From positions 1-20,812 of the forward strand of contig JAJRZD010000092.1 of the NCBI GenBank assembly GCA_024275415.1: a stretch of DNA of 20,812 bases. The letters run 5' to 3'. Source of the stretch: an archaeon. Its GTDB lineage: Archaea; Asgardarchaeota; Thorarchaeia; Thorarchaeales; Thorarchaeaceae. The number at the start of each line of letters is the position of its first letter. Position 1 is the stretch's first letter. The notes beneath the pieces were generated by a model, which was not told the origin of the DNA, did not search any database, and saw only the letters and a list, made by a program, of their open reading frames with translations. The position numbers and the translations under genes were made by a program. Positions 1-20,812 of the stretch are shown one piece after another.

Positions 1-39
1 ACCACTCTTGGAATACTATCTCATCAGCAGTAGAGCAGG

Positions 40-67
40 AAACAAAAACCCCAGTCATGCTGGGGTT
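40..67 (-). terminator. Hairpin + U-tract terminator downstream of tbp
   Basis: Perfect 8-bp stem AACCCCAG (47-54) / CTGGGGTT (60-67) with a 5-nt loop. On the minus strand it is followed by TTTGTTT and starts 10 nt after the tbp stop codon. Confidence 0.65.
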
Positions 68-77
68 CAGTAGGAAT

Positions 78-662
78 CTACTCGCTGCTCCAATCTTCGC
101 CTTCTGGAACTCGCATCACACCAAGTTCTAGCAACCGATCCATGACTTTCTCAGCCGCTTCATCAATCTGCGGCTCGAACTTGGCACCAGTGATCACAAG
201 CTTCCCTGAGCCAAATAACAATATGACCACCTTGGGGTCTCGCATCCTATAGATGAGTCCAGGGAACTGCTCGGGCTCGTAGAGTGTGTTCTCAAGCTTC
301 ATAGCTGCAAGCTCTAGGTTCAGCTCCGCACCGAGACTGGCACTTGCAACAATGTTCTGGACCACGATGATTGGTTTTCCAGTGATCTCGATTCCAGCCT
401 CTCGGATATTCTTGACGATACGATGGACAGCCCTTTTGGCTTCCTTCTCGCTTTTTGCGCCCGTACATACCATTTTCCCTGAGTTGAATATCAGAGTAGC
501 AGTCTTGGGTTTCTTTAGCCTATACACGAGACCTGGGAATTGCTCCGGGTCGAATTCCACATTCGGCATGGTTGCAGCAATCTCATCAAGATCCAGTCGC
601 TGGTTCAAGATGACCGAGGCAACAACATTCTCAATCTTTGTCTTTGGTTGAGGTCTAGGCAT
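78..662 (-). CDS. tbp: TATA-box-binding protein (archaeal TBP)
   Basis: 194 aa with two direct repeats of the TBP fold: ENVVAS..EFDPEQFPGLVYR..LIFNSGKMVCTGAKS and QNIVAS..YEPEQFPGLIYR..LLFGSGKLVITGAK. Short acidic C-tail. SD-like AGAGGAG upstream on the minus strand. Confidence 0.98.
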   Translation of the reverse strand: MPRPQPKTKIENVVASVILNQRLDLDEIAATMPNVEFDPEQFPGLVYRLKKPKTATLIFNSGKMVCTGAKSEKEAKRAVHRIVKNIREAGIEITGKPIIVVQNIVASASLGAELNLELAAMKLENTLYEPEQFPGLIYRMRDPKVVILLFGSGKLVITGAKFEPQIDEAAEKVMDRLLELGVMRVPEGEDWSSE

Positions 663-678
663 TTGTGATGAATCTCCT

Positions 679-730
679 CTTTATAAGGAACATTCCTTAT
701 AAAGGGGGTTTATAAGGGGCCTTTATAAAG
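679..730. promoter_or_regulatory. Cluster of four TATA-like TTATAA elements upstream of tbp
   Basis: TTATAA at 681-686, 697-702, 710-715 and 723-728. The first two lie in a perfect 12-bp inverted repeat (679-690 / 693-704). The fourth lies in the perfect palindrome CTTTATAAAG (721-730). Confidence 0.7.
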
Positions 731-858
731 ATGTGCAATAGGTCAATGGCCCCATTTCTCCTAGTTGGCTGCGTATATTATATTTTGATATTCTAGAGAG
801 AACCAATAATCAAAAAAGAGGGGAATCCTGTAAATACCGAGTACTGGAGCGAAGTCCA

Positions 859-1692
859 ATGGAATATGAGGAGAGCGACTATATCGGATATGATGGGACA
901 CAGATGTTCCTTCGTATCTGGAAACCAGAATCAGAGCCAAAAGCGGTCATTCTTGGAATACACGGCATTGGGTCTCACAGCGGGCTGATATCGTATGTTG
1001 GCGAGTTCTTCGCCAAAAATGGATTCCTTTTCTATGCCCCTGATATGAGAGGGTTTGGACACTTTCAAGGTGCAAAAGGACATGTTGACAGTTTTGATGA
1101 ATATGTCCAAGATATTGACTCGTTAGTTTCGTTTCTCAAACTGCGACATCCGGAAATCAAGATTTTCTTATTAGGCCATTCCCTTGGAGGGCTGTGGGTT
1201 CTCAATTATTCTCTCTCACACCCGAATGAAGTTGATGGCCTTATCACACCTTGCCCAGCCGTTTCAGAGAGGTTGAAAATTAACCCGCTAGTTCGCGCCT
1301 TGGTCAAGGGGCTATCCAGACTGAACATCAAGACATATTTTGATACCGGACTTGACTTTGACCTGATTTCAAGAAACCCCGATGTGGTCAGAATGAACAA
1401 GGAAGACCCTCTTCGATTCGACAAGGCATCCCCACGGTTTGCAGCAGAGGGTTTCAAAACAACAGATGATGTCTTCAACAGGGCTGAGGAGATAACTACG
1501 CCAATCCTCATCCAGCAAAGCGGCGACGACCAGATCCTCATCCCAGAAATGAACAAGCAATTCTTTGACCGTATCTCCTCAGAGGACAAGACTTGGAAGC
1601 TCTACGAGGGCCTTTACCATGAGCCGTTCCAAGAAGAGGGCGGTGAGGAGTTTCTCTCGGACATGATTGCATGGGTGAACGAGCGGGTATGA
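859..1692 (+). CDS. Alpha/beta hydrolase, monoacylglycerol lipase / lysophospholipase family
   Basis: 277 aa. Oxyanion HGIGSH, D-x-R-G-F-G motif, nucleophile elbow GHSLGG, catalytic Asp region (GDDQIL) and His (LYHE). Confidence 0.9.
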   Translation: MEYEESDYIGYDGTQMFLRIWKPESEPKAVILGIHGIGSHSGLISYVGEFFAKNGFLFYAPDMRGFGHFQGAKGHVDSFDEYVQDIDSLVSFLKLRHPEIKIFLLGHSLGGLWVLNYSLSHPNEVDGLITPCPAVSERLKINPLVRALVKGLSRLNIKTYFDTGLDFDLISRNPDVVRMNKEDPLRFDKASPRFAAEGFKTTDDVFNRAEEITTPILIQQSGDDQILIPEMNKQFFDRISSEDKTWKLYEGLYHEPFQEEGGEEFLSDMIAWVNERV

Positions 1693-1829
1693 GTTTGTTT
1701 CTATGATGGGAAAGCCTGCTGATACAAGTCTAAGGCTATGAAAACCCTTTTATGCTTCATGCAGGCTTCGAGCCCGAAGTAGTGAGATGACACGGTAGAA
1801 TCCGTCTGCGATAAAGAGAGTGACATTAG

Positions 1830-3722
1830 ATGAACCACAAATACAAGGCTTTCACAATCATCCTCGCTATGATGGTACTTGGCGGTACTGTGATGCCCCT
1901 GGCCATTTTCCAAACAACGACCAGCATAGCACCATCAAGCAATCGTGCAGAGGTACTAGCGGCAACAGACCTTGTTGTCGAGAACAGCACTATCAACATC
2001 AACGGGGAATTCAACGATGATGATTTCCTGTTCTATGTGTACAATGGTACCTTTGAGATATCTGGCGCTAATGTTACACTCTACAATGTAACTGACAGCA
2101 GCAAGTACGCATCAAAACTAACTATAGGCGATGGTTCCGCAACGTTCTTTGATGTGCCGTTCGGTATGTGGGAATGGAATGTCACATGGGGTGGCACTTC
2201 ATTGAACGGTTCGATGGCTTCAGATGGCCCCGAGGCGTTCTCCTCACTGACTATCGGTAATCTCGATTGGGAGAACGATGACGATGACATTCTCGTTGCC
2301 GTTACAGACATTGAAGGAGATCCTGGTGAGGGACTCAATTTCACAATCTATAACCGTGACACCAACACCACGTATCAGGAGTTCCTACTCCCCGCAGATG
2401 GTATCGCGAATGTGAGTGATATTCCTATCGGCAATTACACGTACTATGTGACCGTTGCAGCAAACGAATACGCTGGGGCAGTCCTGATTGCAGAAAATTT
2501 CACTACTGATGGAACCACTCTGAAAATGCATCAGACAATTGGGCCCATTACGGGGTTGCAGGAATACTATGACCTTGAAGTGTTCACCCACTACGAAACG
2601 ACTCTTGCACCCCTACAGGGAGCTCTTGTCAATGTCACGTACTACAATGGCACAGTCATCGAGTATCAATACACACCTGCTAATGGTACTGTTATATTCG
2701 TAGACCTGCCCGTGGCATTTGTCAATTGGACCGTGAGCTACTTGGGAAGCCCAATCGAAGATGGCTCATACTCGTACAATTTGACTACACTCAGTACTGA
2801 CATTCGGAGCCCAGTAATCGCATCGCCAGGTGATCAAGAATTCTTGATTGGTACAGAGAACATCACGATAACATGGAACATCACTGACGAGTATCCGGCC
2901 GAAATCAACTTCTATGTTGATGACAGTTTGGAAGAAACACAAACATGGACCAACCAGACCTCGTACACGTTCAATGCAAGCGATTTCGAGATTGGAGTCT
3001 ATGAGCTAAAGCTTGTTGCAACGGATCTGAACGATAACACGGCTGAGGACACCATCTCACTGAGGATCTTCGAGAATACCACTCCAGTAATTGTCGGCCC
3101 CGAAGACTTCGAGTTGTACTATACCGAAGTGGGTGAAACCATTCGATGGAATTTCACCGAGGAAAATCCCGATTTCTACATTCTGTACAAGAATGGCGAG
3201 TCAGTCGTGAATGGAACACTCAATCCAGACAGTCCATTCTTCACGTACACGATAAATGAGGTTCTTGAAATTGGCGAGTACAACTACACCTTCTGGATGA
3301 ATGACACCAGTGGGAATTGGGCAACAGATGATGTGGCAGTCACAATCAAGGCAGATGATATTGCCCCAGTTATCACCTACGAGCCTCCTACTGTGACATA
3401 TGCTCAGGGTGACCCAGACATCATCCGAAATTGGACTGCCAGCGATGATTACATGGACACCTATGCGATCTATGTCGATGGCGTTCTTATTGTGGAAGAT
3501 GATTGGATTTCTGAAACGATCGAGTTCGATTTCGCTGGATTAAGCATGGGCGAACATGAAGTCAGACTAGTGGTGACCGATCTTGGTGGCAACACCGCTG
3601 AATCCACAGTCCAAGTCATCGTTTCAATGCCTAATACCATCTCCATCTTATTGATAATAGCAGCAATCAGCGGAATCGTTGTTGCTGCTGCTGCAGTCTT
3701 CTGGTTCATTAAGCATCATTAG
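1830..3722 (+). CDS. Membrane-anchored cell-surface glycoprotein with tandem beta-sandwich (CnaB-like and Ig-like) domains
   Basis: 630 aa. N-terminal signal-like hydrophobic segment, C-terminal TM helix with a 3-residue tail (KHH), acidic and Thr-rich. About 26 N-x-S/T sequons counted by hand. Three C-terminal repeats of pattern PVI..W...D..GN.A...V. Confidence 0.8.
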   Translation: MNHKYKAFTIILAMMVLGGTVMPLAIFQTTTSIAPSSNRAEVLAATDLVVENSTININGEFNDDDFLFYVYNGTFEISGANVTLYNVTDSSKYASKLTIGDGSATFFDVPFGMWEWNVTWGGTSLNGSMASDGPEAFSSLTIGNLDWENDDDDILVAVTDIEGDPGEGLNFTIYNRDTNTTYQEFLLPADGIANVSDIPIGNYTYYVTVAANEYAGAVLIAENFTTDGTTLKMHQTIGPITGLQEYYDLEVFTHYETTLAPLQGALVNVTYYNGTVIEYQYTPANGTVIFVDLPVAFVNWTVSYLGSPIEDGSYSYNLTTLSTDIRSPVIASPGDQEFLIGTENITITWNITDEYPAEINFYVDDSLEETQTWTNQTSYTFNASDFEIGVYELKLVATDLNDNTAEDTISLRIFENTTPVIVGPEDFELYYTEVGETIRWNFTEENPDFYILYKNGESVVNGTLNPDSPFFTYTINEVLEIGEYNYTFWMNDTSGNWATDDVAVTIKADDIAPVITYEPPTVTYAQGDPDIIRNWTASDDYMDTYAIYVDGVLIVEDDWISETIEFDFAGLSMGEHEVRLVVTDLGGNTAESTVQVIVSMPNTISILLIIAAISGIVVAAAAVFWFIKHH

Positions 3723-3728
3723 TCCACC

Positions 3729-3760
3729 ATGACGGCTAGGTTTAGCCGTCATCCTTTTAT
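3729..3760 (+). terminator. Hairpin + T-tract terminator after the surface glycoprotein gene
   Basis: Perfect 10-bp stem ATGACGGCTA (3729-3738) / TAGCCGTCAT (3743-3752) with loop GGTT, followed by CCTTTTAT, 6 nt after the stop codon. Confidence 0.6.
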
Positions 3761-3778
3761 CTCCACATCTATTTCGAT

Positions 3779-3812
3779 TCGCTAGTCCATGTCGATAAAG
3801 ACTGGACTGCGA
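3779..3812 (+). other. Bulged stem-loop immediately upstream of asnS
   Basis: TCGC-(T)-AGTCCA-(T)-GTC-[GATAAA]-GAC-TGGACT-GCGA: 13 Watson-Crick pairs with two single-T bulges. Function unknown. Confidence 0.4.
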
Positions 3813-3820
3813 GATTATAG

Positions 3821-5125
3821 GTGACTATTATGGAATTCACTCGAGTACGTGACGTGCTTGGAGGCGAATTCGAAGGAAAGACTGTTCGTCTTCGGGGCTG
3901 GATTCATAGGATTCGAGCTCAGAGCAAGATGATATTCGTCACACTTCGTGACTCCTCCGGTATCGTCCAGACGGTTATCAAGAAGGCTGCGGTCGATGAA
4001 GACAAGTTCAAGGCCGCAAGCAAGATGCTAGTAGAATCCCTCGTTACAGTAGAGGGTGAAGTCAAAGCTGATTCACGAGCAATCGGCGGATATGAGGTGC
4101 AAGTGAAGGACATCAATGTGCTTCACTATGCAGAGGATTTTCCCATTACCAAGGACCAGAGCATCGAGTTCCTCAATGATAATAGGCACCTATGGATGCG
4201 GTCTCGCAAGATGAGCAACGTCCTGAAAGTGAGAGATGAAGTTTTCAGAGCAGCTCGTGCGTATCTCAGGGAGGAGGGCTTCTATGAAACGACATGCCCC
4301 ATGTTCGTAAGCACGATGGGCGAGGAGGGTGCAGAACTCTTCGAAGTGGACTACTTTGGGAAAAAGATCTACCTCACCCAGACAAGCCAGATGCATCTGG
4401 AACCCCAGCTTTTTGCGATGGAAAAAGTGTTCATTCTCGCACCTTCGTTCATGGGCGAGAAATCAAGAACCCGCAAGCATTTGACCGAGTTCTGGCACCT
4501 CGAAGTGGAAGAAGCATGGTGCGACCACGAGTGCAACCTCAAGCGTCAAGAAGAGCTCATCAGTTATATCTGCAAGTCCGTAGTTGAGAATCGGTCTTAT
4601 GAGCTTGCAGAGTTGGGTGTGAATCCCGAACGACTCTTGAAGATCAAACCTCCATTCGAAAGGATGACTTACGACAAGGCTATCGAGGTCTGTCAGGACG
4701 CAGGTCTCAAGATAAAATGGGGCGAGGACATTCGGACAGAAGCTGAGGACATACTGACAAGGGACAGAGATACCTTTCTCTTCATCGAGTATTACCCGAA
4801 GGAAATCAAGTCATTCTATATGAAACACAATCCCGAGAACCCACGTACTTACAGGAATGACGACCTCCTTGCGCCCCATGGTTACGGCGAGATAATTGGC
4901 GGGAGTCAGCGAGAGGACGAGGCTGACAGGATCATCGAGAACCTTCATCGAATTGGCGATGACCCTGAGAAGTATAGATGGTACATTGACATCCGACGGT
5001 ATGGCAGTGTCGAACATTCAGGTTTCGGTGTCGGTGTCGATCGCCTGATTACATGGATGCTAGAACTTGAGCACATCCGTGATTGTGTCCCGTTTCCACG
5101 AACCGTCAGCAGGGTCTATCCATGA
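3821..5125 (+). CDS. asnS: Asparagine--tRNA ligase (class IIb), atypical motif 2
   Basis: 434 aa from GTG 3821 (ATG 3830 is an alternative start). OB-fold anticodon domain (VRLRGWIH..LRDSSG), EKSRTRKHLTEFWHLE, YGEIIGGSQRE, motif 3 HSGFGVGVDR, C-terminus FPRT..RVYP as in archaeal AsnRS. Confidence 0.92.
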   Translation: MTIMEFTRVRDVLGGEFEGKTVRLRGWIHRIRAQSKMIFVTLRDSSGIVQTVIKKAAVDEDKFKAASKMLVESLVTVEGEVKADSRAIGGYEVQVKDINVLHYAEDFPITKDQSIEFLNDNRHLWMRSRKMSNVLKVRDEVFRAARAYLREEGFYETTCPMFVSTMGEEGAELFEVDYFGKKIYLTQTSQMHLEPQLFAMEKVFILAPSFMGEKSRTRKHLTEFWHLEVEEAWCDHECNLKRQEELISYICKSVVENRSYELAELGVNPERLLKIKPPFERMTYDKAIEVCQDAGLKIKWGEDIRTEAEDILTRDRDTFLFIEYYPKEIKSFYMKHNPENPRTYRNDDLLAPHGYGEIIGGSQREDEADRIIENLHRIGDDPEKYRWYIDIRRYGSVEHSGFGVGVDRLITWMLELEHIRDCVPFPRTVSRVYP

Positions 5126-5485
5126 TTCCAACAGGGAGGCATTGTGCATTAGCTGCCCACTTCTACGCAACAACTTCCTGTCTTTGATTCTGGAGTTCGA
5201 GAACCGGAATAGGGATGGAAAAGAGTCCTTGAAGTGCAAGGCCTGTTTCGCCTTTGATATATTCATCTGGAACAACCTGGATCTTCAGATTCTTTGGGAT
5301 TCACTAGAATTGCAAGAGTTCAGAGGAAAAGCAAAGTCATAAGATTCAGACATTATGCCAAGCCATACAATGGTATTAGAACGCAATGTTGGGATCATCT
5401 GGGATGATATTAGGAGATGATTTATTGGACAGGGCCCTTCTTTGGCATATGCTTTAATATGGTTGTTAGAATACTCCTGAGAAGA

Positions 5486-6394
5486 ATGGTACTAAATAAA
5501 TACACACATGATAATACGATGATATTCCATGGCGATAATGGCGAAGTGATGAATACCGAGCTGATTCCAGCTCTCGGGGATAAGAAGCTGTCTCTCTCTT
5601 TCTTGGATCCGCCTTTCAACCAGAACAAGGAATATGAGAACCACCATGATAGGATGGACGAGAAAGAGTACTGGGAATGGATGGAGGACATATGTCGTAA
5701 GATACATCAGCTCACAGACCAGGGGGGTGCCATTTATTTCATGCAGAGGGAAAAGAACACCCAAGAGGTGTTGAGTACTCTACGAGAAACAGGGTGGACA
5801 TTGCAGAACCTGATCATATGGAAGAAGAAGACATCAGCTGTTCCCCAGAGGTATAGATTCGGCAAACAGTATCAGGTCATCGCATTTGCAACGAAAGGCA
5901 CAAGACCAAGAGTCTTCAACCGTTTGCGAGTTGACTATCCTTTGTTGCCTGGCCAGAGAATCCCAAGGAAAAATGGGATCTTTGTCACGGATGTGTGGGA
6001 TGACATTCGAGAGATGACTTCAGGATTCTTTGCAGGCGATGAAGCATTGCGGGACCAAAAAGGAGAACGAGTTCATAAGCAGCAATCACCAATCGCATTG
6101 CTCCTCCGGATCATACTCTCATCGACACAGCCAGGGGACATCGTGTTCGATCCTTTCGCAGGTACTGGCACGACTCTAGTCGTATCAAATCAACTTGGCA
6201 GGATTGGCATAGGCATCGAATTGGGAAAAAGAAACTTTGATGTGATTGTCGACCGGCTAAGAGCAGATCGACCATCGGATAGGGTAAACCTCGATTATTA
6301 CAGGTTCACAGAAAATATTAAAGCGATAGCAGGATTCAGTCTGTCAAATCGATTTCAGCGAAACATCCTTGATTTTTCCAGACCACGCCAGTAA
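5486..6394 (+). CDS. Beta-class N4-cytosine/N6-adenine DNA methyltransferase
   Basis: Catalytic motif IV FLDPPFN precedes SAM-binding motif I VFDPFAGTGTT (beta order), with IIWKK and H..Q.P..LL.RII. The ORF is open from 5417, but ATG 5486 (MVLNKY..IFHGD), about 30 nt after a TTTAATAT box, is the more plausible start. Confidence 0.9.
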   Translation: MVLNKYTHDNTMIFHGDNGEVMNTELIPALGDKKLSLSFLDPPFNQNKEYENHHDRMDEKEYWEWMEDICRKIHQLTDQGGAIYFMQREKNTQEVLSTLRETGWTLQNLIIWKKKTSAVPQRYRFGKQYQVIAFATKGTRPRVFNRLRVDYPLLPGQRIPRKNGIFVTDVWDDIREMTSGFFAGDEALRDQKGERVHKQQSPIALLLRIILSSTQPGDIVFDPFAGTGTTLVVSNQLGRIGIGIELGKRNFDVIVDRLRADRPSDRVNLDYYRFTENIKAIAGFSLSNRFQRNILDFSRPRQ

Positions 6395-6730
6395 TATCGG
6401 TTATTATAGTGGTTCTGAGTATCCCTCCATGCCGAACGGCATTCCTTGGAGAATATTGGCAGATTCACTGAACAAAGAATGCATTGCAGGATAAGGCAAA
6501 TGTATCATTCTGAGAATCCTTTTAGGAAACACAGTGAGGTTCATTTTTTCTGCATCATATCAGGGGATGATTGGAAACAATGTCGGAATTCACCTATATA
6601 CAACAATTTCCAACTCAAAGAAACAACATTTACGTTGACGGAAAGAATGAGTGGTGTCAAAATTGCCTTTTCTAGACTTGGGATTATCCCGTGAGATTTT
6701 GCAAATGCACTGGTACTATTCGAAAAATCT

Positions 6731-6976
6731 CTAGTTGTCTATCTCACCATTCGCTTTCTTTGCGACTAGCTCTGCCTGATGTTTCTTAGCCATCCGGAGT
6801 GAGTACACAAAACCGACAAGCCCAATGATCGAAAAGACAATCCACAATGGGCTTGCAAAGGGATGGCCCAGTAACAATGTGAACACATAGACATTCAAAG
6901 AGAAAAAGAAGATACCGAATGTGACAATTGCAGCAGAATATGACCAAGGTAACTGAAAGAAACTCATTTCTGACAC
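6731..6976 (-). CDS. Small two-TM membrane protein, unknown function
   Basis: 81 aa from GTG (ATG 9 nt further in). Two hydrophobic helices followed by a basic/charged tail (RMAKKHQAELVAKK). T-run after the stop codon. Confidence 0.7.
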   Translation of the reverse strand: MSEMSFFQLPWSYSAAIVTFGIFFFSLNVYVFTLLLGHPFASPLWIVFSIIGLVGFVYSLRMAKKHQAELVAKKANGEIDN

Positions 6977-7169
6977 TCATTCGTGTGTCCTGCCAAATGT
7001 CTTATATGACTTACGAGGAATATGGCACTAAGACAATCCGAAGAAGCAACATCAGTGAAACCTCTAAAAAAGTTCCATCATTGCTCGATTTCCAAAAGTG
7101 TAATTTGTTTTACGACGCAAAATTTCGCACAGTTTTATATGGGAGTATTCCCATCAAGACTCGGTCAGA

Positions 7170-7703
7170 ATGGAGGAGCCTAGTGTCAAAGCAGGTGATT
7201 TCGATGCGAAGCCCAGACGGGCAAGTTGGGAGCTAAAGGAGTATTTCCAGCATGGTGTTCCCTTTGTCGGACTGATGACCATCATTATATTGATCGCTCA
7301 GCCAATCATCAGCATCCTTTCCATTTTCACAGACCTCATTGTTCTCTCAGTAATGGAGGCACCCAATCTCGCGACCAGCCCCTTTGCCTCATCGATCATG
7401 CTTGTCATTCTGGTCGTGTTCGCTATAGTAGGACTCTCCTATTTTGCTGGAGCCCTGAATAGAATCCTTGCCGAGCGGATATGGAAGATAAATCAGAACA
7501 CATTATGGGACAGACAGGTCGGACTCGGCATTACGTTGATTGGCACACTGCTCATCGTTCACTTTCCATTGTTCCCATTCTACATATTGTGGATGAGCGG
7601 GTTAATCCTCGAACAGCTGGTGTTCCTAATCTTTTACATCCCTATAGTGTCAGTCATAGATGGGGTCATCGCAAAGTTCCTTGCCAGCTTTCGGCCAGAT
7701 TGA
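7170..7703 (+). CDS. Hypothetical membrane protein (about 4 TM)
   Basis: 177 aa with four long hydrophobic segments and a charged N-terminus. TATA-like TTTTATAT about 30 nt upstream. Confidence 0.75.
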   Translation: MEEPSVKAGDFDAKPRRASWELKEYFQHGVPFVGLMTIIILIAQPIISILSIFTDLIVLSVMEAPNLATSPFASSIMLVILVVFAIVGLSYFAGALNRILAERIWKINQNTLWDRQVGLGITLIGTLLIVHFPLFPFYILWMSGLILEQLVFLIFYIPIVSVIDGVIAKFLASFRPD

Positions 7704-7735
7704 CACATTTGCTTCAAGAGAACAATCCAGTTTCA

Positions 7736-8641
7736 TCAGGCAATCTCGGCTGAGCTTTGTTGTTCCTGATGATTGCTCTCTTCCATCTCCAGTGGTGTGA
7801 TTAACAACCCTTCGCCTGTGATCTTTAGCACAACACGCTTTCCAATTCCCGCAAGACGACGGACTGTTTCGGGAATAACCAGCCTGCCTTTTGCATCGAC
7901 TTCTGAGATGTCTCCGAACAGGGTGTGTTTCTGTCCTTCTATCAACCCATCTCGAATCCTCAGAACTCTGTCGGCATAGGCTGCGACTCTTGGGGAGTGT
8001 GTGACATTCACGATAGTGGTCTGAAACTCCCTGTTCATGGTCTTGAGGGTGTCCATCACCATCTTGGCAGTTTCAGTATCAAGTTCACCAGTCACCTCGT
8101 CTGCCAACAGCAACTCGGGCTTGTTTGCAAGAGCTACACAGATTGCTACCCGTTGGTTCTCACCACCTGAGAGCTGGTGGGGCTTGTGCTTCATTCGCTT
8201 TTCCAGTCCTACAGCTTCAAGAAGCAGCTTTGCTCTCTGCGCAGAAGGCCCCTTGGGAGCCCCTGCAAGTCGCATCGGTAACATGACATTCTTCAATGCT
8301 GTAAGCCCTGGGACAAGATTGCCAGTTTGCCAAACGAACCCGACTTTCTGCCTCCGGTAAAGCATCGCCCTTCGGTCATTCAACAGGGTCACGCTGTGAC
8401 CATCATAGAGGATGGATCCAGCAGTGGGTTTATCCAATGCTCCAAGAAGTTTAAGCAGTGTAGATTTTCCTGAACCTGAAGGACCGACAATGGAAAGAAA
8501 CTCTCCTGGTGCCACCTCAAAGTCAAGACCGCGAAGGGCAATGACCTCCTTCATTCCTCTCTTGTAGACCTTCATTAGGTCGCGTACCACGATTTTGTTC
8601 TTTTTGATTACTTCTTCAAGATTCTCTGACATGATTATCAC
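7736..8641 (-). CDS. ABC ATPase (LolD/MacB family) with C-terminal AbrB/MraZ-like domain
   Basis: Walker A GPSGSGKS, signature LSGGENQR, Walker B LLLADE, H-loop VTH. C-terminal EVDAKGRLVIPETVRRLAGI..V.L....GLLITP. GTG start overlaps the upstream TGA; ATG 8632 is an alternative. Confidence 0.92.
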   Translation of the reverse strand: MIIMSENLEEVIKKNKIVVRDLMKVYKRGMKEVIALRGLDFEVAPGEFLSIVGPSGSGKSTLLKLLGALDKPTAGSILYDGHSVTLLNDRRAMLYRRQKVGFVWQTGNLVPGLTALKNVMLPMRLAGAPKGPSAQRAKLLLEAVGLEKRMKHKPHQLSGGENQRVAICVALANKPELLLADEVTGELDTETAKMVMDTLKTMNREFQTTIVNVTHSPRVAAYADRVLRIRDGLIEGQKHTLFGDISEVDAKGRLVIPETVRRLAGIGKRVVLKITGEGLLITPLEMEESNHQEQQSSAEIA

Positions 8642-11481
8642 TCCGCATATTGTATTTCCTCTGCGATATTCCTCTTGAGCGCCTTGCCGGCCACAACAAA
8701 GGTTGCTCCGAGCGCAAATACAAAGCTAATCAGGAAAATAATGCCAAGTACAAACCAAGGCGCATTCAACATTACAGGGAGCCGTGTCCACATGGCCAAT
8801 GTATCAGTCCCAATATAGATTAGTGGCATATTGATAGAGTAGACGGCAAGCAGTCCTCCAAGGAGTGTTCCAATCCCCAGTGAGATCATCACGCTCATCG
8901 CGGTGTCTACCAATACTATCCGCTTTATCTCCTTGGTTTCCGTACCGAGCGCTCGCAATATAGAGAAGTTTCGCCGTAATGAGCTAATCCTGACGCTGGC
9001 AACGATTATCGCTCCAATTGAGAGATAGATGATAGTAAACAGGACATTCAGCGTATAGACTCCATATATCGATTGGCTTGCCTTCGACTCTTGGGCTTGT
9101 TCAATGCCAGTATACGGCGATTCGATAGCACTAAAGCTATATTGTGTTAGATTGTGAAGACGGTTCATGACTGACCTGTAATCAGCAGTTGGCTCGATGC
9201 TGACCAAGAACTTGTTCACACTTGAGGTGTTCAAGTATTTGTGAACGAAATCAATGTTTGCAACGACAAAATAGGACGTGTCAGGTTCGCCTTGCAAATA
9301 CTTCTGATTATCCCAAAAATCTGGAGAACGAGCCATGACATCGACAATTTTCATGTTTGTGACATTGGCCCACTTTTTAGTCCGGAAAGATATGGAAATA
9401 TCTTCCCCGTATACAGGTGTACGTGAGTAGCCTTCACCTTGGTAATGATCAACAGGTCTAAAGGACGCTAGAACATTGTTCTCATCTTCTAACATCTTGG
9501 ATACTGCAAGACTTGGCTCATTCTCAAGTGTAAAGTAGGATAGCCAAAATGCAGATTCAAGCCAAGTGCTTGGATCAACACCGTAAATGAGCATGGATTG
9601 GTTAACAAAATCCCTAGAATAATAATAGGACGTATAGAATGAAACATATTGGTATATCTTGAACACTGGAGTGACTGAAGCCACGCCTTCAACTGCGGTG
9701 ATGTTATCCAAAAAGTCCAGTGTCACGTTCGTTAGTCCCTCCTTGACAGTGATTGAGATATCAGCACCAGTGTAGAACTTGTACACGGATTCAGTATGAA
9801 CGGATGCTGTTTCTGCGGATATCCCCGACATGACGGATACAGTGAACACAAGGGCTATGAATATCACACCCAGTGCTTCGCTTTTCTTATACGAGAGAAG
9901 GGTTCGTGACATGACCTTTGCTCCTACTCTTGCCGTCCGCATCCCAATCTTTCCAAGGATTGATGCTTTGATAGTTGCAGTCGGTCTCGCTAGGAGCCGC
10001 GAGAAAGAAAGCACGAATATTGCCATCATGGGAATGAGCATCATCAGGAGGAAAACTTGCATCTCTCTGAAATATGATACATATGAGATCAGAGTAAGGA
10101 TTGGCACAAGGATGTATCCTGCAATACCTAGGGCTACTACATCCACCATGACGTTACCTAGGTTCTCCTTTGAGAGCAAGACATCTCGCTCCACCACTGA
10201 ATGAGCTTCGGTGGCGGTCATAAGAAAAGACCTTACCGCCATTGGTAAGGCTGTCAGCAATCCGACTCCAAACGCAAAGACGAAAACAGCAGCTAGTGAT
10301 GGGAGAGATGCTATTATTGCCAGACCGGACAACCGCGTGAAATCAAAAACGAGCAGCAATTTCACTGTTGTCGAAAGTAATGCAGAAGCCCACCCAACGA
10401 GGAGCGCGCCCAGAGAACCTATCAACCCTGTGACTACAGCACTTCCGACGATCCAGTTGAACGCCTGCCATCCAGAGGCTCCACGGGTCTTGATTGTCCC
10501 GATATCTCTTCTGATTTCATCCGTGTGCAGCGTAGAGTTGTAGTATACAAGTAGGATGCCCATTACAATGGTCGGGATTGAGAATGCAAAGGCTAGCATC
10601 GTCATTGATAAGTACCATGCTTGATACTGTCGTATCGCATCACGAAGTTCGAATGAAGTGACAATTGCATAAGGAAGTGCATTTTGCTCAAACTGTCGTC
10701 GGATACTATCCAACGAATCGAACATGTTCTCGTCGTTCTGGTCAATGACGGAGTTCTCATTTATTGAAACCCAATACTGCTCAGATATGGCAAACGATTG
10801 TCCATATCCGATACTAGAGAAGTCTGTGTTAATCGCATCTTTGGTGGTAATCATGACAAGAGATGTATCACTGTCTGAGTACTCTTCGTAGTAGTAGTAG
10901 TATTCGTTTTCAAAAATGTTTGATTTGAAAGTGCCGACAATCAGGTACGATGCATTGACCTGGATCTCGTTCCAATACTCATCGTATGTTGTGACAGTCG
11001 CGTTGTAATAGTCGCCTATCGAGTACCCCCATTTATTGAAGAAACCTATCTCCAGATAGCAAGTGTCATTTGAAAGCGGGGGGACGTTGGATTCGAAATC
11101 CACCACACTCGGGAATGTATCGAAAAACGAGTCTTCGACTCCAAGATATACTGCCCTCGAGTAATAGTAATACCCCCCTTCATCGTATTCAAGAGTCACA
11201 TACGTATCCAAGACACTTAAAGGCTCGACTTCATCAACATAACTTGACGCCAAGAGTGCCTCAATATCCTCAATGCGTGTAGTATTCTGCTCATAGAATG
11301 CAGATGTGATAGCAATTTCCATATCGACATCCAAATTCTGTGTGAGATCGCTCAGGACTTTGGGACGTGTGTTTTCCATGTAGAAGAGGATACCACCAAC
11401 TATCCCTGCGGATAGTGAGAATATGAGGAACGTCGCTAGTATTTGAGGTTTCTTTGCTAATAGACGGGAAAGTAGGAACAC
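8638..11481 (-). CDS. Large FtsX/MacB-family ABC permease
   Basis: 947 aa with two repeats of TM + large extracytoplasmic domain + 3 TM. FtsX-type motifs RRDIGTIKTRGAS and RRNFSILRALG. GTG start overlaps the upstream TAG (TAGTG). Confidence 0.88.
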   Translation of the reverse strand: MFLLSRLLAKKPQILATFLIFSLSAGIVGGILFYMENTRPKVLSDLTQNLDVDMEIAITSAFYEQNTTRIEDIEALLASSYVDEVEPLSVLDTYVTLEYDEGGYYYYSRAVYLGVEDSFFDTFPSVVDFESNVPPLSNDTCYLEIGFFNKWGYSIGDYYNATVTTYDEYWNEIQVNASYLIVGTFKSNIFENEYYYYYEEYSDSDTSLVMITTKDAINTDFSSIGYGQSFAISEQYWVSINENSVIDQNDENMFDSLDSIRRQFEQNALPYAIVTSFELRDAIRQYQAWYLSMTMLAFAFSIPTIVMGILLVYYNSTLHTDEIRRDIGTIKTRGASGWQAFNWIVGSAVVTGLIGSLGALLVGWASALLSTTVKLLLVFDFTRLSGLAIIASLPSLAAVFVFAFGVGLLTALPMAVRSFLMTATEAHSVVERDVLLSKENLGNVMVDVVALGIAGYILVPILTLISYVSYFREMQVFLLMMLIPMMAIFVLSFSRLLARPTATIKASILGKIGMRTARVGAKVMSRTLLSYKKSEALGVIFIALVFTVSVMSGISAETASVHTESVYKFYTGADISITVKEGLTNVTLDFLDNITAVEGVASVTPVFKIYQYVSFYTSYYYSRDFVNQSMLIYGVDPSTWLESAFWLSYFTLENEPSLAVSKMLEDENNVLASFRPVDHYQGEGYSRTPVYGEDISISFRTKKWANVTNMKIVDVMARSPDFWDNQKYLQGEPDTSYFVVANIDFVHKYLNTSSVNKFLVSIEPTADYRSVMNRLHNLTQYSFSAIESPYTGIEQAQESKASQSIYGVYTLNVLFTIIYLSIGAIIVASVRISSLRRNFSILRALGTETKEIKRIVLVDTAMSVMISLGIGTLLGGLLAVYSINMPLIYIGTDTLAMWTRLPVMLNAPWFVLGIIFLISFVFALGATFVVAGKALKRNIAEEIQYAE
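10888..10902 (-). repeat. (TAC)5 trinucleotide run encoding YYYYY inside the permease
   Basis: The plus strand reads GTA five times at 10888-10902. Confidence 0.85.
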
Positions 11482-14288
11482 TACACATCACCTCCGTATG
11501 GACCACTCTCAGCCCATGAAGCGTTAAGTGCTTCAGACAGGTTTATTCTCGTACTCAAGATTGAAACTACAAGTGCAAAGAGGATTGCCGTGCCAACGAA
11601 GAATAATAGCACCGTAAGCATCGTCAACATTGGGAATACTGGATAGACCGACACCGGGAACGTATATACCGACGTCCTAATCCCAATCAGTGTGTTGATG
11701 ATGTAGAGAGGCCCAAATACAACAAGCAACAAAATGCTTGCGAGAATCAACATTGATATTTCAGCCAACTGTGCTTTAAGCACTAATCTTCTGCTTCCGC
11801 CCATAGACCTGATGAGAGCTATCTCTCGTTTTCTCGCAGTGACCCCTTCAAAGGCGTAGATGATGAAACCTGCGAAAATCACTGCAGACGTTGCAATCGA
11901 CAACAATGTATCAACAGCCCTATCAATCCTATAGGCGGTGCTGGATGTGAACGATTCAACTTCGTATGTGACCGCGGCCCATCCATTTTGTTCAGGAAAC
12001 ACTGTATCCCCACCTTGACTGAGAATGTCCTGAACGAACGCGGTACCATTCACTCCTTTCTTTGTCCGTACACACAGAATGTTCTCAGTGTCGTTTGCGA
12101 GAGATACTAATGAGCCCAAGTACTCGTTGTTGACCCAGAACGTATTAGTACCGACTGAAGTATCATAGAAGTAAAAACCGTAATCTGGGTTCGACCCTGT
12201 ATCCAGAAGCATTGAGTTTGATAGTGCGTCTGCAATTCCCACAATTGTGAACACAAAGAATTCAGATGAGTCGTAGTACGAGAATGCGCGAATCGAATCT
12301 CCTGTGGATAGATCATATTTGGCAGCTATATCAGAAGTGATGATTGCACCACTGGGAGTTGCTGCAAGAGTTTCCATCAGAGGCGAAAGGTCGCTTGAAT
12401 TTAGCTGGACGCCCCATTGGTCATAGCCTACATATTGAAATTCAAGAGGGTTCATCCCTACTATGTAGGCACGATCATAGTACTCAGATGACAGAATCAC
12501 CTTTATTTTGTTTATTGTGGTCGCAGCAGCAGTGGACGCATGGGCTGTCACATTCGCAGTAAAGTTTGTCCAAGCCGGAGTAGGATAGCTTCCAAGATGA
12601 AATGCCACATCCCCTCCAAATGCGAAACGGCCATGATTTTGTTTTGTCAACGGCATTGAACTATCAATTACAGAGTACGTCCATGATATGCTGATTGCAA
12701 GGACAAGGATCAAGACGGTAATGCCACCTGATGAAGCGCCCTTTCCAAGTCGTCGTACCCCAATTGACGAGGGTAAGATGCCCACAATCCTATTCATGCC
12801 TCTCGATAGGATATTCGCCCCCCTGCGAAGGCCTTTGATGGTCAAGCTTCCTAGCGATACGAGTAGTACAAGAGGCATAATTCCGGCTAGCATCGCCAAT
12901 AATGGAGCATATTGCAGTGCTCGACCCAAACTCGATAGACCGATCAGCATGAGAGCAGATAGGACGAATAATATGACGTCCCACCGTATTATTGCAAGAA
13001 TCCTTGCCACTTTCTCAAGCTTGCCTGTACTCTCATCGACTTTCCGTTTTGTAGAGTAAATCCCATTGTATCCAATCCAAGTGAACAGAGGAAGGAGTAC
13101 TCCTATCACGACTGCAAAAATGATAGACTCCACGCTTATCAAGAATGGCTCAGTGAAGAATAGAGATACATCAAACTTGAAGAATCCTGTCGATGCCAAG
13201 CCGATTCTACTGAGCAGAACTCCTACTCCCAGACCAACCAGTGTGCCTATAATAGTAAGAAACGCTATCTCTTTGAGGATTCGCCGTTCGATATCAGAAC
13301 GGGCAGCACCTCTTGACATCAGCATACTGTTTTCATAGCGACGGTCATTCATGTTAAAACGAATGGACAGAAACACCACAAGCACGACCAAAAGTATGGA
13401 TGCAGCAGACCGGATAATCTGGGTGAACCTAGTCATTGTCTGCCAATTGATATAGTCTGATACGGCTCGTGCTAAAAAGTCATTCACCCATATATTGTAC
13501 GAGTAGTATTCTGGAGGGTTATAAAGTGGATCCATCTCACGGATTGATTCTTCAATATTCAGCAGATATGACAGCGACTGCTGAGGATTGAACGGAGTCA
13601 GCTGCGTCCTGTCTACATCTAATGAAATCTCTGTTTCGAGATAAAGGTCGTATCCATCGACCAACTCAGGTACAACTAATGCTGTTGTTTCGCCCCAGTA
13701 CCCGTACCCATAGCCGTACTGGGAGGATATGGAATCTGTGAAGATACCGCATATTGTCAGGAGTCGATAGACACCCTCTATCTCGCCATAGGGTGAGATT
13801 GTTTCTTCGATTGTATAGTTTAGCGTATCACCAATCCAGATATCCATTGATTCTGCCAGGATCGGTGAGATTGCAATTGAACTCGTGTTTTCTGGGATGT
13901 GCCCTTCAACAAACTGGAACCTGTCTGGAAATATTTCAGAGTATTCTTCTGAAACGATTCCAACCCTTGCATAACTCCCATAATAGTAGTCATTATCTGC
14001 TCCGCCGACATTGGCGACCGTTGTATGGACATATTCCATCGAGGCAGCATGTGTCACCTCTGGAAGGTTTGTGATTTCGTCCACATAACGTTGTACAGAT
14101 TCGCCTCCAACGGTCATCGCAACAGGCCCTACGTTCCCAACACGGTCGTCCCATTCGTGAATCGAATAGGAATCGATATACACGAAAATGCCCATTGCCA
14201 TCGCAGACGCGAGAAATAGACAGAGTAGAGAGATAGATTTTCTACGCATACCCTGTAGTGCCTCATAACCAACTGGAATCGCAGACAT
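11481..14288 (-). CDS. Large FtsX/MacB-family ABC permease
   Basis: 935 aa with the same duplicated architecture. Motifs RRYENSMLMSRGA and RKREIALIRSMGG. SD-like GAGGGA upstream. Confidence 0.88.
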   Translation of the reverse strand: MSAIPVGYEALQGMRRKSISLLCLFLASAMAMGIFVYIDSYSIHEWDDRVGNVGPVAMTVGGESVQRYVDEITNLPEVTHAASMEYVHTTVANVGGADNDYYYGSYARVGIVSEEYSEIFPDRFQFVEGHIPENTSSIAISPILAESMDIWIGDTLNYTIEETISPYGEIEGVYRLLTICGIFTDSISSQYGYGYGYWGETTALVVPELVDGYDLYLETEISLDVDRTQLTPFNPQQSLSYLLNIEESIREMDPLYNPPEYYSYNIWVNDFLARAVSDYINWQTMTRFTQIIRSAASILLVVLVVFLSIRFNMNDRRYENSMLMSRGAARSDIERRILKEIAFLTIIGTLVGLGVGVLLSRIGLASTGFFKFDVSLFFTEPFLISVESIIFAVVIGVLLPLFTWIGYNGIYSTKRKVDESTGKLEKVARILAIIRWDVILFVLSALMLIGLSSLGRALQYAPLLAMLAGIMPLVLLVSLGSLTIKGLRRGANILSRGMNRIVGILPSSIGVRRLGKGASSGGITVLILVLAISISWTYSVIDSSMPLTKQNHGRFAFGGDVAFHLGSYPTPAWTNFTANVTAHASTAAATTINKIKVILSSEYYDRAYIVGMNPLEFQYVGYDQWGVQLNSSDLSPLMETLAATPSGAIITSDIAAKYDLSTGDSIRAFSYYDSSEFFVFTIVGIADALSNSMLLDTGSNPDYGFYFYDTSVGTNTFWVNNEYLGSLVSLANDTENILCVRTKKGVNGTAFVQDILSQGGDTVFPEQNGWAAVTYEVESFTSSTAYRIDRAVDTLLSIATSAVIFAGFIIYAFEGVTARKREIALIRSMGGSRRLVLKAQLAEISMLILASILLLVVFGPLYIINTLIGIRTSVYTFPVSVYPVFPMLTMLTVLLFFVGTAILFALVVSILSTRINLSEALNASWAESGPYGGDV

Positions 14289-14297
14289 GTAGATCCC

Positions 14298-14999
14298 TCA
14301 CTCATTGTTCACGATCTTGCCATCACGCATGTTGTATACTCGGTCCATCTTCGCACCAACATCAGGGTCGTGGGTGACTACAAGAAGTGTCCCGCCTTCC
14401 TTCTTTGTAAGGTCAAGGAGGACACGCATGATCTCTTCTCCGGTTTGTGTATCGAGGTCGCCTGTTGGCTCGTCAGCTAGAACGACTATTGATCTTGTTT
14501 CTTCAGGGGGTTTTGCCAGGGCCCGTGCTATGGCGACACGTTGTTGTTCGCCCCCACTCAGCTCATCAGGACGGTGGTCTGCCCGTTCTGATAGTCCCAC
14601 AATCTCAAGGAGGTAATCGACACGTTCCTTTCTTGTTTCTTCTTCCACTCCTGCAATCAGCAATGGGAGTTCTACATTCTCGTATGCTGTCAGAACTGGC
14701 AGTAGATTGAAGAACTGAAAAACAAAGCTAATCTTGTTGCGTCGAATTCGTGTAAGCTCATTCTCCTTCATGGATGTGATGTCGATACCGTCAATACTGA
14801 CAGTCCCACTTGTCGGACGGTCAAGTGCACCTATGAGGTTGAGAAGAGTTGTCTTGCCTGAGCCCGATGGACCCATGATCCCTATTGCCTCGCCAGGTTT
14901 CACCTGCAATGTCACACCTCGCAGGGCAGCAACCTCAATCTCACCCATCTGGTATATCCTAGAAACACCATTTACGTCTACGATGAAATTCTCGCTCAA
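14298..14999 (-). CDS. ABC ATPase (LolD/MacB family)
   Basis: 233 aa. GPSGSGKT, LSGGEQQRVAIARAL, VLADEPTGDLD, VTHD. TTG start preceded by GGAGAGGG. Confidence 0.95.
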   Translation of the reverse strand: MSENFIVDVNGVSRIYQMGEIEVAALRGVTLQVKPGEAIGIMGPSGSGKTTLLNLIGALDRPTSGTVSIDGIDITSMKENELTRIRRNKISFVFQFFNLLPVLTAYENVELPLLIAGVEEETRKERVDYLLEIVGLSERADHRPDELSGGEQQRVAIARALAKPPEETRSIVVLADEPTGDLDTQTGEEIMRVLLDLTKKEGGTLLVVTHDPDVGAKMDRVYNMRDGKIVNNE

Positions 15000-15269
15000 T
15001 AGGAACCCTCTCCGAATTCAAGTCATGCTTGCGTGTGAAGCAATTTTAGGGTTTGCGTTTACGTAATCGGGGGAGAATTTGATATTATTCTATGTTTTGG
15101 AACAGGTGTTCGAAATCATAGACATGTAAAAGATATCACGCTACTCGCCGATGTCATCTTGGATATGTGCTCTCCAACTGGTATATCATACTCGCAGCTG
15201 AAACACCGAATTCATCGTACTAATAGATAGGAATGAAACGATGACTTGAATAGCGGATGAGCTTTAATC

Positions 15270-15389
15270 TTATTGAGAAAGGAGTACAATCCTGAACCGG
15301 ACAAGTTGAGTTAGTCCTAATCCACTATGAGGTTTGTAGTATTCCTTGACGACACAACTATCAATCTCCGTTCTCATCCAATCGTACAT
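15270..15389 (-). CDS. Candidate 39-aa small protein upstream of the ABC operon
   Basis: ATG at 15389 preceded by AAGAGGT-aatc; translates MYDWMRTEIDSCVVKEYYKPHSGLGLTQLVRFRIVLLSQ, stop TAA. No recognisable motif. Confidence 0.2.
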   Translation of the reverse strand: MYDWMRTEIDSCVVKEYYKPHSGLGLTQLVRFRIVLLSQ

Positions 15390-15623
15390 GATTACCTCTT
15401 TTTCGTGACGCTCCACTAACCACACTCTCATCACGTTCCTATTGAAACTGATCGAATAAAATGTAATGCCTCAGAATGTACCTATTGTTGTTGTAAGATA
15501 TCAATGATGTTTGTCAAATACTCATCAGCATTCTGGCTGTCTTTACAATATTCCAAGAAAACCATGCTCTATAGGGCATAGATTTATTTCCGTTTATGTA
15601 TTCTCTGTTCATAAAACAATAGA

Positions 15624-16280
15624 ATGAGCGAACGTATGATGTCCAAGACCGAATTCCCCATGAGGCATGAGTTCTTTAGTGTCAAGGGTGCAATATCTGG
15701 CGCAGCTGTAATAATGCTTTCACTGTTCGCTCAATCCATGATAAGTTTCCCCCAAGTATGGACGGAACAGCCCGTCCAGTTCCTAGGATTCATCATCTCG
15801 TCGGGACTGACCGTGGCAATTGCTTCTGGCGCTGTGCTGGTCTATCTGTATCCTCCAGATCAGGATGTGATAGGCGTTGCTGCTTTGGGTAGTGACGACC
15901 TGACACAACACATTGCTCTTTTCCTAGTCATAACGTCACTCATCGAACCTATACTGGCAGGGTTTGTGTTCTTCTACGAGTACTTTGGTACGGATCCATT
16001 TGTTATCATCTGGGTTATGGCTGGCTTTGCTGCACCAAGTATAGGGTTTACAGTCAGCATGTTCGATAGGACTTCGGCCATTGCAGCAGATCTCAGACGA
16101 CACTTCACCAAACATTCGACTCTCGATCTCTCCGAGCTTGATTGGTTACATGGACTGGGACCCAGAACATCAGTATATCGAATGGGGATGCTTGAAAATG
16201 CTGCATCTAAGGTTGAGGGACTAAGGATTCGCGGGCACCTTCTAGTCAAGGAAAAAGATCAATTCGTGATTCCTAGTTAG
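15624..16280 (+). CDS. Hypothetical membrane protein (about 4 TM + soluble C-terminal domain)
   Basis: 218 aa. Four hydrophobic segments followed by about 70 hydrophilic residues. Confidence 0.75.
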   Translation: MSERMMSKTEFPMRHEFFSVKGAISGAAVIMLSLFAQSMISFPQVWTEQPVQFLGFIISSGLTVAIASGAVLVYLYPPDQDVIGVAALGSDDLTQHIALFLVITSLIEPILAGFVFFYEYFGTDPFVIIWVMAGFAAPSIGFTVSMFDRTSAIAADLRRHFTKHSTLDLSELDWLHGLGPRTSVYRMGMLENAASKVEGLRIRGHLLVKEKDQFVIPS

Positions 16281-16289
16281 TTGGATTAC

Positions 16290-16604
16290 TCAGCTATGAC
16301 GTTTTTGTATGTGAACTAAGAGACCCTCTTCAGTCCACGCTACCCATTCACACTTCAGGCAGCTGAATTTACTACTTCCGAGTCCGAATCGTGGAGCGGC
16401 CTTTGCTTTGAGTTCGTATATCGTGCCCCCATATCCACTGCTTTTCTTGGTGGTGATCTTGAATCGTTTCTCAAAGCATTCTTGACAGATACCCAGTTTT
16501 TTCATCTCATCGACCATGAAACTGTCCTCAAGTGTCTTGACAGATGGGAGGGAGCCAATATCGTTCCCGCAACTTTCACAGTGATTTGCAGTTATGATGA
16601 CCAT
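16290..16604 (-). CDS. Two-zinc-finger protein (CxxC-x27-CxxC plus C-terminal C2H2)
   Basis: 104 aa from ATG 16604 (preceded by AGGAAG): C9ESC12..C40QEC43 and F-S-C82LKC85-x12-H98-x4-H103. The longer ORF from 16814 overlaps the GTPase gene, so the upstream part is probably non-coding. Confidence 0.8.
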   Translation of the reverse strand: MVIITANHCESCGNDIGSLPSVKTLEDSFMVDEMKKLGICQECFEKRFKITTKKSSGYGGTIYELKAKAAPRFGLGSSKFSCLKCEWVAWTEEGLLVHIQKRHS

Positions 16605-16698
16605 CTTCCTAGTCGGTTGTCGTGCCAATTGCAATATCATTAGATATACGGCAGACGCCTTATTTCTTTTGTCTGGTGGTAATCGGATTGATAAAGAG

Positions 16699-18156
16699 TC
16701 ATAGCACCGTGGTATAAAACTCTGATGCTGTCTTAAAGACATCAGTAGTTCCTTCGCCTGTGAGGCATGAGGTTTCGATGAAAGCCACTGGATGTAAGTT
16801 GTTCTCATCACCAAGGCGCTTTGCCAAGGTTTCAGCCATCTTGAAACCCTCGTCGCTAGTCACAGCAGGTTCGAGCGGATCCGGTTCGCCTGAATCGCGG
16901 ATGTCCTTCTTGTTACCAACAATCACGACAGGGGGAATCTTTTGATGCTTTATGGTTGCCTCCCGTAGCCAGAAGTCAATGCTCTCGAAACTCCACCTGT
17001 CAGAAACCGCATAGATGATTATGATCACATCGACCTCATCATAGAATTCTTTGCGAGATATTCTCATCTGAGCGGCATCGTCGAAAAGCCACACATTCAG
17101 GTTTACCCGATAATCATCAAGTTGGAACAGCCCAGACCGAATGTGGGACTGCGCTTCACCCTCGTCGTTTTGTGGGACACGAAGTTGTGCTTTTTCCACA
17201 AGACTATGTTTGCCAACACCGTCTTCACCCAACAAAACGGCTTTTGCAGAAACAAGAGGCTTTACAGCATGGATCGGAGTCCTTCTCGTAGGGGTCAAGA
17301 CTTCCTCAGTTCGCGCAGGTTCTGTCGTCGTGTCAGTCTGGACTTCCTCATCAATGGCTTTCTGGGCGACACGAGGCGGAACATCTGGTACGGAAGCAAC
17401 AGGTGAGGTGACCGGCGATGTCTGTGCTTCAGTGGTCATTTCGTCCATGTGTGGAACAATTATCTCATCTGTTGTGTCGGCAGGTGATACAGTATCTACC
17501 TGATCCTCAATTAGACTGGGCTCACTTGGTATTGTCGCGTCCGAGGCCTCGATAGTTTCGACACCTTGCACAGTGATCTTGATTTGAGGTCGTGTCTTTG
17601 AAAGACTGGCAGCACCTGTGGGTGCCATGAAAGAATCACTAAGCCGCTCTACGGCATAAAGGGCATCCTCGATGTCTGGCATGTCTTTCTCTGTAATCAG
17701 AACGACTTCACCGGGTTGGATATCTATCTTCTTAGAAGGCTCGGTTTCTTTCACTATCTCAAGCCTGCTTGCAGGTTCTATAGGCATCTCATGATACGTT
17801 GTGGTACTCGTGAGCGCGGAAGGGACTTCATCAGATGTAACAGGAGGCGCAGTATCAGCTGACTCTTGAACCACTCCAGTTGTCTGAGATATGATACGTT
17901 TTGCTCTTGGGACTCCTATCTTTATCAAGGTGTCCGCAATGGTGCCGGGAGGAAGAATCTTTCCTTGCGCCTTGAAGAAAATCTCAAGATCCTCTGCTAC
18001 GTCTTCAAAAGACCTGTTCCTCACAGGAATCTTCTTCTTTACCATACCTTTATCCCGCACTTCCACATACCCGGGAAGCAATGTGACGGCTATAGTTGTT
18101 CCAGGCACTCTCAGAGATCTCATACCCCATTGGAATCTTTTGTCTAAGAATGTCAC
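16699..18156 (-). CDS. Ras-superfamily small-GTPase-like protein with long N-terminal extension and degenerate G1-G3 motifs
   Basis: 485 aa. The C-terminal ~180 aa show the Ras fold pattern: KAVLLGEDGVGKH, IIIIYAVSDRWSFESIDFW, PVVIVGNKKD, FIETSCLTGEG..VF. Residues ~90-300 are low-complexity and P/T/E/S/D-rich. Confidence 0.85.
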   Translation of the reverse strand: MTFLDKRFQWGMRSLRVPGTTIAVTLLPGYVEVRDKGMVKKKIPVRNRSFEDVAEDLEIFFKAQGKILPPGTIADTLIKIGVPRAKRIISQTTGVVQESADTAPPVTSDEVPSALTSTTTYHEMPIEPASRLEIVKETEPSKKIDIQPGEVVLITEKDMPDIEDALYAVERLSDSFMAPTGAASLSKTRPQIKITVQGVETIEASDATIPSEPSLIEDQVDTVSPADTTDEIIVPHMDEMTTEAQTSPVTSPVASVPDVPPRVAQKAIDEEVQTDTTTEPARTEEVLTPTRRTPIHAVKPLVSAKAVLLGEDGVGKHSLVEKAQLRVPQNDEGEAQSHIRSGLFQLDDYRVNLNVWLFDDAAQMRISRKEFYDEVDVIIIIYAVSDRWSFESIDFWLREATIKHQKIPPVVIVGNKKDIRDSGEPDPLEPAVTSDEGFKMAETLAKRLGDENNLHPVAFIETSCLTGEGTTDVFKTASEFYTTVL

Positions 18157-18260
18157 TCAAGGTCTTAACTGTTTCGCGGGCGAGCGGTCAAAAAACTAGG
18201 AAATTCATTTGGACAGAAAGAAATATGTTCACATTGTGAAGCTCCAAGGGTGAACGAATT

Positions 18261-18821
18261 ATGACAGAGATTGATTTTAGAGACTATGTGGAAGTGATAA
18301 AGGATTGGCCTGAACCCGGCAAAGCGGTTTGCGACATAAGCCGCTTGTTGGAACATCCTACAGTCTTTCATGAGGCTGTCGTTCGTTTGGCGAAGCCATT
18401 TCTTGATGTGCAACCGAACAAGGTGATTGGCATAGAGCAGCGTGGCCTTGCATTGGGCAGTGCCGTTGCATACTATCTAGGCTGTGGTATTATCCCTGCT
18501 CGCTCTATTGCATACCTTCCGGAGGACTACAGCAGACCTGTGGAGTTTATCCCAACTGATAGACTGGCTGACCGAAGGCTGGCACTTGTAGCCGAGTCTA
18601 TCGATCCTGGTGATCGGGTGGCAATAGTCGATGATTGGTTGGTACATGGTACTTCGGTGCTGGCAGTTGAGAAGATTGTGGAAAAGCTCGGTGCTCAAGT
18701 CGTTGGTGTTGCCTGTGTAATCAATAATCTCTCTGAAGCTCGCCGAAAGCTTCTTGGACGCCCTGAGATACACTCGCTCATCGAGAATCTGGAAACCGAT
18801 ATGTTTAGACACACTGATTGA
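18261..18821 (+). CDS. Adenine phosphoribosyltransferase-like protein (type I PRTase), divergent
   Basis: 186 aa. DWPEPG..DI (cf. DFPKPG..DI), GIEQRG (cf. GIEARG), PRPP-binding RVAIVDDWLVHGTS. No symbol given because catalytic motifs deviate. Confidence 0.75.
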   Translation: MTEIDFRDYVEVIKDWPEPGKAVCDISRLLEHPTVFHEAVVRLAKPFLDVQPNKVIGIEQRGLALGSAVAYYLGCGIIPARSIAYLPEDYSRPVEFIPTDRLADRRLALVAESIDPGDRVAIVDDWLVHGTSVLAVEKIVEKLGAQVVGVACVINNLSEARRKLLGRPEIHSLIENLETDMFRHTD

Positions 18822-18857
18822 ACATATCATTCCAGTTCCTTCTTGTCGGCAAATCAT

Positions 18858-18895
18858 AAAAAAAGGAACACGAGAGACCCCGGCTGGGGACTCTC
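18858..18895 (-). terminator. Hairpin + U-tract terminator downstream of the acyl-CoA ligase
   Basis: The minus strand reads GAGAG-T-CCCC-AGCC-GGGG-T-CTCTC (18895-18872), then GTGTTCC and T7 (18864-18858). It starts 9 nt after the stop codon and lies between convergent genes. Confidence 0.6.
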
Positions 18896-18904
18896 CCTTA
18901 AATT

Positions 18905-20620
18905 CTAGTCTTCTTGCTGCCTTAATTCTCGTCGTAGAACCTTTCCGACCTGTGACTTGGGCAGTGTTTCGACGAACTCCACATGGGTTGGTACCTTGTA
19001 GACAGCCATCTTCTCTTTGCAAAATGCCCGAATCTCATCTACTGTCGCTGTCTGTCCGGGTTCCAACACGATGAATGCCTTGACGGTTTCTCCCCGGGTT
19101 TCGTCAGGGATTCCCACAACAGCAGCCTCAAGTACCTTCGGATGTTCGAAGAGGACCTCTTCAACTTCATTGGGCCACACCTTGTAACCGGATGCATTGA
19201 TCAGGTCTTTCTTCCTGTCTACGATGAATGTCCAGCCATCCTCATCCATCTTTGCGATGTCTCCAGTGTAAAGCCATCCGTCCCTCAGGACATCTGCGGT
19301 TTCATCAGGTCTGTTGTGATATCCTTTCATGACCTGGGGACCTTTGACGGCAAGCTCACCAATCTCGCCTGGGGAAAGTGTCTTGCTCTTATCATCCAGA
19401 TCTACAATCTTGGAATAGGTACTCGGGAAAGGCAGTCCGATGGAGCCGACTTTCCGTTTCTCCTTATCCAATGGGTTGGCGTGTGTGACTGGACTTGCTT
19501 CGGATAGCCCATAGCCTTCAATGATAATGGATTTGGTTGCTTCTTCGAACCTACGGGTCACTTCTGCGGGCAATGCCATGGCACCAGCAATCGAGAGCTT
19601 GAGGGAGGTTATGTCGTACTTGTCAACATCTGGATAGCTATAGATTCCAATTGCAAGGGTCGCAACGATTGGGAAGAAAGTAGGCTTCAAATCATTGATG
19701 GTCTTGAGGAGTTTCTTGATATCGCGTGCGTTAGGAATGAGGATTATTCCACAGCCCCATGATACAGGCAGATTCATTGATACAGTCTGCCCGAAGATGT
19801 GCTGGATTGGCAGTGCAGCGACAAATCTTTCCTTGCCCCGGTCTGACATCCATTCCATCCATGCGGCACATTGTTCACAGTTTGCTTTGAGATTGTTATG
19901 TGTCAACATTGCAGCCTTAGGAATGCCTGTTGTCCCGCCTGTGAACTGGTAGACGGCTAAGTCGTTGGCGGGGTCTATCTCGACTTGTGGAGGTTCAGGA
20001 ACGAGTGTCGCTAGCCAGTCATTCCAGAGCAGGTCGCCTTCCTTCAGAGGAGGAACCTCCTTCATCTCCTTTCGAAAGACAAGCTTCGGAGCAAGGATCT
20101 GTTTCATCTTGCTCAATGGATCCCATGCGGCAGTGACGATGACATTCTCAAGGTTTGTTTCTTCTCTTATCGCCATGACGTTCTTGTAGAAGAAATTCAA
20201 CGTGATGATGGTCTTGGCCCCGGTATCCTGCAGGTATATCCTAAGCTCCTTTGGCATTGCAAGGGGATTAACGGGCGTCACGATAGCCCCACATTTGAGA
20301 GCTGCATAATAAGATATGACGAACTGTGGGCAATTCGGCAACATGATGGCTACTGCATCACCCTTCTTCACACCCAGATTGGCAAGTCCGTATGCGACTT
20401 TGTCCACAGCCTCTCCAAGCTCACTATATGTCATTTCTATTCCCTCATAGTAGAGGGCAACATTATCTGGGAACTCCTTGATAGCCCTGTCTAGGTACCC
20501 ATAGAGGGGGCCTTCAGGAATCTCGATATCGGAGGGAGTTCCACCCACATAATGCTTTAACCAAGGTCTTTCCACAATTTTTTCTCTCCAGAGATTTCTC
20601 GATTCAATAGGAGATTTCAT
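18905..20620 (-). CDS. fadD: Long-chain-fatty-acid--CoA ligase (ANL adenylate-forming family)
   Basis: 571 aa. PWLKHY, P-loop YQFTGGTTGIPKAA, EGYGLSE, YTGDI, DRKKDLI.SGYKVWPNEVE, terminal lysine motif GKVLR. Confidence 0.9.
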   Translation of the reverse strand: MKSPIESRNLWREKIVERPWLKHYVGGTPSDIEIPEGPLYGYLDRAIKEFPDNVALYYEGIEMTYSELGEAVDKVAYGLANLGVKKGDAVAIMLPNCPQFVISYYAALKCGAIVTPVNPLAMPKELRIYLQDTGAKTIITLNFFYKNVMAIREETNLENVIVTAAWDPLSKMKQILAPKLVFRKEMKEVPPLKEGDLLWNDWLATLVPEPPQVEIDPANDLAVYQFTGGTTGIPKAAMLTHNNLKANCEQCAAWMEWMSDRGKERFVAALPIQHIFGQTVSMNLPVSWGCGIILIPNARDIKKLLKTINDLKPTFFPIVATLAIGIYSYPDVDKYDITSLKLSIAGAMALPAEVTRRFEEATKSIIIEGYGLSEASPVTHANPLDKEKRKVGSIGLPFPSTYSKIVDLDDKSKTLSPGEIGELAVKGPQVMKGYHNRPDETADVLRDGWLYTGDIAKMDEDGWTFIVDRKKDLINASGYKVWPNEVEEVLFEHPKVLEAAVVGIPDETRGETVKAFIVLEPGQTATVDEIRAFCKEKMAVYKVPTHVEFVETLPKSQVGKVLRRELRQQED

Positions 20621-20812
20621 TCAATCGGTTGCATTTATTGTTTATGGGCAATCGAATCTGATAGGTGGAATGAGAGACTCCAGAGTCCGGGCCCTTCGGA
20701 AAGTGTCAGTATGTGAACTATTATACAGGTTCTCGGGTCTGCGTTCTACAAGAACAGGCAGAAGCTTTGGATTAGGTTTGAGCGATGCGGACAATACCAA
20801 TCCCTGTTACGT

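What the first reader, a model, noticed from the sequence alone, without database searches (positions are those of the whole stretch)
663..735. Four TATA-like boxes stacked in front of the TBP gene: possible TBP autoregulation
Seen: TTATAA occurs four times in 48 bp (starts 681, 697, 710, 723; spacings 16, 13, 13). Read as TTTATAA, box 1 is on plus, box 2 on minus, box 3 on plus and box 4 on both strands. Boxes 1 and 2 form a perfect 12-bp inverted repeat with a 2-nt loop. Established: archaeal TATA boxes sit about 25-30 nt upstream of the TSS and are bound by TBP. Inference: a transcript driven by box 4 would start near 700, on top of box 2. Excess TBP loading on boxes 1-3 could then occlude its own promoter, giving a concentration-sensing negative feedback loop. 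Alternatives are tandem or divergent promoters, a cruciform, or an operator array for another factor.
Basis: partly seen in the sequence, partly recalled or inferred. Interest (0 to 1): 0.7.

Follow-up and report, generated by a model that had tools for sequence, protein, structure and literature searches.

The report
TATA-box array guarding the TBP gene
The gene for the TATA-binding protein of this Thorarchaeota (Asgard) archaeon is preceded by four copies of the protein's own consensus binding site. The arrangement is unique in the genome and conserved across the family, which points to an undescribed feedback loop in which a general transcription factor controls its own gene.

Summary
Observation confirmed. 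TTATAA starts at 681, 697, 710 and 723, upstream of the single TBP gene (78-662, minus strand) of a Thorarchaeota MAG. The hexamer occurs only 285 times in 3.53 Mb. This is the only cluster of three or more in the genome, and tbp ranks first of 2,528 gene upstreams for TATA-like boxes.

The array is conserved. Of 55 distinct thorarchaeal tbp upstream regions, 52 carry at least 3 boxes (mean 3.6 per 120 nt, against 0.11 in flanking DNA and 0.36 per 100 nt before neighbouring genes). This holds whatever gene lies upstream, so the array belongs to tbp.

The layout recurs: a distal box with a conserved flank at the BRE position, an optional second box 12-14 nt downstream, and one or two proximal boxes. 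The proximal boxes fall on the predicted start site or early transcribed DNA and abut the Shine-Dalgarno sequence.

My best reading (about 45%) is negative autoregulation, in which excess TBP occupies the proximal boxes and blocks polymerase. The main rival (about 30%) is stacked promoters that secure tbp expression.

Not conserved: the perfect 12-bp inverted repeat. No start-site or binding data exist. Simpler double boxes precede tbp in other Asgard lineages and in Thermoproteota, and one TFB gene shows a similar motif. First-stage readers of this scan noted similar arrays on other genomes. I found no paper describing this.

The parts
78..662 (-). tbp gene (194 aa TATA-binding protein). It is the only TBP gene in the genome.
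   Evidence: Pfam TBP E 3.4e-63, two repeats. Single locus in G000. Best solved relative is archaeal TBP 1mp9, E 6.6e-64. The sequence keeps both EQFPGL and both (I/L)F.SGK motifs, which carry the four DNA-intercalating Phe.
46..68 (-). Terminator-like hairpin followed by a T-run, just after the tbp stop codon. This suggests tbp is monocistronic.
   Evidence: consensus scan only.
674..677 (-). Shine-Dalgarno-like GGAG, 11 nt before the ATG and directly abutting box 1.
   Evidence: Read. A GGAG/GAGG-type purine block is kept at this place in the relatives.
679..686 (-). Box 1 (TTATAAAG on the tbp strand). Its first T is 24 nt before the ATG. That is too close to drive a Shine-Dalgarno-led or even a leaderless mRNA at canonical TATA-TSS spacing. 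It is a candidate auto-repression site.
   Evidence: Equivalent proximal boxes lie at -20 to -37 in 55 relatives.
695..703 (-). Box 2 (TTTATAAGG on the tbp strand). It lies on the start site predicted for box 4.
709..716 (-). Box 3 (CTTATAAA on the tbp strand; TTTATAAG on +). This is the second box of the distal pair, 14 nt from box 4. The matching box is lost in several relatives.
721..730 (-). Box 4, the palindrome CTTTATAAAG. It is the distal box, the most conserved of the array, and the likely core-promoter TATA box.
   Evidence: The distal box TTTAWAAGG is present in 53 of 55 relatives.
731..740 (-). Conserved flank (T)ATTGCACAT immediately upstream of box 4, at the position of a BRE. It may be a BRE or a site for a further factor.
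   Evidence: Consensus ..TT.CWCA.. with C/A at -4/-3 in 44 and 50 of 53 sequences; alignments.
676..707 (.). Inverted repeat formed by boxes 1 and 2 (perfect 12 bp, 2-nt loop). It is not conserved in relatives.
   Evidence: comparison.
774..786 (+). Separate AT-rich TATA-like tract (TATATTATATTTT). It is the likely promoter of the divergent hydrolase gene and is not part of the array.
   Evidence: Read; position 73-85 nt before ATG 859. Inference only.
859..1692 (+). Divergent neighbour, an alpha/beta hydrolase (Hydrolase_4). It is not a conserved partner of the array.
   Evidence: Pfam E 5.5e-67. A close homologue lies divergently upstream of tbp in only about 9 of 68 thorarchaeal loci.

Best explanation
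The four boxes are a conserved array of consensus TATA boxes, specific to tbp, and so are binding sites for the product of the gene they precede. They place tbp transcription under control of the cellular TBP level.

Most likely mechanism:
1. The distal box 4 (721-730), with its conserved flank at the BRE position, is the core promoter. It is perhaps helped by box 3.
2. With the usual archaeal spacing, the first T of the TATA box lies about 27-33 nt before the start. Box 4 would then start RNA at about 696-702, and box 3 at about 682-688.
3. Those positions fall exactly on boxes 2 and 1.
4. When TBP is scarce, only the promoter box is filled, because TFB stabilises TBP there, and tbp is transcribed.
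5. When TBP is abundant, boxes 2 and 1 are also filled. TBP bends and occupies the DNA that RNA polymerase must load on and melt, so initiation falls. This is negative feedback.

Shown: the array exists, it is unique in the genome, it is conserved independently of the neighbouring gene, and the geometry holds.

Inferred: that TBP binds all the boxes, where the RNA starts, and the sign of the feedback.
For: Uniqueness:
- This is the only cluster of three or more TTATAA in 3.53 Mb.
- tbp ranks 1 of 2,528 gene upstreams for TATA-core boxes.
- Four of the five TFB genes of the same genome have no comparable box cluster.

The boxes are the genome's TATA core:
- TTATAA is the top hexamer at -70..-25 of genes, enriched 5.7-fold.

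Conservation:
- 52 of 55 distinct thorarchaeal tbp upstreams have at least 3 boxes. The mean is 3.6 per 120 nt, against 0.11 in 166 kb of flanks and 0.36 per 100 nt before other genes of the same loci.
- Arrays are seen in 14 genera of the family.
- Boxes, the distal flank and the Shine-Dalgarno sequence are kept while the spacers vary.

The array belongs to tbp:
- The upstream neighbour varies in identity and strand.
- In 8 of the 10 family genomes with any hit, the paired-box pattern TTTAWAARN{3,8}TTATAWA matches only upstream of tbp in the whole genome (compared with the tbp places).

Geometry:
- In every group at least one consensus box lies between the distal promoter box and the ATG, at -20..-37 and abutting the Shine-Dalgarno sequence.
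- In this genome, and in the group with the box at -20..-27, it cannot be a productive promoter.

Not simply a strong-promoter design:
- The box spacings seen here are not a general feature of the genome.

Background:
- Archaeal TATA, BRE and Inr elements and TFB-set polarity are reviewed in PMC7289017. The TATA box lies about 28 nt before the TSS (PMC8553660).
- Archaeal autoregulators such as Lrs14 and LrpA act by occluding their own promoters (named in PMC4158304; the mechanistic details are from my own knowledge).
Against: - There is no TSS map, RNA-seq, footprint or ChIP for any Thorarchaeota, so start sites are extrapolated.
- Archaeal TBP-DNA complexes measured so far are short-lived. 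Lifetimes are 0.18 s for M. jannaschii and 2.1 s for S. acidocaldarius (which also needs TFB), against 12 min for yeast (PMC4041446). A TBP-only roadblock may therefore be weak.
- The distance from the distal pair to the proximal boxes varies (19-30 nt from the second box). The proximal box is therefore sometimes at -10..-2 rather than after +1.
- An AT-rich element at -10 could instead help DNA melting.
- I could not define a BRE consensus for this genome, so box orientation and relative TFB affinity are unknown.
- The second box is dispensable in several relatives.
Confidence: 0.45

Rival explanations
1. Stacked promoters acting as a 'first-served' safeguard. TBP is needed to transcribe its own gene. 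Several consensus boxes would make tbp the best competitor for scarce TBP and give several entry points for initiation complexes. A downstream box would double as an AT-rich melting or initiator element. The loop would be positive or neutral, not repressive.
For: - The same uniqueness and conservation data fit this reading.
- Most promoters of this genome have weak or no consensus boxes; 85% of upstreams have none. Consensus boxes at tbp would therefore win TBP first.
- A published model of auto-catalytic TBP expression is bistable, and survival depends on TBP-DNA affinity (PMC2928763).
- In many genera the next box lies 21-22 nt after the second box, which is the -10 region of a promoter using that box.
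- The TFB orthologue shows TATA plus a second box at +22, ending where conserved transcribed-looking sequence starts.
Against: - The most proximal box lies at -20..-27 in this genome and in many genera. At canonical spacing it would start RNA inside the ORF or after the Shine-Dalgarno sequence, so it cannot add productive starts.
- A melting element needs only A/T richness, yet exact TATA consensus (TATATAAR, TTATAAAG) is kept.
- Other presumably highly expressed genes of the genome have no such arrays.
Confidence: 0.3
2. The boxes are operators of another sequence-specific regulator, a dimer that recognises TTTATAAGG / CCTTATAAA half-sites, and not TBP decoys.
For: - The boxes pair as inverted repeats. 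Examples are 676-690/693-707, 709-718/720-729 and CCTTATATAnTATATAAGG in another clade.
- GG/CC flanks are conserved.
- A further conserved element, TTGCWCA, sits next to the distal box.
Against: - The half-sites are the genome's TATA core itself, and TATA boxes are inherently near-palindromic.
- Arm spacing and relative orientation are not conserved between genera.
- No regulator gene is a conserved neighbour.
- The pattern is essentially unique to tbp, so such a factor would have a regulon of one.
Confidence: 0.1
3. Bidirectional promoter. The oppositely oriented boxes drive the divergent hydrolase gene or an upstream antisense RNA.
For: - In this window a gene does diverge from tbp (859-1692).
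- Back-to-back TATA boxes at a true divergent pair (PadR/ArsR-like regulator and a methyltransferase) were seen in relatives.
- G-rich stretches precede boxes 3 and 4 on the + strand.
Against: - In most thorarchaeal loci the upstream gene is co-directional and unrelated, yet the array persists.
- The hydrolase gene has its own TATA-like tract at 774-786.
- A divergent promoter would need two boxes, not four.
Confidence: 0.07
4. RNA-level element. The proximal boxes are transcribed and act in the 5' UTR, either as an AU-rich translation enhancer or as a hairpin next to the Shine-Dalgarno sequence.
For: - The proximal box always abuts the Shine-Dalgarno sequence.
- In this genome boxes 2 and 1 could form a 12-bp hairpin.
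Against: - The hairpin is not conserved.
- In other clades the palindrome leaves a 1-nt loop, so it cannot fold as RNA.
- The element has the same sequence as the non-transcribed distal boxes.
- There is no Rfam match.
Confidence: 0.05

Closest known systems
Archaeal autoregulated repressors that occlude their own core promoter (Lrs14 of Sulfolobus, LrpA of Pyrococcus; named in PMC4158304)
   Same: Binding sites for the gene's own product lie on or just downstream of its TATA box and start site. The expected action is steric exclusion of the initiation machinery.
   Different: Here the presumed repressor is the general factor TBP itself, and the 'operators' are ordinary TATA boxes. No gene-specific regulator is involved, and nothing has been shown experimentally.
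Auto-catalytic TBP expression in eukaryotes (kinetic model, PMC2928763)
   Same: TBP is required for transcription of its own gene, so the affinity of TBP for its own promoter determines the stable TBP level.
   Different: That loop is positive and rests on a single promoter plus TBP dimerisation. No array of extra TATA boxes is described.
Concentration-sensing operator arrays, e.g. phage lambda CI at OR1-OR3 (my own knowledge); ZNF143 autoregulation through low-affinity sites and a start-site switch (PMC3936768, abstract only)
   Same: Several graded sites for one protein sit in its own control region, so low levels activate and high levels repress or shift the start site.
   Different: The proteins and domain of life are unrelated. 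Here the sites are core-promoter elements.
Ordinary archaeal BRE/TATA core promoter (PMC7289017)
   Same: Each box fits the 7-8-bp T/A consensus, and the distal box has a conserved element at the BRE position.
   Different: There are four boxes instead of one. Three lack a recognisable BRE, and at least one is placed where it cannot direct a useful transcript.

Membership tests
TATA-binding protein (gene product of 78-662) | Two TBP repeats (Pfam PF00352) over the curated cut-off | tested here: met
   209.9 bits against a cut-off of 22.9, two stretches. Best PDB relative is archaeal TBP 1mp9, E 6.6e-64.
TATA-binding protein (gene product of 78-662) | Two pairs of DNA-intercalating phenylalanines | tested here: met
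   EQFPGL and (I/L)F.SGK motifs are present in both repeats and align to 1mp9. Assigning the Phe to these motifs is my own knowledge.
Archaeal TATA box | 7-8-bp T/A-rich consensus that is enriched upstream of genes in the same genome | tested here: met
   All four boxes read YTTATAAR. TTATAA is the most enriched hexamer at -70..-25 of 1,728 gene starts.
Archaeal TATA box | Located about 26-30 nt upstream of a transcription start | not testable with these tools
   No RNA run was listed and no TSS data exist for the group. By position, boxes 4 and 3 could serve an SD-led mRNA, box 2 only a truncated leader, and box 1 none.
Archaeal TATA box | A-rich BRE juxtaposed upstream that sets polarity | tested here: inconclusive
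   Flanks of 62 other TTATAA boxes give no clear consensus. Box 4 has a conserved but not A-rich flank. The TFB promoter does show CGAAAG.
Archaeal TATA box | Bound by TBP | not testable with these tools
   Needs EMSA or footprinting.
Autoregulatory operator array | Sites are specific to the regulator's own gene and conserved with it | tested here: met
Autoregulatory operator array | Sites overlap the promoter or start site so that occupancy changes initiation | tested here: inconclusive
   The geometry fits if canonical spacing is assumed, but no TSS is known.
Autoregulatory operator array | Expression responds to the level of the gene product | not testable with these tools
   Needs TBP titration in vitro or in a reporter.
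Bidirectional (divergent) promoter | A divergently transcribed partner gene is conserved with the element | tested here: not met
   The upstream neighbour is mostly co-directional and unrelated. A close hydrolase homologue lies divergently upstream in only about 9 of 68 loci.

The most novel reading that the evidence does not exclude
Archaea may run a general-factor homeostat. Under this reading, tbp genes, and in Thorarchaeota also one tfb gene, carry extra consensus TATA boxes over their own start sites. TBP would then sense its own concentration and set the level of the basal machinery.

The trait would be old. Double or multiple boxes precede tbp in other Asgard lineages (at least 2 boxes in 18 of 22 loci). 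They also precede tbp in Thermoproteota (at least 2 boxes in 20 of 29 loci), against 5-10% of neighbouring genes.
Probability: 0.3. Interest if true: 0.8.

Novelty: new variant of a known kind. Interest (0 to 1): 0.62.

Why it matters
How cells set the level of their general transcription factors is poorly understood, and for archaea I found nothing on TBP dosage control at the promoter level. An array of TATA boxes on the tbp gene itself gives a simple hypothesis that can be tested directly with recombinant TBP, TFB and a 90-bp DNA fragment. It occurs in Asgard archaea, the closest known relatives of eukaryotes, and in simpler form in other archaeal phyla. It could therefore reflect an ancient way of keeping the basal machinery in balance. 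It also offers natural templates for asking how TBP chooses among, and competes at, neighbouring TATA boxes.

Tried and rejected
- RNA evidence: no RNA holder was listed for window 1-1700, so no start-site mapping was possible.
- Rfam: no match in the tbp or tfb regions.
- Sigma-70-type promoter scan: irrelevant for an archaeon, and it gave only chance-level hits.
- BRE-based orientation of the boxes: the flanks of other TTATAA boxes in the genome gave no usable consensus.
- 'TATA plus a second box 22 nt downstream is the general strong-promoter design of this genome': rejected. Only 11 such pairs exist genome-wide and there is no peak in the spacing histogram.
- 'All general-factor genes have arrays': rejected. 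Four of the five TFB genes have no comparable cluster.
- Divergent-promoter reading: rejected by the variable neighbours.
- Cruciform or dimer operator based on the perfect 12-bp repeat: the repeat is not conserved.
- First control with neighbouring genes: contaminated by windows that overlapped the tbp array. It was redone with exclusion. The two remaining multi-box cases were an AT-rich tract and a true divergent regulator/methyltransferase promoter.
- Literature: six full-text searches found no paper on TATA-box arrays or promoter-level autoregulation of archaeal tbp.
- Not attempted: fetching tbp loci of model archaea with published TSS maps.

Full report
WHAT IS THERE. The window is a whole contig of a 3.53-Mb Thorarchaeota (Asgard) MAG. 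Relatives carry that name in their record titles. The ORF 78-662 on the minus strand is a canonical two-repeat TATA-binding protein (Pfam TBP, E 3.4e-63). Its closest solved relative is archaeal TBP 1mp9, and it is the only TBP gene in the genome. A terminator-like hairpin follows its stop codon.

Upstream lies a 196-nt spacer (663-858) shared with a divergent alpha/beta-hydrolase gene (859-1692). In this spacer TTATAA starts at 681, 697, 710 and 723. Read on the tbp strand, from distal to proximal, the region is:
- ATTGCACATC, the conserved flank;
- TTTATAAAGG, box 4;
- CCCC;
- TTATAAA, box 3;
- CCCCC;
- TTTATAAGG, box 2;
- AATGTTCC;
- TTATAAAG, box 1;
- AGGAG, the Shine-Dalgarno sequence;
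- ATTCATCACAA, then the ATG.

MORE THAN CHANCE. TTATAA occurs only 285 times in the genome. That is about a quarter of what base composition predicts (my arithmetic). This is the only place where three or more copies lie within 30 nt of each other. With seven TATA-core hexamers, the genome holds 2,094 boxes. Only two places hold four boxes in 64 nt, and the other is a plain AT-rich tract. Of 2,528 crude gene calls, 85% have no such box in their 120 upstream nt, 13% have one, and only tbp has four. TTATAA is also the most enriched hexamer at -70..-25 of genes (5.7-fold). The four boxes are therefore copies of this organism's best TATA core.

CONSERVATION. TBP is 94-98% identical across the GTDB family. 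I collected 55 distinct upstream regions of thorarchaeal tbp genes with TBP at least 90% identical. Of these, 52 have at least three TATA-core boxes in 120 nt. The mean is 3.6, against 0.11 per 120 nt in 166 kb of flanking DNA and 0.36 per 100 nt in front of other genes in the same loci. The two multi-box controls are an AT-rich tract and a genuine divergent promoter. Arrays are visible in 14 genera.

The gene upstream of tbp varies. It is usually a co-directional, unrelated ORF. A close homologue of the hydrolase lies divergently upstream in only about nine loci. The array therefore belongs to tbp.

The paired-box pattern TTTAWAARN{3,8}TTATAWA was searched through whole genomes of relatives. 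Of the ten family genomes with any hit, eight have their only hit directly upstream of tbp (compared).

Alignments show classic footprints. The boxes, a flank upstream of the distal box (..TT.CWCA.., with C/A at -4/-3 in 44 and 50 of 53 sequences) and the Shine-Dalgarno block are kept, while the spacers drift. The second box is lost in several genomes. The 12-bp perfect repeat is private to this genome.

ARCHITECTURE AND GEOMETRY. Three layouts recur:
- This genus: boxes at -67, -53, -41 and -24 from the ATG.
- A large clade: -78, -65, then the palindrome CCTTATATAnTATATAAGG at -43/-35.
- Another set of genera: -56, -43, -22.

Archaeal TATA boxes lie about 28 nt before the start (PMC8553660). 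Polarity is set by TFB on the BRE (PMC7289017). tRNA promoters of this genome fit that spacing.

Taking 27-33 nt from the first T, box 4 predicts a start at 696-702, inside box 2. Box 3 predicts 682-688, inside box 1. Box 2 would cut the Shine-Dalgarno sequence. Box 1 would start inside the ORF. The TBP N-terminus aligns from residue 1 and offers no later start codon.

The same holds in the other layouts. With the constant distal box as promoter, at least one consensus box falls at about -4 to +22. This is the DNA that RNA polymerase must occupy and melt.

INTERPRETATION. The array is tied to tbp and to almost nothing else in the genome, so a role that involves TBP acting on its own gene is the economical reading. 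I favour negative feedback by occlusion (0.45). The proximal boxes cannot be productive promoters here. They also keep an exact TATA consensus rather than mere A/T richness. Archaeal repressors typically act at exactly this position (Lrs14 and LrpA, named in PMC4158304; details from my own knowledge).

The main rival (0.30) is that the boxes are stacked promoters and a melting element. On that reading they make tbp the first gene served when TBP is scarce. A published model shows that auto-catalytic TBP expression is bistable and sensitive to TBP-DNA affinity (PMC2928763). In many genera a box sits 21-22 nt after the second box, in the -10 region.

A caveat for the roadblock idea is that measured archaeal TBP-DNA complexes last only 0.18-2.1 s (PMC4041446). 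Nothing is known for Asgard TBP.

The lesser rivals are weakened as follows:
- Another regulator: no conserved neighbouring regulator gene, and the box arrangement varies between genera.
- A bidirectional promoter: the neighbours vary.
- An RNA element: the structure is not conserved and there is no Rfam hit.
These rest.

WIDER PATTERN. Four of the five TFB genes of the genome have no comparable box cluster. One TFB gene (contig C38, start 54265) does carry a related motif, conserved in all but one of the family genomes examined. It reads CGAAAG-n-TTTATAAG, then 13-14 nt, then TATATAAR, followed at once by conserved TGTAGCGGAAC and a leader of about 125-160 nt. Two genomes have a palindromic double box there. 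Such spacing is not a general promoter design of the genome.

Outside Thorarchaeota, 18 of 22 tbp loci from other Asgard lineages have at least two boxes in 120 nt, often 10-13 nt apart. So do 20 of 29 tbp loci from a Thermoproteota sample. Only 5-10% of neighbouring genes reach two boxes.

First-stage readers of this scan noted tandem TATA boxes before tbp in at least six other genomes. Those notes are unchecked, and I used them only as leads.

KNOWN OR NEW. Six full-text searches found no description of TATA-box arrays at archaeal tbp genes, nor of promoter-level TBP autoregulation in archaea. Autoregulation through sites in one's own promoter is a well-known principle. A general factor doing so through extra copies of the core-promoter element is a new variant of it.

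VERDICT. The element is real, conserved and specific to tbp. The cruciform and divergent-promoter alternatives are weakened. Interest is 0.62.

Noticed in passing
L115:648-834 (= G000 contig C38:54078-54264; not in the window): One of the five TFB genes has a conserved double-box promoter: CGAAAG-n-TTTATAAG, then TATATAAR about 22 nt downstream. Conserved TGTAGCGGAAC follows at once, and then a leader of about 125-160 nt. In this genome there is also a TATATATA box 22 nt before the ATG, abutting the Shine-Dalgarno sequence GGGGTGAT. The motif is kept in all but one of the family genomes examined. The leader has no Rfam match.
   Followed up: partly
whole genome G000: TATA-core hexamers are strongly depleted genome-wide. 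TTATAA occurs 285 times, against about 1,200 expected from base composition (my arithmetic). 85% of gene upstreams have no consensus-like box, so most promoters here must use weak or different TATA elements.
   Followed up: partly
whole genome G000 (contigs C111, C20, C38 x2, C69): There are five full-length TFB paralogues, two of them adjacent on C38, but only one TBP gene.
   Followed up: no
window 731-740 (minus strand): A conserved element TTGCWCA sits at the BRE position of the distal box (CA at -4/-3 in 44-50 of 53 relatives). It is not A-rich like known BREs, so it could be a lineage-specific BRE or a site for a further factor.
   Followed up: partly
window 670-682 and 815-827: The leader regions of the two divergent genes form an inverted repeat (13 nt, 85% complementary). 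On its own coding strand each reads AAAGAGGRGAWTC. In the hydrolase gene this lies 32 nt before the called ATG at 859, so the true start or leader of that gene may differ.
   Followed up: no
window 46-68 (minus strand): A 9-bp GC-rich hairpin followed by a T-run lies 10 nt after the tbp stop codon. This is a bacterial-style terminator shape in an archaeon.
   Followed up: no
L043:274-373, L057:807-906, L082, L099 (relatives): A PadR/ArsR-like regulator gene and a methyltransferase gene diverge from back-to-back TATA boxes (CCTATATATACATTTAAATG). These are flanked by the repeated palindrome GGACATCCAATATTGGACACC, probably the regulator's operator.
   Followed up: no
L089-L094, L023, L024 (relatives): A TBP form only about 81% identical, found in some Thorarchaeota, has just two boxes (CCCTTATAAAGCGCCTCTTTATAAAGGG), about 55-70 nt before its start and with no proximal box. 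Further TBP paralogues in these genomes lack arrays.
   Followed up: no

Follow-up and report, generated by a model that had tools for sequence, protein, structure and literature searches.

A methionine at the motif-2 arginine position of an archaeal asparaginyl-tRNA synthetase, probably a one-base error in a Thorarchaeaceae assembly

Introduction

In class II aminoacyl-tRNA synthetases, the arginine of motif 2 binds ATP at its alpha-phosphate, and it binds the adenylate as well. The solved structure closest to the asparaginyl-tRNA synthetase (AsnRS) described here is that of Pyrococcus horikoshii (1X54/1X55/1X56), a protein of 434 amino acids with the same domain order, i.e., an OB domain and a class IIb core, and the two proteins share the flanks of motif 2, the GGSQRE sequence and motif 3. 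They differ in that 1X54 has Arg211 (by alignment) where the present AsnRS has a methionine, and in the loop before motif 2, which reads EGG in 1X54 and EEG here, the latter being common to all Thorarchaeota-type orthologues.

Class II cores can also lose the ability to charge tRNA, e.g., in HisZ and in the AsnRS-derived AsnA, and an AsnA-type paralogue is present in the genome under study. Inactive class II paralogues of the HisZ type are separate, long-diverged proteins that coexist with a working synthetase. Unlike HisZ and AsnA, the gene described here is the only AsnRS orthologue found, its deviation amounts to a single base, and no working synthetase accompanies it.

The closest counterpart of the substitution itself comes from human NARS1, in which R322 aligns to the position of the methionine (8TC7 residue 227 plus an offset of 95). 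The p.Arg322Leu allele, which also replaces the homologous motif-2 arginine with a hydrophobic residue, causes a dominant neurodevelopmental disorder, and the R322L enzyme fails to support yeast growth in complementation, i.e., it behaves as a loss-of-function variant (PMC12513288). It is to be noted that this is a heterozygous human allele of a eukaryotic cytoplasmic enzyme, and its relevance here is that the arginine is needed in an AsnRS. Lastly, 8-oxoguanine (8-oxoG) formed in library preparation is a documented source of G>T/C>A artefacts (Costello et al. 2013, PMC3616734).

The sequence analysed here, referred to as the window, is the whole of contig JAJRZD010000092.1 (20,812 nucleotides; C74 in our numbering) of assembly GCA_024275415.1, a metagenome-assembled Thorarchaeaceae genome of 3.53 Mb in 127 contigs with an estimated completeness of 92.9%. 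The database names of its nearest homologues likewise point to Thorarchaeota, a group of the Asgard archaea.

Results and Discussion

The asnS gene and its product

The asparagine--tRNA ligase gene of archaeal type, asnS, occupies 3830..5125 (+) of the window and was identified by the curated models NF003037 and TIGR00457, by Pfam, by its match to 1X54 and by orthology. In the database the gene is called from the ATG at 3830, which yields 431 amino acids; an in-frame GTG at 3821 is an alternative start, and the frame 3821..5125 (+) then gives 434 amino acids, from which all residue numbers are counted throughout. The protein scored 458.1 bits against NCBIfam NF003037 (cut-off 414) and 398.1 bits against TIGR00457 (cut-off 342.6), both of them curated equivalogs that describe the whole protein, while its scores on the AspRS models fell under their cut-offs. 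Two Pfam profiles were matched over their full lengths: the OB-fold anticodon-binding domain (tRNA_anti-codon, PF01336) at residues 22-101 and the class II (D/K/N) catalytic core (tRNA-synt_2, PF00152) at residues 116-428. The best solved relative, the P. horikoshii AsnRS 1X54, aligned from end to end (E 1.5e-127). By these sequence measures the gene is predicted to encode a full-length AsnRS of the ordinary archaeal type, the sole apparent anomaly of which is one residue, encoded by one base.

This residue is Met211 (residue 208 when counted from the ATG at 3830), which is encoded by the ATG at 4451..4453 (+), occupies the position of the invariant class II motif-2 arginine and owes its identity to a deviant T at base 4452. 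Bases 4448-4459 read ttc atg ggc gag, so that motif 2 becomes PSF-M-G-E, or PSF-M-G-EKSRTRKHLTEF when extended, and the translation of the 434-residue frame (3821..5125) contains LAPSFMGEKSRTRKHLTEFWHLE around the motif. Met211 aligned with the motif-2 arginine of 1X54 (psfRaeksrtrrhltefwhle), of the Thermus AsnRS 5ZG8 and of human NARS1 8TC7. The other signatures are in place, i.e., GGSQRE at 4901..4918 (+; residues 361-366), as judged by alignment to the orthologues, and motif 3, GFGVGVDR, at 5021..5044 (+), with its Arg408, as judged by alignment to the orthologues and the solved structures. The initial annotation of this DNA was therefore accurate on two counts, namely in reading FMGE at motif 2 and in calling the gene otherwise intact and full length, with its OB domain, GGSQRE and motif-3 arginine. 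The fRxE arginine by which motif 2 of an AsnRS is recognised is lacking from the assembled sequence, but the lack is most likely to be read as a sequence error, not as a ground for excluding the protein from the AsnRS family.

The second peculiarity pointed out by the initial annotation, namely EEG in place of the usual EGG in the loop before motif 2 (residues 168-170; 4322..4330, +), turned out to be the norm of the clade. In the alignment to the orthologues, all those of the family and the order have G-E-E-G, whereas the more distant archaea of the phylum have E-G-G. A search pattern for EEG was matched by 105 of the 120 nearest homologues, the remaining 15 being sequences that gave no match to the pattern. 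The loop thus appears, from these alignments, to be a conserved trait of the Thorarchaeota-type clade and not an anomaly. Other clade-specific residues accompany GEEG in the Thorarchaeota-type AsnRS, an example being TQTSQMHLEP where SQSAQLYLEA is found elsewhere, and E-G-G is the form of the loop before motif 2 in archaeal AsnRS and AspRS outside this type.

The motif-2 position in related sequences

Forty related genomes were searched with the AsnRS protein, and the best 30 loci were aligned. All 22 Thorarchaeota-type orthologues, full-length or partial and 63-87% identical, carry an arginine codon at the motif-2 position; across these and one distant orthologue the codons AGG, AGA, CGA, CGT, CGC and CGG are all in use, and seven further distant relatives, which bring the distant orthologues to eight in all, also have arginine there at the protein level. 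The arginine-bearing orthologues come from six congeneric species (79-87% identical), from the remaining family members (71-77%), from a single genome that shares the order (63%) and from remote lineages of the phylum; to the single-copy orthologues of its own family the window AsnRS is 72-87% identical. A search of 5.8 billion proteins gave the same picture, in that F-R-[G/A]-E occurs in 119 of the 119 nearest database homologues, and the only sequence among the best 120 matches that lacks the arginine is the one encoded in the window, which forms a singleton cluster from one contig and has its nearest database relative at 87% identity. The change to Met211 is seen in this assembly alone. A scan of metagenome contigs for the exact pattern, with N at the variable base, returned zero matches and revealed no further assembly of the species. 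The initial annotation had itself held that FRAE in close orthologues would mark the methionine as an artefact, and it had proposed the alignment that now shows FR[A/G]E in every one of them.

The aligned codons also reveal how the methionine could arise. The nearest species reads TTT AGG GGA GAG where the window reads TTC ATG GGC GAG, and the orthologues of the same genus read AGG, AGA or CGA followed by GGN, i.e., F-R-G-E. Since arginine is followed by glycine in these close relatives, the step from AGG to ATG is one G>T transversion at 4452, and because this single substitution suffices, no insertion and deletion need be assumed. The archaeal motif had initially been taken as FRAE, from which atgggc, set against agggcc, would differ by a local compensated indel; the loss of the arginine is upheld, but the glycine after it is ordinary in the genus, and with AGG GGA in the nearest species the compensated indel is superfluous.

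Orthology, constraint and compensation

Immediately upstream of asnS, at 1830..3722 (+), lies the gene of a surface glycoprotein with weak Pfam Ig-like/PKD matches. By tblastn, this gene adjoins asnS in about 19 of the relatives' loci, at 47-68% identity, and because this neighbour is conserved beside asnS, the window gene is regarded as an orthologue and not a paralogue. On the combined evidence of copy number and gene order, the window asnS is the single-copy, syntenic orthologue of the relatives' AsnRS.

Where conservation among the other 119 proteins reaches at least 99%, i.e., in 186 columns, the window AsnRS departs at four, namely K33A, F103Y, R211M and D340N. At the strictly invariant columns its singleton departures number two, and other homologues, which are presumably functional, show up to three. 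The sequence comparison thus gives no apparent sign of relaxed constraint or decay in asnS. The basic residues privately gained by the window AsnRS, at positions 62, 64, 96 and 111, all fall in the N-terminal OB domain or the hinge, and none of these private gains places a compensating basic residue in the catalytic domain.

These observations bear on two readings in which the methionine would be genuine and fixed. According to the first, the protein would be catalytically dead or repurposed, e.g., as a tRNA-binding pseudo-enzyme, and Asn-tRNA would be made otherwise. The intact frame, the full length and the retention of every other motif agree with such a protein, but further drift at catalytic columns would be expected of it and was not seen, not even species of the same genus share the change, and the relatives' active-type AsnRS has this syntenic gene as its sole orthologue here; we regard this reading as very improbable. 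According to the second, the AsnRS would be active, its unusual active site managing without the motif-2 arginine. The intact reading frame, and nothing more, speaks for it; set against it are the lack of any basic residue gained in the catalytic domain, the arginine in 119 of 119 nearest homologues, and the failure of complementation when the homologous arginine of human AsnRS is changed to leucine (PMC12513288). This second reading is hardly credible, and even when the two are taken together their chance is small. Both had been offered initially, as an impaired or repurposed paralogue and as a compensated active site, beside a third option, an error; the first two fare badly on the grounds just given, including the absence of GatCAB detailed below, while the error option is retained, by a simpler, one-base route.

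Were Met211 nevertheless real and fixed, which we consider most unlikely, either the sole AsnRS works without its motif-2 arginine or a pseudo-enzyme coexists with an undiscovered route to Asn-tRNA. A sole AsnRS of this kind would challenge one of the best-founded rules of class II synthetase catalysis and would bear on how Asn-tRNA is synthesised in Asgard archaea.

Other routes to Asn-tRNA

A dead AsnRS would require that Asn-tRNA be supplied by other means, and the means initially suggested was a non-discriminating AspRS acting together with GatCAB. Searches for a second asnS and for gatCAB, also proposed in the initial annotation, found neither in this 92.9% complete genome. Only one match of AsnRS level was obtained, and no second AsnRS was found. 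Class IIb matches were otherwise limited to an archaeal AspRS on contig C20, whose best-scoring model bears the name aspartate--tRNA(Asn) ligase, and to an asparagine synthetase of AsnA type, a paralogue of the AsnRS core without the anticodon domain. The latter appears to be split between the end of one contig (C44:4957-5622) and the start of another (C17:40-345), which are probably adjacent in the genome.

For GatA, the model TIGR00132 gave no match in this genome, although at 92.9% completeness this does not prove absence; the GatB model TIGR00133 matched GatE alone, which itself scores 778.7 bits on TIGR00134. Among the genomes of the family, 0 of 31 had a GatA above the cut-off of 481 bits, the only matches being generic amidases at about 200 bits. 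The name of the best AspRS model is in keeping with a pseudo-enzyme, and a GatCAB operon could sit in the missing part of the genome; on the other side, neither GatA nor GatB was detected here, and GatA was likewise detected in none of the 31 genomes of the family, so the suggested bypass finds no footing. Since the direct AsnRS route is the only one found in the lineage, the AsnRS must be active, and, as far as the sequence of an incomplete genome can be relied upon, the enzyme would have to work in the living organism.

One family genome (G014, about 97% complete) was the sole one of 24 without a match of AsnRS level at E<=1e-60; its amidase-like match, at about 200 bits, is also far under the GatA cut-off. 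In a separate search of the whole genome for tRNA genes, ARAGORN at default stringency reported 16 tRNAs, or 23 when introns were allowed, none of them for Asn or Asp, and a relaxed run returned 506 calls, which were mostly spurious. The low count may be due either to genes that were left unassembled or to introns beyond the program's model, and such tRNA introns are common in Asgard archaea.

Private one-base changes across the assembly

Private one-base changes across the assembly were gauged by its in-frame stops. Only nonsense changes were counted, since among missense differences the roughly 100 artefacts to be expected over the aligned stretch would be lost in about 10^5 evolutionary ones. 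The comparison set consisted of 1.6 Mb of the nearest species, matched to this genome by reciprocal tblastn of non-overlapping open reading frames of at least 120 amino acids; a stop was counted when the alignment had at least 60% identity, when at least 7 of 12 residues were identical on each side, and when the stop lay at least 20 residues from the ends of the alignment. Stops that passed this strict filter were then sorted by eye into clean ones and spurious ones, the spurious class being evidently out-of-frame ORFs with several stops and no protein-like sequence.

In this genome, 235,068 aligned residues contained 18 in-frame stops that passed the strict filter, about 12 of them being clean single stops. 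The nearest species, serving as the control, had 7 in 236,786 residues, 5 of them in one out-of-frame ORF and 2 upstream of starts, which leaves 0-1 clean stops; the contrast of 12 with 0-1 is one of small counts, sorted by eye. A smaller sample of 400 kb of the nearest species gave 1 stop versus 0. Private stops were found in the genes of MCM (C43:46811), Cdc6/Orc1 (C43:42288) and RtcB (C127:36549). Further clean stops are at C8:11287, C8:2451, C24:25529, C71:24504, C73:18304 and C110:38739, and the genes affected also include those of a thiolase, a pyridine-nucleotide disulphide oxidoreductase, a nitrilase, a PTPS, an MBL hydrolase and an M29 peptidase. The stop at C73:66481 is in an unannotated gene, the intact counterpart of which in the nearest species spans two of the fetched pieces, and C57:31229 and C57:31319 are two stops in one unannotated ORF. 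At all 12 positions the nearest species has sense codons, and the open frame of MCM is 596 amino acids here compared with 700-716 in three species of the genus. These changes are unselected and private to the assembly, and they reach essential genes (MCM, Cdc6/Orc1 and RtcB).

The clean stops are also biased in type. Seven of the twelve are Glu to TAA/TAG, which are G>T changes, and three are Ser to TAA/TAG, which are C>A, so that G>T or C>A accounts for 10 of 12, compared with 37.6% expected if all one-base routes were equal (binomial p=0.0016). The AGG to ATG change in asnS belongs to the same G>T class. Ten events among 31,619 nonsense-capable G/C sites correspond to a rate of about 3.2e-4 per site (rough 95% range 1.5-5.8e-4). 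By estimate this amounts to about 520 events genome-wide, about 330 of them missense, and asnS would have received one or more missense changes with a probability of about 0.14. Because of this implied missense rate, a scan of this assembly for lost catalytic residues should turn up a few.

Origin of the methionine codon

Considering these results, Met211 is best explained as the outcome of one G>T change, AGG to ATG at window base 4452, that exists only in this assembly and would be a member of a genome-wide scatter, mostly G>T or C>A, which carries the signature of oxidised guanine. From the type and the privacy of the change at 4452, we infer that it belongs to the scatter, which itself would be artefactual, not biological. 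The most likely cause would be a sequence or consensus error, arising from a damaged template, from low coverage or from amplification, in which case the enzyme of the living organism would carry arginine and act as a standard class II AsnRS. In other words, FMGE is truly what the file contains, but the organism itself most probably lacks it, and we assign a probability of about 0.78 to Met211 being a technical error in the sequence of an ordinary, essential, single-copy AsnRS.

The known artefacts of 8-oxoG are of the same substitution class as 10 of the 12 nonsense changes and AGG to ATG, but they were low-allele-fraction calls in deep human data, whereas here they would have reached the assembly consensus (PMC3616734). 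As the documented artefacts are of low fraction, an 8-oxoG error at the consensus level requires low coverage, amplification or heavy damage.

The same consideration leaves room for changes that were already in the template, since consensus assembly normally filters low-fraction library artefacts (PMC3616734). It is conceivable, therefore, that the base at 4452 is a real but recent and unselected mutation, produced in a burst of oxidative G>T change in the sampled DNA, with the consensus catching deleterious alleles; the source could be a population, or else reads drawn mainly from a few cells or from extracellular DNA, with, e.g., defective 8-oxoG repair or very long dormancy behind it. The private, mostly G>T/C>A one-base changes in MCM, Cdc6 and RtcB would fit such a burst as well. 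Nonetheless, no cell could live on a single genome in which stops interrupt MCM, Cdc6/Orc1 and RtcB and the AsnRS is dead without any bypass, and because of this the damaging alleles cannot all share one living lineage; moreover, an inactive AsnRS allele would not persist. A real mutation is thus the less probable origin, and an unlikely one, although for the enzyme the outcome would be the same, i.e., the functional gene has arginine.

Given the several hundred private G>T/C>A changes estimated for this assembly, single-residue or single-stop anomalies elsewhere in it, whether a lost catalytic residue, an apparent readthrough or an apparent pseudogene, are suspect until reads or a second genome confirm them.

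Other genes of the window

Directly downstream of asnS, at 5417-6394 (+), lies a gene of an N6/N4 DNA methylase (PF01555), for which no match was found in the 1.5-kb asnS flanks of 29 relatives' loci; judged by its distribution, its place beside asnS may be a lineage-specific insertion, e.g., an orphan methylase or a remnant of a restriction-modification system. Farther downstream, a block of four genes at 7736-14999 (-) encodes an ABC ATPase, two FtsX-like permeases of 947 and 935 amino acids, and a second ABC ATPase; it is a MacB/LolCDE-like system of the mechanotransmission type with outsized extracytoplasmic parts.

Follow-up and report, generated by a model that had tools for sequence, protein, structure and literature searches.

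The locus encodes a conserved Ras-family protein of Thorarchaeota

The window analyzed here, a 20,812-nucleotide stretch of Thorarchaeota DNA, carries an open reading frame at 16699-18156 on the minus strand, a strand that the sequence-only reading had not stated. In its longest form, this frame runs up to a GTG codon at 18156 and encodes 485 amino acids. Because the database gene call gives a product of 474 amino acids and the N-termini of orthologues align at M..(I/R)VPGTT, the real start is probably the ATG at 18123 (M12 of the 485-aa numbering). The gene for this putative tethered Rab-like pseudo-GTPase was, therefore, placed at 16699..18123 (minus strand, stop codon at 16699-16701) from the ORF list, the translation, the gene call and the orthologue N-termini. 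Throughout, motif residues (K316, H317, W356, A361 etc.) follow the 485-aa numbering, with GTG 18156 as residue 1, while domain, linker and helix ranges follow the 474-aa numbering from ATG 18123. Every motif string quoted in the sequence-only reading was present in the translation (485-aa numbering), and the protein ends in ...EFYTTVL, without a CaaX tail, as had been observed.

At least 197 homologues were found at E <= 0.001. The gene was present in 68 of 76 genomes of one family-level clade, mostly as a single copy; it was not found among 224 genomes of other Asgard families, and a G-domain profile search agreed. The gene is genuine and conserved in Thorarchaeota (Asgard archaea), and the proposed membership of its product in the Ras superfamily was upheld by a Pfam Ras match and by the homologues in Thorarchaeota.

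Two neighboring genes were examined with it. A co-directional gene for a C4 + C2H2 zinc-finger protein of 104 aa (16290..16604, minus strand) begins 94 nt past the pseudo-GTPase stop codon, and a convergent gene for a 4-TM protein of 218 aa (15624..16280, plus strand) was recognized by hydropathy and charge counts. An 82-aa ORF at 18165-18413 was not accepted as a gene, since it matches no family, lies in the divergent promoter region, overlaps the PRTase gene, and has no corresponding gene call at orthologous loci.

An orphan N-terminal domain is followed by a linker that holds a conserved helix

Residues 1-78 (17890..18123, minus strand) were predicted by AF2 to form four beta strands and then two helices, with a pLDDT >90 within the full model and of 87 when this domain was modelled alone. 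The domain has a net charge of +7 and the invariant pattern GTT...E.RDKG..KKK...L.PG...IG.P. No Pfam match was found for it or for the linker-helix region, and a search of 1.84 billion representative proteins returned 40 matches, all of them N-terminal in the same architecture. Fold searches gave nothing clear with Foldseek against the PDB (best E 0.56), and with VIA against 48,161 chains the best match (Z 5.9, a de novo design) was under the noise level; scattered PH/PTB/FERM-F3-like entries appeared among the VIA results at Z 3.4-4.5. In the ESM Atlas, a search by structure yielded nothing but unnamed bacterial hypothetical proteins, and a search by feature gave no usable match. By these searches, the N-terminal domain is an orphan that is restricted to this architecture.

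The domain is followed by an acidic, Thr/Pro/Ser-rich disordered linker (residues 79-134; 17722..17889, minus strand; pLDDT 42-46), whose mean column conservation is 0.37 vs 0.70 for the domains. Residues 145-166 (EKDMPDIEDALYAVERLSDSFM; 17626..17691, minus strand) form a conserved amphipathic helix in the AF2 model (pLDDT 87-88, regional conservation 0.67), in which A154, L155, V158, S162 and F165 are invariant. A second acidic linker, Thr/Pro-rich and disordered, spans residues 171-282 (17278..17613, minus strand; pLDDT 44-50, net charge -13, conservation 0.33). Family members differ in the length of the whole inter-domain region (residues 80-283, linkers and helix), which ranges between 147 and 240 aa. 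Thus, the N-terminal extension proposed earlier was borne out as to its folded domain (~75 residues) and its acidic Pro/Thr-rich linker, except that this linker is not featureless and holds the conserved helix.

The G domain keeps its base-recognition motifs and has lost G1, G2 and G3 residues

Residues 283-474 (16702..17277, minus strand) make up a G domain with degenerate G1, G2 and G3, which the Pfam match, AF2 model, structure match and profile suggest to be Rab/RasL-derived. The match of Pfam PF00071 (Ras) to residues 305-477 (485-aa numbering) scores 62.2 bits, well above the cut-off of 21.6, with E 5.7e-17, so that Ras-family identity is far beyond chance. AF2 predicted a Ras fold with a pLDDT >95; structure prediction, which had been suggested as a check, thus yielded a folded model for both domains. 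The G-domain model matched Rab, Ras, Rho and RGK structures at Z 20.5-21.5, all within 1 Z and without separation of the classes.

The P-loop GEDGVGKHS (17203..17229, minus strand) keeps its Lys and has His in place of the Mg-ligand Ser/Thr, so that G1 reads GEDGVGK316-H317-S318. In the alignment of 120 orthologues from which all family column counts derive, position 317 is R in 34, E in 29, H in 20, K in 14, Q in 9, G in 6, S in 4 and A in 3 sequences, and is never Thr. The G2 Thr is likewise absent from the switch I region (EGEAQSHIRSGL; 17128..17163, minus strand), which reads GEAQS337H338IRSGLF, and no Thr occurs from alpha1 to beta3; the corresponding column holds Y (83), H (22) or F (15), and a Y/H/F-Ile pair occupies the place of the Rab T-I.

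The G3/switch II remnant WLFDDAAQ, from W356 to Q363 (17068..17091, minus strand; family consensus WSFDLAVK), contains neither DxxG nor a conserved Gln. Its register is ambiguous: W and F/YY lie 14 residues apart in this protein as in Rabs, and an ungapped alignment pairs L357 with Asp57, D360 with Gly60 and the catalytic Gln with A361, which is invariant. The G3 Gly column is V in 106, A in 11 and S in 3 orthologues, with Gly in 0/120 under either alignment. Read from the family columns, DxxGQ is gone from G3 whichever register is used, and the earlier remark that the Gln was kept does not hold for the family, of which only 7/120 members have Q363. This degenerate region is among the best-conserved stretches of the protein, with W356, F358, A361, R368 and Y372 in every sequence and D359 in 119/120. 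Other conserved positions include S/T318 (115), G313 (115) and S357 (110), the last of which is Leu in this protein.

At G4 (NKKD from N415; 16903..16914, minus strand) the N, K and D are invariant among the 120 orthologues, although most members read NK[I/T]D and not NKKD (family consensus NKIDLR). G5 (ETSC from E461; 16765..16776, minus strand) is similarly retained, with E in 109, T in 109, S in 119 and C in 97. Thus, the combination of degenerate G1/G2/G3 with intact G4/G5 read from the single sequence was confirmed in the translation and across the orthologues; at the sequence level, the protein has the G4 and G5 of a cycling small GTPase and lacks its G1, G2 and G3.

An acidic, Pro/Gly-rich insertion follows G4 (IRDSGEPDPLEPAVT; 16858..16902, minus strand) and was detected as gaps of 7 residues against Ypt6 and 4 residues against Ypt51. 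AF2 modelled it as a 6-residue helix and then a loop (pLDDT 85). The insertion noted earlier at this site is real and 4-7 residues longer than in Rab/Ypt proteins; as modelled, it differs from the ~13-residue insert helix that Rho proteins carry between beta5 and alpha4, to which it may or may not be homologous. Another insertion, of 11 residues with an invariant L-H-P, precedes beta6. RabF2/4/5-like elements are partial (RI.L.VW, FY.DA, IIVYA) and the C-terminal prenylatable Cys motif is absent; with these partial elements and an end in ...YTTVL without Cys, the protein is not a Rab in the eukaryotic sense.

The motif losses are ancient and the family is Rab-like rather than Rho-like

Mean column identity is 68% in the G domain and 68% in the N-terminal domain. 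Canonical GKS/T together with DxxG, which would have pointed to recent decay had orthologues retained them, was not carried by the 120 aligned sequences, and the same substitutions were found throughout 16 genera. Because the same losses run across these orthologues, the alignment indicates that the motif loss is ancient and is not decay. GK[S/T] was present in 30/30 other full-length Ras-family domains of the same genome.

A speculation that two His residues might alter metal preference was rejected, since only 1/120 orthologues has the H317 + H338 pair and residue 317 may be R, E, H, K or Q.

A relationship to Rho, proposed earlier from the NKKD motif and the insertion, was not sustained either. 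The best 60 matches of the family profile against the PDB were all Rab/Ypt, ahead of any Rho. In a tree built without eukaryotic Rho, Rab or Ras sequences, in which paralogues were classed by their own best matches, the family came out as a single clade (SH-aLRT 99), with a stem branch of 1.45 substitutions/site, beside canonical Rab-like paralogues of the same genome, the nearest of which had Thor-Rab and Rab1/8/11 as best matches. When the G domain by itself was used in a word-indexed search, the matches were 15 fragments, all of the same family. Judged by the profile ranking and the Rab-like nearest paralogues, the family is not Rho-like. RhoA does resemble it in carrying an insertion at the topologically equivalent place behind G4, in the GNKKD[IL]R of this one sequence and in a full-domain alignment of 38.6 bits; in contrast, the insert of the pseudo-GTPase is shorter, acidic, Pro/Gly-rich and mostly loop, and the family consensus departs from NKKD. 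In published trees, Asgard RasL proteins fall outside the split among eukaryotic Rab, Ras and Rho, and no Asgard sequence is specifically sister to eukaryotic Rabs (10.1101/2024.02.28.582541).

Two clade-specific genes accompany the pseudo-GTPase gene

The zinc-finger protein has invariant Cys/His residues and an invariant GYGG...PRFGxGS linker in its alignment. Its Pfam matches to C2H2/FYVE were weak, as were C2H2 matches of its profile against the PDB (CTCF, E 0.0099). The gene lies downstream on the same contig and strand in 58/61 genomes; a contig break explains at least one of the 3 exceptions. The sister-family orthologue had no zinc-finger gene downstream. When the full-length pseudo-GTPase, the zinc-finger protein and 2 Zn were predicted as a complex, the score was 0.00 vs a mark of 0.32, in a run without controls that speaks neither for nor against an interaction.

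The 4-TM protein has four TM-like segments and a basic C-terminal tail of 72 aa, and by the positive-inside rule both of its ends are probably cytoplasmic. It had no Pfam match. The gene was present and convergent in 28/29 fetched loci. The pseudo-GTPase, zinc-finger and 4-TM genes occurred in the same 38 genomes, the 4-TM gene as a single copy, and all three were absent from the same 6 genomes of the family and from 157 Asgard genomes of other families. By gene order and distribution, the three form a clade-specific cluster; PADLOC gave no match for any of them. This perfect co-occurrence is partly trivial, as adjacent genes vanish together with a missing contig, and gene order within one taxonomic family can last by descent alone.

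The pseudo-GTPase is probably a non-cycling adaptor

Altogether, these sequence comparisons favor, as the probable reading, a non-cycling adaptor with a single origin from the Rab-like (RasL) GTPases of Thorarchaeota. Its G domain retains the Ras fold together with NKxD, ETSC and the Lys and glycines of the P-loop. Family-wide, it is missing the Mg2+-binding Thr of switch I and Ser/Thr of the P-loop, the gamma-phosphate-sensing Gly of DxxG and a conserved catalytic Gln. A Mg-dependent GTP/GDP switch cycle should thus not be possible for it, and the domain would instead present a fixed protein-binding surface. The intact P-loop Lys, G4 and G5 suggest that guanine nucleotide is probably bound, as a structural ligand (class ii in the definitions of PMC5593906, Table 2), although the domain may also be empty (class i). 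In the family alignment, distribution and tree, the catalytic motifs are degraded and that state is maintained, as the class ii definition has it.

The case for nucleotide binding is weakened by relatives without the P-loop Lys, namely a paralogue subfamily with GVG[IV]NS and a sister-family form with DVGMSS, because these still keep NKxD and ETS[TI] (NKTD and ETST in the paralogues); Lys loss in relatives is also in keeping with a lineage that can do without catalysis. These forms bear on a second reading, which we consider unlikely but credible: a nucleotide-free class i pseudoGTPase of the CENP-M, p190RhoGAP pG1/pG2 or AAGAB type, in which NKxD and ETSC would serve the fold or an interface. 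Phosphate binding should be crippled in the Lys-less forms, so the two motifs can evidently persist without canonical GTP binding, and both Mg ligands are lost in the family. However, conservation of G310, G313 (115/120), G315 and K316 in the main family equals that seen in working GTPases, and known class i pseudoGTPases generally lack G4 and G5 as well.

That the protein is a non-canonical but active GTPase (class iii, RGK-like), with its residues relocated or supplied in trans by a partner such as the zinc-finger protein or a dimer mate, seems to us improbable from the alignment. In its favor, the P-loop retains its glycines and Lys, NKxD and ETSC are unaltered, conserved polar residues lie by the lost motifs (S/T318, S357, D359, and R368 in 120/120), and the RGK proteins REM1 and REM2 are structural matches within 1 Z of the best. 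REM1 and REM2 hydrolyse GTP despite divergent G motifs (PMC5593906), and pseudoenzymes can carry migrated catalytic residues (PMC10211241). However, the hypervariable Mg-ligand position (R/E/H/K/Q/G/S/A) argues against a specific catalytic role there, S/T318 is the ordinary residue after the Mg ligand (Ypt6 GKTSL, Ypt51 GKSSI) and probably inherited, this protein has Leu at 357, and close relatives do without the P-loop Lys. With Glu in 29/120 and Ser in 4/120 at position 317, some members might bind Mg-nucleotide non-canonically, and Ser357 or Asp359 could help in metal binding. That the gene is a Rab-like one in recent decay, or a functionless artefact of assembly, has nothing in its favor beyond the degenerate motifs themselves and is extremely improbable given the intact ORF, its many homologues, the substitutions shared over 16 genera, the conserved G-domain columns and the conserved synteny.

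In the non-cycling adaptor that we favor, the ~200-residue acidic disordered linker with its conserved amphipathic helix would tether the G domain to the basic orphan domain, which would dock the protein onto a partner or surface. Because the three genes share a narrow phyletic range and stay adjacent, the likeliest partners are the products of its two neighbors, the co-directional zinc-finger gene and the 4-TM membrane-protein gene. The working picture is a membrane-anchored tether with a Rab-like head, its binding steps being predicted. A bolder version, which we regard as doubtful, makes the products of the three orphan genes one physical machine, the basic N-terminal domain being captured by the cytoplasmic tail of the 4-TM protein or by the zinc-finger protein and a Rab-like head, permanently in an 'on' shape, standing ~200 disordered residues off the membrane. 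If true, prokaryotes would have an equivalent of the membrane-anchored Rab that needs neither prenylation nor a GTP cycle to recruit effectors.

Comparison with known GTPases and pseudoGTPases

Of the dozens of Ras-superfamily genes in Asgard archaea, almost none has, to our knowledge, a known partner or role. A literature search on the two words found no paper joining Asgard and pseudoGTPase. The family described here is near-universal and strongly conserved in one Asgard clade despite its dismantled GTPase chemistry, and its two equally clade-specific neighbors give a defined three-protein set for co-expression. The orphan N-terminal domain, the conserved linker helix and the clade-specific three-gene cluster, as recognized from sequence and models, are new here. 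If the adaptor reading is true, the pseudo-GTPase scaffold, mainly known from eukaryotes, arose independently in an archaeal Rab-like radiation. The family has no bearing on the origin of Rho and, being lineage-specific, says little directly about eukaryogenesis.

The closest comparison is with the Rab/RasL proteins of Thorarchaeota. A Thorarchaeota Rab (7EZB) is the best structural match of the G domain at Z 21.5, with 154 residues superposed at an rmsd of 2.0 A and 29% identical, and belongs to a published set of structures (7EZB/7EZD/7EZE; PMC10933270). The two share NKxD, ETS, the GxxGVGK P-loop, RabF-like W / FY / IIVY elements and the absence of a prenylation tail. In contrast, the pseudo-GTPase lacks the Ser/Thr of GK[S/T], the switch I Thr, DxxG and the Gln, and has ~280 extra N-terminal residues, the post-G4 insertion and a long stem in the tree.

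With the class ii proteins Rnd1 and Rnd3, the pseudo-GTPase shares the Ras fold, retained nucleotide-pocket motifs and degraded catalytic/switch II residues, and by analogy it is expected to act by constitutive binding and not by cycling. In Rnd proteins, however, the loss is limited to catalytic residues, and DxxG and the Ser/Thr that binds Mg are still there; they belong to the eukaryotic Rho family, with CaaX tails and no N-terminal tether, whereas the pseudo-GTPase lacks both Mg ligands.

The class i scaffolds (CENP-M, dynein LIC, p190RhoGAP pG1/pG2 and AAGAB) would resemble it in using the G-domain fold as a protein-protein interaction module within a larger assembly. CENP-M, dynein LIC and p190RhoGAP pG1/pG2 have also lost the base-recognition motifs. 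The class i scaffolds do not bind nucleotide (PMC5593906; PMC12490416), and AAGAB lacks the conserved G-motif residues, its G4/G5 regions no longer supporting guanine binding (PMC12490416). The pseudo-GTPase family differs from this class in keeping the P-loop Lys, NKxD and ETSC, and its Lys-less paralogues come closer to class i.

A Ras-family gene in an Asgard archaeal genome

The GTPase open reading frame (ORF) at 16699-18156, on the minus strand, runs for 485 codons from a GTG at 18156; if the start is instead the ATG at 18123 (M12), which agrees with the database gene call P0002 and with the N-termini of the orthologues, the product has 474 aa. Residues 305-477 matched the Pfam Ras-family domain (E 5.7e-17; 62 bits, where the cut-off is 21.6), and translation recovered, residue for residue, all the motif strings quoted in an earlier sequence-only reading. 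That reading had taken the protein for a probable Ras/Rho-like pseudo-GTPase and had noted that small Ras-family GTPases are signature proteins of Asgard archaea. The Asgard assignment is sound because a TBP gene at 78-662 shows the window to be archaeal, the 3.5-Mb host genome holds 39 Ras-family matches, and nearly all named orthologues come from Candidatus Thorarchaeota assemblies. Databases annotate members of the family as 'Rab family GTPase' or 'GTPase SAR1 family protein', or list them as hypothetical.

An 82-aa ORF (18165-18413, minus strand) between the GTPase start and a divergent phosphoribosyltransferase gene (18261-18821, plus strand) was rejected as a probable non-gene, since it has no family match, overlaps the phosphoribosyltransferase gene and is not called at orthologous loci. 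Elsewhere in the window, the minus strand of 7736-14999 encodes two large permeases of the FtsX type (947 and 935 aa), each gene paired with that of an ABC ATPase, and the ATPase at 7736-8641 has weak MraZ/MazE (AbrB-like) matches in its C-terminal stretch (E 5e-4 and 5e-3). A 630-aa protein encoded at 1830-3722 (plus strand), with several weak matches to Ig-like, PKD and prealbumin-fold domains, is probably a surface protein.

Degenerate G motifs are shared across the family

Whole-protein searches returned at least 197 homologues of 266-849 aa at E <= 0.001. Columns were counted in an alignment of 120 homologues, all of 367-513 aa, and numbered by the 485-aa ORF. In the P-loop, G310, E311, V314, G315 and K316 were invariant, and the Mg-ligand position 317 was Arg in 34 sequences, Glu in 29, His in 20, Lys in 14, Gln in 9, Gly in 6, Ser in 4, Ala in 3 and Thr in none. 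Position 318 was Ser or Thr in 115 of the 120; as Ypt sequences have the same residue just after the ligand (GKTSL, GKSSI), it is most simply regarded as inherited. Switch I has no conserved Thr, and the column ahead of its conserved Ile was Tyr (83), His (22) or Phe (15). The family G3 motif reads WSFDLAVK, with W356, F358 and A361 invariant, D359 in 119 of the 120, and Lys (84), Asn (14), Arg (8) or Gln (7) at position 363. The N, K and D of G4 (NKxD) were invariant, and G5 had Glu in 109, Thr in 109, Ser in 119 and Cys in 97. The host genome has 30 further full-length Ras-family domains, and every one of them reads GK[S/T].

The sequence-only reading had reasoned that canonical GKS/T and DxxG in orthologues would indicate recent decay. 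The degenerate motifs were instead common to the 120-sequence alignment and, since the orthologues do not have the canonical forms, the degeneracy is, as judged from these sequences, an old and maintained state, in a G domain with 68% mean column identity across the family. HMMER aligned the G3 region both with and without a gap; the G3 Gly is missing either way, as is DxxGQ. From the conserved Trp to the F/Y-Y pair there are 14 residues in the GTPase and in Rabs alike. In an AlphaFold2 (AF2) model, strand beta3 stops one residue past the Trp and a helix begins at Phe358, which favours the ungapped register; residue 357 (Ser or Leu) would then occupy the Asp57 position and residue 360 that of Gly60, with the invariant Ala361 at the site of the catalytic Gln.

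Several features that had seemed telling are peculiar to the window's protein. The proposal that two His residues alter metal preference falls away, as the His317-His338 pair occurred in one of the 120 sequences, the window's own; the nearest orthologues keep GKH but have Tyr in switch I. The G3 Gln, described as kept, is replaced at position 363 by Asn in the closest orthologues and by Lys in most family members. Leu357 is replaced by Ser in 110 of 120 sequences, and NKKD by NK[I/T]D in most members. The altered-metal idea, the 'kept' Gln and much of the perceived likeness to RhoA thus depend on residues specific to this lineage.

The G domain has Rab-like rather than Rho-like affinity

A profile built from 60 family G domains was compared with all PDB sequences, and the best 60 matches (58-72 bits) were all Rab/Ypt, among them Ypt51, Rab1A, Ypt6, Rab14 and a Thorarchaeota Rab, with no Rho in that set. 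With the window's GTPase as single query, Ypt6 scored 45.6 bits versus 38.6 for RhoA. Furthermore, a maximum-likelihood tree, restricted to 15 family members, three divergent relatives and the host genome's 30 other Ras-family domains, united the family in a single clade (SH-aLRT 99) whose stem measures 1.45 substitutions per site. Three canonical paralogues nest with it (SH-aLRT 97), and the best PDB matches of the two of them that were searched are the Thorarchaeota Rab and Rab1/8/11. These results tell against the proposed Rho link. Structure comparison of the G domain placed Thor-Rab first (Z 21.5, rmsd 2.0 Å over 154 residues, 29% identity) but does not separate the subfamilies, as Ras, Rho and RGK structures lie within 1 Z of it.

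A published survey (10.1101/2024.02.28.582541) assigned every Asgard 'Rab-like' protein to a RasL group and recovered the Rab, Ras and Rho proteins of eukaryotes as one clade within that group, so that a specific Rho affinity was unlikely from the start. The survey recovered no Asgard sequence as specific sister to eukaryotic Rabs, and noted taxon-specific divergent Asgard groups that are yet undefined (10.1101/2024.02.28.582541).

An orphan N-terminal domain is tethered to the G domain

AF2, run with the family alignment, predicted (474-aa numbering) an N-domain of four strands then two helices at residues 1-75 (pLDDT above 90), a linker helix at 145-166 (pLDDT 87) and the G domain at 285-474 (pLDDT above 95), the rest being disordered (pLDDT below 50). 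The N-domain is basic (net charge +7) and carries an invariant E.RDKG..KKK hairpin; it has no Pfam match, and fold searches gave no convincing structural relative. An exhaustive search of 1.84 billion cluster representatives with its profile found 40 proteins, all N-terminal in the GTPase architecture or fragments thereof except one weak outlier. The N-domain is thus an orphan. The linker is acidic, with a high content of Thr and Pro, and the stretch between the two domains ranges in length from 147 to 240 residues; conservation is poor outside the helix, an element that the sequence-only reading had missed and that contains five invariant residues.

Of the 76 genomes in one family-level clade, 68 matched the N-domain profile, as did the sister family's single genome; there was no match in 224 genomes drawn from 28 other families in the phylum. 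The G-domain profile (E <= 1e-30) gave 40/43 for the family, 1/1 for the sister family and 0/157 for other families.

Two neighbouring genes share the distribution of the GTPase

On the same strand, a 104-aa zinc-finger (ZnF) ORF (16290-16604) starts 94 nt downstream of the GTPase and encodes a CxxC...CxxC site and a GYGG...PRFGxGS linker, both invariant, along with a C2H2 site. At the closed-chromosome locus of a 42%-identical orthologue, the ZnF start directly adjoins the stop codon of the GTPase gene. When the coordinates given by two genome searches were compared, the ZnF gene lay on the contig and strand of the GTPase in 58 of 61 genomes, at a distance of 1,315-2,218 nt from its start; a contig break accounts for one of the three exceptions. 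In a same-genus genome (L011:1498-1812, plus strand), the third codon of the ZnF ORF is an in-frame TAA, so either the true start lies further along or the assembly has this base wrong. The gene following ZnF in 28 of 29 fetched loci is convergent (15624-16280 in the window) and encodes 218 aa with four TM-like segments (4-TM) and a basic 72-residue tail. The upstream divergent phosphoribosyltransferase gene was also syntenic in the two loci examined.

In a sample of 201 Asgard genomes, the GTPase, ZnF and 4-TM genes were present in exactly the same 38 family genomes and absent from the same six, one of them 97% complete; none was found in 157 genomes of other Asgard families. This co-occurrence supports a functional unit but falls short of proof, because joint absence of adjacent genes is expected in fragmented assemblies. 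The sister-family orthologue (L007:882-2579, minus strand; 565 aa) has a linker made up of many TETKVEAP repeats; a convergent 165-aa multi-TM ORF comes after it, and the ZnF gene is absent.

A putative non-cycling adaptor

The Mg2+-coordinating, gamma-phosphate-sensing and catalytic residues are missing, and the fold and surrounding surface are strongly constrained. Judging from sequence, the GTPase is somewhat more probably than otherwise a non-cycling adaptor: the G domain would act as a fixed binding module, and the basic orphan domain, long acidic tether and conserved helix suggest a protein that would join a docking site to a Rab-like head, with the ZnF and 4-TM proteins as obvious candidate partners.

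In a published pseudoGTPase scheme (PMC5593906), such a protein belongs to class ii if guanine nucleotide is still held and to class i otherwise. Relatives of the family bear on this choice. Orthologues scored 224-334 bits; six paralogous sequences, which come from at least three genomes and have the P-loop GVG[IV]NS or QVGVKS, scored 158-171 bits, and the sister-family form (P-loop DVGMSS) 138 bits. The paralogues and the sister-family form have lost the P-loop Lys, yet keep NKTD/NKID and ETS[TI]. The clade thus tolerates further loss of nucleotide-binding residues, and this warns that intact G4 and G5 alone are no proof of guanine binding. For the GTPase itself, a nucleotide-free (class i) form of the adaptor is rather improbable, and an active non-canonical GTPase is slightly less probable still. 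Tandem Lys-less paralogues at L003:783-3461 (plus strand), L003:1-591 (minus strand) and L006:654-3142, in other genomes, have the P-loop GEDGVGINS, retain NKTD and ETST, and carry a weaker version of the N-domain and mid-linker helix; a small leucine-rich-repeat protein gene adjoins such tandems in two different genomes. At L007, the P-loop Lys is replaced by Met (GEDDVGMSS).

A literature search found no paper on this GTPase family or on any Asgard pseudoGTPase. The new elements are the three-gene module, whose members match in phyletic range, the evidence against a Rho affinity and a His-His metal site, and the caution on inferring guanine binding from G4/G5; a pseudoGTPase scaffold is itself of a known kind.
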